From Microthyrium microscopicum (Eukaryota): 64,000 nt of DNA. The position numbers and the translations under genes were made by a program. The notes beneath the pieces are model-generated. The model saw nothing but the letters and a program-made list of their open reading frames with translations. It did no database searches and was not told where the DNA came from. The DNA is taken from assembly GCA_010405405.1 (NCBI GenBank), contig MU004237.1:2243345-2307344 (forward strand). The letters run 5' to 3'. Shown here one piece after another: positions 1 to 64,000 of this stretch. Within the stretch, counting starts at the first letter, position 1. Each line of letters starts with the position of its first letter.

Positions 1-415
1 GACGGCTGGTGTTTTGAATTTCCGCGATATTGTCAACATCCGTGGCACATATAATCTGGAAGATTGGGAGAAAGCGCTGGAATTGGCAGCAAACTCTGGC
101 AAGCTTGGTGAATTGGTCGTGTTCTCTCCGTAATAAGGATCATATAGGCATGTATACTCTGTATCTGAGAGGGTAAATACATAAATGTAGAAGCGAACCA
201 TAGGATGCTCTGAATGGATGCTTTGTGTGTCAATCATACAATAGTGAGGAGCGTAGTGAACAGGTGATCCGCTGGGCGCCCATGCATTTGAAGGTTGAAC
301 GCAGGGTGTCATCTAATAGCGTTATATATTTCTAGCTTGGTGAGGTGGATTCTTGGCATCATCAATTGCTCGTGGTGATAGAGATGATTGCTATGCTAAT
401 ATAGGCTGTGTATAT

Positions 416-2008
416 CTAAGAGTCGTACAGGTAGTCGACCTCATATTCCAGCCCTGGACCAAATACGACTACTTCCTTCTTGTCATTTTTACATATGGCC
501 GAGAAGTTTTCGGCGTGGATGGACACCGAAGCAGTAATCGCGTGGTTGCGAAGCATTGCACAGAACTGTTTCAATGCTTGTCGTTGTCTGACCTTTTCCT
601 CATCTCCATGAAGCCAGAGAAAGCTTCCCCTTCCACAGTCTTGGAAGCTAATTTTCAGCTGGAGGGTTTCAAGGTTGAAATGTTTGCGGATTAAAGCAAA
701 TAGTGATAGAACGCTCGGCCAATCCTCCTTGGTGAGAGTTTGCTTTAGAACAGATCTCTCGTGACATAGATACCTCGATGTCCCGGTGGTTCCTGGAAGG
801 CCGATAAAATTGAGATGGAGCTTTTTGATAGAATAAAGCCCCTGGGAAGGGATTGCACCAATTTCGTTACAGATATCCGCTGCGGAACCAGACGCTTCGA
901 ACGAATTTTGCCCGTAAAAGATATGAAGAGCCTCGTCTCTTGTTATTGTATTGACTGCGAAAAGTGGCGAAGTACGAAGAAGATTACACCTACAGCTGCT
1001 CGAGTATATAGGGTGAATGCTGTCGCAGAAACATAGACTTTGTGTAGGGAACCGCTGATGTATCATTCCTCCACAGTGTCCGCAGCAATTTTTGATATCT
1101 TGGATCCTTCCGCAAAGGGGTAGTGGGATGTTTTTGCCATTACAATCAGCAAGACCGGCATGTGATAGAATCTTTGCCCAGATTTCGGGGGGGATATAAC
1201 GCAATGATGGTGAGCTTGCAGCTCTTTGGTACGGTTTTGAAACTAAGGCGCGACCAGACGCGGAGAGGATATTTTTTATTATGGCAACATGCGCCGCGTC
1301 ACCGTTGTTAGCCATGGGTCCAAGGCTCCAGGGAATTCCTGAAACTAGATTGTAGCAGCTTTCGAAGACTTTGGTGAAATTGACTGAAAATCTTACTGCT
1401 CCAAGGGGTGGTAAAGAGACTGCAGCTACAGCTGCTAACAGTTCGTTCACTTCGTCCAAACTCTGCACAGCCGTAAAGGCGAAGGTAATTTCGACCTCAT
1501 TGTGGCGATTATGTGAGTGATTCGAGTGAAGGAGCTTCGAAAGTGTTGCGCAGGTCTCCTTGAAGGACGAGAGCCTGTCCTGGAAATCCCCTGGTTCACG
1601 GGACTGAGAGAATGTATCATTACTAAGCTCTATTTCTAGTATTCGTAGATAGCTCCAGACGATAGACGGCAAAGTCTTGATCGTATTTACAGTCTTCCAT
1701 GAGGCATGCATCCGAAATCTGTTCTCGCTGTAGAAGATCTGCAGTGTCTCCATGTACAGTGTTTTGCATGTAACGAGTAGCGCTCCTGGAAAGGAAACAT
1801 AGTCTGGCGCGTCAGGGTACTCTCTATATCCAGTCATGTCGTCGTAACTGGAAACCTCCGGACTGAAGTGGTAATTGTGCGACACTTCCAGGTTTATGCA
1901 TGCGAGCTTGAGGGGATATCCACGGACTAGGCCAGTAAGACGCAGTATGGACAATCGGAGTTCCTTGGGAAGGCCAAGCAGCCCAGCAAAGGGTGTGGGC
2001 AATGACAT
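416..2008 (-). CDS. Fungal F-box-like protein with two tandem modules and a Cys-rich insert
   Basis: Intronless ~530-aa ORF, ATG at 2008. Two F-box-like starts (LLGLPKELRLSILRL; LRYIPPEIWAKILSH). Each is followed later by a matching motif (LLVTCKTLYMETLQIFYSENRF; LFAVNTITRDEALHIFYGQNSF). Confidence 0.7.
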   Translation of the reverse strand: MSLPTPFAGLLGLPKELRLSILRLTGLVRGYPLKLACINLEVSHNYHFSPEVSSYDDMTGYREYPDAPDYVSFPGALLVTCKTLYMETLQIFYSENRFRMHASWKTVNTIKTLPSIVWSYLRILEIELSNDTFSQSREPGDFQDRLSSFKETCATLSKLLHSNHSHNRHNEVEITFAFTAVQSLDEVNELLAAVAAVSLPPLGAVRFSVNFTKVFESCYNLVSGIPWSLGPMANNGDAAHVAIIKNILSASGRALVSKPYQRAASSPSLRYIPPEIWAKILSHAGLADCNGKNIPLPLCGRIQDIKNCCGHCGGMIHQRFPTQSLCFCDSIHPIYSSSCRCNLLRTSPLFAVNTITRDEALHIFYGQNSFEASGSAADICNEIGAIPSQGLYSIKKLHLNFIGLPGTTGTSRYLCHERSVLKQTLTKEDWPSVLSLFALIRKHFNLETLQLKISFQDCGRGSFLWLHGDEEKVRQRQALKQFCAMLRNHAITASVSIHAENFSAICKNDKKEVVVFGPGLEYEVDYLYDS

Positions 2009-2725
2009 CAATGTTCAAGGTGCTGTGGTACCGTGTGGGAAACCACGAAATTTTCAAAATCGAGGTGCACGTAAGGTGATGGAGGGTCTTCCGGCGGATA
2101 TAGAAAGCGAATCGTCGGACGTGTTGATCTGAATTTGGAAGTTGCTGCGGTGCGGGAGGAGTAGTAATACAGGCCAGGGACTACCAGAGACAATGGCGCA
2201 GGATTTATAAATGGGCGGACACTGGAAACTTGGAAACTTTAAGGAAAATCGTACCATACTCCGTAGAGTCAGCTAAGCGTGGCGATGAACCATGGTAATA
2301 CCAGGACCTGGGTCAGGTAACCTCAGCCAGCGGATTCTTCTGGATTGGGTTGCGAGAGCACTGGACGACAATTACCAGCGTAATATTGTGGCAGACTCTG
2401 AACTTGCATGAACCGGTCAATTTGTTGGATCTAAAGTAGGTAAAGCAGCTCCGGCAGCCTTGTTGGAGTAGAACATACAGAGCGTCAAGATCTCAAGAAG
2501 AGCGGATAGACTCACAGGTGCAGCCGCAAAATGTTTGGAAAGCCAATTCAAATGTAGCTCGGACACCTTGTTTATTCATCCACACGAAGTTAGGCTGATC
2601 ATTATCCATACCTCTACCTGATGAAAAATCATCACAAACCAAAACGACACCCGCTATGCTATGATAACCGCTCAGTAGGCATGAGATTGAGAATTACTTA
2701 TGTTCATATGATTCGTAAGTTTGTT

Positions 2726-4069
2726 TCAGAGACGAAAAATGCCCAGTCTAGGGCCAGCTGTACGAGAGTTGGTGGTTATTGAACTTCCCAAAGTCGACGT
2801 GCGGCGATCGATTATGCTGTTTGGATCTCGACGGGATTGAGGTGGAAGGAAGTTTTCCCATTCGAGCCAAGGCATCTCGAAAGCTTCGTTGAATGGATCG
2901 TCTCTAGGTTCGTGAACTATTGGCGGTTCGAGTGGATTGATGAGGCGTGGGAGACTTTTGGCTGCGAATATGTTCTGGCGCATGAGGTGTTTCTGCATGA
3001 CTATTGGCGGTGTAAGTGAATTTGTACGTCGGCGTTTAGGCGGTGGCTCTGGGGCTTGAGTGATTGTGCTTGATATAGATGTAGAGATGTAAGAGGGATG
3101 TGTATGTGTGATGGTTGTGGTTTGAGTATTGTCAGATATGGTAGTTGTGGTGATAGATTGTCTTGAGTGTTGCGGATCAGGTGGAAGCATAGCATAGCGC
3201 TTGCGTGATAGTCTCTTGGAAGATTCGGAAGTGGGAGATTTGGACATGACTGGGATCGAATCAAGAGAAATGTCGATGTTGGAAACACCAAGACCATTGA
3301 CGGCGTAATCTTGGGCAGAGGTTGATTGATGAATAGAGGTTGTGAGAGCAGCGGGCGTATGTAACACACCCTCCATTGGATCTCCTTCTATTGATTGTCG
3401 AGTGTTTTCAGTTCCAGTCGTTGGCTGCTCATCTTCTACAATATCTCTTCTCTTCTTGCCACGGCCGATTACTTTTCCTGTAATCTCGCCTTGTTCTCCA
3501 ACTACGCGCTGCTTGGCTTCATCTACCGCAGCTTTTAGGGTCGGAGGCGTCAAGGCATACATTCTCGTCCACATGGCAGCTCGCTTTTCGAAATGTCCGT
3601 ACTCTTCTTCCATCAGCTTTCCTGCCTCACCATTCAATGCGCTGGCTGGATTCGGACAGACAAGTAAGCAACTGATAGTCACAAGAACATCGCGCAAGGT
3701 TAGTTCGGGTGTCCAATCGCGCTTCAAGGTGTCTACACAGACTGCGCCTGTGGTGGGATCAACGTTTGGGTGAAATATCTTGGTTCGAAAGGTAGCAGTT
3801 GGAGCTTTGGCGGGATATGCGCCCGGTTCCATGTGAAGTGTGAGGCGGAAGACACCAGAAGAATAAGGAGTATTATCTGGCCCAGCAAGGAGAACGGAAA
3901 GGACGGTCATATCGGAGGACTCATTCGAATTAGGCGGGAAGAGGTAGTTTGGAGGAAGTCCATGCTTGTGTAGATAGCCATGGTCATTGGCAAGCCGACG
4001 CATGGCTTTTGCCGCCTGTAGACGTGGTTAGAACCTTGCAGTATGGGTGAGGAGTGAATGGCTTACCAT
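2726..4069 (-). CDS. UBE2S: Ubiquitin-conjugating enzyme E2 S-like with long disordered C-terminal extension
   Basis: UBC core (GPDNTPYSSGVF, FRTKIFHPNVD, catalytic AVCVDTLKRDW, PNPASALN). The C-terminus ends in basic-RL like UBE2S. Likely ATG-only first coding exon at 4069-4067, then intron 4066-4016 (GTAAGC..TTCTAAC..TACAG), giving MAAKAMRRLA. Confidence 0.85.
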
Positions 4070-4107
4070 GGTGAGAGCAGGACGAGGAGGATCTACAAGA
4101 TAGGTAT

Positions 4108-4263
4108 GCGACGCGAAGGTTTGGGATATGTGATGGTGGATCAATGTTGGTGTTGAGACTCAAATCAACATCCCAAAGAGGAAGTGTAATGGGCTTGGCG
4201 CGCGCCACCGAAAACAGAAAGCACGACGGTTGCCCCACGCGTTTGATGCCTACGCGACGCGTC
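4108..4263. promoter_or_regulatory. Bidirectional promoter with clustered MCB-like (ACGCG) elements
   Basis: ACGCGA at 4111 and 4252, ACGCGT at 4237 and 4257, GGCGCGCGCC at 4197. All lie in the ~370-bp gap between the divergent UBE2S and TBCE starts. Confidence 0.55.
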
Positions 4264-4437
4264 GAACTTCCCATGTTTTCATTGGTTAAGATAGAAGCTC
4301 GATACAGCAGGTACAGCCGCAAGGCTGCTGCCTCTAACTTCAACTCTACAATTACCGTAGAAAACTCCAAATGTTCAACAACAGAAGTGTTTCATCTGAT
4401 TTCACAAATTTGTCTGGTTAATTTATATGAAGATGCC

Positions 4438-6395
4438 ATGTTTGTCGGAAAACGTCTTTCATACGAGCGCAACCTCTGTACGGTGAGGTACATTGGCCCT
4501 GTTGCTGGGACCAAAGGTGAATGGTTAGGCGTCGAATGGGATGATCCAACAAGAGGAAAACATTCTGGACAAGCTGGTGGTGTCAGGTATTTCAAGTGTA
4601 GGCGGAAACCTTCTATCATCTTTGCCCGAAGATGCCAATCAGTTTGTAGGTGCAAGCAACCATTCGACGGCAGGGTCTTTTCTTCGTCCCAATAGACCAA
4701 GCGACACACCAAGGACATTCATTGAAGCTCTGAATGCCAAATATGCAGCCATAATCGATCCATCCAGCAATGTTAGTGTCAGAATCAGTGGCAAAGAAGT
4801 TCAAGAAGTGGGCTTTGCAAAAATTAACCAGCAAATTTCCATTCTCAGCGAATTGCGAATTGTTCTAGTCGATGGACTTTCGGTATCGCAGCCTGTCGGC
4901 GAAGAAATACATGAACATTGGGCAGAGTATGCGAGTAGCGAAGAATTACAGCAAAACCCTGTATCTGCTCTGATCACCCAGACATGCCCAAGAATCACCG
5001 AATTAGACCTCAGTCGTAACTTGTTCCAAGGTTTTGATGAAGTAGCCTTGATTTGTCAAAGCTTACCGCGATTGACTGCGCTGAGACTTGAGTAAGACTA
5101 ACTTCTATTATGATTTAGTCATTTCTAACTGGATCTGTAGTGGAAATCGCTTTTCAGATCTATCATTTGTCACTGATCTGATAGCAGTTGCACAATCATC
5201 ATTTGGCAGAGTAGATACATTGAGCTTGGAGGAAACGCTTCTATCTTGCGAACAGGTCTTTATATGCTATGTTTCAAAGGGTATCAGTACTGACATATGC
5301 TAGATCATAGAAATCTGCCGATGCTTCAAGAAACTGGTGTCTTTGAATCTCAGTACCAATCAGCTGCGAAGCATCAATCGTTTTACAAATGGACGAGGCC
5401 TTCCGAATACCCTCACTTTTCTCAATCTTTCTGCCAATGTATTCACTGCAATATCAGACTTCCGGGCCCTGACAACTCTCACCAATTTGCAAGCTTTGTC
5501 AGTCAACCATGGCATGATTCGCAAAGTGATAGGTACTGAATCATCGGACTTCAAGTTCCCAACCTCTTTGTCTCGTTTGGAACTGGCGTACAATGAGATT
5601 GATTCGTGGTCCTTTGTCGACACATTACCTTCCGTGTTCCCTGGACTGCAGTCATTTCGAATATCACACAATCCACTATTCCAATCGCTCCAGACACTGG
5701 ATGGACGACCTATGAGTAATGAACGAGGATATATGCTGACTATAGCGCGAATGGGAAATTTGAAGGCTCTAAATTTCTCTAATGTTGGTTCATTTGTGGC
5801 ATTTCGAATCTTCAACTGACGAATACAGATTGCCGAGAAAGATCGCTTAGATGCTGAAGCCTACTATCTGGGACAGATCATCCAAGAAGTTCAGCTAAAC
5901 CCTAGCGACAAAGAGGCTGAAATTCTAGCAACACATCCTCGATATGCCGAACTCTGTGAAATATATGGAACACCAGATATTCGGAGACCAAAAGACAACA
6001 TCAATCCAAACTCCTTGGCTGCAAGTCTCATGACACTGCAAATCAGCTGTGAGGACGAACATGGCAAACCATGGCCAGTCAATCCAGCAAAACACGACTT
6101 CAAAATAGAGGTCCCAAAACGATTTTCCATCTACAGCGTGATAGGAGTTGTTAGCAAGCGGCTCGATGTTCTTGGGAATCAAGTTCAATTGTTTTGGAAA
6201 ACCGGCGAATGGCAATTCGCGCGTGACCGAAACGAAGTCAAAAGTCTACCATGGGATTCGGATGATAGCGACGACGAAGAAGAAAACGTGCAGCAAAGAG
6301 TGCTGGAAGAAGTGTTCTTGAAGCCATCGACCAGAAGCATTGGAAATCTTATCGATGGAACAAATATTCAAATTCGAGCCAAATGTCTGATTTGA
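4438..6395 (+). CDS. TBCE: Tubulin-specific chaperone E (CAP-Gly + leucine-rich repeats), about 5 exons
   Basis: CAP-Gly motif TVRYIGPVAGTKGEWLGVEWDDPTRGKHSG. LRRs ITELDLSRNLF, LNLSTNQL, LELAYNEI, FRISHNPL. GT-AG introns near 4598-4649, 5092-5140, 5255-5305 and 5783-5829. Confidence 0.9.
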
Positions 6396-7372
6396 GGCTC
6401 TAAACACACCGCATCAGGATTGAAACCAACAACCATCACGATTTCTAGAGGACTTTTGATGTTTGACACGATCCTTTATCTCTTTTTGGTATTCTCTGAA
6501 AGATCAAAATGCTCCTCTCGTCATTTCGGCATTTCAACTTGAACGATAGAGGTGCATTTCGGACATAGCAGATTGCCACCCCTGAGGTGTTATACAGGTG
6601 CCATCAGGCTGGAGTTCCTTACGAGGATTTTCGCTCTCAGATGCCTTCTAACATTATGAGGTAGTGTTTTCTGGCTCTTTGCTGACTGGCAATCGGTCGG
6701 GGCGCATGATCTTGCTTCAAGGCGGTCAGCAAGCAGTGATCCGAACTGCTTGTCCACAGATCAACAAGGGCCTAGATAATGTCAAATTCTATAAGTATTC
6801 AGTATGCATTCACTGTTCGATCTAACCATCTGTGGATAGTAATGCAGAGCTGTCAAACTAATCTCGGTAGTCTCAAAACGCCAAACATTCACCCAACGAC
6901 CTCATCGAGCATGATAAACAAATCGGGATCCATGCGGTAACAACGTGGGCATCATGACTTCCTCAACCGTTAAAGTTTCAGGTCTACGCGCGAGTTCATT
7001 GCAGCTCTTCCAGTCATGCGGCCATGCGCTAAGGCCGATTTAGAGCTCATTTGGTGCGTGATGAAGCTGGCTTGTTACTGGGAGGCACATATTCAACCTC
7101 AGTCAGTTCACAAAGCAACCTCAATCGGCTCATTTTTTGGCCTTGAGCAGTTCGCCAGTCACCTCTCTCGAGGTCATGTCAGATCGATTTTTCACTGCTG
7201 CTAACCTCGAAGTTACTGGTCCTTCGCTACGAATTGTATATAATCTTTTGCTACTTGAGCCTTCCAATCTTCTTCTTCAACATTCAACCAACTATTATAC
7301 CAGCTCTTACATCTTCAGACTTCTCGATCAACATCGCAATTTTAGCTTCTTTGCCTTATTTCCAACCCCATC

Positions 7373-8585
7373 ATGCTCTTCACAACCATCTTTTTAGCCG
7401 GAGCTAGGTGCGCATACGCCCTACCAAATGCGCAATTACCACCCATCGCGTCGCCAATGGTACCAACAGCACCACCAGCGCCCGCTGCTGGGAAAGTCGC
7501 TTTTGCTGGGATGAACATCGCCGGCTTCGACTTTGGCATTGATACCATGGGGAATGCCAATCTCGCCAGTATATACGATGTTGCCTCAAAAGGCTCTGGC
7601 ATCATGCAAATGGCGCATTTCGTGAAGGACGATGGATTGAATGCCTTCCGTCTACCAGTTTCGTGGCAATACCTCGTTAACAACAACTTGGGTGGCCCAT
7701 TGAACCCCACAAATTTTGCCGCGTATGACAAGCTGGTCCAAGGATGCAAGGCCAGCGGAGCGAAAATGTGTATCGTGGATATGTAAGTCTAGACTGTTGA
7801 GTTATATATGACCATCGCTAACTAATATCAGACACAATTATGCCCGATACAACGGCAAAGTCATTGCTCAAGAGGCTGGTGGTCCAACGAACGAGCAGTA
7901 TACCAGCCTCTTGTCCCAGCTAGCCATGAAATACAAAGGGAACATGCAAGTAGCTTTTGATATCATGAACGAGCCACACGACCTTCCCAATTTCCAGACA
8001 TGGGTGGGAACTTGTCAAGCGGCCGTTACTGCCATTCGAAATGCCGGCGCTAAAAATGTGATACTGCTACCTGGAACGGACTATGCGTCTGCAACGACCT
8101 TTGCAATGAAGTCTGGCCCAGCTCTCTTGAGCGTGAAGAATCCCGATGGTAGCGCTGATGGGCTCATATTTAACGTTCATCAGTATCTGGACTGGAATAG
8201 CAGTGGGCAAAATGTCCAATGTGTCAAGAACAACATCGACTTAGCTTTTGCTCCCCTCGCTGCTTTCCTAAGACAAAATAGACGACAGGCGATGGTGACG
8301 GAGACTGGTGGGTCGGCAGACCCTTCCTGCCTGGCATTGCTCTGCCAACAGAATGACTTCATCAAGTAAGCTTTTTCATACTGCGATCAAACTGAGTACT
8401 AATATCTGTCTAGCCAGAATTCAGACGTTATAATCGGTGTCGTCTCCTGGGCCGCTGGAGGATTCGACCAGTCCTACGTATTGACCGAAACACCGATCGG
8501 AAACCCTGACGGCTCATGGACTGATCAACCGATCGTCCAGCAGTGTATCGTCCAGCGATTTCGGGGAGTCACAGGGCAGCCGTGA
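7373..8585 (+). CDS. Secreted GH5 endo-beta-1,4-glucanase (GH5_5/EGII-like), no CBM1
   Basis: Signal peptide, AGMNIAGFDFG, FRLPVSWQYL, spliced IHNYARYNG, acid/base MNEPHD, nucleophile VTETGG, last exon SWAAGGFDQSYVLTETP. Introns 7783-7831 and ~8366-8413; stop TGA at 8583-8585. Confidence 0.92.
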
Positions 8586-8932
8586 TGGTTCTACCAAGCG
8601 ATGATTTGATGATTGATAATTGAAGAACAACTGTATTTTTATATTTCGGGAGAGCACTTTATAATAGAGCAAATTACGAACCTACAACACTCTTGGATCC
8701 TCGTGTATCTGAAACAATTTGCTACGTATAATCCAGAAGGTATGACAGGTTTGACAAGTCTGCTGCATCTCCCATACTCCATTACCCGACAAATTCAGAT
8801 AAAATGAGAACACTGCAAGTAGCTAGATATAGAAGACCATACTAGGAACCAGCAATCTCACAAGAGTACAACGCCAAGCGCCATATTTAGACACAAAGGT
8901 AAACGAAGAGCCTCTCATTCTTATTTTGAATT

Positions 8933-9765
8933 TTACACCAGTTCAGGATTTGGTCGATTGTAGTCTGGGTCCATGTCATGTATGTAAAGCTCCTTGGTGC
9001 TGTAAGTCTTGGGTGTCCATCGAGCTTCGCCATTGATGTACTGGTAGCACGTAAGGATATCGCTAAGGCAGTCAAGCATACCAATATCACCGCTCATTCT
9101 AAGCATCAAACAGTCCTCCTCCTCGAGATTGTCGGCAGGATTGTCGCCATATTCGTGGAGCCGCCAATAGTGCTCTCCAAAAGAATAGTAAACCTCCACT
9201 TGCTTACAGCCATCCTTCCTAATTACGCACGACCTTTCGGTGTCGTTAATCCACCGGCTTGTTTCCGGGGTAGTCATTTCCTCCAAAATGCTGAGATGAC
9301 CGCACGACCATATCACTCCTATCAGTTCTTTGGTAAGAAGGTCACCAATATCACGTATGATGTGTTGTTTTGGCACGTCAGGCATGGTGAGATCGAGAGA
9401 ACCTTTGACCATAGGCCAGAATTTTGGCGGTACGTCCGCGAAACCGAGAACCTTCGCAAACTCGAGGACAAAAGTGTAATAGTCGCTACTGTGAACCTCG
9501 ATTGTCCAGTTAGGTTCTTTGATGATCCTGTCAAATAAACCTTCGGATTCCTGACGAATGGTTTTGCAAGTTACGAATAGTTTCTTAGCTTGTTCGATGA
9601 GTTGACCATACGACTCGGGACGAAGAGCACAGAGACCAACATCATCCTGCTTAGATAGATCATCTCGACATACGCGGAAGTAAGCTTCGTAAATCATCAT
9701 ACGAATTTTCCCGGAAGAGTAAGCAATTGTGGCGAGGTTCTCGTTGTGCGGTTGTTTGCAGACAT
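8933..9765 (-). pseudogene. F-box-like protein with a -1 frame break in its N-terminal motif (pseudogene, assembly error or recoded gene)
   Basis: ATG at 9765 reads MSANNRTTRTSPQLLTLPGKFV-stop. The -1 frame continues KIRMMIYEAYF to 8933. Joined, LLTLPG(K)IRMMIYE matches the neighbour's LLSLPAEIRLHIFN. Confidence 0.65.
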
Positions 9766-10056
9766 ATTTGTATCTCTCCGTAGCGGGGAACAAAAGGAAC
9801 AGATTTAGCATCGTTTTGTTGAGCGCGAAACCATGGTAGATGAAAGGTGAAGAAATAACGAGGCCATGGCCTTTAAATGATAAAAAGCCTTGAAATTTAA
9901 CTGATGGGTTTTGCTAAAGCTTATCGTCATCTGATTTGTCGACATGACCTACAAGAGGCGAGCACGGAAATGCAATCAACGCACTATTTGAAAGAATCCA
10001 ATCCTCACAGGAGGTAAACAGGTCATCTGCAGTGAGCATTTATTTGACTATCAATT

Positions 10057-10710
10057 TCATTCCCGAGTCTCTAGAGCGAGAATTTGGTTGAAACAGCGGA
10101 ATTCGACCAGATCCGTGAATTCAAGAAAGATATAGTCCCAAGGAATTATGTTGGAGGGTCTAATTTTGAACTCCATCCACGTATCATAGATCCCATTGTG
10201 AGCCATCTCAATGCTGTTAACAAATTCTCCTGGTTTCTCATCCCAAACTTCCGATGCATTTGATTCCATGTCCAGGCAGTCCAAAAAGCCTGTATCTCTA
10301 GCTATGATATCCATAAGCTCTTCGATTGGAAAAACAGGTTGCCTCCAAGGGGCATTGTGGAGAGTCAAGGAGCCTCGTATGTGGAGGCGCTTTGCGCGAA
10401 GGATAGGCCGGAGTGCTAACTGGAAAGTGTTCAAGTCCTCGAATTCTGAAAAGAATATCCAATGCCCAGAACGGATCATGCGACAGAATAGGCTTCTTGA
10501 CTCGGCGTATGTTTGACGACACACGAGGAATAAGTTTTTGGCTTGTTCAAAAGTGTCCAATATATCGTGAGCGTAAAGGTCATCCATAGCCATTTGCTCT
10601 TGCAAGCCCTCCGAATAGTATAAACCACATGAGTGGAGATAGTAGTTGAAAATGTGTAGTCGGATTTCAGCAGGCAGGCTTAGGAGGGTTGTTCGAGAAC
10701 GAGACTCCAT
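10057..10710 (-). CDS. F-box-like hypothetical protein, tandem paralog of 8933-9765
   Basis: Starts MESRSRTTLLSLPAEIRLHIFNYY. Shares EQAKNLFLVCRQTYAESRSLF..W and RGSLTL with the neighbour's EQAKKLFVTCKTIRQESEGLF..W and KGSLDL. Confidence 0.7.
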   Translation of the reverse strand: MESRSRTTLLSLPAEIRLHIFNYYLHSCGLYYSEGLQEQMAMDDLYAHDILDTFEQAKNLFLVCRQTYAESRSLFCRMIRSGHWIFFSEFEDLNTFQLALRPILRAKRLHIRGSLTLHNAPWRQPVFPIEELMDIIARDTGFLDCLDMESNASEVWDEKPGEFVNSIEMAHNGIYDTWMEFKIRPSNIIPWDYIFLEFTDLVEFRCFNQILALETRE

Positions 10711-11177
10711 CTTGATGAGAGACGAGTGTTGATAGTTCTGTTGACGCTTGCGCGGGAAAAGAGGAATGTCGTCAAAGGACAGCAGATTGAGATGGTAATT
10801 TGATAAACTTTGTAGAGAAATGGAAAGGGATGTTGTTAAGTTTTTAGGGGAAGAAGGAAGCATTGGAAGGAAATGCCACGGTTGACAAAGAAGGGTTAGC
10901 GGCTGTCTGGTACTTAATCAATATCTTCCCTCTTCGGTCCCTGCTTCACCATCATGACATTATCGTATGGATATCCGGGCTCTCGAGGGACAAATTAAGT
11001 GAGCCGAACGACTACCCTAACTCCCATCGTCCCTCAAGAGCCAGGTCATTGCGAGCTGACAAACAATCAAGTTTCATTCGCAGTGGGTCTTATGGTTCAA
11101 TACATTCTTCAAACCTCGACTCACATCGTCCAGCCATTATATATCGACAAATACCCGCAGGTGTGTAGAGAGCATCT

Positions 11178-13024
11178 CTATTCATCATCGTCAGCATTTC
11201 CCAGCAGCTCACCAAGCGCACTCTGGAAAGCCTCTGGTCCCCATGATGAGCCTTTTGCTCCTCCATATCCCTTCGGAACTTGCTGAACAGCAGGTTGCCC
11301 AAGTGCTGGCTCAGCCATTATTGGTTTCCATCCAGCGGGCTTAGGGCCCAGCTTGAAGTCTGGTGGTGCAACTGAATCCGCGCGTGGGCTATACTTGAGC
11401 ACATAGGCACCTCGCTCAATTGTGTTGACAAGCACGAAACCGCTTGGGTATTTGGCATAGCTACTCCATGATCCGACGAAGCGTGGTACTCCACCAAGGT
11501 TTTCGTAGTCATCTTCTGGGTAGATGTCGAAGAATCCTAGTTCCTTGACACTGTTGCCGGTGGGGTCGGTCGGGATAGAGCTGATGTTCAAGATGCTGAA
11601 ACCCGCTCCGTAGTTGCTTTGGAAGGATTTGCCGTCGTGGACGTATTGGTTGTGATCGATGGTGGCTCGCTTGCCTTTGTAGTAACCAGTTTGTTTTGGT
11701 TTTGCGAGGCTGGCGATGTTCCAGATATATGTGACAGGGCGGCCATCTTTGGCAAGGCCCTTCTTCTCAACCTCGTCGTACTCATCGTCGAGCAAAAGAT
11801 ATTCCTGGTTGTTGGGATCAAGAACCCAACCTTGGTGGGTATAAGCTGCTCCCTCATAGCTTGTCTTGGAAATGATTGTTGGCTTGACCTTGTCTGTTAC
11901 ATCGTAGCTAAAACCTGTCAGCATATATTTTCAAGTTGACCGGCGATCATACATGGTAAGTGTGTCCTCGTTGTATCCGTAGCAGATCTCACGTCCAACG
12001 TATTGCTTGTCTGGGCCTCTGTACACGAGACATTGCGCATCATGAACGTAACCATCTTGGCCAGCGCATCCAGGTCCCGTGGGGAGAGCTGGGTTTGTCA
12101 TGTTGATGAAGATAATTCCACCTCTGCATTTGTGGGTTCGTGGGACAGCGCCAACTGAGTATGCCATTTGGCTCTCCTCGTTGATGACAACGTTATGGGT
12201 GCTTCCCTCTGGCAAGCCCGTGAAATGTCCAGTGAGGTCCTTCTTGTTGTCAAACTTGACTGGCTTGGTAGGATCGACTGTGAGCAACTACATCCCGATT
12301 TAGCGTTGATCATGAAATTTTTCTGTTGCTGCGCGCGCTCACCTTCTTCATATCGAAGATTTGGATACCATGACCGGTAGCCTCACTTCCAATGAGCATG
12401 TAGTCTTTGTATCCCCGTACTTCTCGCCATATCGAAGGAACAGAATATGCTGGTAGTCGGCCAAGGTAGACCAATTTACCCTCCTTGGTGATCTCTGCAA
12501 AGGCACATCCATCAATCTGGGCAATGGCAGCGAACTCTCGTCCTTCAGGTGATGTCCAACCCCAGGATGACGATCCTTGGCCTGCTGTGCTGCCGAGAGA
12601 TGCGTGGGATTTGAAGTTGTATAAATCAATCTGGAACAAATGGTTAGTGGTTGTCGTTTTCCTTGAGAGATGTTTACTCACGTTGCCACAGAGAAAACTG
12701 TATAAGGGCTCATTGGGTAGCGCAACTGCTCTTCCGTCTTTGCATTGGACAAGGTTATCAATGTCAGGATATTTCGCTGCTTCATAACGACCCATTTCCT
12801 TCTGCTCGGCCCAGTGTTCCTATATCTTGTTAGCCGCAGGATCCAATGTGACTCGCCACTAATCTGAGCAGTTATATACTAACCTGCTTCCTCATCATGA
12901 TACGGTCCATCATGATACCACTGTCATAGAGCTCAGCTCCTGATTTCTCGTCCTTGGCCAATTCTTTGCCAAAAGCGCCCTGCGCCATGGCCGCAGCCAA
13001 ACTGAAAGCTGACAGAAGCTGCAT
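11178..13024 (-). CDS. Secreted choice-of-anchor B family / LVIVD-repeat beta-propeller-like protein, multi-exon
   Basis: ATG at 13024 gives signal peptide MQLLSAFSLAAAMAQGAFG, then ELYDSG. Motifs GSSSWGWTS, SIWREVRGY, GSTHNVVINE, GYVHDAQC, YTHQGW, IDHNQYV, FVGSWSSY, NTIERG are spread over exons separated by GT-AG introns. Confidence 0.82.
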
Positions 13025-13802
13025 AATGAAACTGATGACTTAGTGAGAGTGATGGAGAGGTCAAGCCAGCCGACAGCAGTAACATGCGGTCTTGCGACTC
13101 ATTATATGAAGAGGGCACTTATTTGGCACCAACCGCTTATCCGATATGCTTTACAATTGCCCCATGGGACCGCGTTATCGTTCAATTTAATATCCGTAAC
13201 GCTTGGGTCTCGAAGCTTGATCGCGTTTACACTCGACGCATGTACCCACGCATGTACACAAGTATATGTTACCTTGTCTGATAAGAGACCTAGTCTATCA
13301 CAATTCATTGGCCAGATCTATAGGTTTTGCTGGGTAAATACCATGAAGATAGGTACCTAGATTGCTGCTCGCTTGATTCTTGAATATAAGAGCTCTCGTG
13401 ACCAACTCCATTGACGGCTCACTGCTGAGGAGGACATGGCTATCTTAAGACATGGGTGTCTAAAGTGGATTGATATAGGTGAAGTTCGCCCGGAAATAGA
13501 TTGGCAGTAAGGGTTTGGCGATTGACCTCTCGAAAGGCACGATATAAAATGCTTGAATTCCCCGAATTGCCGATCTCATGTGTTGGTAGCCTGTAAAGCC
13601 TGTAAGCATTGTTATATGATCAACAGTTGACTTCATAGGCTATCTGAAGCTCTAAACTATTCTGAGTTGGACAATTGCACCAGCTCACGTAACAAAATTG
13701 GTTGAAATCAAGTCGATCCAAGAAAGGAATATCCTGTCTCCCATCAAGGCTCAAAAAATAATCCAAACGGATCGGAAAGGCGGTTAGGCAAACAAATATT
13801 TA

Positions 13803-15171
13803 CAGTGCTTAGGCAAAAGTCTCCGCGGATCACAGATCCACCACCCAACCAAAAATCAACCCCCAATCTTGTAACTCAAATTACTAGGCCATTTTGGCTT
13901 AGATTTTCACAAGGATTGCAGATTATTAAAGCTCATAACTTGGCCTATTTAGGAAGTATTTTAGATTTTATTTTGGTTATAGTTTAGTATTTAGTATGCT
14001 AACCTTTAGCTTTAATTACCGCTTTAAGACGACGAGGCATACTCTTAATTATAGAGTTAATAAAACTATCTAGAATCGCGTCCTAAGCTTTTAAAATATA
14101 TTTTTCTAGAATCTATAGGTTATGCTCGTTCTTTTTGTCTATTTTAATTAGCTCTAGAAATATCTTATAAAGCACTTCTTTAAGCTTTACCTAGATATAT
14201 TCTATAGAGTTTAAATCTAGTAAATAAAGAAGCTAATCTATAGTCTAAATTCTATAATCTATTAGCTACGCGTAGATAATTCTTACTATATAAATTTATA
14301 TATTATTCTACTAAAAAAGCTTTCTAGGTTAATATATATTTTATAAGGTATTTTTAAGGTAAAGGATATAAGATTTAGTAGTATAGCTATTACGTTTAGC
14401 CTCTAGATCTTATAATATTATAATTAATTCTAAGCGCTTTTTATAAAGGTTAATTATTTTAAAAACTATTAACAATAATTATTTCCCCTTTAGAAAAGTC
14501 TAAATTATTTCTTTATCCTATTTTTAGTATAGAGTTCTAAATACCTATTCTTATTTTTAGCCCTTTATTTGCTTAACTAAATACTTATTAAAGAACTAAA
14601 TATTAGCCTAATCTAGAGCTATATAGTATTAGTAATCTAGGGCAAATTATAAGTATTTATTAGCTACTTCCTTTATTAAGGTAGGTCGTCTTTAGGCACG
14701 CTATTTAGAAATGTTAAATACGTCTAAAATATGTCTTATAGTATTATAACTCTATAATAGCTATAAACGCGTTTTAAGCTATTAGTAGGTAACCTTAGGA
14801 TACCTATAGACCTCTTAAATTATATAGTAGACCTAGCAGTTATTCTATAATTAGGGACGACTAGATCTTTTATTATAATAATTGAATTTATTATTAGTTT
14901 TAGCGTTAGCAAGAATATACCATATTAAAGAGTTAGGGACGTTAAAACTAATAGTGATTTTAGTAGGCGTTGTTCTGCTAAGAGAAGCTCTAATAATTAA
15001 GCCCTTTTAGTAGGGTATAAATTAAGTATTAGGGACTCTCTTATTAAATATTTGTTTTAAAGGAGTACGAATTAGAGGCATAGTAGTTATTTAAAGAAGA
15101 AGATAATATTTTTAGAGACGCGTTTTAGATGGCGCGGGTGCACGGATCGCGGAGACTTTTGCGCAGCACTG
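13803..15171 (-). mobile_element. Full-length Tc1/impala-like DD34E DNA transposon inactivated by RIP
   Basis: TA duplications at 13801-13802 and 15172-15173. Termini begin CAGTGCT and share the core CAAAAGTCTCCGCG as inverted repeats. Interior is very AT-rich and TpA-rich. The minus strand reverts by C>T/G>A changes to FQQDNA.IHT (D at 14307) and WPPYSPDLNPIEHIW (E at 14202), a D-34-E spacing. Confidence 0.93.
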
Positions 15172-15270
15172 TATACTGTAGTTCTATTCTCAAAACCAGT
15201 ATCAACAGAAATCCATATCTCCATTGAAACGCCTAGCATACCATAATCGAGCACAAGTTTTCCTCCCCAA

Positions 15271-16760
15271 TCAACCAGATGTTGTCGTAGCCTCAACAAT
15301 ATCATCACCCGCCTCATCACCATCCTCCTTCACACTAAACTTCCACGTCCTATGCGTCTCCGGCTCATTCATCATCCCCGCCAAATCCACCGTCAAATCG
15401 TGATCTGCTCCGTAGAGAATCGTCAACGCCTCCACCGCTTGCCCAGCATACTTGATTGTATTATATCTATCGCCAATCACACTGTATGCATATGCAGCTG
15501 CTTCAAATGCGGTCGCAATTGGCGCATGTAATCGCTCTTGCTTGTATAAATCGATGAGTAGTTCGGCCATTTTTGTGCGGTCGGGCTGGGGTGTTGTCCA
15601 GTCGTTGAGTTTCTCTTTTATGCTGTGGATTTGTGCGATGCGGTTGTCGGAGGCGGCGATGTGGTCGGCGGGTTGCCGGCAGATGGAGCAGGAGCAGGCG
15701 AAACCCCAGGATACCATTGTTGCGGCTTGTCGTTCTTGGTAGGGCGTTTCGCCGTCAGTGTCTGCGTGGTGTTAGTGGATTGATTTGGGGAGTTGTGGGA
15801 GAATGAACTTACAGTTGATGAGGATTTCTTCGTTGGGCATGATTTCTCTGATTGCGTGGACGTATTGTGTCATTGTCATTGGGTCGAAGTAGTAATGCGC
15901 GCTTTTCCCAAGGTTAGATCTCCGTCTCGTGGAAGGCAGTTCAGAAGCACTTACTTTGGTCGACAATCATGGTTAAACCTCGAAATGCGCGGCAGCAAAT
16001 TGTTGTGCATATCCTGATCGGTATAATAAGCTCCAAACGCATTCGTTCGCATCAAATCGTCCACGAAATCTCCACCATGAGCTCCATGTAGTGCCAGTAA
16101 CTCATCTCTAGCTTCCTTCGGCAACATGTAAACCCCATGCCAATGCATAGGTAAACGATCCCTCTCCTCCACAACTCCAAACATTCCACGATCATAGATC
16201 CAAGTTGGAGTCTCTTGCATAATTCTTTCTCCCCTAGACAGACTGCGATTCGCAACCAAACCAATGCCTTTCATTGGAAAGACATGTGGTACATAAGGAG
16301 GAGGTCCAAATGCGCCATTAATCAAGTCGTTCATACCAGCAATTGACGAAGGTTTCGCGAACGCGGGTACTTTGAGGATTGTCTCTATGACTCGCGGCGA
16401 AGTAACTAATACGATACCGCGACCATCTGCGAAGTTCGCGTTGGCATATGTGCAGAATGTTTGTGTGTTTACGCCCATCGCGTTATTTGGTTCGGTATCG
16501 ATACACATGGGTCGTTGGGTCCATGCTGACCAGTCTCCTTTGTATGGATACCAGTTTCGAGGAGCGGCGCATACTGCGGTCGTATCGAACAGGTCGGCTG
16601 GTGTTGTGTCTTGTACTGTGCCATCGAGTGCGAAACCAAAGGTTGTTACATCGAAATCGGCTGAAGCGAATGTTGCTAGACCTAGCAGTAGTATGTTCCT
16701 GAATGAAGATGCGAATGTCGTCGTCCGGGACGTCCTGGTGGATTGTAGGCTCGGTGCCAT
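15271..16760 (-). CDS. SET domain lysine methyltransferase-like protein (SET + post-SET + TPR-like) with hydrophobic N-terminal segment
   Basis: KGIGLVANRSLSRGERIMQE, RTNAF, SRFNHDCRPN (spliced), EEILIN, WGFACSCSIC, helical C-terminus. Introns near 15900-15955 and 15761-15812. Confidence 0.85.
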
Positions 16761-16966
16761 TGTGTCTGTCAATCGTGATCAATCGTGGTATAGTAAATGA
16801 GCTTCATACACCCATTGAGTGCAGAATGAAGGAAACAACTCAGTATGTAAAAGAATACAAGCTACTCAAAGCTTTCGTTTCAACCGAAATTTCCATTTTT
16901 GACGTTACTTGGCAGGAGGTTTGATGCAAATTGACATATACCAGGTAGAATATGCACGTCAATAGC

Positions 16967-17020
16967 TGACCGTAGGGAAGCACATTACATGACCGTAGGG
17001 AAGCGAATTGCATGACCGTA
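16967..17020. repeat. 23-bp tandem repeat x2.3
   Basis: TGACCGTAGGGAAGCACATTACA / TGACCGTAGGGAAGCGAATTGCA / TGACCGTA starting at 16967, 16990 and 17013. Confidence 0.85.
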
Positions 17021-17787
17021 ATCATCTGTCATGACCAAACATTGAAACATTTGAAACCCATGTTCCCGTATTAAAGAGCCAATGATGGAGCCATACAGGA
17101 AATAAGTTTCTAGGCTTCTCAGGGTTGATGCTAAAGAAGGCCATGGTGTTGTGGGGCTCGAGTGGTGAAAGTGGTTCAACCCTAGAGTGATTTAATATCA
17201 TGATTGAGCTGCTCGAGGCTCTAGATGATCCGCACAGGGCTGGATGGCAAGGAACCCGTCTGGGGTTATTGGACACAGTTGCCATATGTTCCAAGCTTTC
17301 TTCGCGAACGCCAGTGCATCTACAAGTCCATTCGATTTCCTGAAGCGGGTCAATGATAGTGACGAAAATATGATCCATGAATCAAGCATTGGGAATGAGG
17401 GAAGAAGATATGTATTATGACATAGGAAACTTGATATCTGCAATTTAGTTATTCCAGTATAAACCGCTCCACCATTTCACCCTTTGTATGATGCAACCAA
17501 TAGTCGTAGATATTACGCAGCCCAAAATATAAACAAAAATGTAAACAAAAATGAAGCGACAGTGGGGTATAGAGTTCAATCTTGTGTCGATGAAAATGGG
17601 ACGAACAAGCCCAAACAAATAAGAAAGGAAAAACAAGAAAAGCGAGAAAGGATATGAACACATTCTCTTTGGGTGTTGGGTGTACAGAAACGACAACAAC
17701 GCAAGCAGGGGGTATATCAGATCAATATCAACAGCAGCATATTCAACAGCGGCATATTTAGCACACTCGATTCATGTACACTCACAC

Positions 17788-20700
17788 TCACGACTCAATG
17801 GACCGACCAAATGGAGGCAGCCGTCTTGGAGTGCCATCCACTGTACTGTCCTCGTCATCGTAGAAATCATCAGCACTGAAGCGACCTGTTTCTGCATCTT
17901 CGTCGTAGCCTCCACGTTGCAATAGTGGCGGTGTACGTGGAGGAACACCTCGAAGTGCTTCACCAAGAGATGACGGTCCAGCTGACGAGGACTTGGCCTT
18001 TTCTGCTTGTCGACTAGACATTGATCGGCCAACAACAGCCTGGGATGAAGCTGAAGCTGCACTATCGCGTCGTAGTTCCACGGTATTTGGTGGCTCTGGC
18101 GTTCTTCTCATGTGGGAGGCTGGGGGTGTCATCAATCCCGAGAGGAAGGAAGATGTAGAATTCGGACTGCGTTTGGCAGGGGTGCCACGCCAATCATTGA
18201 GCACTCGTCCTAGTTGCGCAACTCTTGGTGATGCATAGCTTTGGAGGTTGGCAGCGAGGTTACTCGACATGGCAGAAAGTGGCTGAGCATTTCCAGTGCC
18301 TTGATGGCGCTCCTTCTCGTGCATCTCCATCTGAAGACTGGTACGAATGCGAATTGCGGCATTCTGAACAGACTCGCGGTCAAAGTCCTCACGCCCAAGG
18401 AGGTTGATCAGGTCAGAGAGATCATCGACACGAACGCCGAGCAGTTCTCGGAGCCAGCCAATTTCGACATCACGACCTTTGAGAGCTTCGGGGTCAACTT
18501 CACCGACCTGTTGTTCGAGTGCTTCAATGCGAGCTTCGCGCTCTTGTAATTGATCTTGTAGAACATCAATTGACTCTCGCAGCGCCTTTGCCGAAGCACC
18601 TCCTAGATTACCGAACATGGATGGCATGGATGGTAGAACAGCTGCAGGAGATCTTGTTGATTGCGCAGCTTGAGCAGCAGCTTGGGCGGCAGTCTTGGTG
18701 ACTTCGAGCTTTTGATTGAGATGATGTACCTTGTCTTCAAGGAGCTCAATCTTGTTGCTGGCCAAGTTGAGTTGATCTGCGAAATAAGCTTCGGATCGTT
18801 CCTTGTCTTCATAAGCTTGCTCAAGAGATCGTTGACTTTGTTGCTCCATGTCTGCTTGACGCGAAGCATGAGCTTCTCGGAGGAAAGTCTCGGATTGGTT
18901 CTTGTTTTCTATAACATGATCCAGATCGCGACGATGCTGTCTTCGAAGTTCCTCAAGACGTTCTTCAAAGACTTGTCGCTGATCATGAAGAGCGGAAGTT
19001 TTGCCTTCGATCACTTCACGAATGGCATCTCTCTTTGAATCAGCCTCTTGCTCAATGATGAGTTCTTCCTTGGCTCGAGCTGCATCCGCTTCCATCTTTG
19101 CACTTTCCAGATCGACTCGAAGGCGGTTAAGTTCGTCTTCAAGGCCAGCACGAACAATGTTGGCGTGGTTATTTGCTGCATCGATATCCGCTTGCATGAG
19201 AAGACGAGTACGTTGAACTTCGGTTCGAGCCGAGTCACGAGCTTCTTGCCATTCGCGGGCATATTTTTCAGCTGTCTTTTCGTGCTCAGAACTTTCACTT
19301 CGCCATTGGTCAACCTGCTGCTCGAGTTTAGAATTTTCCTTTTGCAGATGCTCGAGGGTGATTGCTGCTTTTTGAGCTTCACGCTCTTTGGAAAGGAGGT
19401 CCTCGACATCTCCTTGTAGCCTATTCTTTTCATGCTGGACATGCTCCAACAAGGCACGCAATTTGGTGTTTTCTTTCATATTTTCGCGTTCTGAGACTTC
19501 CAATCTGTTCATTTCTTGTTCGAAGCGTTCACGAGTGCGAGCTTCTGCTTGAGCCTGCGACTTGATAATTTCGTAACGAGTGCGATGCTCAGCATCCATG
19601 CGTTGCCACTTTGCGCGCTCATCAGCAAGTTTTCCAGTTGCAGAGGCAGTGTCAGCTTGCAATTTGTCCAGACGATCGCGCATAGTTTCGCGAATCCGGA
19701 TAGCTTCCTCGGCTTGGATTTTGAGAGTTCCACTAGCAGCTGCAAGTCTTTCTTTTTCACGGCTAGCATTGTCCATGTCCGCCCGCCACTTGTCGTGAGA
19801 AATGCGGTATTCGTCCAGTGTGGCCTTGAGGGCGACGTTCGTTTCTGATAGTGAAGTGACCTTTACTTGTAGATCAGCACTTGCAGACTCGGCCATTGCG
19901 ACGCGTTGGTCGGCATCTCTGGATTTGTCTTCGAATACGCGCATATGGTCTCCATCATCGCTTGCTGAAGCACGAAGTAATTCCAACTCCTCTTCAGCAA
20001 GTTTGAGTAATCTCTGGCTTTCTGCTTCTTTACGCTCTGCATATTTTCTGGCCTCCGCTTCCTCGGCGATCTTGGCATGAGCTTCAGAATTGCGTTGCAA
20101 AAGTTCTGAAAGAATTGGGTTCTCGTCTTGCATTAAGGTTCGGCTAGATTCTGTTGTAAGAGTTTGACTAGCAACCGCAGATTCTACAGCTGCCTTGATA
20201 TCTTCAAGCTGAGGAAGATTGCTTATATCATATTCTAGTTTGCGACCCATGAGGACGCCTTCCACAGCACGTTGAACATCTTCCGCGGAGAGAATTTGGG
20301 CCGTCGGTACTTGGAAGGCGGATCTCATCTCTTGGACTGCAGCCAGAATCGATGCAGTGGCAACTGTGTCCGATGTGGGTTCGACTACTGGGCGATAAGT
20401 AGCGAGTGCTTCTTGAATGATCAATCTCATCTTTTCATTCTTGCGGTCCCTAACTGGAGAGCGTGACCAAGCGCGTGAGCTATACTCAGGTTCGATTTCA
20501 TCATCCTCATCATCGGCATCGCTGTCCATCGTGGCTCGAGATCTTAAATTGCGGCCAGGTCGTGAAGACGAAATGGTTGACATGGCAGATTCGATAGCCT
20601 TGAGCTGTCTTTCGAGCGGACCAAGACGTTTGCTTAGACTTGAATTGATAACGGAAGAGACATGAGCATCTAGGAACGGTCCACGGGCACGGATTTGTTC

Positions 20701-23700
20701 TTCTTCTCCAGATGAAAAGTCATCCCAGTCGCTGATCGGTACCGTTGGCCCTTCGTTTAATTGGCGAACAGGTGATTCGTAACCAATTGCACCACGACCA
20801 TCACTAAATGGATCTTGAGTTACTGATGCAGAATCCAAGTCTAGGTGGTTTGCAGAGAGTAGGCCACGACGAGGGCTTGGACTTGGAGCATCGCTACGAA
20901 GATTGGCAGGAAGATGTGGTTGAAGAAGTTGCATAGTTGGCATGTCTGTAGGACTCGTTTCTGGCCAAGAATGAGCATCTCGCTCCACGTCAGCTTCTGA
21001 GTTTGACTGGTTGATATGCTGCATAACAGCGTCAATCTCATTGAAGTCTGGCTGTTCCATATCGTCATAGTATCGGACGGATGATGGAAGCTTGTTGGGC
21101 GGCGAAGAAAAGGTCCCTTCCAGGCTCGGAATTTGAAAATCGGCATCAAGACCAGATCTTGATGCGACTGCACTGGATGGTGGCGAGATGAGCTGCTCTG
21201 ATATATTCTGAGCTCGGTCATCTTCATCGGACAAAAACTTGGGGGTAAGCTGAATGCTGTCATCGACATTTTGTTGAACGACAGGAGTATCCGGAGCGCG
21301 AACCGGAGAAATCGGAACAGCAGGAGAAGCATCAAGATGAATCGGTGAATGCTGTGCAGATTCAACTCCATTTGACCTAGGCAAAGAAGACGTTCTGGCG
21401 GGGAAACCGCCTTCAGGTTCCACTGGTAACGGAGAACTTGGAAACAATGGGCTTTCATCGCCGGCGAAAGTTGGCGTAGGCTGAACAAAGGCCTTGCTCG
21501 GAACAATTTCGATTTCCGAGTCAACATGGAGCGGTGCAGTAGGCTCGGAATCTAAGACAGGATTGACTAACGACGCTGGTAGTGGATCTGGATTTGGAAT
21601 GGCAAAGAGAGGAACGTCATCACCATCAGCATCAACCTTGCGCATTCTTTTGGCATTTCCTGCTGCGAGTCGCCCATCTTTGTCAAATATCTCTTCCTCG
21701 GTATCAGTCTTGGCAGAAGGAGGAACGATTGGAACAGCCTTGGACTTCTTGACAGGTTTAGAGAATTCAGTGAAATCAACTCCAGAGAACAGGCGTCCAG
21801 GGGCATCAGAGCTGGAAGTATTAACGCTGCCAAAGGACTTGTCCGGCTCGAAAGCAGGTACGGCAGGATTAAAAACTGGTGCGGTTGGCTTGAGTATTGG
21901 TGCTTTGGAAGCAAAGCTGAACTCTGACTTTGACAAATCTACGCCACCACCAAACCCACCAGCGGTTGGACTGAATTCCGGGGCATTGAGATTGAAAAGA
22001 GTCTTGGTTGGCGTTCCAATAGATCCGGAGCCGATAGAATGTGAGAGTACACTTGACTTTGCTGAAACTATAGAACGAGGAACAAAGTCTTTGACCTTCT
22101 CTGGGTGAAATGCGAAAGCTGAGGCATTGAAGATTGAAGGGTTGAATACAGCAGCAGGATTAGCCCCAGGATTGAACTCTCTTGCAGTAACATTGAGACC
22201 AGAAATCGATGCTTTGGATGAGTGCTGCTTCGCATGCTTGGGCTCAGAGGTTTGTGCCTTGCGCATGAAAGTTGGGTCGTTGTCCCATGGATTTGAGGCC
22301 GTGAAGATGCCCTTGTTCGATGCCATGGTTGGGGGACTACTCATACCGTGTTCGCTTGGATTTGTGTCAATGTCAGAGCTGGCCAGATCAAGGTCGTTGT
22401 AGTTCAATCCATAAGTTCGTCCGACTATAGCAGGAGGCTCCTGGGGTTGTACCTTCTCCACGACTGCCGCTTCTTCTTCTTCTTCCAAAGTGGCGGGTTG
22501 CTCTTGCAACTTCTCCATCATCTTGGGCGACTCCTTCTCCTTTGTCATTACATCCTCAATAACAGCAGGGGCATTTCTCCGCCATTCAGGAACTGCTTTC
22601 GGTGTGGATTCGCGCTCTTCCACTTCAGAGGAGCCCTCTATCGGCGACTTGACATCTTCAACCTTTTGCAAACTTGGCTCGGCCTTTTTGTCCAAACTAA
22701 AGCTACTCTTATGAATGCTTTCTTCCAATTTGGCACTGATATTATGTCGGTGACCAGGTCGAGGATTGAACATCTCTGGCGGAACAGATCGGGTAGCTGG
22801 TACCGGATCCTCCTCAGCTTCAACTTCCAAGACTTCGGCTAGAGTAGAAGCCGGTCTAATAGGCAGTAATTGTTGTTGACGAACCAGTTGTTGTTGCTTT
22901 TGGTGCTGCAATTGGGCAACCAATTCATTTCTCTGTGGAAATTGGAAAGGAGATGTTGAATCAGCCATTGGGTTGAAAGGCGAAATAGGAGATCGCATGT
23001 CTACTGCCCCGCTTGAAACGAGAGGAGAATTACTTGACAATGGAGCATTTTGCATACCAAAAGGTTGTGGTGACCAAGCATTGAAACCCTGTGGACTGAT
23101 GGCTTGTTGGGGGATCATAGGAGGCGATGTAAACATTGATTGTCGATGCATATGCATGCTTTGTCGTGGATTACCCATTGAGGATATGGGCGAAGCAATG
23201 GACCTAGTTGATGTATGATTGGAAGAACCGGGTACAAAACCCATTGGGAAAACATTTCCTCCTGGACCCATCCGTTGACTACCAGCAGATGAGGTTGGAA
23301 GAGGTGGAGAGAATGGAAGACCGGAAAATTGTGACGAGGCTCGTCGAGATAAAGAAGGTTCTGGTGGGTCATCTCCTAAACTGACACCTAGTGCTCTTAA
23401 TTTTGCTTCCTTGAGTTCCCTAACATGATCTTGCCATAGCCTGGGGTTTGGAATTTGAATGCGAGCTTTTCCACTGAATTCTTGAGCTTCGGTCCTGTAA
23501 TCACCCACATCCGGATACACATCACGGTTTTGAGCATAAACAGCTGCCGGTGATTGCTCTTGTTCTGCCGATTGACTCCAGTGTCCGAATCCACGAACGT
23601 CGTATCCTTGATCTTGAAATCTCTTGAGGCGTTCTGCGATTTCTTGTGCGCTCAATGGATACGGCGCTTGACCATCGCCTCCTCTTGGTGGATCCACGGG

Positions 23701-24678
23701 AAGCGCGACCCAGCATGCCTTTCCTTTATGAGTCAATCTCTTCCTAGTCCGTAGTTGTTGCAAACCACCTGCCGAGAGTGTACGTTCGACATTGGGAGAA
23801 GGTGACGGGAGATTGAAATCGAATTGAGCCTGAGAGTGACTTGGAGGTTCGATATGATCCCTGGCAGGTGTCCCACTTGGAGTTGGCTTGCTCATTGGCG
23901 ATGACGCGTATTTAGAAGACTCCATTGCTGAATTTTGAGAGAACAATTGCGGTGGAGTAATATCTTCTTGGCGCAAAGTGCGATTACGCGAGTGTGAACG
24001 ATGCCCGCTAACCTTGCGATTTTGTCCCAACTCTTTTCCTACCAATTTCCCCAGTCGTTGAGAACTAGCTTCCAGATCTTGACCAGTCTTATGATCAGGT
24101 GTACGTTGAACCTTGGAAAAAGACGACAACAAATTCCTTGCTGGAAATTGAGCCGCAATACGCTCTTCAATAGACGGTGCCGAGCCTCGAGGAGTGACTT
24201 GTGAAGGACTCCAACCGGTAGGAGTTGTAGGGCGCGTGGGTGTAACCTCGTACGTACGTTCAAACCTCGACGGGATCAAATGCGACAAGCCGAAAGCGAT
24301 CTGCGGAGACTCTTCCTCGTTTTCGTCCAAACTCAGAGTACTAGAAGCGCGACGATTGGCCCTTTGGTTCGAATGCCTACCCGCTGGTACAACAGACTCG
24401 GGGTAAGGAGATCCCCAACTCGCAGTATAAAAAGTCGCGTCGGATGCGGATTGATGACCCAATGGTGTACGAGGGGTGAAAGGAAGCCTTGGAGGAGCAG
24501 GCAGAGGTGCTATCTCTGGACTGTCTGGACCAAGGGTATCGGTTTCGGAAAGGTTCCCGTATGAATTGTCGTTGTGTGGTGACGATGGTGAATGAAGCTG
24601 ATCGTCAGGCTGATTGATGGTAGCTGAAGCTAGCGTCGGTGGAGACGAAGGCGCCCCAGTTAAGCTACTCGCGGGCAT
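17788..24678 (-). CDS. Large conserved fungal coiled-coil protein (family often labelled 'myosin class II heavy chain'; no motor domain seen)
   Basis: Intronless 2296-aa ORF. Disordered S/P-rich N-terminal half with SDATFYTASWGSPY and repeated A.EF.P motifs. Long heptad E/K/R/Q-rich region, then IGWLRELLGVRVDDL near the C-terminus. Confidence 0.85.
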   Translation of the reverse strand: MPASSLTGAPSSPPTLASATINQPDDQLHSPSSPHNDNSYGNLSETDTLGPDSPEIAPLPAPPRLPFTPRTPLGHQSASDATFYTASWGSPYPESVVPAGRHSNQRANRRASSTLSLDENEEESPQIAFGLSHLIPSRFERTYEVTPTRPTTPTGWSPSQVTPRGSAPSIEERIAAQFPARNLLSSFSKVQRTPDHKTGQDLEASSQRLGKLVGKELGQNRKVSGHRSHSRNRTLRQEDITPPQLFSQNSAMESSKYASSPMSKPTPSGTPARDHIEPPSHSQAQFDFNLPSPSPNVERTLSAGGLQQLRTRKRLTHKGKACWVALPVDPPRGGDGQAPYPLSAQEIAERLKRFQDQGYDVRGFGHWSQSAEQEQSPAAVYAQNRDVYPDVGDYRTEAQEFSGKARIQIPNPRLWQDHVRELKEAKLRALGVSLGDDPPEPSLSRRASSQFSGLPFSPPLPTSSAGSQRMGPGGNVFPMGFVPGSSNHTSTRSIASPISSMGNPRQSMHMHRQSMFTSPPMIPQQAISPQGFNAWSPQPFGMQNAPLSSNSPLVSSGAVDMRSPISPFNPMADSTSPFQFPQRNELVAQLQHQKQQQLVRQQQLLPIRPASTLAEVLEVEAEEDPVPATRSVPPEMFNPRPGHRHNISAKLEESIHKSSFSLDKKAEPSLQKVEDVKSPIEGSSEVEERESTPKAVPEWRRNAPAVIEDVMTKEKESPKMMEKLQEQPATLEEEEEAAVVEKVQPQEPPAIVGRTYGLNYNDLDLASSDIDTNPSEHGMSSPPTMASNKGIFTASNPWDNDPTFMRKAQTSEPKHAKQHSSKASISGLNVTAREFNPGANPAAVFNPSIFNASAFAFHPEKVKDFVPRSIVSAKSSVLSHSIGSGSIGTPTKTLFNLNAPEFSPTAGGFGGGVDLSKSEFSFASKAPILKPTAPVFNPAVPAFEPDKSFGSVNTSSSDAPGRLFSGVDFTEFSKPVKKSKAVPIVPPSAKTDTEEEIFDKDGRLAAGNAKRMRKVDADGDDVPLFAIPNPDPLPASLVNPVLDSEPTAPLHVDSEIEIVPSKAFVQPTPTFAGDESPLFPSSPLPVEPEGGFPARTSSLPRSNGVESAQHSPIHLDASPAVPISPVRAPDTPVVQQNVDDSIQLTPKFLSDEDDRAQNISEQLISPPSSAVASRSGLDADFQIPSLEGTFSSPPNKLPSSVRYYDDMEQPDFNEIDAVMQHINQSNSEADVERDAHSWPETSPTDMPTMQLLQPHLPANLRSDAPSPSPRRGLLSANHLDLDSASVTQDPFSDGRGAIGYESPVRQLNEGPTVPISDWDDFSSGEEEQIRARGPFLDAHVSSVINSSLSKRLGPLERQLKAIESAMSTISSSRPGRNLRSRATMDSDADDEDDEIEPEYSSRAWSRSPVRDRKNEKMRLIIQEALATYRPVVEPTSDTVATASILAAVQEMRSAFQVPTAQILSAEDVQRAVEGVLMGRKLEYDISNLPQLEDIKAAVESAVASQTLTTESSRTLMQDENPILSELLQRNSEAHAKIAEEAEARKYAERKEAESQRLLKLAEEELELLRASASDDGDHMRVFEDKSRDADQRVAMAESASADLQVKVTSLSETNVALKATLDEYRISHDKWRADMDNASREKERLAAASGTLKIQAEEAIRIRETMRDRLDKLQADTASATGKLADERAKWQRMDAEHRTRYEIIKSQAQAEARTRERFEQEMNRLEVSERENMKENTKLRALLEHVQHEKNRLQGDVEDLLSKEREAQKAAITLEHLQKENSKLEQQVDQWRSESSEHEKTAEKYAREWQEARDSARTEVQRTRLLMQADIDAANNHANIVRAGLEDELNRLRVDLESAKMEADAARAKEELIIEQEADSKRDAIREVIEGKTSALHDQRQVFEERLEELRRQHRRDLDHVIENKNQSETFLREAHASRQADMEQQSQRSLEQAYEDKERSEAYFADQLNLASNKIELLEDKVHHLNQKLEVTKTAAQAAAQAAQSTRSPAAVLPSMPSMFGNLGGASAKALRESIDVLQDQLQEREARIEALEQQVGEVDPEALKGRDVEIGWLRELLGVRVDDLSDLINLLGREDFDRESVQNAAIRIRTSLQMEMHEKERHQGTGNAQPLSAMSSNLAANLQSYASPRVAQLGRVLNDWRGTPAKRSPNSTSSFLSGLMTPPASHMRRTPEPPNTVELRRDSAASASSQAVVGRSMSSRQAEKAKSSSAGPSSLGEALRGVPPRTPPLLQRGGYDEDAETGRFSADDFYDDEDSTVDGTPRRLPPFGRSIES

Positions 24679-25203
24679 TCATCAATATCAACGTGTCTTT
24701 TTTTATGTATTTGTATTTTTTGACTCGATATATGACCGTAAATGTAGTGGTGTCGCGCAAACGGCTGTTGGTGATTGACGTGGAAGGGAGCCGCGGGAGA
24801 AATTATGTGACGACACGGTCAAGGGTATTATGAACAGACAGGAAAGAAAAAAGGGTGACGCAAAGGAAGGACTTTTGAGTTAGATCATAATAGACAGAAA
24901 AGGCGACGATAGATACATTGGAGAAAAGACTCTTGTGCACCTAAAGCGGATGTATGATTTTTTTGGAGTATGTTTTGGGTGGTGGAAGGAGAAGCTCTTC
25001 AACAGGGGAAGAGTGAAAGAGTAGAGCGCGCTGAGAAGGAGGTGAGGTTGCAGAAAGCAGGTGCGTTGGCACACAAGGAAAGAGCGACCCAAGCACGGAT
25101 CTCTCCCGCAAAATTTGAGCCACTACTGCCTGATTTGGTCAAGCCTGAGGCACTTCGACGGCCACTGCCCAAAGAGAAAGGAGCATCCCAGCTCACGGCA
25201 GGA

Positions 25204-25229
25204 ACGCGTCAAAAGCATGACTAACGCGT
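25204..25229. promoter_or_regulatory. Pair of MCB (ACGCGT) boxes in a divergent promoter
   Basis: ACGCGT at 25204 and 25224 (20 bp apart), between the coiled-coil gene and NPR3. Confidence 0.4.
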
Positions 25230-25540
25230 TACCCCTGCATCAGGCCTTGCTTCTTTAGGCTTAAATTACTTTCCTATCGAATTGAATTGTCTGGAGGTCT
25301 GGCTTGCTTGCTTCTCATCAAATTACTGACAGTATTTCTTCCCTGCCGAGCATGCCTCCAAGTCTCGGCCAATCGTGCTCATTTACACTCGATATCGACG
25401 TCAAATCTGATGGCAAATAATATATGACCATGCCCTGTCAATAAAACACTCTTTAATGAACCAAAATCGGCCAGATAAGAGCTTGGAAGTAATATGGTTG
25501 GAGGCCTTATCCATGAACTAGGGGGTTCGTCATCGTCAAA

Positions 25541-28111
25541 ATGCCCTTTACCAACCAGCCATTACCATCAAGCCCGTCTCTCGTAGCCATTTTGCTTGTG
25601 ACCAAAGGTAGAACTGGTCCTCGCCTGGTCTATCATTATCCTCCAAATCCTTCAATAGCATCGTCTGGATCTAGCAGGAATCCAGCATGGTACGGCACTC
25701 CAGGTACCTCAAGCGATTTATCAGATACCTCTGATTCCGACGCAAGTTCCGATAGTGATAGTGGACATGTTGGCGATGATGGAAGCAGTAGAGCTGGTAG
25801 CCGAAGCAGCGGCGGTCGCGGGAGTAGTCGTAGAGATACCGGCTCGGGAAGAAGTGGGAGGACAAGAAATACTGGCCCAGGCGGATCGATCCAGGATGTC
25901 GATGAGGATATGCCCGATCGATCCAAAAACCACATACGGGAAAGAGATGGCCAGAGAGAACAGATGAGGAAAGACAGCTTATCAGAACCGAATCGACAAG
26001 ATGGACACGATGGACCTGAATGGCAGCGAGTTTTGGGCTTCAGTGCGGAAGGCTTAGGGAAACTGCTTGCACCTGCCAGATCTTTCAATAAGCGTAGATT
26101 TGAACTCGGAATTGATCAACTGGTGTTTTTAGGCGCTCCAAGATTCATACGAGATGATGGACTTTGGAAAAAGAAGAGACGCCAAAAGAGGAAAAACCAT
26201 TCCAAAGACACTAGCAATGTCCAGTCTGACAATGAGCTTAGCAAAGAAGTAAGCAGACATGGCTCAATTTCATCGGTGGTTGAACCGAAACCAGGCCCAG
26301 AGGTCGTGTATGATGATGTTATCTATGGACCAGCATACGGCCATGGATTGGGTTCTGACCCATCAGATGTTGGGTCCGAATCAAAGAGCACATCGACGAA
26401 TGGCGTTGGTTCTGAACCAGAGCTTACCATGTTCAATGTTGTATTTGTCTTGAATCCATCAGCTCTGGAGTATCATGATAGAGTTGATGAAATGTATGAC
26501 AATGTCGTCAAGAAGTTTGCAAAGGCATTGAAATTTGCTCAGTCATACAACAACTATATACATGGCGAGTCAAGAGCTATTTGGGCCATGAAAGAAAAAG
26601 CAAAGGAAAATCATACACCAATGTCGAGTCTGTGGTCAACCATAGCTCAGAATTCGTCTTTAGCTAGAGCAATCATGGTCACCTATGACACGATATGTGA
26701 CGACGGCATCGCTCATGTCAATCTAGGTCGGGATTTTGATACTTCTTTCCAGCTACCTCAACCAGTTTCAGTCTCTTCTGTTGGTACTCCAAACGAGGCT
26801 CAAATGCCAGGCTTATGGCTTACAACTGCAACACCATGGGAAGACGATGAAACTGATTCACTTTTAAGTCCCCATTGTGCGCTTTTGCTTCTCGAGGATG
26901 ATGACGTTCTACTTGAAGAAGTACAAAAAGATGCGAAAGAGTTATCAGCACCACTGGCGCATTTCATTAGAAACTTGACGCCAGAAAAATCTCTCTTGAA
27001 AGTGGCGGCAAAATCTCAACTTACTACCAAAGATGCGCAACATCTCGCCAGGCACTTGATATACTGGCGTAGAGCAAGGGCAATTCCACCCTTGAGAGAA
27101 CGAGACACTTACATCGTATCACCCAATGCCAACATGAGAAATCTAAAAGAGGCAATACCTAATTTCGCAGCTCATTTTCCTCTACTTCCATCACTCCCAA
27201 CAATTCTCCAACAACTCTCCGGTATTCCACGGCCATGGTCTCACTTCTTCCCTAGTCGGGACCACAGAGACAAGTATATGATCGTTCTTGCATGGCTTAT
27301 GCGGCACGGTTGGGTCACCCAGCTCCGAACATTTGGCTGGATCAGGGTCAGTCCCTCGGTCAAATTGGCTGTAGCCACACGTCTGGATCTCGAGCGAAGA
27401 AATCCTCGCTCCACAACCCGAAGCATTGGAAGTTCGGGCTCGCCATACATCAACAGCACGTACGATCTCGATGCATCAATCTCCACCATTCGCGCTCCCT
27501 CACTATCACCATTCCGGCCCTCTGCGCCATCAAACAATGCGTCGCCCATGCTAAGTAGCACTTCTGCTCATGATCACGCCGACGATACAGCCAGTGTCCA
27601 CAGCGATCGCACAGCTATCACAGTCGTCCCACCATTCTCACCCCTCTCCCGTCCTCATAACGGTCCACCACTTCCACGCACTACGCCATTGACTCCGTTG
27701 GCCATCGCGTCACACACCAACGGCTCTGGTAGCGACCACGAATACTCGCCGACGGCAGCATATCGCTCAAGTCCCATTTCACGACCTACCTCAGCGGCAT
27801 CAGCAACAGAGACAAGTAGCACTGGCCTCGAATCCGCTACACATGTACGAGATGTGTACAGCACTTCCATCATCCATAGCCCACAGGGCGCTTCTGCAGT
27901 AGAGTTGAAATGGATTGAGTATATCGGTTCTAGCTTTAGTGAGGAAGATAGTGAAGCGAAGGAGCTTTGGCCGACATTGCTGAAATACTTTGATGGGAAA
28001 CATGCTTTTGAGGAGATATATGTGAGAGAGGGGTTGAAGAAGAGAAAAGTTGCGGCTGTTTTGGGTCGTTTGGCGAGCGCTGGATTGCTGGTTAGTGTTA
28101 AGCATTGGTGA
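25541..28111 (+). CDS. NPR3: Nitrogen permease regulator 3 (SEACIT/GATOR1 subunit)
   Basis: AILLVTKGRTGPRLVYHYP, FNKRRFELGIDQLVFLGAP, MFNVVFVLNP, LIYWRRARAIPPL, YIVSPNA, C-terminal YFDGKHAFEEI. Confidence 0.93.
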   Translation: MPFTNQPLPSSPSLVAILLVTKGRTGPRLVYHYPPNPSIASSGSSRNPAWYGTPGTSSDLSDTSDSDASSDSDSGHVGDDGSSRAGSRSSGGRGSSRRDTGSGRSGRTRNTGPGGSIQDVDEDMPDRSKNHIRERDGQREQMRKDSLSEPNRQDGHDGPEWQRVLGFSAEGLGKLLAPARSFNKRRFELGIDQLVFLGAPRFIRDDGLWKKKRRQKRKNHSKDTSNVQSDNELSKEVSRHGSISSVVEPKPGPEVVYDDVIYGPAYGHGLGSDPSDVGSESKSTSTNGVGSEPELTMFNVVFVLNPSALEYHDRVDEMYDNVVKKFAKALKFAQSYNNYIHGESRAIWAMKEKAKENHTPMSSLWSTIAQNSSLARAIMVTYDTICDDGIAHVNLGRDFDTSFQLPQPVSVSSVGTPNEAQMPGLWLTTATPWEDDETDSLLSPHCALLLLEDDDVLLEEVQKDAKELSAPLAHFIRNLTPEKSLLKVAAKSQLTTKDAQHLARHLIYWRRARAIPPLRERDTYIVSPNANMRNLKEAIPNFAAHFPLLPSLPTILQQLSGIPRPWSHFFPSRDHRDKYMIVLAWLMRHGWVTQLRTFGWIRVSPSVKLAVATRLDLERRNPRSTTRSIGSSGSPYINSTYDLDASISTIRAPSLSPFRPSAPSNNASPMLSSTSAHDHADDTASVHSDRTAITVVPPFSPLSRPHNGPPLPRTTPLTPLAIASHTNGSGSDHEYSPTAAYRSSPISRPTSAASATETSSTGLESATHVRDVYSTSIIHSPQGASAVELKWIEYIGSSFSEEDSEAKELWPTLLKYFDGKHAFEEIYVREGLKKRKVAAVLGRLASAGLLVSVKHW

Positions 28112-28554
28112 TCATGAATCCAACGATCCACGACATCAAAAAATCTCTCGATATCGAGACTTGTAGGAGTCCGTATTTGCACTTTGTTGGATCCATTGCT
28201 CAATAGTTGCATTGCCGATGTGAAGTAGCAATGCTTGAAGCAAAGCTCTGCTCCCCAGTCCGCATATCACAGATCCTTCCCCGCGTCTACAGCTGCGATA
28301 ATGTCTAATCCACTCAAACTTGTCCATATCAAGACAATTTAACCGGAGTTCAATGCAGCAGTTTTTGTTTAATAGTAGCTCCATCCCAGCTCCTTCTGAC
28401 GATTCCGTGTCCAGTCACTGGCTATCTTCGGATTCCGGAACACCTAGCGTGACTCACGTTGTTGTTTTTGTGCAACATATAAGGCCATCTTCGCCGTCTT
28501 TTCTATAATACAAACTACTGGAATACATCAGGTGTTCTGTAAATCTTAGAAAAT

Positions 28555-29614
28555 ATGGCATCAGATGGCTATCCTTCTCATCCTAGAGCCACGGGCAATC
28601 GTTTAAAGGCGCGAAGTAAGTGGACCGATAAGATATTGATCGACTTATGGAAATTGATCACTAACTATCTCGCAGCTAAGTACGACTACGATACTGTATG
28701 TTTTCAATTTTCTGTTACGACAAGTCGACTACGGAAGCATCAATGAAGCCTGTGCCTTGGTATTGTCGTTATCCAAGCGGAGATGCCTTCGCTATCATCT
28801 TATAGTTACTACAAGTCTGGAACTGAAAGAGAAACAGGTCCACCACCTCATCGACACAACACCAATCCTCCACGTCTCCTTCCCACCAAACGGCGACGAC
28901 CCATTCCCAGCGACTCTCCCCATGCTAGGATGCACAGGCCCAGACACCTTCGACGCTGCCTCTGAACAAGCCCGTCTATCCGAACCAGACCACTCTGCAC
29001 CTGGATCCTTCCCCACAGGCGACGAGAAGAAAACACTTCCGTCCCTCCCAGATGGACCCCGCTGTATCTATCTCCACGGCCACAGTGCATCCAGACTCTT
29101 CCAAGTGTCAAAAGGAAACAAGTTGCCCGTTACCATAGCAGCCAGCAGTATGCAAGGGATCGTCTTAGCACTTACACCATTCCATAACTCATGCAACTAC
29201 TCCTCCGCCATCGTCCACGGCTACGCTAGCCTTTTGGACGATGAGATCGAGAGAAACTATGCGTTGACGAGAATTACGGACAATTTGCTTCCTGAGCGCT
29301 GGGATAATAGTCGGGTTCCACCGACCAAGGCTGAACTTACTACGACGGGAGTTATCAAGGTGGAGATTGAATCTGCTAGTGCGAAGGTGCGAGTTGGTGG
29401 GCCGGGTGATGATAGAGCGGATTTGAAGAATGAGGAGTTGGTGGGGAGAGTTTGGACGGGTGTTGTTCCTTGTTGGACGCAGTATGGGACTCCGGTGCCG
29501 AGTTCTTATAATAAGGTGCCTACTGTGCCTGGGTACATTTCTTCGTTTGTTAAGGAGGAGAATGATACTGGAAAGGCTGTGAGCGTGGATGCGATACAGA
29601 AATCATCTAAGTAG
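28555..29614 (+). CDS. Flavin-nucleotide-binding split-barrel protein (pyridoxamine 5'-phosphate oxidase-like / NimA-like)
   Basis: Exon 1 MASDGYPSHPRATGNRLKAR, micro-exon AKYDYDT, then VHHLIDTTPILHVSF, IYLHGH, LALTPFHNSCNYSSAIVHG, SAKVRVGGP, VWTGVVP. Confidence 0.85.
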
Positions 29615-30835
29615 AAGGATAGAATTCGTATGATCTCGCAGTTCGCAACATTCCACTTGTTGTATCACTGGCCATCTCTGATGACGATATGCTGAAATTT
29701 GCCAGATGGTGTTGATGAAATTCCAAGTCCTTCGAGGGCATCCGTAAACAGACGCATGACCTTGAGAGCATCAAACTTCAACTACCTCCTTCAAGAATTG
29801 AGATCTGGTATCGAATCTGCAAGGGCAAATCTGTTCAGGAACATCTCATCCATCAGTCCTCCACAAGCTCAGGGCCGACGATCTTCTCTGCGTGCCTCGA
29901 TGACGATCAATTCTTTTTCTCCAAATAGAAAATTCCCACCATTGGGGTTACGCCCTGACTTCTTGCAGTAGGAGCTTGCCGTGAACTGCAAGTCCATGGT
30001 TTAGTTCGAGCATACCCTGGTGGTGGTGAAACGAAACATGCTTGGGCTGGTTCTAACTTCTTGTCTGCCCTCTTATTATTGTCTTCATAGATGAGACGAA
30101 AAATGCTACATGCGATTGGTTATTTTCCTCGCAGTTCTGTCCGGACTGGTTTGGTAGATATTTTAATACTTCAATCTATTGTTTGTCCTTGTCAGTTTAA
30201 CTTGGCATACCTGTCTATAAAAACATATTTACTTTGATTATTACAACAATAAAGCTTGATTGTTCTCTTTCGAAGTAAACGGGCAACTAGAAATTACGCG
30301 AGGAACTGTGGTCTAACAACGTAAGAGGCATGTAAATCCATAAATCTCTGTAGGTTTCTCGATCTTGTTACAGAGTTCCTACAGAATTGAAGATCAGCAC
30401 AAGCGCAGATGCAAGTAACACAAATGCATAACATTCAATATCGATAATACTTGAACCTGTCTTAAGCCCTCCAACTATCCATGCCAAGAATAGTTAGTCG
30501 AGCTGGAAATACTCAGCGCTCAGTCCAGTTGTTTATCCCATGTACATGTTTCTCTCCCATTGTGCAACACTATCCACCACCATGAGATTATCAGACCAAT
30601 CTCTATGCCCCACCGGTACGTGCTGTATAGAGAGGCCGTTGCCTTACTCCTCACTACCGACTATGTTTGGATCTATGTCTTCTCGTTATAGTATCTTATA
30701 ACATATGTCTTTCGTCCCTAGCTAGCTTGACCGTCGTTTACCAATCCTGTTTGCAGTATCCATATACTGAGCTAGTTGACTCTGGCGCTTCACTCGCTCC
30801 TCGCGCCTGGCTCATGACATTATCACTCTGGCGGA

Positions 30836-33096
30836 ATGGATGGCTTCTCTCAATATGCCAACCTGTCCGGCAACCCACTATGGGACCTTTCGGAAAACGA
30901 CCCACGATGTATCAACGTCTCTTGCCTGGCCTACATCCTAGGATATCTAGACGATCAGGATCGCTATTCCAATGACAACTATCCACTATACGCCTACTGG
31001 ACAACATACTTCTACTGTGCGACTGTAGCACTCTTCGCCATCGTCTATGTCAACAGAAGACTTCGTGATGGAGGAGCTGGATCACGATTCAAGGAACAAG
31101 CAAAAGCATATTGGAGAATGTGGATTTATCGAAGAATAACAGGGAAGCTTGGAGAACAGATGGATATGTCGCTTGGTCAACTAACAATCTTTATCATTGC
31201 GACAATCTTCATCCTGGTCTTACCTTTTGCTCAGGGATACTTTTTACGGGCCTATTTCAGATTTGGATCGCCTCCGTTATCAGTACGATGTGCTATGCTT
31301 ATTTCTGGACTTTTGCCTATTTGTATCGCTTTGGCTGGAAAAGTCAATATTGTCAGTTGTTTGACTGGTATATCATATGCCAAGTTGAACGTTTGGCATC
31401 GATATATCGCTCTCATGATTTATATTTTGACTATAATACATCTTGTAAGTTCATGAATAAGCTTAGTTCATGAATAAGCTTAGTTCATGAATAAGCTTGA
31501 ATGTATTCCACTGACGATTCCAGGTTCCTCATGTTATTGCTCCAATTCGAGAAGGTGGAGATATTGAGTTTAAAGACTTGCTCCAAGAAGGCAGAAGAGA
31601 GGTATGTCCATCCAAAATAACTCCCATATATTCATTCCTGAAGACTCACCTTGATAGCGATCTGGAATAATTCTCGAAGTCTCCTTTACGCTGATGCTAG
31701 CCACATCATTCCCATATTTCCGGAATAGATTTTATGAAGCCTTCAAGTTTCTACATGTGTTCTTTGCAGTTGCCTTTTTCGCTTTTCTGACGTGGCATGT
31801 TACTGGAGAATACTTGACTGTAAGTATATTCTCAGGAAGCAGTTTCAATTCTAACAGTCTTCAGCCTGATTTCCTCTGGGCTTCGGTGGCCATTTTGATT
31901 GGCAACTTCATAGCCAGAGCAGTCTATCGCAATAGAACAACAACTTCATTTAATGAATTCGTTCAAGGCTACCCGACATCACTGGAAATCTTACCAGGCA
32001 AAATGACCAGAATTGTTGTTCAATGCCCAAACAAACTTCGTTGGAGACCAGGTCAACATTGCTACATATCAATTCCTGGAATTTCTAAACTACAATCCCA
32101 TCCATTCACAATCGTCTCGCTATCAACACCTTATCTTTCAGCCGGCCCAAACGACCTCGTCATTCTAATGCGAGCTTATTCTGGTTTTACAAAAGCTGTT
32201 GCCGATTTGGCCAAAACTCCCGCTCTAAATATAACAAACCAACCTCCCAAACCCAGCATGCCTAACACTCCAAGTCATTCTTACTCATCCAGCTTTCCTG
32301 GCACTCCTAATCAGTCTTACTCACCTAGCTTCCCCGGCACGCCAGATACCTCGTTGACTATAGCTCCAAGTTTCAATCTACCTGTCGAGCTAACCATGGC
32401 CACTCGTGCCTGGATAGACGGCCCATATGGCGATTTCCATCCAGCTCTCGAACGACAATACCATGGCATCACCCTAGTCGGAGGAGGGTCCGGAATAACA
32501 GCTGGCCTACCTTGGCTGGTTTACATTGCCTCGCGTATGCGAACCGCCGCTCACGGACTTAAAGGCTTACATGGCGAGAAACTGTGTAAAACGCGCACTC
32601 TTCATCTGATCTGGAGTATACGAGATCTAGACTGGATCCGATGGGCAGACAGAGAGCTCACCGAAGCATTACGGGACGTTATGATAGCCAACACGCAGCC
32701 ACAACGAAACGCAGATGGCGAGAAAGGTCGAGCTTTCAAGCTTCAGATATCACTTTTTGTGACGAAAAGTCCAACAAAGGCGGAGATGAAGACTGCGGTG
32801 ATAGATCTATATCTGAGAGCAGGAGTAGATATATATAATCCTCACGCGAGGGTTGAGATACGCACTGGACGACCGAATTATGCGGGACTGTTGCCGAATA
32901 TGCTGGATAGGAAGCGGAATATGATTCTGAGTAAGTCCAACCTCAGGCATATCGAAAGAAAGACTAACAGAGAATAGCTTGTGGACCAGTCAGTCAGAAA
33001 ATTGATCTTGCAAACTCGGTGGCTCAATTACAGTCTATGGTCATACAAGATCAGGCTATGGAGATATCACTTCATTCGGAAACATTTGGGTGGTAA
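30836..33096 (+). CDS. Ferric/cupric reductase (FRE/NOX superfamily), about 5 exons
   Basis: Haem-ligand His pairs (WHRY..IHL; LHVFF..WHV), PGQH, FAD motif SHPFTI, DGPYG, NADPH motif GGGSGIT, terminal CGP..HSETFGW-stop at 33096. Confidence 0.9.
31448..31498. repeat. Perfect 17-bp tandem repeat x3 in FRE intron 1
   Basis: AGTTCATGAATAAGCTT three times, overlapping the GTAAGT donor at 31445. Confidence 0.95.
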
Positions 33097-33737
33097 ATTC
33101 TCTCCTATTCGAAATCTTCATCACAAGGAATTGTGCACGCTCTGTTCGTCTGAGTGTGAATTCTGGGCTGGAGTCGGCTATTTTGATTTGATTTATTCGT
33201 GTAAATATACCCCTTAGAAGCGATTTACTTGGAATTCAACTATTTCATAAAACTAAAAGCTTGATTGTAACCGACGTCCAATTCAGGGTCAAGAAGTTTG
33301 TTGGGAAGATACAGTCTATGAAACGCAAGTAAACGAAACATGTATTGATTCATCGACACTAGAGCAAAATCACTGAGCGGCTTGGAGCCTGGTGCAGATC
33401 TATATGGGTATTGCCCTGGCGTAAGTCGCTGATTTTATCTTCCGACATTCCGTTCTATCTCGATTACAGCCCGACTCCAACAATAAGGTCGACTACTTGC
33501 ATTGTAAAGCTCGAGTTCGAGTAGTTGACTATTGTTTTGTCTCGATAATCGTAATCCCAATAAGTTCCCAAACTGCTTCACAATACGATTGCTAGCTTTG
33601 GAAGACGTCATGTATGATCAGCGCCTAACTTCGAAGAAAACTCGTCGAACATGGCTCTTGAGTAATGGCGCAGATAAGATGTAGGCTTGGTTGAAGCATA
33701 TGATACTTTTCTAGTCAGATAAGGTCTGGCTAGAATA

Positions 33738-36700
33738 CTAAACAAGCATCTTTGCTTTCTGTTTGTCGTCTAGACATCTCTTGATAGCTATGAAGCGTTA
33801 GCAAATGTCTCAATCCAACTGACGGTCCATTCTTACCTTCGCAAGTCGTTCTTGCGTCACCGAAAAGCATTTTCGTGTTTTGCATGAAGAACATGGGATT
33901 CGGTACGTCCGCTATTTTGGAGTTAGTAAACCATCTCTTGAACTTTGTGCTCACTTACCATATCCACTGCTCATTCCTCTCTTCATTACTATAACCTGTT
34001 TGCTCTTCCATGCCTTCAAGACAGGCATGCCAGCAATAGCGCTTCCCTTCTCCAAAGCTGCAGGATTGACAGTGTCGTTGGCTCCAATGACAAGAGTCAA
34101 ATCCGTGTCGGCGAAATCGTCATTGATCTCGTCCATTTCGTGGACGATATCGTATTCAACTCCAGCTTCAGCCAATAGTACGTTACATTGACCTGGCATA
34201 CGACCTGCGACTGGATGAATTGCGAATCGAACGTTGATACCACGGCTGCGTAGCATGGTAACAATGTCCGAGAGTGCGTATTGGGCTTTGGCAACAGCCA
34301 TACCATAGCCAACGACAATAATAACTGATTCGGCATCTCCTAGAGCATCTGATACTTCTTCTACTGAAGTCGGTATAACTTTGCCTTCCACTGCAGGTCC
34401 AGTAACTTGTGTTGTTTCTCCAATGCCTCCAAATAGGACGTTCGTTAGAGAACGGTTCATGGCAACGCACATGATGTAGGAAAGAATGGAGCCACTGACG
34501 CCTATAAGAGACCCGACTGTTGTTAGAAGAGGGTTATCGAGCATGAGACCTTCAGCGAGGAGTGCAAATCCAGAGTAGGCGTTCAAAACTGTAATGACGA
34601 CGGGCATATCTGCTCCACCAATTGCTGAAGTGGTGGTAAATCCTTTGAGAAAGCTCAAAGTTGCACTTGCTGATAATGCAAGGGCAGCAATCATTGGTGA
34701 GCCCGGTGCTAGTGTGAGAAAAGCGCCCAGTGTACCAACATTAGCGGCAAGCATACCACTATTGATAAGATGTCGACCTGGTAGTCGCAGTGGCTTCGAA
34801 GACATTCGACCTGCGAGTTTGGCAAAAGCTACAATAGAGCCTGTGAATGTGATACCTCCAATGACGACTCCCAGGTATCCAGTAACCATGTGAAGGGTTG
34901 AAATATCTTGAATGTGCATCATTATGCTTCCGACACTGGTCAAAACTGCTGCTAGACCGACGACCGAATGCAATGCCGCAACAGTTTGTGGTAGGTCCGT
35001 TGGGGAAATTCTTCGACCAATAACCATTCCGATTATACTTCCAATTGCGGCAACGCCACCGAATTGAGCCAACACTTCAGGTGAGAACCCGACAGCTGCC
35101 AGAGAAGCCAAAATACCAGAGCCAACTCCTAGGATTCCTAGGAGATTACCTTGTCGCGCGGTATTCTGAGCAGCCAGGCCGGATATAGAAGATATGCATA
35201 GAACACTGCTAATCAAATAACCTGCTTGAACAAGACCTGCCATGCCAGTACTTGCTGCTGCAATAAATCCACCGCCAAAAACGAGTCCGGGAATTGCGTA
35301 TAGCCATGGATACTCTGGAGGATCCGTTGGTCTTTTGAACATGTCAAGCATTCTCTTTGTAATGACAAAACCTCCTGTAATGTTGACGAATGCCAATAGA
35401 GCGGAGACTGCGCCGAATGCCTGAGGAATTGTTTCTGGTAGATATCCACCGCCCATGATAAAGAAACCCCCAATACCAACCATACCAGAGATTGCATTTG
35501 TCACACTCATTAGTGGAGAATGTAAAGCTGGTGAGACTCCCCAGACAACACGATATCCAATCAATCCAGCGAGACCTGTAGTAAACAAGTTGCTCATGAA
35601 TATTGGTCCGGTAATCTTTCCAAGTGCAACTAAAGTTCCCATACCAGCAGTAACGGTAGTGACTTCACGAACTTTTCGTTGCCATGGTGTCAGTGCTACT
35701 ACTTCTTCGACTTGCTCTATAACAGGCTGGACTGCAGGCCGTGGAGGAAGTGCAGGTCGAGGAGCAGGTGGTAGTATTTCTCCTTTATGAGTAACGATAG
35801 AGCCTCTGACAACTTCATCTTCCAAGTCGACTCCAAATTGTTTCTCTCCAAATTGAATTGATAAGAAGAATTTGGTGATGTTGTTGGAATACAAATTTGA
35901 AGCTTGAGCGGGAAGTCTACTTGGTAGATCGGTATATCCAATGACTGTCACTCCATTCTGTATGGCGATTTCTCCTGGAACGGTAAATTCGCAGTTGCCA
36001 CCGGATTCTGCTGCAAGATCAACAATGACAGATCCAGGTTTCATGGCATTGACCATGTCTTTGGTGATCAGTTTTGGTGCAGGCTTGCCAGGAATCATTG
36101 CTGTAGTGATGACTATGTCGACGTCCTTGCATTGGGCCATGAATAATTTCATTTCCGCGTCAATGAATTCTTTTGACATTTCTTTACTGTATCCACCACT
36201 TGCTGCACCTTCTTCTTTGATTTCGACTTCGAGAAACTCAGCTCCAAGACTTTGAACCTGTTCGCGTGCAGCTGATCTAGTATCAAAACCGCGAACAATT
36301 GCACCAAGTCTTCTAGCCGTGGATATTGCGCTTAGTCTGCAGACTGTTAGTGATATATGTTAGAGCCCTTCGATCCAGTGGCACTCACCCTGCAACACCT
36401 GCACCAATAACAAGAACCTTTGATGGGGGTATCTTTCCAGCAGCGGTAGTTTGACCAGTAATGAATCGACCAAAGTGATTGGAAGCTTCAAGTACTGCCT
36501 TGTATCCAGCAATATTCGCCATTGAACTCAAAGCATCAAAAGTCTGAGCTCTAGAGATACGAGGGATCTTTTCCATGGCAAATGTTGTCGCATGACGACC
36601 GGCAAGAGCCTGAACAAGATCCTTATTTTGATCTGCATTCACAAAGGAAATGACGACAGCTTCATCTTTCAGACCGGCAACTTCATTGTTGTCCTTTGCA

Positions 36701-37203
36701 ATACTTGGTGGTCGAACTTTGAGAACAACATCGCTTTCTGACCAGACAGTACCGGATTTTACCACTTTGGCACCAGCATTTTGGTAGGAAGTATCAGAGA
36801 ATTGTGCATAATCTCCAGCACCTTCTTCAATCAAAATGGTTCCGATCCCGTTCTTAACCAGTAGAGCCACATTTTGAGGCGTAAGAGCTACACGTCGTTC
36901 TTGAGGATATGTTTCCTTTGGTACTCCCACGGTTATCCCTGTATACGGGGCTGTTGATAGTTGACGTCTGTTGTGTAGCCGGGAAGATACAGGTACAGTC
37001 CAGGATTGTAATGATTGGGGTCGCCTTGTTTGGGACCCAATAATTTTCGGTCCATGACAGCGAGAGTCCACACAGCCAGTCGATCCGGAGAAATTTCTTT
37101 TGATTCGTTGTAGATGGGACAAGCTTCCTTTGGTGGACGATCCAATGGACTTGAGATTCCCGAAAAGGATAAGAGACGTTCGCCTCACTCCAATGATATC
37201 CAT
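33738..37203 (-). CDS. NNT: Mitochondrial NAD(P) transhydrogenase (fused alpha-beta)
   Basis: Presequence-like N-terminus, [98 protein letters not shown]. Three introns; spliced end [20 protein letters not shown]. Confidence 0.96.
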
Positions 37204-37960
37204 CTTGAGTATCGTTTCATTTGCAGTGGGCCGGGGAAACGCGGGTGAGTCTGACAATCAGATTGGCTGGACTATGCTCCGATAGATCCCTTGCCTTGGA
37301 TCCGACGTATGACAGGACTTGAAAAGGCGATAGACGCGCCGTCAATGTCTCCGATTCGAGAAGCGAACGCGTGGTGGAGTCGGAGGCTGAAATTGGTATC
37401 AACCTGCGGCTACATGTGTGAGTGTGCGATGGAGGTTGACTTTCAAGTCAAAACAAAAGGACACCTCGGCGGTTGAAATCACACGACTCGCACTATTGTG
37501 TCAAAAATCCATAGTCATGACCATAATTTGTTGCTTTGTGGTCTGGAGGCTGATTCGCTGGTTGTGCGGGGAATACGGGTCCATCATTGATCCATGTGAC
37601 GGTTAACGGCAATTCTATTCCGTTCTCTACGGTATCTAGTTCATATACAAATTTAGACTCATATTTCAACATAAATCATTGATCTTCCCATTTGGTACTT
37701 TGAACAATTCTATGGCTTCGAAGTCTCATCCGCAGAAATAGCAAATAGCTTAAAACGTGGACATGTCGGCTGGTAGCATAAGAGTAATGTGCTAACCTTT
37801 AATTCTTGTATGAAAGGTGGGGTATTCCTTGAGGCTCTGCTGATACATCATTCTACTGTTTACTTACCATTACCGTGAGTGATATTGCCAAACAAAGAAA
37901 TAGGAGGCATAATTGTGGTAGCGAAGAGCGTATAACAGTCACCATTCGAGGCGACTAGAA

Positions 37961-38354
37961 ATGAATTCAGTGTCAATTGCATCCGCGACCGTTGGAGTTA
38001 GTGCTACAGCGCTGAAGATCACAAAGGCTCTCAATGACTTTCGGTCCAAATATCGTCAACCGAGTATGACCGTCAGTGCTATTTGCTCAGAGTCGGCCAT
38101 TATCAATGCATCGCTTTCACAAGTTCAGAGTTTAATCTTTCGGGAAGGTGATGCTTTTGTGAGGAAACTGGAAGAGCGCCAAGGTCTGTGTACAACATTT
38201 GATATCGCTTTAACTGGATGCGAACTTCTATTCTCATCCTTGGAAGAAGAAATATCGGATCTGCGAGCAGCCTTAAGCGCAGATGGACCATGGACTGGAA
38301 ACACAGACCGAAAGCCGCTTGCAATGAAGAGACCATGACAAGTCGATATGGCTA
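37961..38354 (+). pseudogene. Truncated HeLo-like / 'fungal N-terminal domain of STAND proteins' relic
   Basis: MNSVSIASATVGVSATALKITKALNDF..SAICSESAIINASLSQVQ..FDIALTGCELLFSSLEEEI. After a frameshift near 38287, MDWKHRPKAACNEETM continues the family pattern and then stops. No downstream NTPase or repeat domain. Confidence 0.6.
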
Positions 38355-38485
38355 AGTGTTCGTTGAGGCAAGCTGACCATTAACTCTTAAATCTGCCACT
38401 ATACTTGATCAGGAGGATCGCAGTCGATGACTGCCAGCGATGATGCTCCTAAGATAGTGAAGCCAAGTCGCATCTCTAGAATTTT

Positions 38486-39356
38486 CTATTCGCACATCTT
38501 TCCGTCCTTGTGAACATGATATGTACATCGGCCTGATGTTGCACTCCAAATAGGGTCTGGCTTTCCCTTGTTCTCAAGATAAATCTTGTTGAGCAATGCC
38601 TCCTTTCCTTTAGCGACAGCCCACCAAAACTCGCTGAGATCTGCGCAAGACTCTATATCATGATCTTGTCCATCATTGTACGTCGTGCCTACGGTTCCAT
38701 GAATGCATTTGAACAGAAGAAGTCGAATCAATTGAGAGTCCTTCGGGAGGTTCTTGTGGGCCAGTGCGACCAATGATATTGGAAATCCGGCGGGATTGGT
38801 GAGGTAGTCGATAGCTGCGTTATGAAGAGTCTCGTCCTGTAGAAAGTCGGCAAGCTTGAGTAGTCCAACCAAGACTCTACGCTCCTCATGAACTGTGATG
38901 TCTGCCGATTCTAGTAGCTGGGTGAAAAGTTTGCCCGTGTAAAGAAACTCAACATACAAAGTGAAGATCTTTGAGTCACAGTCTGGAAGTTTGACCTGGT
39001 TCTCGACGTTTTCTTTGAAGTTTGCGCCAGCGCGTAACATTGCTTGGAAAAAGCCAGAGCTTGACCGCAGAGTTTCAGTGTGTACCATAAAAACATCCTA
39101 GAAACGGTGAGTATCTATGATATTGGGAGCTTGAATTCTGTACAGAAAACGTACTTCTTTCATTCCAACAAGGACTTTGGTGATTGAGGCTGTAATATTT
39201 GGTCGTTGTGAGGTAGGCCGTCGTATGGCATGAGGTTGCGTACCGCTCAGATGGGCCTGAACAGCTGCGCTGGGAGTTGAGGTTGATATGCTTCTAATCG
39301 CACACATGAGATATAAGCCATGATTTCGAGAATATGGGCTCAACTTACGGTGCCAT
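38486..39356 (-). CDS. BTB/POZ domain protein
   Basis: Spliced ITKVLVGMKE|DVFMVHTETLRSSSGFFQAML..FKE..VKLPDCDSKIFTLYVEFLYTG..LADFLQD..LHNAAID. C-terminal CTYHVH. ATG at 39356; two introns. Confidence 0.85.
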
Positions 39357-39772
39357 TTTGATGATTTTTGACCAAAAACTTGGTATTTTTGTGTTGCCGG
39401 GGCAAGCTTTGAGAGAACAGCAGGTGACAGATGAAGTTTTGGATTTTGCGCGTTGAGTGTTTTTATTCCATGGTGGAGAAAGAGCTAAATGGGAGTCGTG
39501 CCTGCCAATTCATAATGTTGAATTGGAAAGCACGACCATCTAACAAACCGGTTGACAATATATAGGTCGCTCCCATCGGGTGCCGTCTCTACCATCGCAC
39601 TACAAGACAAGCATGTCTCTAAATTTATCGTAATTCATATTCTACGGTTATGTCAACGCACTCAATGGCAAATGAAGTAGTCGATGACAAACCGGAGCTG
39701 ATGGAGAGCGCCATTTATTAGTCTTGAGGATGATAGGCTACTCGCTAGCGTTAAGATTTGAAGATTTTTGAA

Positions 39773-40702
39773 TCATACAGTCTTTTTGGCTTCTTTTGCT
39801 AATCCAGCCCGAGGGGAGTTTGGCGCTTGACTCGTAGGTTTGCTAGCCGTAACCATAACGTATCGTGTCCATCCTTTCTTCACTGCGGGATAGCCTTCTG
39901 CTCCAGCCATTGTGTTGACGAATCGCTTCTGTAGACCAAGAAGTTTGACGACCAAGTAAGGCACGAGGGCGACGACGTAGAACAACCAGAGCATGGGCAT
40001 GATGTTCTTCGAAAGATCCCGTGTCTCAACATTGCTAAAGCCAGCTTCTTTCAGCAAGTCTTCCAGTACACCTGGTTCAAACATGTCAAAAGAAGGCATC
40101 GCGGAGTAGTCGTTTACGTCGCGAAGTTTTTGTGCTGCGTCTTTTGGTATTGAACTCGTTGGCGGATGATCGTATGAGAGCAGAACGAGTCGCTTCCCTG
40201 GTGCAAGAACTCTGTACATTTCCTTGAGCACTACCAGCGGCTCAGGGGCGTGTAACAAGGACTCCACCATGTAAGCACCATCAAACTCGCCATCGCCGAA
40301 TCTGCTTAGATCATGGAAATCTCCTTGTCGAAGCTGTATCCGGTCGTCCAACCCCGTTCCAGGTATTCTTCTTTGCCCCTTTTGTATATGTCGTTCAACA
40401 AGATCTACGCCTTGAACTTTCAATCCTCGTTTCGCGAGACGCATTGCCACAACTCCGACACCACATCCTGCATCAAGTATGTTTGCGTCTTTTTCTGCCT
40501 GTAACGCGTCGAACACCTTGTCCTCCATCCGCCGTAAAGATTTGCCGATGGGAAAGGCCGACGACTTCTCATTATCATAATATCCGAAATGACGTGCGTC
40601 TGAAAGGAATAAGCGGTATCCGATTCTCGATTCTAGGGTGGCATAGTAATCCGTAACTCCAGTAAGCTTTCGCGCCGAGATCTGGGGATTCGACTGAGAC
40701 AT
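39773..40702 (-). CDS. Class I SAM-dependent methyltransferase (sterol C-methyltransferase-like fold)
   Basis: YYATLESRIGY..RHFGYY, motif I ILDAGCGVG, GDFHDL, FDGAYMVESLLH, RVLAPG. Confidence 0.88.
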   Translation of the reverse strand: MSQSNPQISARKLTGVTDYYATLESRIGYRLFLSDARHFGYYDNEKSSAFPIGKSLRRMEDKVFDALQAEKDANILDAGCGVGVVAMRLAKRGLKVQGVDLVERHIQKGQRRIPGTGLDDRIQLRQGDFHDLSRFGDGEFDGAYMVESLLHAPEPLVVLKEMYRVLAPGKRLVLLSYDHPPTSSIPKDAAQKLRDVNDYSAMPSFDMFEPGVLEDLLKEAGFSNVETRDLSKNIMPMLWLFYVVALVPYLVVKLLGLQKRFVNTMAGAEGYPAVKKGWTRYVMVTASKPTSQAPNSPRAGLAKEAKKTV

Positions 40703-41547
40703 AACTGCGAGGGGTATAAAGCAAGAGGACACGAAAGTATGAAACAAAAGCTTGAAAGAGAAAAGAACCAGGCGCTTGAGGATGCTACAGAGCAGGGAGT
40801 TGGTAAGGTAAATTCAAGAGAAGTAGTTGTAGCCAGCCACTGCCAAGTGACAGGGCGCTTGCGCAAACGCCGAGACCCTTGTAAACGTCAACAACTCCTT
40901 TTCCTCCTTCATCTCTTGGCGTCTCTACTCCATCTACCAACTACATCACCTGTTGCATACTATTGATTCGCGGTCGTCGCTTGCAAGAGAGCTCAACTCA
41001 TTAGAGGCAAAACCCTTCTTACTAATTGCTAGTACTTGCTCGATGCTTGTGACAGATATTCCTGCTTGAGGTATGAATCTTGCTTCACGGCCCGCTGGAT
41101 CGTCCCGTCGCTGGTCTAGTGCTTCTCCATGGCTCTAGTGCGACAAAACAGAGCAGCCTTTCGATCTCTCACGTTGATGACATGCAATTCATCAACTGAG
41201 ACGTAGGAAGCTCAGAGAGCAAGGGAAGAGATATTCGCATGGCTCCTATGGAGTCTTTTCTCAACCTAAGCGCCCGCTGAAACGCCTCCTCTGATTACTG
41301 TATGTATTATGATCAGTCGGCGGTCTTCCTGGTCTTCAGCAGCCAGTACCGTTTCATTATCAATAACCCGACTTCGAGAAAATACCCCTGTGAATTTGCG
41401 GCACAGCAAAGCCATACGAGTCCTTTATACTGACTTCAAATCCTTAATGTAAAGTGAGAATGCGCCTAACAAGCTACTTCGCCTGCTCGGCACCACCAAC
41501 TGCTATTATATTCTTGGCTTCAGGGCCTCCCCGCATTGCTTTAGCTC

Positions 41548-43098
41548 ATGTTTGCTTTCATAGTGCTCATTCTTTTCCTTTTCCAATGCTATCCCTCCTT
41601 CGCAGCTCCGACAGCCTACCTCGCTTCCGAATATATCATAGTCAGAGATGCTAACAATCAGACCGCGGTAACGACGGCCAAGAGAGGATGGGTTGGTCTC
41701 TTCTAAGACGAAATGAACCCTACTGACACTAGACAGGTGTCATCTCCAAACGAAAGAGGAACAATAGATATAATATGGAGTTCTCTCATTACAATGTTCC
41801 TCTGTTCATGGTCACTACTTTGCCTCAACGTGCCTGCTCCCAAGCACTCGATCCTTTCTCGGCTTCATCTACGACTATGGCTCACAGCATTATGCTTCTT
41901 GGGCCCGGAATTTACCTTGGTCATGGCTCTAGGTCAATACGCCTCCGCTCGGCAGTCCGTGATTGATTTTGCCAATGCCAAAGCTGGAGATTGGACTATG
42001 AATCATGCCTTTTACGCCAATATGGGAGGCTTCATGTTGCACACCCCGGACTTTGCTCCGTTTCCGGTTGACGCCAAACAACTCCTATTCCTTATAAAGG
42101 GAGGCTTTGTCGAACTTCCAAAGCTCCAAAAGCGTGCCATTGCCGACAAGAACAAAGTGGACGGAATGCTTCGCCTGATCACCCTACTGCAGGTTCTCTG
42201 GTTCACAATAAATGTCATCGGCCGAATTGCGACACGCCTTACGGTCACATGTCTCGAACTCACGACTGCTGCCTTCATCATCTGCGCTGTGGGTACAAGT
42301 TACTGCTGGCTCCACAAACCGGCCGATGTTGAGGTTCCTGAGGACATATACTCCTCTCATTCAATCGTTGAGATTGAAAAAGCCGCCTGGGAAGCAGCAA
42401 AGTCGGATCCTACCATAGATCCAAATGTCTCTCGAGAGATTCAGACTCGTACGCCGCTTGACTTTCTGAGTCGAAAAGAATGGGCATGGTCAAAATACTG
42501 GACTAATTGGATCAACATCCTAAGAAACATGAAAATTGTCTTCGCACCAAAGCAATTTCCAGTTGACCGATTCGAAAACACTGTCTTTTTGCCTCTGCCG
42601 AAGTCTCTATATACCATTTGGAGTCTCATCGCACTTGCATACAGCTCCATATTTGTCGCAGCTTGGAATTTCGAGTTTCCGACGCCAATTGAGCGAACTC
42701 TCTGGCATATCGCGACTCTTGGTCTCCTAGTTAGCGCTGTCGCTTACTGGGTTATCACACATTTTGCTTATGATGCCTGGCCATCAATAAGATCTTGGCT
42801 GAGCTCCCACTTACCAGAGATGTCTTCCAGAATTCAGAAGAAAAGAGAAGCTAGTATCAACACACGACTTGGTCGAAAATTACATAAGCTGGCGGACATG
42901 CTAAGGAACAATTCGCCTAATAAGGATCCTGCTCTGACTATTCCCTTGAAGGCCATTCTGCCAATATATGTCCTTGGTGTACTGTACTGTACTTCAAGGA
43001 CTTACATCCTTCTCGCAGACATCGTTGAGCTAAGGTCTTTACCAGCAGATGCTTTTGAACAGGTTGACTGGAGTGTATTTGTACCGCATTTTCATTGA
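41548..43098 (+). CDS. Fungal multi-pass membrane protein of unknown function (GW..RGT.DI.WS..T.F.C.W family)
   Basis: ATG at 41548 gives signal peptide MFAFIVLILFLFQCYPSFA. Intron 41692-41736 joins GW|VSSPNERGTIDIIWSS. Motifs WTMNHAFYANMGGF, IADKNKVD, WLHKPAD, AWNFEFPT.ERTLW, LRSLPADAFEQVDW. Confidence 0.82.
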
Positions 43099-43298
43099 TA
43101 TTTGCCTGCCTAGGCCTCACTTCTTTCTTTCAATTGTTTTCGGCGTTGGCGGCTGCATAATACCCCAAGGCAATGGTCTCGATCGAATATCCAGTTTAAA
43201 TTTTCCGCGATTGATCTATTGACATGTACTTATATACATGATAATGAGTTTCTAAGTGTGCCTCCCAGCAATGAAACAACATCGTGTAACAAATATCT

Positions 43299-44740
43299 TC
43301 ACTGAGCGTACATCCACTTCTCAAATTCTCCCTCATTCAGATCCTTTGGTATCATTGCTTTCGTCGATTTGGATTTTTTTGAGTGTAGACCGAAGGCCAT
43401 ATGGCTCGCCGGTCGCATGGAATAGCGCTTCATCTTCTGCGTCTCTGGACTATCTTCGCCTTCACAAATGACTCTCGCTTCGTATGCTTTCTGGGCAAAG
43501 ATGCTTGCTCTTGCCTCATCACAATTGGCAACGCTGACCTGAAAAGCATCGTAGTAAACCCGAGCATTGAGTACCACCGCTGCGTCGCTGAATTCCTCTT
43601 CCAGTAATTGAACCATATCCTTGCACGCTTTCAAACATTCGGTTCTCTTACCACGTGTGCTAGCGAGCACCATAATATTGCCGTCAAGGCGTTCGATTGT
43701 TTGACGACGCCGATCGCTGGCTTCAAGCAAGGAAGGTGGGAACAGGCATGTGCGACATTTGCACTGGAAACCAAATGAAGCCTTCAATGATGTTTGGCGA
43801 GCACTAAACGTGCTTCCGTCGTTGTATGAGATAGTAATTTCCTCTCCAGCTTCGATATCACGGATAGCGTGGATTGTCTCATGCTCCATCTCACCATTCC
43901 AGTTGTTGTGAGCATTTGGAATGCAGCTACTATTGATGAGCGACGCTATTGGATACACACAGCCCAGTGCTGACCCAGAGCCACAAGGCAGAGCATTTGT
44001 TCTGAAGATTCCGCCAAAGGGTCTCTTACCGGGGAAGTTGTTATGTAGTGACAGGAATTGACGTTGGTTTGCTTTTGTCATTGCCTTCAGCATACTACCA
44101 AGAAATGCTTCCAGGTCATCCAGCGGCATGGGTCCCGCTCGTAGGAGAGGTTTTTCGCACAAGATTCGAGTGCCTCGAGGAATGACAGAATGGGCAATGA
44201 GGCTCCTGCCTTTCCCTGGAATTTTTCTGATCTCAAAAAGAGAGGATGCGAGGTCTGCCAAAGTAGGATCGCTTCCATCCTTAGGCTCGATGATACCAGC
44301 ATTGGGCTCTTGGTCTGGCTGCTAAATTCTTAGCCTGTAGTGATGTGAATGTTAATGTGACATACCTCTTCATACGATTTGAACGAGATCCAGACAACGT
44401 CCCAGCCGTAATGGCCGCGTATCTCAGCACTTTCGGACCATCTCCACACACGATGACCAAAACGCACTTCTGCAAGTATAGTGATATCTGCGAGGTACTT
44501 TTCGACGTTTCCACACTGGGAGCCCGAGACATTCGCGCTGAACCGTAGGAATTTGTGACCTTCGAAAGGAAGTCTAGGTCGTTCTCCAACCTCGAAAATG
44601 ATGTAATTCTCTTTGACTTTGACGATTTTGTCATGCTTGTATTGTTCTTTGATGAGGTCAATGAAACGTCTCCAATTCTCTCTGTCTGTAGCGCCCTTGG
44701 ACAGCGGAGGAACCATATCGAAACCCTTATCGACACCCAT
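43299..44740 (-). CDS. SET domain protein with extra N-terminal domain and TPR-like C-terminus
   Basis: Exon 1 MGVDKGFDMVPPLS..LPFEGHKFLRFS. Intron 44365-44322 joins in frame to IPGKGRSLIA..RTNALPCG..LINSSCIPNA..GEEITISY..FGFQCKCRTC. Confidence 0.82.
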
Positions 44741-45355
44741 TATCAACTAAGGAACCAATAACTATGATAAACTTGTTGGAATTGTTGAAGGAGACGGGTA
44801 AAAGTATTTTTTATCAAGAGATACAGTGCTTGTGGGCAGCATACACCGCTATTTTCTTTCGGTTACACAACAACTTGCCATTATACAGAAAGGGGATGAT
44901 GCAGTTAACAGCGGCTACCCGCTTGAATACCGTCTGTCCAGCGTAGACATCATTTCATAGGTCTTATGTGATATCTGGCGCTCTTGTGTCTAACGTATAT
45001 ACGACTCTATAGTGATTAGCTATCATTTTTCATACGAAACCATCAAATTCGGCAGTTGGCGTGCTATAGTTTTGATATGGCTGGCTATGGTTGTCAAGGT
45101 ATGTGAGCATGAATGGTTTAATCAGACAATATCCTGCTATCTAGAGCGCCAAAATGTAGCAGTTGATGTGGATCAGAGGTAGAGCTTTCTAAACCACTCC
45201 AAGACATACGTCTCTCGTCTTGAATGCGAATCGAGGCTATATGCAAGTGTATGCAGCTGGTCGGTAGAATGAATGGCGCACTCCCTTCAACTACGATCGG
45301 AGCGAGCAATCTATTTTATAGACTGCTGAGGCTCTTCGATTAGGAAGCCCCGATT

Positions 45356-46278
45356 TTATGCTGGAAAAGCGAGCTCTTTCAAGTGGCCTGTCATCCCCAA
45401 CTCGTCCCAACTTGCTCTCTCTTCCTCCGAGCTGACCCATACCATCCCCATCATCCCCATCGCATTTGCCGGAGTGTCCTCCGTCAATGCTTTCCTCCTA
45501 GGTACAAAACACAGCCAGTCACTTGTAAAGATGACATTGTGCGCAGTGACCTGTCCAATCGTTTCTCCCACCTTCTGTATCATCTTCTGATATATCGAAT
45601 GTATCTCCTTTGCTGGTCGCCCCGCGATTCCGAGTACAAGACAATAAAAAGGCACATTTAGACTCGAAGGAGGTTTAATGAATTCTAGGGTAGCCTGCAG
45701 TCGTTCTTTCATATCTTCGTTGTCTGGGAACAGTAAAAATTCCGATTCGAGCGGCTTTTCTATTATCTGAATATGCCGATATGGTTGAGAAGAACCAGAC
45801 TCGACTCCGCAGTTGTAGAACGCTACATGGGGAGCATTCCTTTCCAGACGTGGCAATACGTCCCATGCGGCCATAAAATCGCTCAGCTCAAGTGGTTCTG
45901 CTTGTGGTGCATATTTTCGTGGATGGAGAAGCATCTGCGGTCTTAATGCACAAAACTTGTTCAGCTGAAGGATATGGGTGTTGTTTACGTCGTCCTCGAT
46001 GATAAAGTCTTTCTCGGGTTTGCCAAATGGGTCTGGTTTTGCGGCATGGCTGTCACTGGTGTCATTTCCTGGCATTGGCTTTTGTTCGAATGCTTTGATC
46101 AATCGGAATTGGAACTTTGTGTTGTCAGTTTAGAAGCATGTAACAATTGTACGAAAGAGGGACAGACGGTATATCCGTCATGAGTGACATATTCGGGCTC
46201 AGTGGGGTTATAGAACAGGCGCTCGGCGGCAGCAAGTTCTTCAAAGCGTTTCAGACACCTAGCCGAAAGAGACGTCAT
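45356..46278 (-). CDS. ATP adenylyltransferase / Ap4A phosphorylase (APA1/APA2-like)
   Basis: KPDPF, HILQLNKFCALRPQMLL, AFYNCGVESGSSQPYRHIQ, HNVIFTSDWLCFVPRR, ANAMGMMGMVWV. One intron after GYT. Confidence 0.85.
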
Positions 46279-46550
46279 ATTGAAAGAGTAGTTGAAAAGT
46301 TGTGCAAGGAGAGAGATTGGAATGCGATGGAAGTACCAAAGATGTAAATAGAACCTCCTGGATTCTCGACACGTCATTGGTGAGACAGCCCACTCACATT
46401 GAACTGAGCTTGTGAGCTGTTCTGACTACTAGGTACTAGTAGGTAAATTTAAATTCAAGGATTTGGCATTTCGTTAGAAATTAGATATCAAGTTTATGAT
46501 GATTACCTTATTAGTAGCTCCCAAACGTTGTAATTTGCGTCCGTGTCGTT

Positions 46551-46584
46551 ACCTACAATGTGACGATACCTACAATGTGACGAT
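46551..46584. repeat. 17-bp tandem duplication
   Basis: ACCTACAATGTGACGAT twice, in the divergent intergenic region. Confidence 0.85.
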
Positions 46585-46817
46585 AGTCCTTGTAAAGTTG
46601 TAAGAAGTGTACTAATGGTACTCTAGTACTCTATATCATCGTAACCATGGTTTGGTATATCCAGTCGTCCATAAGATTAAAGCTTTAGTTACCAAACGCC
46701 AGCCAGGCTGCCACTCACGTAATATCAAGCTGCCAACCTTGCCTCTAAATGTCGTCCACCTCCCAAACTCCTACAGCAACTCCATCCAAAATCTACTAAT
46801 ACATAGAGATTCTAGCC

Positions 46818-48275
46818 ATGGCGTTGCCCAATCCTGCCATACCAGACGACCAACCTTTCCAAGACGAGTCTATGGATTTTACCTTTGACAGCTTGACTGA
46901 AGATCTGGGCCAGGTTGAAATCTCTCCACCAGCTTCACTCCAAATTTTTGAAGAACTACCTGAGTCCTACGATCCTCGCATACACTGGCTAGATGGCCAC
47001 TCACCACCCCACCCATACTTTGACAGGGCCGAAGAGATCCATTCCATCGTGAGCGAAATAAAAAATCGCCTGCTCTTCCATATTCTCCAGGGCTGCAAAC
47101 TGCTTCTCCAGCGCGCCAACTGCCACGGCCTCCTGGAACAATTCGACTCCAACGCACATGTCTGGAAGGCTGTAGTTTCTGCACAAAAGTACTGCAACAA
47201 TTATCTCGCTACCCGTGCTGAATGCCGCGAGACTTACCTCCCAGCGTTGAAGGCCAATCCGAAGCTCTTTAGCACCATTGCTACCTTCCTTTCCATGGAC
47301 CGTAATGCGCTGCGCGCAATCAACTATGGCTTTCACCAATACGCTTCAGACCCAGAGATGACCGTCGAATATGCCAGCGAGTTCGTTGCGCCACGTAGAA
47401 TCGTCGCCCTGGGACCGAACCATGTCGCCGTACGACACAAAGATTTCAACAAGGACGCGACACAAATACTGGGCTATCTCGGGGCTCTATGGAATCTGCG
47501 TGATCTAGCGAACATGGCCACCGCGGCGCTGGCCCCGGAGATATATGGATCGAAAATGTTTCCTCACATGTCCAGACTACCACCTCAGCTTGCAGCATTG
47601 ATCAGAATCCCGGCATCTCGGCCCGCAACAGCTGATAGCCCGAGACAAATTCCATACGCAGATGGCCAAATCTTCAACGAACTGCTGCCACCATTATTCA
47701 GAGACGAATTGGCATTGGTTCAGCGAGGCGAAGAAACGCACACGTACGAGTCCTTGACGATCGACATGGCGGAAGACCTGGCTGAATACTTGCTTGCTCG
47801 AGGTTTGATAGAACATAAGACAACGGGCGCCGTACTGGAACTGGATGAACCGATTCCCACACATCATCTCGCAATCTTGGTACAGAACATATCATACACA
47901 CTACCGGCCATCGAGATGGAGCAACGTGTATTCACGCGAGGAGGATATCGTGATAATGGAACAGATGAGATGGAAACTTTGTCGATAGAGGAACGTATTG
48001 AGTTTCTGGCAGCTTCGCGGAAGTGGAAGTATGAAGAGATATCCGGTACCATCAGACTTCGTGCTCAGAGATTGGCATATCGAATGATAGCTGAGGAGAA
48101 GCTGAAGACGTGTCAGCAGGCATCTAATATGGGCGAGGCGGCTGTGCTCAGAATGATCATTGATGCACTGGAGTATGCGAACTGGGAAGCGGTGGTACAG
48201 AACACTGGCGAGGCCATGAATCTGTGGAAGATCATCGGTGATTTGATCGGCAACAATGAATTGCGGTCAGAATGA
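46818..48275 (+). CDS. Hypothetical protein (485 aa, no recognised domain)
   Basis: Long intronless ATG ORF in good context (GCCATGG) with protein-like composition; no family motif recognised. Confidence 0.7.
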   Translation: MALPNPAIPDDQPFQDESMDFTFDSLTEDLGQVEISPPASLQIFEELPESYDPRIHWLDGHSPPHPYFDRAEEIHSIVSEIKNRLLFHILQGCKLLLQRANCHGLLEQFDSNAHVWKAVVSAQKYCNNYLATRAECRETYLPALKANPKLFSTIATFLSMDRNALRAINYGFHQYASDPEMTVEYASEFVAPRRIVALGPNHVAVRHKDFNKDATQILGYLGALWNLRDLANMATAALAPEIYGSKMFPHMSRLPPQLAALIRIPASRPATADSPRQIPYADGQIFNELLPPLFRDELALVQRGEETHTYESLTIDMAEDLAEYLLARGLIEHKTTGAVLELDEPIPTHHLAILVQNISYTLPAIEMEQRVFTRGGYRDNGTDEMETLSIEERIEFLAASRKWKYEEISGTIRLRAQRLAYRMIAEEKLKTCQQASNMGEAAVLRMIIDALEYANWEAVVQNTGEAMNLWKIIGDLIGNNELRSE

Positions 48276-49281
48276 ATCTCGACGATCGTGGTCCGTGGAA
48301 TTGGGAACAGTAAATATTGCAATAAGAAGTCAAGATACACCATTACAGTGTTTCGTGACACATTGTATCAGACATAGATAAAGAGAAATACTCAATCGAG
48401 AGAGTATGAAGAATTTTCAATCCAAGGAACCATTGATAGTGTCTAAGGGATATCATTTCAGCAACTTCTTGTTGTCTTGGAAGAGCTTGAAGTTCGTGAG
48501 TCTCCTCTTTTCCAGATGTTGCCATTCAATAAGAGTATTTCTGTCTTGCCTCCTCGTTTCCAGCTTCAAGTCGGCAATTGCAACTGGTTGGTACAGCGAA
48601 TATCTGCTCGATCGAGCAATCATCCTTGTTTTAGGCGTCAGAAGTCGAGCTTAATAGGTGTCAGTCGAAGATTTCTTCTCAAGATGATGACATGAAGATC
48701 AAGGAGTAAGACAAGAGGGTACAGATCAAGACGAGGCAGTGAAATGTAGTAGCGATGCAAACGAAGAATGTGATAAAATGGCGCTCAATCAACGAGCAAA
48801 ATAACTGGCGAGCCCCGCCAGCTTCGATGGCTGCCACCGGCGCTACTAAGCAAGAGGTGCTATATTTTCCATCAGATTCGATAAATTGTGCCAGTGTGAG
48901 CGCCCTTGACAGTAAAAAAAGCACTCGATACCAGAGCGTGGTGTGTGGGATCCATCCAAGTTGATGGGCGCAGGCCGGTTCTTATAATGCAATAATGGTG
49001 TTCATTATAGGCGAACCTATCGCACCAGAACTCGTTCACCACCAAGGGTTTGGAGAGAGGAGGTTGAATCGTACCTCCTCCTTGAATCCCTCCTGCTCAG
49101 TTCTTGGGACCAGTTCCTTCACCCGTCCATCTACCTCTCCATTCAGCCCACCTATTTGAAGTTGCCACTGAGCAAAACCAAACTCTCGCTCCTTCAACCT
49201 TCTCCATCTTGCGCATCCATCAAGTTCATCTATCAATCACCATCGCGACAATCGCCTTGATTCCATCAAATATCATAAATT

Positions 49282-50646
49282 ATGTCGTCTCCACCAGAAT
49301 CTCCCCTGTCCGATATCTCCTCCGAGGAACTCCCGGAAGACATCCCACAATCCGCCCGCTCCATTTCCATCTCACCATTCCCCGAAAGCCGCCCTGTAAA
49401 GCGTCAGCGCGTGAGTGCAGGAGGTAGCAACGCCCATCGACGGCAATCCGCAATGCAATCTCATCCTACTGCCTTTGCAGACCATGCCGATGATGCCTCT
49501 GTCATGGTCGCTGGTGTGCCTAGTGACGTGGACATATCCTCAGATACGGAAGGCAGTGTGCCAGGCTCCATCCATAACCTACATCTTGGTACACTAGACG
49601 AGGACGACGACAAGGCTGCTGCAGGAGGAAAGGAACAAATCAGCCATTGCCGATGGGAAGGATGTGAAGCTGGCGATCAAGGAAACATGGACCTCTTGGT
49701 CAAACATCTACACGATGAACACATTCATGCGCGTCAAAAGAAGTACTCCTGTGAATGGATTGATTGCCCTCGCAAAGGAATTGCACATGCCAGTGGTTAT
49801 GCTCTACGTGCTCATATGAGAAGTCATACTAGAGAAAAGCCATTCTATTGCACTCTACCTGGCAAGTTTCTTCCTTATTAGACGGGAACTTTTGCTAATT
49901 GAACGTCAGAATGCGACCGATCATTCACAAGATCCGATGCTCTCGCCAAGCACATGCGAACAGTCCACGAGACTGAAGCTCTCCGTCCATCCGATCCTGT
50001 CCCTAAACATCATTCCTCAAACCCCCAGAATAAATCCCAGCGTCTACGACTTACATTCAACAAATGGTCCGCAGGGTCAAACAATGGTAAAGATGATGAC
50101 GCCATGACTGCCTCATCGAAGCAAAAGGAGTCACCACTTTCGCCAACCATACCCACGATCGAAGACATAGACTATGAAAAAAACAACGCAACTTTCACCC
50201 GTGATCCTGCTACCGGTGAATGGATCCCCCACTTCCCTGACGACATTAGCTTCTCTGAGAAAGACCTTGCCTTGGGACCTGCCAAGCTCTACCAAAAGCT
50301 CAAATACCAGTACCAATGGGCCTGCGAAGAGCAAGACGAGCTCACCCAGCAGATCGAGGCCGCCGAGAAAGTCCGCAAAGCCGAATGGATGGCCAAAGAA
50401 CTTGTCCTACAAGACGTGATCGACATCGAAAAAGCTATTGTACCTGACGACGATGATATGACCATCACTAAGACCGAGGAGGACATGGACATTGATGCCG
50501 ATCTTGATGAGGAGCGAGAGATGAGCATGGATCCCGACGAAGACGACGACCAAACCCATCTCGATGATTCAGTAGTCGGTCTCCCGCCGTTGCCGTATGG
50601 TAGCCCAGCTCAGACTTGGTCTGCTCCCGTAGCGCAAGAAGGATAG
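49282..50646 (+). CDS. iec1: C2H2 zinc-finger protein, INO80 subunit Iec1-like
   Basis: CRWEGC..HLHDEH, CEWIDC..HASGYALRAHMRSHTREKPFYCTLP|ECDRSFTRSDALAKHMRTVHETEALRPSDPVPK, coiled C-terminus W.AKELVL. GC-AG intron 49862-49909. Confidence 0.8.
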
Positions 50647-50835
50647 CATAATTCTACGCGCGGGAATGACCGAGCTCAGGCTTCTCCAGTTCCACCGGCG
50701 CGTGGAACTACTCCAGTGACTTTTTTGGATCCCAATTCTACCTATGCGGTTGTGGACGGCAAGAGACTGACTAGAATGCATCTTCAATACCGGCCTAAGC
50801 AGTAGAACTTCGATAATGGCCAGCGCATCCATCTA

Positions 50836-51111
50836 ATGCCACTGCAGTCGATGGCACAGATCGCTGGCGATGCTGTCCCGACCTCGAATTCAGAACTTCG
50901 TTCAAGCACGAAATTGACCGTTTCCACCGGGAAATCTGGACAAGAATTCGAAGAATTGAAGGATGATCACAAGATCAAGGGCAGAAAAAAGCCGCCGGCC
51001 ACGGCTGAGGCGCTTGAAAATAAGAAAAGAGCAAACAGGGAGAGAATGAAAAATAATTATTGGAACAAACGTGGTTGGTTTCGAAACCCATTGACAGGCA
51101 TATGGGAATAA
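50836..51111 (+). CDS. Possible small basic protein
   Basis: 91-aa ATG ORF with Lys/Arg-rich C-terminus (KKRANRERMKNNYWNKRG); no family recognised. Confidence 0.25.
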   Translation: MPLQSMAQIAGDAVPTSNSELRSSTKLTVSTGKSGQEFEELKDDHKIKGRKKPPATAEALENKKRANRERMKNNYWNKRGWFRNPLTGIWE

Positions 51112-51344
51112 TGATAGCATGTCATGGCAGCCAGCGTAGTCTTTGGGAAATATCGTCACTTCTAGTCCCTAAGTCAATACTTTTGTGGGACTGAAAGAAG
51201 AACATCCGATAGCTTTCAATGATTACTTTATTCCTATATCGCAATATCCAGTGCCCACCTCTATACAAACATCTACTTTTCCCCTACTGCTGGCCATGGC
51301 CATTGCACCCCATACCAATACCCTCTCCTACAGCCACGATGTAC

Positions 51345-51969
51345 CTATGTCTCCTTCAATCCCTCTGCCCGTCCCTTCTTGTCTCCAAACGGAAACTTGC
51401 TCGTCCGTTTATCCTTGCCCGTTCGCTTGCTGATATGTCCCACATCACCACCGAACATGACCGCCCACATGCCCAGCGCGAACAAGTTGCCACTGCCAAT
51501 CAAGCCCAGCATAAACATCGTTCCGCGACTATCAGCATACGCCGTGTACGCAAGGAATGCAGAGCCAAAGTGGAACATGGTGGTGATGATAGTTATTGGT
51601 GAAGCATACGGGTTCACCGGCGTCTCGGTGCGGGTGTTGACGGGTAGGACGCCGGAGAGGAAGAGAGCGGTGACTGAGAGACTGAGGAGGGAAAGCGCGA
51701 GGGCGCGGGCAAGGTAGAGGGAGAGATCTAGATTGTTAGTTAGGAGGTTGATGGAGGAGTTGTGAGAGGTTTGGAGCGTACCGGAAGTTGCATCTTCATG
51801 GTGGGTGAAGAGTGGGAGTAGGACGGTTGGTGTAAATAGTAATGGGAGTGCTTGGATGGCAAGCCAGCCGCTGGTGGCTAGCGAGTAGAAGGTGAACCCC
51901 TGTCATTGTTAGTGATGGAGACCTATGAGATGGAAGCTAGAAGCTGGAGGTACTTACGTCCATGTCCAT
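51345..51969 (-). CDS. Conserved fungal small multi-pass membrane protein (SKRTG.DKRTS.FPF C-terminus)
   Basis: MDMD|GFTFYSLATSGWLAIQALPLLFTP..LYLARALALSLL..NPYA..FALGMWAVMFG..HISKRTGKDKRTSKFPF. One intron near 51900-51957. Confidence 0.8.
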
Positions 51970-52698
51970 GGTGAGAGCTTAAAGAGACTAGAGGAAGCTT
52001 AAGGGTGATGGTTTAGATGGTCAATTGATGAATTCGGACTTGTGCGGATGAGGTGGTGCTTTGAGAAAGGGTAGAGAAAGTGGTACGAATGGTGTTTGCA
52101 TGGGAGAGAGGCTGGAAGGAGGGTGGATCTTGTATCCAGGGATTATGTCATACATCGCCAGATGCTTGGCACGGCCCTATTTTGGCGTTGGGAAAGACTG
52201 TTCCTTGCGGGTGAAATGGGCAAATTGACAAGCCAATAATATGATCTTAAGCGTAGCCTAAATGATCATTGTGAACCAGTCTGGTACACTAAATAATCCT
52301 GGTGCATATCATTAATATTATATAGCATGGGGAGCTGCTTGGCTGTTCCTGATCGATTCGAAAGAGATCTGTGACTCCACCAATCACAGGCCTCAGCCTT
52401 GCCACCCTCAGCCTTATCAGCTCAGACGAGCTTCTTGCTCATCTACAATTGATCAATCGGCCAATAATTATGTACTATGCAAACAAATTTGATGGCAAAG
52501 TTGAACTGCGCATGTTGGTGTGTAAGTGTGCTTTATAATATTGCTTTCTTGACACAACAGTCAGAGCTAAAGGTGATTTTCAGCAGATGTATTAAACAAA
52601 CTCCTGTATCTGAGCCTCATGCTCTCCATAACCCGCAATGCAATCGACCACAATGGTCTCTTAGATTCATCTAATTTACTCCTGTGTCTTTATTGCAC

Positions 52699-53160
52699 TC
52701 AAAAAGAAGCGAATTCTTGAACCCAATAAGTCCCTTCAGCTGCATTCGCCGCTGCGACTCCAGTCTGAGAATAGCCACAATTCAGAATGTTGGCCTTGTG
52801 CTCAGGACTCTTCATCCAGGCGTTGAACGCCGCTGCTGCGTCACCCCCTAGATAAATGTTTTCTCCAGCAGTCTTCCAGATATAACCCGTGGCGCTAATT
52901 CGGTCCGTAAAGCCACTGCCATCCGATCCCTGATGACTGAAGAAGTGATTCGTAGCCATGTCGTTTGCCTCACGCGCGGCGGCAGATGTAAGACGGCTGT
53001 CTGGGGTCAGGGTCTGGCATCCGGCCTTTTGACGTTCGCCGTTGATGAGGAAGATGACTCCGTTGGTGTCTTGACGTCGTTGAAGCTCGGCAGCTGATTC
53101 GACGGGAGTAGCTGTGGCTATAGTTGCGAGGGCTGAGAAGATTACTGTGGATAAAAGCAT
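52699..53160 (-). CDS. Secreted CAP/SCP protein, bacterial (YkwD/actinobacterial)-type domain
   Basis: Signal peptide MLLSTVIFSALATIATA, propeptide ending LQRR, then LINGERQKAGC..DMATNHFFSH..AGENI..WMKSPEHKANILNC..YWVQEF. Intronless. Confidence 0.9.
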   Translation of the reverse strand: MLLSTVIFSALATIATATPVESAAELQRRQDTNGVIFLINGERQKAGCQTLTPDSRLTSAAAREANDMATNHFFSHQGSDGSGFTDRISATGYIWKTAGENIYLGGDAAAAFNAWMKSPEHKANILNCGYSQTGVAAANAAEGTYWVQEFASF

Positions 53161-54288
53161 TTTCCTTATGGTTGATGATGTATGGAGGTAAATTTGACGT
53201 ATGTAGGATGCCACAAGTAAGACGGTGTATAGGGAGCTGATGACAGGTTAATGACCTTGTAAAAAGGTTGCGTATCCCTCTTTAAAGTTCTGTAAAACGA
53301 GATTGACTTTATACTTCTCGAAAATTCCCAAAACATTCGAAAATCACAGTCCGCCATTGCACGTGTGTCGAATGGGCATCCTGTTCGATGAATACCGACA
53401 GCTGAAGTCGCATGCACCATGACTTGTAATCCCACATTTCGTAGGCTCAGGAAGTTGATCAAATCCTTCATGTCTTGGTGTTTAGCCCATCAATACGCCA
53501 GTAAACAACTGAATCTGTACAATGGGGTCTCCGGTCCGAGCGCATCTCTTTGACCGTTGAAAAAAACGGAACGACCCGCGAGATCTACATAACTTGATAT
53601 GTGATTTGGGAAGGTGTGATCTGTAGGAAGGATCCAAATCTTCATTGGATTCGCCAAAGCCGAAAGGAGCCAGAGCAATTGTTGGTAATTTCAGTTTCTG
53701 AATACAAATCAGAAACTTGGCATTGGAGATAATCCTTCTTGTGAAGAATGGAATCACCCCGAAAACAGAGTGCGAAATTGGACAAAATTGTGCTACCAGA
53801 TTACTTCGATTTAGCTTTAGTCTATTCGAGTGTCTTGTGCCTGTATGTTCTTGAACGCTGAATTCATAACTCAATACGAGGTGGATTATTGCCTAAATCC
53901 TTTGCGCGTCGGATCGTACATAAGATGAAGTCTGATTGGCTTCAGTCGTACATCTCCAACAACACTAAGCTTTTTCGTTAGCACCTGGTTCTGAAGTACA
54001 CTTGGCTTCCCTCTAATATGAGATCTGGACGTGGCGCCCCTTGTAAAAAAGGTACAGCCATAGGTTAGGAACTTGAGAGTATACAGTTGGGCGTAATGAA
54101 AGTTTGCGATACTCAAGATAAAAACCAAATATGAGCATAAGGAGGAGATTGAACAACAGATCTAGGAACGGGTGTCAATTGGACAATTAATGCCCTCGCC
54201 TCTAATATCTGATTAACAGCTGTTGGAAAACACAGTTCAGCAAATCCAATCATATTCAGGTACATTCGCAAGTGATTACAACGTTTAA

Positions 54289-55375
54289 TCATACTTTCAT
54301 GGCATCCAGAGTTGCACGAACACCAGCAAAATCAAGCTCAGTCATTGTCTCGTCCCACAAGCGCTGAATAGCCACTTCACCCTCGGGTATATACAAGAAA
54401 GAAGCAAAGCTAGGAGGAATGTAAGCGAAATTCTGAGTTGGGATGAAGAAGCACTTACGGATGAGCTTCCCAGCTCATGAGAAAACATCCATGTGACTCT
54501 TTGCCCTTTGTCACGACTGCATCAATGTAGCATGATGCGCCATCTTTCACACTCCTGCCGGCAAGAGCTCCAAAGATCTTCATGCCAACCTTGGCAACGC
54601 CCTGAGCATCGCGATGGAGATCGGTTCCACCAACCCAAGCTGGATCAGCAAGGTTGACAATGACATCGTCGGCTGAGACGTAGTCGACCAGCCTCCAGAG
54701 AAACATCTGCACCAGTACCTTGGAAGTCATGTATACTTCACGCGGGTCATAGGTTTTAGAGTCATCGAAGGATGGAAGCAATGGATTTGCATTCCTGTTT
54801 GGGAATTTCGCAGCTAGAGTCAAGGCAGCGCTGATAATGGTAAGATGTGAAGGCTCGCCGTTGACTGCGCGCCTCGCCTTCAGGACTGGAAGCAGAAGTA
54901 TGGCCAGAAGAACAGTCGAGAGGTAATTAACTTGTATTGTCTCTTCGTGTCCGGTGGCTTTGACAGTATCAAAGCCAGCAGTGCCAATGACACCTGCATT
55001 GAGTATGGCAATGTCGACGCGCCATGACTGGCTGTCAACGCGACTCGCGAATGCCTGAATAGAATCATAGGAGCTCATGTCCAGTTCCCAGACCTCGACT
55101 TCGGCTTTGGGATATAGTTGGCGCAGCTTTGTCGCGGCAGATTCGCCCTTTTCCAGAGACCGTACTGCCAGTATGATATGCGATAGGCTTAGACCTAGAA
55201 GCTGAATTGCTGCTTCATACCCAAGTCCCGTATTGGCTCCAGTGATAATGGCCGTCTTGCCTGCTAGGCTTGTGGTGGGAGCTGGCCATTGTGGTTTGGC
55301 ACGGAATTGATTGTTGATGAAGATGGGCAAATAAGACGAGGCTGTTGACGGAGGTAGGTCCTTTGAGCCGACCAT
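54289..55375 (-). CDS. Short-chain dehydrogenase/reductase (retinol-dehydrogenase-like)
   Basis: TGANTGLG, LDMSSYDSI, ILNAG, catalytic YMTSK. Intron near 54410-54458; last exon RLWDETMTEL, stop at 54289. Confidence 0.9.
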
Positions 55376-55881
55376 GATGAGTGCAATGCACAATTGTTGT
55401 TTCTGGGCAAAATTGAAAATGAGATCATAAGTTTGGCGCCATTCTAGAAGTCGAGGAAGCGAGCTTTATACTCACGAAAGAAGCAGTTGCGTGCTTAGAG
55501 TTGGTTAGCAGAACATTGGAGCATCTGCATCACTCAAAAGTTTGGACATTATATTCCATTTGAGGAATAGCTCAAGAAGTTGGAGATGCGTACAGGGATT
55601 AAGATCTGAACCATGCCTAAAAGAGTTTACAATATCAGACTGCATGGGCCCCAGAGCGATCAAATGTGGAGATCGGACCTACGGCTAGACTTGCCGCAAT
55701 TGCTGTAGAATAGGAGGCGCTTCTGCGCGGTCCAACTCCAGTCTACTTTGCACTTCGTCTTTACTACTCTGAATGCAATCGGGCCACTTGGAAGGCGCTT
55801 CAGCTTGTCTAAGGCGATTGCGAAACCCGTTCCGTTGCTGAATTCTGGATGCAGAATGCAGATGCCGGGAGGCTTCACACT

Positions 55882-57588
55882 ATGGCTGCTGCGGCCGCCC
55901 AACGGCCAGGTGAGCAATCATCCAGCATAACCATCCAGACAGAGCATCATCTCATATGGATCCTTCATTGGAGTAGCAGAACTACAATTTCTCGTGTCCA
56001 CGGGTGTAGAGAAGCCCAATGAGAACTTGCGCAAATTCATCCGAAGCCACGTCATGCTTGGAAAGAACAAGGGAAAGAAGCGACCCATTGGCAAAAAGAC
56101 AAAGGATACGACGAACCATGAATCCTCTTCCAAGTCTGAGGGGCCGCGTACAGCTCGTTCAGGCACGTTGGTTCCTGATGTAGTACTCCAACAGCATTTG
56201 ATCCCATCAACCACTGATTCTCGTCAGCTTACGGTACCTGCGAAATTCGGATGGGATCTGGCTCCAATAACTTTCCCCGACGCAGTGGAAGCTGGGACCG
56301 TCGATATATTTCTGAAATGTAAGATCATCAATTCTTTTTCCTACTACGCGTAAGTGGCTTATACTATCAGTCTCGTCTATCGCTAAACAACTCCTCTTTC
56401 CCCTGGAGTCGTGTGTGTTTTTCGAAAATAAAGCCAAAAGCTGGATAGCACCACTGACTTTTGATGCTGTTTTCATGCATACCATGATATTTATGTCACG
56501 TTCCTACTTTGATTTCCACATCTCTGGCAGATCCACCGCTATCAGCAAGGGAATATTACATCACTTCACAAGGGCGCTCAGGCTTCTAAGGGAGAGATTG
56601 TCTGGTAGTGACGACCAAGCCATGCTTTCAGATAGTAACATGGCTGCCATCATGGCCTTGAGCAGTCATGCTCTTTTGATCGGGGACGTCAAATCAGCAA
56701 AGAACCACCTTGAAGGACTACACAAAATAGTTTGTATACGAGGTGGCCTATCCAGCTTCTTACTCAACCCAAAGCTTTTAATTGACATCATGAGGTACAA
56801 CTTCCTATGTCAAAAAGCTATTGCATCATCTAAACAATACTGACCGGTGTAGATGCGATATTGGCATGGTACTTCACCATGGCTTCGATCCCATATTTTC
56901 CAAGGACAACGAATTCTTGATGCAGTACCCAAACCTCACACAGCTTCTGGAGTTACATGAGCCTTCAAACTCGGCTCTTCAACGCGAGAACGATGAGCTT
57001 CTCGATGGCCTGGACACTGAATTATGTCATGCCTGGGGAGCAATATCCGAGTTCTGCTCAGTGATTAACTTTGTCGCCGGATCCAAGCAGTACATAAGCT
57101 TGAATATATATCTGGAAACCATGGCATCGGTGATGTACCGTCTCTTGAGTATGTCCTTTGACTCTGGCTCTGTCAATGAAGCAGTCCGCCTTGGTCTACT
57201 CGCGTTTGCTTCCAGCGTGTTCCTTCAGTGGAAATCATTGGGGCTATCTTATGCGCACCTCACCCATGAGTTCAAAAGCTGCCTGGTCAGACTAGCGCTC
57301 TCTCAACCACCTTCGCGGCTTTACCTCTGGCTCTTGATGGTGGGAACTGTTTCGGTCCTGAATCCTGTTGATAATGCATGGTTGAAACCATTGCTGGCTG
57401 CCAATTTGGCCTCTTTGGAACTCACCTCCTGGCAAGAGATGCAGCCAATGCTGAGCTCCTTGCTATGGATCAATAAGATACACGACAGTCCCGCGAGGAC
57501 CGTATTTGATTCTATCATATTTTACAGTGGAAGCGCAAGTATCCAAAAACAAGATGTTCCCGTCGATATAGAATATCAAAGCTTCTAG
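55882..57588 (+). CDS. Fungal-specific transcription-factor-like protein (IRSHVM motif, no Zn2Cys6 cluster seen), about 4 exons
   Basis: Spliced ..ELQFLVSTG..RKFIRSHVMLGKN, D.VFMH, ALRLLRERLS, HLEGLHKIVCIRGGL, RCDIG, LWLLMVG, LLWINKIHD. The start could be 55849 instead. Confidence 0.72.
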
Positions 57589-58283
57589 CGATAGGGGGTC
57601 CGTCATGAATCAACAAAATTGTTCTTTGCTCCACTGAAGAAGTTGATGCAAACAATTGGCAGGCACAACTTGTTCATATCTTGTCGCCTCTGTGGCTCAA
57701 GAGTTCAATCGCGAAAAGGTGGAGTTTTGATACCAGCAAAAAGGACATTTTGAAGCGCTAGGCCCAAGCTACTGGATTTTGTGGCTTAAAGTATATTAAC
57801 CGCGATATCCATTCAACCAATGAGCTTGGGTCTATCAACTTTTATACCAGCGCTTAAACATATTGTATGATTCCACTTGCTCTGTTGACTGAGAATTTCC
57901 ACAAGAGAAATTGCCAGTATCGAAGATTCGACAACTCCGGGAAGCCCAAAGGTTTGTCGAATCAAAGATGCAGGTGGAAACCATACAAAATGGAAACTAG
58001 CCAGTTAACTGCCAAGAGTGTGTTCCACAGCCTGGTGAGGAGAACCTTGAAGCTATTCTAGCCCATGAATCTCGCGGAGCATGTGCCAAATAGAGCTCTA
58101 GGTCGAGATTCGAGAAGTAGATTTTGTTGGTTGAAGAAAGTGGATCGCGGAATGAAGCGAGCATGGAAAGGATCAAAGGAAATCAGGAATAAATGGAGGC
58201 AGGTACCTGTCTTTAAGAAGTTGACGACTACTGCCGACATCATTCCGTGGTATCGCATCCTGTTCTGTGTGCTGGCTTTCAAG

Positions 58284-59777
58284 ATGTATGCCTCTAGTAG
58301 TATTCGATGTTTGTTTGGCTGGCTTCTCATCATCACAACTTTTGCTATAGCATTGGCCGCACCAGCACCACAGGCAACGACAAACATCGCTACACCCACC
58401 GGGAATGTTGATCTCTATCAACAATGGATAAGTTCATTAATTGATGTCCAACCTACAGCAACTCCAACTTCGGTTGCTGGTTAGTTTTTCATGTTTTGTG
58501 GACACGCAGAATTTATTGTGACACAAACTGACGTCAATATAGAAGCCGAAGCTCTCCTTGACGGCATTATCACCAGCAGTCCCAGCGGGGTTGAATCGTT
58601 GTTCAACAAAACACTGCAACTGAAACAGTCTGGTCTATTTACGGGCGACTTTACGGACCTTGCGAGCCGTGCTGCAGAGGGAAACAGCCTCGTCATAGGA
58701 ACAAACCCGGCTCCAAGCAGCGTGGTATATCCTCAAAAGTCTAGTACGGACGCACCATATTCTGCTTCCGAAGCATCGTTGCGATCTGCAGTTAAAATAC
58801 CGACATCTTTTACCTTTGGTCAGAAGCCTCCAGTCATTTTAGTTCCAGGGACGGCTTCTACTGGATATATCGCCTTCGTTGGAAACTACCTCAAGTTACT
58901 GACGGGACAATCATATGCCGATCCAGTGTGGTTAGATGTTCCAAACTATCTTCTCGGAGATGCCCAAGTCAACGCTGTAAGTTTCGAGCTCTTTAGATGT
59001 TTTCAAATGTATTAATAACGTGTAGGAATATGTGGCCTATGCAATCAACTACATCAGCTCTATTTCCAATAACCAGAACGTGTCTGTCATTGCGTGGTCA
59101 CAAGGGAATCTCAACACCCAATGGGCTCTTAAATACTGGCCTTCTACGCGCGGAATAGTCAGCGACTTTATCAGCATGTCGGCGGATTTTCACGGCACAA
59201 CAGAAGCATATCTCATCTGTCTGAGTGCGCCAGAGCTTGGGTGTACACCATCTGTCATACAACAAGAGTACGAATCTCTGTATGTCAATGCTCTACGCCG
59301 AAACGGAGGCGATTCGGCTTATGTGCCAACGACTTCGATATACAGTGCCACTGACGATATCGTGCAACCCCAGTCTGGTACTGGAGCGAGTGCTTTCTTA
59401 CAAGACGGAAGGAATTTTGGCGTGACGAATGCTGAACTGCAAACCATTTGTCCAGGACAACCCGCTGGAGGCGTAGTCAGCCACGGAGATGTACTGATAA
59501 ACGCTCTGGCGTATGCACTGGCGGTGGACGCTTTGACTCATGATGGACCAGGCAGTCTTTCGAGAATCGATCTGCCTACTGTATGTGCTCAGCCAATTGC
59601 GCCAGGTCTCGATTTGAATGATTTTCTCCTCAATGAGAGTAAGTTGACACCCGAATACTGGTTTTCAGTCACTAACTCAGAACAGGTACATCGATATTTG
59701 CTCTCTTGGCAATCAGCGAATATAATCCAAAGGTTGCTGTAGAGCCACCACTCAAGTCTTATGCTCTTCTTAATTGA
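58284..59777 (+). CDS. Secreted lipase B (CalB-like alpha/beta hydrolase)
   Basis: Signal peptide, PVILVPGT, DAQVNA|EYVAYAIN, nucleophile AWSQG, SIYSATDDIVQPQ, catalytic His in VSHGDVL, terminal EPPLKSYA. Three introns. Confidence 0.92.
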
Positions 59778-61962
59778 ACCGTCAAGAAATTTTGAACATT
59801 TATCAAGAGCTTTGTTCGCATTGATATCTGACTCCTGCCATAATGACCTGTCTGACGTTTCCTTTCGCACGTGGATGTCCTCCTCTGATTACCAATATCC
59901 TGAACTAAATAGAGGACAACATCCACTCTTAATGACCAATACGGCAGTCAAACTCATCTCCAGGAGTGGCTAGAAAAAGGCCTTGATATCCCACCAGGTA
60001 CTCTTCTCGCATTCTAGTTACCATGGCATCAAATTATACCTGAGTGAGGGCACTACGGCATAAACTCAGTGGACAACAATAAATACTAACTTCTTGTAGA
60101 TCAAACTGATCTAGAATAAAGGAGTGCACCATAGGGATCCTAATGTTATGAGCCCCGTCTCTTCTGTTACTCCAGTGACGGTTTATACAATCATTGATTC
60201 TATACGATGCAGTTTTGACAGGAGAAACTTATCATACGAAGTAAGAGCTATACAGTAGCGAATATCAACGAGTCGATTGATAGCGCCTTACGTTTATGTA
60301 AACCGTTGCAAACTATTGAGGTTATCTGCAGCTTCGTTATAGCTGTCAGTCAAAGGATGCACGCTTTTGAGCTCCTCTCGTATGCCCTGACGGAATTGAC
60401 GGTTTAGAACATCCAGAAGTTGACGGGTGGTGTTTATTGGAACTTGCCCCCAGCTTTGGATCTCCCACTTCAGACGCGAGTGAATCGTCAAGTACTTGGG
60501 AACGAGCGTGGTAGGGGAAGTTCCAAGACGTATAATAGCAATGCCCTATGTTTATACCGGATGAGATGAACCCGCTCGATTGATTCGATGACGGAAAGGA
60601 TAGAAACGGTCTTATTGGTACGACGCATGAAACATTTCTGGCTAGTAATGACAAACCTCGGATCTGTTAATATTTTCAGGTACCTACTAGTAGTATAGGA
60701 GGGAGGAGAAAGAAGAATAAACAACCCCAACTGTTTGAATCCGATCATTTACAACCAGTTGATAGGACGATATTTGGGCTTGAGCGCAAAATCCAAGAAA
60801 CAGATTCCGTTTTCTGATATCTCCGCCCTTTGGTTTCGCGTTACGTTTGGCACGAACTGGACTGATGTGAGCCGACCTGTACAGATCAAAAGATTTCCTT
60901 TACATGACTATATTTAGCCTTGCAAGAGAAGAGAATGTTCGGTTGTTGAAGAACGATGCTGATAGTACATTGGCTCTGTAAGGACGAATTTTCTGGGACA
61001 TGCACCAGTCTTATAATCAAAAAGATGGTTTGACATGACAAGCAAAATCTGATGCAATTGATAGCAAGCCTTTTCGCGTTAGTAACCCTTACATAGCACT
61101 AAAGCCGATTGCAACGGGGATACAGATCTCTGTGGTTCTGTGGAGCACAATGGATCTGCACGGCTCGTTGAGCCTCACGACCCACAACCTCACCTCATCA
61201 CCATCAAGCGAGAATATTCGAGCACAGCGCATGCTGCAGGCCGCGGTCAAATACTACATCTTCAGACTTCACATGTTCCCAAGATACACCAAGAATTATC
61301 TCATAGACAAGCGCAAGTGCCTGGTGGGGCACAAGGAGCGTTACAGTACTGCGCGAGGAGCTGCACCAAAAGCTTCTCATCATGAACCGTTTCAGGTCGC
61401 GGCTCTCCTACCACCCGCCAGTGAACGGAGCCAAGACAATCCGAGACAGATAAAAAAGGCTTGTCTGATCTTGGCATCAAACCCGTGCTAGCATTGAGCT
61501 GGTTGCTCCACCAAAGGTCGACCCGGATGGTGGTTTGTTTTAGTCCATTCGAGTCGCAACTGCACATAGCTTGAACACATGTCTGGCCCTGCCCAAGAAC
61601 AAGCGGGGGCTGTGCAAAAGAATCGAACGGAACATTGGGATGAACTTGTTGCCGACTTGCCCTGAGCCATCGTTTTTGTTGTTGCAACCTGCTCATATGG
61701 TCACTCGATTGGGAGGCGTTCTGCTGTTTGTTGGCTTGTTCTGGTGGATGAAACGGTGCAAAGGGCTGTCCTATTCCCTCTTGACCCCGTTCTTTGGTGG
61801 GCGGAATGTCGCAATTCTGAGAGCGCTGAAAAGAATGCGGGCTCCCGGCTTGGGAGTTGCCATTTTTGACACCAGTATTATCTTCCTTTGAGAAAAAGGT
61901 CTTGGCTATTAATACCTTGTGCGCATACAATCTCGTGGCTGCTGGGTAGGCATACATTCAAG

Positions 61963-63350
61963 ATGCGATCGATATCAAGGTCAGCCTTGTTGGCGCTACC
62001 AACTTTAATTACACCAATACTGGCGCAAACAGTAACGGGTCAACTGGGAAATGCTATAGAGAGCGACAAGAACCCTGCCGGAGCAGCATATGTCGCCGTA
62101 CTGAAATTTGGAGAAATTCAAGGCCGGATCATTGCGACGAATGCGCAAGATAAGGGAACAGAATTCTCAGTCTGGTTCTCAAAATTGCCTGCATCAGGTG
62201 GACCATTCCGTAAGCCTTACATCCAGATATGTCAAATCATACACTGACAGCCCAAAGCATATCACATTCACGTCGACCCAGTACCAGCTTCCAACAACTG
62301 TACTCAAACTCTAGGACATCTGGATCCGTTCATTCGCGGCGAAATGCCGCCCTGCGAACCAGATCGACCAGAGACCTGCCAAGTGGGCGATCTGGCTGGC
62401 AAGCACGGCAAAATCACACCCACTGGTCCAACTCTCGCATTCCAGGCAAGGTACGTTCTCCATTCTCAACCACTCCCATCTTATCCAACCACTGACACTT
62501 AATCTCCAGCTATACCGACCCCTATGTCTCCATGAGCCCAGGTGTCGGCGCCTTCTTCGGCAACCGCAGCTTCGTCATCCACTACGCCAACACCACGCGC
62601 ATCACCTGCGCAAACTTCATCTCCGCTGATGCCGCCCTCGCTGCCCAGCCCGGCGGCACATGGCCATGGCCAGTTCCACCCGGAATTCCTGGCGCTGGAG
62701 CAGGAGCCGGAGCCGGAGCCGGAGCAGGAATGCCTCCCGGTATGCCTATGCCTGGAGCTCCAGTACCCTCCGGTATTCCTGGAGTAGCTCCCGGCGCTCC
62801 AGTTCCCTCCGGTATTCCTGGAGTAGTTCCCGGCGCCCCGGGCGCTTCCGGTATGCCCGGGCTACCTGGCGGATTTCCCGGCGCTCCTGGCGCCTCAGGT
62901 ATGCCCGGTCTTCCCGGCGGATTCCCCGGCGCGGGAGGTGCTGGCTTCCCTGGTATGCCCGGTATTGGCGGTGGGGGTATGCCAGTGCCCACTGAGCTGC
63001 CTGGCATCGCAGCAGGCCCAGGTTCAGGTCGAGGCGGTCGTGGAGGCGGCAAAGGCAGGCCAGGCAGGAACGGCGCTGTGAACACGACAGATGTGACAAA
63101 TACCACCGATACGGCTACGAGTGATGTGCCCAATCCGATTGCCGGCAACGATGCACCGGATCTACTACCGGGCGAGTCAGCGAGGGCGCCACCAGCCAGT
63201 CCAGCAGCAACTGCAGTACCGGCGACAGTGAGCGCACCGGCTGGTAAAGACCAGGCGGTGGTGAGCAAGAAGAAGCCAAGTTCAGCAGGCAGGATAGAAT
63301 TGAGTGTGAGCATTCTTGGAGGGGTAGCCATGATTGCTGCATTGTTATGA
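61963..63350 (+). CDS. GPI-anchored extracellular Cu-only superoxide dismutase (SOD5-like) with Pro/Gly-rich stalk
   Basis: Signal peptide, GGPF|PYHIH, GHLDP, CQVGDLAGKHG, FFGNRSFVIH..RITCANF. C-terminal SSAG followed by a hydrophobic tail. Two introns. Confidence 0.88.
62680..63070 (+). repeat. Coding Pro/Gly repeats (GA x7; PGAPVPSGIPGV x2; PGAPGASGMPGLPGGF x2)
   Basis: GGAGCC hexamer run, followed by 39-bp and 48-bp near-identical tandem units at DNA level. Confidence 0.9.
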
Positions 63351-63720
63351 TGGTGAAATTGAGGCCAGGAAAATCATGAAGAGACGACAGGTTTGATGGA
63401 TTCATTTCGGTGGCGCAAAACATTATTCTCACGATCCTTATACGCGTAGCCTCTCCTTTAGCACAGCATACTTCACCCTATAATGGTAGCGAAGGGTGGA
63501 CAAAGTGTATTTAATACCATAACAGACAGAGTAGGAAAGGAACATGTAATTCTAGTTGGGAAAGTTTCCTGTATTTTATTAGCTCTAAAATTTGACTTGC
63601 AACATACCACTATCTTCAAATCGTTATTGAAAGCTTGATTATATGGTGATGTCCCATTCAATGCGTGAACGCTATGCAACGCTAATAGGGACCGAAAATC
63701 TTTATCGTACATGTATCTGG

Positions 63721-64000
63721 CTACATTGGGCCAGGACTGAACTCATCACTACCTCGCGGGGGAGGTATACGACGTCTTCGAGGCATCTCTCGAAATCTGG
63801 AATGGTCTGAAGGCTTTTCCCACTCTTTCAATACCTCTTCTTCGATCTTGTCGCCGACCGTGATGACTAGAATCGTCTCGCCAAACGTTGCTGCGATGGA
63901 GCGAGCGCCGACTCGTGCCATTACTCCGTGGTCTGGCATGAATAAATCGCCATCTTGTGGTGACAGCGACTTGGTCTCCTCAGGCGTAGTAGGTGAGACT
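63721..64000 (-). CDS. 3' end of a gene running off the window, possibly the WD40 tail of SCAP (SREBP cleavage-activating protein)
   Basis: Frame is open from the window edge: ..GDLFMPDHGVMARVGARSIAATFGETILVITVGDK..RRRR. This resembles my recollection of fungal SCAP C-termini; only a fragment is visible. Confidence 0.4.
   Translation of the reverse strand, partial: VSPTTPEETKSLSPQDGDLFMPDHGVMARVGARSIAATFGETILVITVGDKIEEEVLKEWEKPSDHSRFREMPRRRRIPPPRGSDEFSPGPM

Follow-up and report, generated by a model that had tools for sequence, protein, structure and literature searches.

A slippery heptamer at the frame break of a Microthyrium microscopicum gene most likely arose through the loss of one base

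Gene A lies on the minus strand of the window, a 64,000-nucleotide stretch of Microthyrium microscopicum DNA (contig MU004237.1, positions 2,243,345 to 2,307,344), and its reading frame breaks exactly at the heptamer GGGAAAA. This heptamer is most likely the scar of a base loss and not a programmed frameshift signal. Our verdict is that gene A carries an ordinary frameshift lesion, which marks it as a recent pseudogene or a truncated gene unless the break is an assembly indel. To a real one-base deletion, which would make gene A either a pseudogene of recent origin or a gene with a damaged N-terminus, we assign a little better than an even chance.

The start codon of gene A is the ATG at 9765-9763 on the minus strand. 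The first-pass annotation had read this ATG into an early stop, and the sequence bears this out: translation in the 0 frame gives MSANNRTTRTSPQLLTLPGKFV and then meets two TGA codons in succession (9699-9697 and 9696-9694). The codons CCG GGA AAA at 9714-9706 place GGGAAAA (9712-9706) in the X_XXY_YYZ register that had been proposed for it, and the recorded assembly sequence at 9712-9704 is GGGAAAATT. An open -1 frame of about 255 codons had also been claimed; we count 257 codons from the ATT at 9706 and 255 from the Met-Met pair at 9700, with no further lesion. The -1 frame translates as ...GKIRMMIYEAYF..., and its Met-Met pair begins with an ATG that shares bases with the 0-frame stop (ATGA). 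Upstream of the break this frame stays open for a further 68 codons, to 9913; such a stretch has a chance of ~2.5% by our own arithmetic from base composition. The features are collected in Table 1, which includes two that the first-pass annotation did not contain: the ATG at 9811 in the -1 frame, which has an A at -3, and a candidate frame-restoring intron at the 0-frame stop.

Table 1. Coordinates of gene A, its tandem paralog and the sequence elements around the frame break (window positions).
Feature	Position	Strand	Description
Gene A 0-frame remnant	9697..9765	-	ATG 9765 to TGA 9699-9697; 22 codons, MSANNRTTRTSPQLLTLPGKFV; first motif half LLTLPG
Slippery heptamer GGGAAAA	9706..9712	-	G_GGA_AAA in X_XXY_YYZ register, exactly at the frame break
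Gene A -1-frame body	8933..9706	-	IRMMIYEAYF... to stop 8935-8933; second motif half and remaining family domain
Met-Met (ATG ATG), -1 frame	9695..9700	-	Possible re-initiation or leaky-scanning start; putative 255-aa product without LLTLPGxIR
Upstream ATG, -1 frame	9809..9811	-	292-aa ORF, protein database entry P0002; N-terminus unrelated to the family
Candidate frame-restoring intron (rejected)	9647..9702	-	Donor GTATGA 9702; acceptor end 9650 (53 nt) or 9647 (56 nt)
Hairpin UUCGUA/UACGAA	9686..9705	-	6 bp (9705-9700 and 9691-9686), 8-nt loop, 0-nt spacer
Tandem paralog B	10057..10863	-	268 aa; continuous frame through LLSLPAEIRLHIFNYYL

Homology to a small protein family continues through the break. 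Gene A is flanked by a GH5 cellulase gene (about 7.3-8.4 kb) on one side and paralog B on the other. The alignment to a neighboring paralog reported in the first-pass annotation holds: paralog B (10060-10863, minus strand) has LLSLPAEIRLHIFN and is 26% identical to the gene A -1 ORF over 135 residues (E = 8e-10), and the family homology passes the break into the other frame without a gap. We scored the read-through product against a locally built family HMM alone, made from paralog B and five distant homologs with gene A left out. Read-through across the break reached 59.1 bits, compared with 48.4 bits for the ORF beginning at ATG 9811, whose family alignment begins only at residue 35, 41.9 bits for the product of the Met-Met start, and 30.3 and 29.9 bits for two intron models. 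Relative to the alternative-frame N-terminus, the 0-frame N-terminus gains ~10.7 bits. As a control, stop-free 20-residue peptides from the window were joined before the -1 ORF; 2 of 3000 such random N-termini reached 59.1 bits (mean 48.9, sd 1.5). Because the read-through product scores best, the ancestral ORF must have crossed the break. A tblastn match of the N-terminal peptide elsewhere in the window (49828-49872; 60% identity over 15 aa) was discarded as the end of a C2H2 zinc-finger exon (CTLPG at the exon boundary), not a family sequence.

The break falls inside the signature motif of the family. In the six frames of the 64-kb window, [LFI]P.E[IL]R..[IVL] has only two matches, both in family-type genes, and the split motif of gene A is far beyond chance. 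All six relatives (paralog B, P0004, P0005, P0006, P0008 and P0009) have an unbroken frame and a glutamate in [FL]x[LFI]PxE[IL]RxxIY, and the Glu is likewise present in the DUF7730 gene of the window (419-2014), which reads LPKELR. In gene A the codon here is AAA (Lys), which falls one base short of GAA, and adding one base back at the break restores the consensus Glu. The seven-sequence alignment contains five invariant columns, with the -1 ORF counted as one of the seven rows.

The first-pass annotation had itself named a 1-nt deletion (GAA>AA) or an assembly error as the more parsimonious explanation, and our analysis supports that preference: with the G of GAA returned, the consensus LPGEIR is restored, and loss of this G alone makes GGGAAAA. 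Under this explanation, the ancestral gene A would have been a single exon of ~277 codons, running on the minus strand from ATG 9765 to the stop at 8933 in tandem with paralog B. One base would have been lost within the signature LPxE[IL]R, most simply, as the family consensus suggests, the first base (G) of the codon for the invariant Glu (GGA GAA ATT to GGAAAATT). The resulting shift would bring a TGA into frame two codons on, where the ancestral ATG-ATG is read out of frame, and GGGAAAA would be left over as a by-product. Ribosomes starting at ATG 9765 would presumably now make the 22-residue peptide. A larger product would need either the Met-Met at 9700, reached by leaky scanning or by re-initiation at ATGA, or ATG 9811, and would be made without the first half of the motif. 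We infer that the base is missing from the genome and not only from the assembly. In families that evolve fast and are confined to one lineage, it is common for one of two tandem copies to be lost.

The deletion explanation has to accept a coincidence. When single-base deletions were simulated in the ORFs of the window, 60 of 25,020 (0.24%) left an in-register heptamer by the strict definition and 161 of 25,020 (0.64%) left any XXXYYYZ, and the resulting odds, between 1 in 150 and 1 in 400, count against a lesion. One base lost from GGA-GAA-A yields a textbook slippery heptamer, and the presence of a heptamer at the break is therefore, by itself, no proof of recoding. The 257 codons free of a second lesion, together with the retention of the invariant columns, indicate that the lesion is very recent, that the gene is still used, or that the break is an assembly artefact.

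The last of these possibilities, an assembly or sequencing indel in which one A of an A5 run, or else the G of GAA, went missing, would make gene A an intact and ordinary 277-aa member of the family. We consider it rather unlikely, although it would explain why only one lesion is present, why the 257 codons that follow are free of defects and why all family-invariant positions are kept, and the break does sit at a short homopolymer. Homopolymer under-calling is a typical residual error of long-read assemblies, and the 2.41-Mb length of the contig suggests an assembly of that type. Against this, homopolymer errors would be expected at longer runs than one of 4-5 A, and the family consensus points to a lost G, which lies outside a homopolymer context. 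Moreover, the window genes that we inspected contain no other unexplained frame break, which makes an assembly with many errors throughout somewhat less likely. In the window, three ORFs of 2296, 864 and 802 aa run uninterrupted. We screened 18 ORF junctions for a GT donor and an AG acceptor, with G at +5 also required in a second screen; frame-restoring candidates were found at 14 and none at four. Eleven of these 14 were read as intron-type solutions of 45-63 nt. Among the junctions without candidates at first, one gave candidates on re-screening and another gave a single 61-nt candidate, and the zinc-finger junction needs a GC donor.

A real deletion could also have left gene A functional, with selection keeping a 255-aa product from the Met-Met at 9700, made by leaky scanning or by re-initiation after a 22-codon uORF, or a 292-aa product from ATG 9811. 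The intact downstream ORF with its invariant residues all kept is consistent with such a product, as are the ATGA stop-start overlap and, for the longer form, the 68 open codons upstream with an ATG preceded by A at -3. We nonetheless judge a functional truncated form improbable. Either form would halve the motif that defines the family, and a recent lesion or an assembly error would account just as well for the intact ORF. In addition, eukaryotic ribosomes usually re-initiate poorly at an AUG that itself overlaps the stop.

Removal of the stop by a short spliceosomal intron would likewise restore the frame, giving a product of 258-259 aa that reads MSANN...LPGKF joined to (Q)DDVGL.... The donor GT of this candidate lies on GTA-TGA at the 0-frame stop. 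Of the donors ahead of the stop, the GT at 9702 alone brings back the long ORF, its two shortest introns (53 and 56 nt) fall within the 45-63 nt range of the other introns of the window, and a 45-nt intron at 11952-11908 that agrees with homology can likewise be given a GTATGA donor. Splicing here would, however, excise IRMMIYEAYFRVCRDDLSK(Q), a segment matched in every relative by the conserved EIRxxIYxxY helix; with these 17-18 codons removed, the family HMM score drops from 59.1 to ~30 bits, a loss of ~29 bits. The other introns of the window have a CTRAY-like box with the branch A ~6-13 nt before the acceptor (counted by eye), while the single CTAAG of the candidate runs into the acceptor of the 53-nt version and is just 2 nt from that of the 56-nt version. 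The relatives all lack an intron at this point. We rejected the candidate running from 9702 to 9650 or 9647 for its loss of the conserved IRxxIYxxY helix and its poorly placed branch site, and regard splicing as a most unlikely origin of the break.

The first-pass annotation had put forward gene A as a candidate for programmed -1 frameshifting. By this proposal, a slip on G_GGA_AAA would produce a 277-aa protein beginning LLTLPGKIRMMIYE..., with the remaining ribosomes stopping after 22 codons, and gene A would encode a low-output F-box-like protein. One defining feature of such a signal is present, in that the heptamer is in register exactly where the homology switches frame and the -1 ORF is long (257 codons) and homologous to the family. 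The second is lacking: no stimulatory structure was found 3' of the heptamer. The slip product would also carry Lys where six of six relatives have the invariant Glu. Furthermore, the 0-frame product would be a 22-residue peptide without a domain of its own, and the paralog and all of the homologs are read in a single frame. What speaks for a programmed event, beyond the position of the heptamer and the length of the -1 ORF, is the low frequency (0.24-0.64%) at which random deletions leave a heptamer at the break, the fit of GGGAAAA to the X_XXY_YYZ rule and its predicted use in a polerovirus, and a Pezizomycotina precedent in a cellular gene, PaYIP3. The accepted rule, as given in preprint 10.1101/2021.04.23.441185, allows Z to be A, C or U, and GGGAAAC is among the retrovirus-like shift sites named there; GGGAAAA itself is described as a predicted polerovirus shift site (PMC10674516). 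On balance, we consider a programmed shift at this site very improbable.

The sequence 3' of the heptamer bears directly on this proposal. The 120 nt that follow fold with an MFE of -26.6 against a shuffle mean of -28.25 (z = +0.44, nested folds only) and have no excess stability, and the best fold window at the heptamer was equalled or beaten at 134-196 of 240-260 gene positions, placing it at or below the gene median. The weak TTCGTA/TACGAA hairpin without a spacer that had been described earlier is present, forming 6 bp and directly abutting the heptamer, and a second 6-nt complement at 9620-9625 competes for the same hairpin arm. For reference, the search for shift signals described in preprint 10.1101/2021.04.23.441185 allows a spacer of 3-10 nt. 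An Rfam scan of 9300-9900 returned no relevant element; the sole match was by chance (RT-2, 10.9 bits against a cutoff of 40, E = 4.5). By these analyses, which covered nested folds and Rfam elements, gene A has no stimulatory RNA after its heptamer.

We searched protein collections for relatives of gene A. Word-based searches of 5.8 billion proteins matched gene A and paralog B each only to its own entry, and a word-indexed search with the seven-sequence profile returned only the window's own proteins and the known distant homologs P0008 and P0009. P0009 is a hypothetical protein of Microthyrium microscopicum. A profile search of 1.84 billion representatives at E <= 0.001 yielded eight proteins: the two of the window, five homologs and one artefact, P0007, which was dropped as a repeat artefact. 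No ortholog of gene A was present in the protein sets searched (word-indexed, 5.8 billion; profile, 1.84 billion). The family of genes A and B is fast-evolving and lineage-restricted, and the group to which gene A most likely belonged is known from few ascomycete proteins and is related to the 'F-box-like' DUF7730/2EXR proteins.

The label 'F-box-like' given to gene A in the first-pass annotation is borne out for the motif only; no Pfam F-box model was reached at cutoff, and a modelled fold had no match among solved F-box structures. The Pfam F-box models gave no match to the gene A -1 ORF, and paralog B scored 13.9 bits against F-box-like_2, below the cutoff of 21.6 (E = 0.058). Both genes fall below the gathering cutoffs of DUF7730 (PF24864), 2EXR (PF20150) and F-box-like_2 (PF13013). 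Several relatives also scored below threshold in Pfam, with P0008 at 26.1 against 27 for DUF7730 and at 20.7 against 24.8 for 2EXR, and P0005 and P0009 giving sub-threshold 2EXR matches. A feature search, which serves as a lead only, found that the Atlas clusters nearest to paralog B are named DUF7730/2EXR (score 0.97). An AlphaFold2 model of paralog B from the seven-row alignment had a mean pLDDT of 61.7, with ~48-64 in the motif region, and a Foldseek comparison of this mediocre model to the PDB gave 0 matches at E <= 0.001 (best TM 0.23). A predicted model of this quality would count neither for nor against an F-box fold. A literature search returned nothing on the 2EXR and DUF7730 families; the string '2EXR' always had another meaning, and 'DUF7730' had 0 occurrences.

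The lesion and recoding explanations differ in consequence. If the lesion is real or an assembly error, the matter is one of annotation only: gene A should be labelled a frameshifted pseudogene or flagged for a read-level check, and should not be modelled with a 53- or 56-nt intron or as the 292-aa ORF from ATG 9811. Gene A would then also serve as a cautionary example for reading recoding from heptamers. If instead the shift were programmed, gene A would join PaYIP3 as only the second cellular -1 case known in the Pezizomycotina, would be the first in which the shift lies close to the N-terminus and lacks a stimulatory structure, and would be of interest to the recoding field. Slippage would in that event throttle the output of an F-box-like adaptor, with the 22-residue peptide made by default, and a stimulator-free slip might perhaps use a nascent-peptide or trans-acting cue.

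Several known systems resemble gene A in part. Signals of the G_GGA_AAC type direct -1 programmed frameshifting in PEG10, luteoviruses and others. Such retroviral-type signals share the first six heptamer bases and the register with gene A; they are followed, after a spacer of several nt, by a pseudoknot or stem-loop and join two full-length domains, none of which is seen in gene A. A precedent in fungi is PaYIP3, a Rab-GDI complex dissociation factor described as a Pezizomycotina cellular gene with a conserved -1 frameshift (PMC5009743; PMC3777964). PaYIP3 resembles gene A, read as a programmed shift, in being a nuclear, non-retroelement gene of a filamentous ascomycete in which a -1 shift joins two ORFs. 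As described in PMC5009743, however, the PaYIP3 pseudoknot lies 2 nt downstream and the shift occurs near the end of the conserved ORF to give two functional forms, whereas in gene A the shift would fall at codon 20 within the conserved motif, leave a 22-residue 0-frame stub and have no structure after it. That gene A represents a second, independent -1 frameshift in such a gene, at codon 20 and without a classical stimulator, we find highly doubtful. A further partial parallel is 'corrective' or 'compensatory' frameshifting at problem indels, for which most known cases are described as mitochondrial or viral (Atkins et al. 2016, PMC5009743); as in those cases, the effect of the indel in gene A might be compensated to some extent if ribosomes slipped occasionally, without programming, on the shift-prone run.

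As a protein, gene A resembles the DUF7730, 2EXR and F-box-like_2 proteins of Ascomycota. Like genes A and B, these carry an N-terminal [LF]x[LFI]PxE[IL]RxxIY after a short leader, are ~200-280 aa long and have relatives in ascomycetes only; genes A and B differ in falling below all three cutoffs and, for the paralog B model, in lacking a match to a solved structure. As a lesion, gene A most resembles a frameshifted pseudogene, unitary or duplicate, or a residual assembly indel, with which it shares a single missing base, gapless homology continuing in the adjacent frame, an early stop within two codons, an intact adjoining paralog and relatives that are read in a single frame. It departs from a typical frameshifted pseudogene in having a canonical in-register heptamer at the break and in having accumulated no second lesion.

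The window is fungal nuclear DNA (G+C 46.6%, short introns) carrying ascomycete-type genes, among them a GH5 cellulase, NPR3, NAD(P) transhydrogenase, a ferric reductase, a SET-domain protein, BTB, UBC and others. On re-reading the sequence, the 0 frame of the split gene (gene A) runs from its ATG to the stop exactly as the first-pass annotation described, the heptamer GGGAAAA lies in the register claimed, and the long -1 frame is open with no second defect. Two features were absent from that annotation. The -1 frame is also stop-free upstream of the break, to 9913, and its ATG at 9811 opens a 292-aa ORF which is protein database entry P0002. Additionally, the GTA-TGA at the 0-frame stop is also a possible intron donor, GTATGA. 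By our own arithmetic from base composition, an upstream opening of this length has a chance of ~2.5%, and it could be a coincidence or a newly used start. The 202-aa frame running antisense to gene A probably represents a shadow ORF arising from the coding strand.

Features at the break in gene A and elsewhere in the window
Feature	Position	Strand	Description
Gene A, 0-frame ORF	from ATG 9765	-	22 codons, MSANNRTTRTSPQLLTLPGKFV; two TGA at end, 9699-9694
Heptamer GGGAAAA	9712-9706	-	codons CCG GGA AAA, X_XXY_YYZ register
Gene A, -1 frame	from ATT 9706, open to 8933	-	...GKIRMMIYEAYF..., 257 codons
-1 frame 5' of break	9709-9913	-	68 stop-free codons, one of them ATG 9811 (A at -3)
Stop/Met overlap	9697-9700	-	ATGA
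Antisense frame	8930-9535	+	202 aa, stop-free; no Pfam match
Paralog B	10060-10863	-	tandem with gene A
DUF7730 gene	419-2014	-	532-aa ORF; DUF7730 match (3.1e-09, 36.9 bits); LLGLPKELRLSIL near N-terminus
Three-ORF gene	11181-12819	-	no Pfam match; in-frame stop between 11934 and 11930 removed by 45-nt intron 11952-11908, whose donor GTATGA is the hexamer rejected in gene A; next ORF joined by 55-nt intron 12342-12288
C2H2 zinc-finger gene	49279-50643	+	CTLPG/ECDRSFTRSDALAKH finger joined only by removing ~49-nt intron, junction ~49862-49910
Very large ORF	17791-24678	-	2296 aa, unbroken; no Pfam family at E <= 1e-5

Gene A and its intact neighbor, paralog B, share 26% identity across 135 residues (E = 8e-10). 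Word-indexed searches of 5.8 billion proteins gave no match to either beyond the queries themselves. A profile search (1.84 billion representatives, E <= 0.001) returned eight proteins: the window's two, an artefact (P0007) and five true distant homologs of 173–232 aa (E 2.4e-11 to 5.8e-4), including P0009, named hypothetical protein, Microthyrium microscopicum. The P0007 match (908 aa) was judged spurious, with ~60-residue repeats (MMFARVPF...HHMSKPSELYPARWCLPGFPSFSPHVQT) producing eight short profile matches (E = 9.6e-05), and was left out of all counts. In paralog B and all five homologs, a leader of ~5–60 residues is followed by [FL]x[LFI]PxE[IL]RxxIYxxY. The earlier label "F-box-like" holds for this motif and fails at the Pfam cutoff. 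None of the family proteins reached a curated Pfam cutoff (paralog B, 13.9 bits against F-box-like_2, cutoff 21.6; P0008, 26.1 against DUF7730, cutoff 27; sub-threshold 2EXR matches in three homologs). Paralog B adjoins ascomycete clusters called hypothetical, DUF7730, 2EXR or F-box in the ESM Atlas (score 0.97), and its AlphaFold2 model is mediocre (pLDDT 61.7) and without a match among solved structures. The name is thus based on the motif alone, and it is safest to speak of a sparse ascomycete family bordering DUF7730/2EXR. The separate DUF7730 ORF is the third gene in the 64-kb window with an F-box-like motif.

A family HMM was built from paralog B and the five homologs (six sequences, gene A excluded), and the read-through protein was scored against this HMM only. 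Read in the 0 frame to 9706 and then in the -1 frame, gene A scored 59.1 bits (58.6 with X at the break), compared with 48.4 for the ATG-9811 ORF and 41.9 from the Met-Met start at 9700. As a control, 3000 peptides of 20 residues were drawn at random from stop-free stretches of the window to replace the real N-terminus, with paralog B's own motif left in the sample; scores were 48.9 ± 1.5 bits and 59.1 was reached by 2/3000. The pattern [LFI]P.E[IL]R..[IVL] occurs twice in the window's six frames, in paralog B and the DUF7730 gene. The scores, controls and motif rarity therefore identify two halves of a single motif, gapless and in two frames. Judged by homology, the ancestral reading of gene A crosses the break.

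A gapless motif split over two frames points to a one-base loss or to recoding rather than to an intron. GT 9702 is the sole donor before the stop able to restore the long ORF. The introns it could form are at their shortest 53 or 56 nt, inside the 45–63 nt span of other window introns, and GTATGA also fits the homology-consistent intron 11952-11908. However, splicing would excise the conserved IRxxIYxxY helix, lowering the score by 29 bits (family HMM scores of 30.3 and 29.9 bits for the 53- and 56-nt models). Additionally, the sole CTAAG box either overlaps the acceptors or directly adjoins them; in other window introns the branch A lies ~6–13 nt before the acceptor (by eye). A spliceosomal intron is thus very improbable, and at most would represent cryptic splicing.

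The fallback offered by the first-pass annotation, that one base was deleted or lost through an assembly error, is supported, as loss of the G from GAA explains the frame shift, GGGAAAA and the TGA stops. On the simplest account, the ancestral codons would have been CCG GGA GAA ATT (P-G-E-I; P0004 has FPGEIR here and P0008 has LPLEIRMMVYEY), and loss of the G would give CCGGGAAAATT. The same event would shift the frame, make the heptamer and convert an ancestral ATG-ATG (Met-Met, as in P0008) to A-TGA-TGA, two stops. The 0-frame TGA overlaps the first -1-frame Met codon, as at termination-reinitiation sites, because the ancestral ATG-ATG is read out of frame. An A5-to-A4 loss would leave identical DNA but imply an original Lys, and is less likely because Glu is invariant at this position.

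We consider a real deletion in the genome probable, if only just, and an assembly artefact rather doubtful. An artefact would fit the single lesion followed by 257 codons without a second defect, the retention of all five invariant alignment columns, and the 2.41-Mb contig, which suggests long reads. Against it, the inferred lost base lies outside a long homopolymer, and no further frame break was seen in the inspected genes of the window, three long ORFs (2296, 864 and 802 aa) being unbroken. Of the 18 ORF junctions screened, 14 have frame-restoring candidates, 11 of these reading as ordinary introns (45–63 nt). The CAP-Gly and UBC junctions gave candidates on the second screen and none on the first. 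The second screen found no candidates at the zinc-finger, next-LRR and ferric reductase junctions; the first of these three apparently holds a GC-AG intron (GCAAGT donor, read by eye), to which the GT-only screen was blind.

Following such a deletion, ribosomes from ATG 9765 would today terminate after 22 codons. Re-initiation or leaky scanning could give a 255-aa protein without LLTLPGxIR, because the stop overlaps ATG 9700 (ATGA) and only a short ORF precedes it, while a transcription start 5' of 9811 would instead yield the 292-aa protein with an unrelated N-terminus. Both routes would halve the presumed docking motif of such proteins. A real deletion with continued use of a truncated protein seems improbable.

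The programmed -1 frameshift originally proposed is not supported and is highly unlikely, although the heptamer lies in register precisely at the break. Simulated deletion of every single base in 16 window ORFs (25,020 positions; heptamers counted if at most one codon away) left an in-register heptamer at only 60 positions (0.24%; Y = A/T, Z not G), or 161 (0.64%) for any XXXYYYZ. Under the lesion reading, the heptamer is a real coincidence and is not to be dismissed. GGGAAAA also obeys the accepted shift-site rule (10.1101/2021.04.23.441185; PMC10674516), and Pezizomycotina offer a precedent in PaYIP3, the one conserved cellular -1 frameshift known there (PMC5009743). However, no stimulatory RNA was found. 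Folded as nested structures, the 120 nt that follow the heptamer reach -26.6 kcal/mol compared with -28.25 ± 3.74 for shuffles (z = +0.44), and 134 of 200 shuffles were as stable or more. Windows of 40–100 nt beginning 0–10 nt past the heptamer were equalled or bettered at 134–196 of 240–260 other gene A positions, and Rfam gave no relevant element around it. The sole local hairpin is the TTCGTA/TACGAA stem already noted, 6 bp and directly adjoining the heptamer; with zero spacer, it would sit within the ribosome during heptamer decoding, given the ribosome footprint. The slip product would read LPGKIR, with Lys where 6/6 relatives and the DUF7730 gene have Glu, and paralog B and all homologs use one frame.

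Cellular -1 frameshifting in eukaryotes is rare and partly disputed (PMC11451614; 10.1101/2021.04.23.441185), and it is most improbable that gene A is a genuine second cellular case in filamentous ascomycetes. The break is an ordinary feature of a kind already known. Low-level unprogrammed slippage on GGGAAAA could yield traces of full-length protein, "compensatory" in the sense used in PMC5009743. Known two-product frameshifts, as described there, join two functional parts, whereas the 0 frame of gene A encodes only a 22-residue stub, which also counts against programmed frameshifting.
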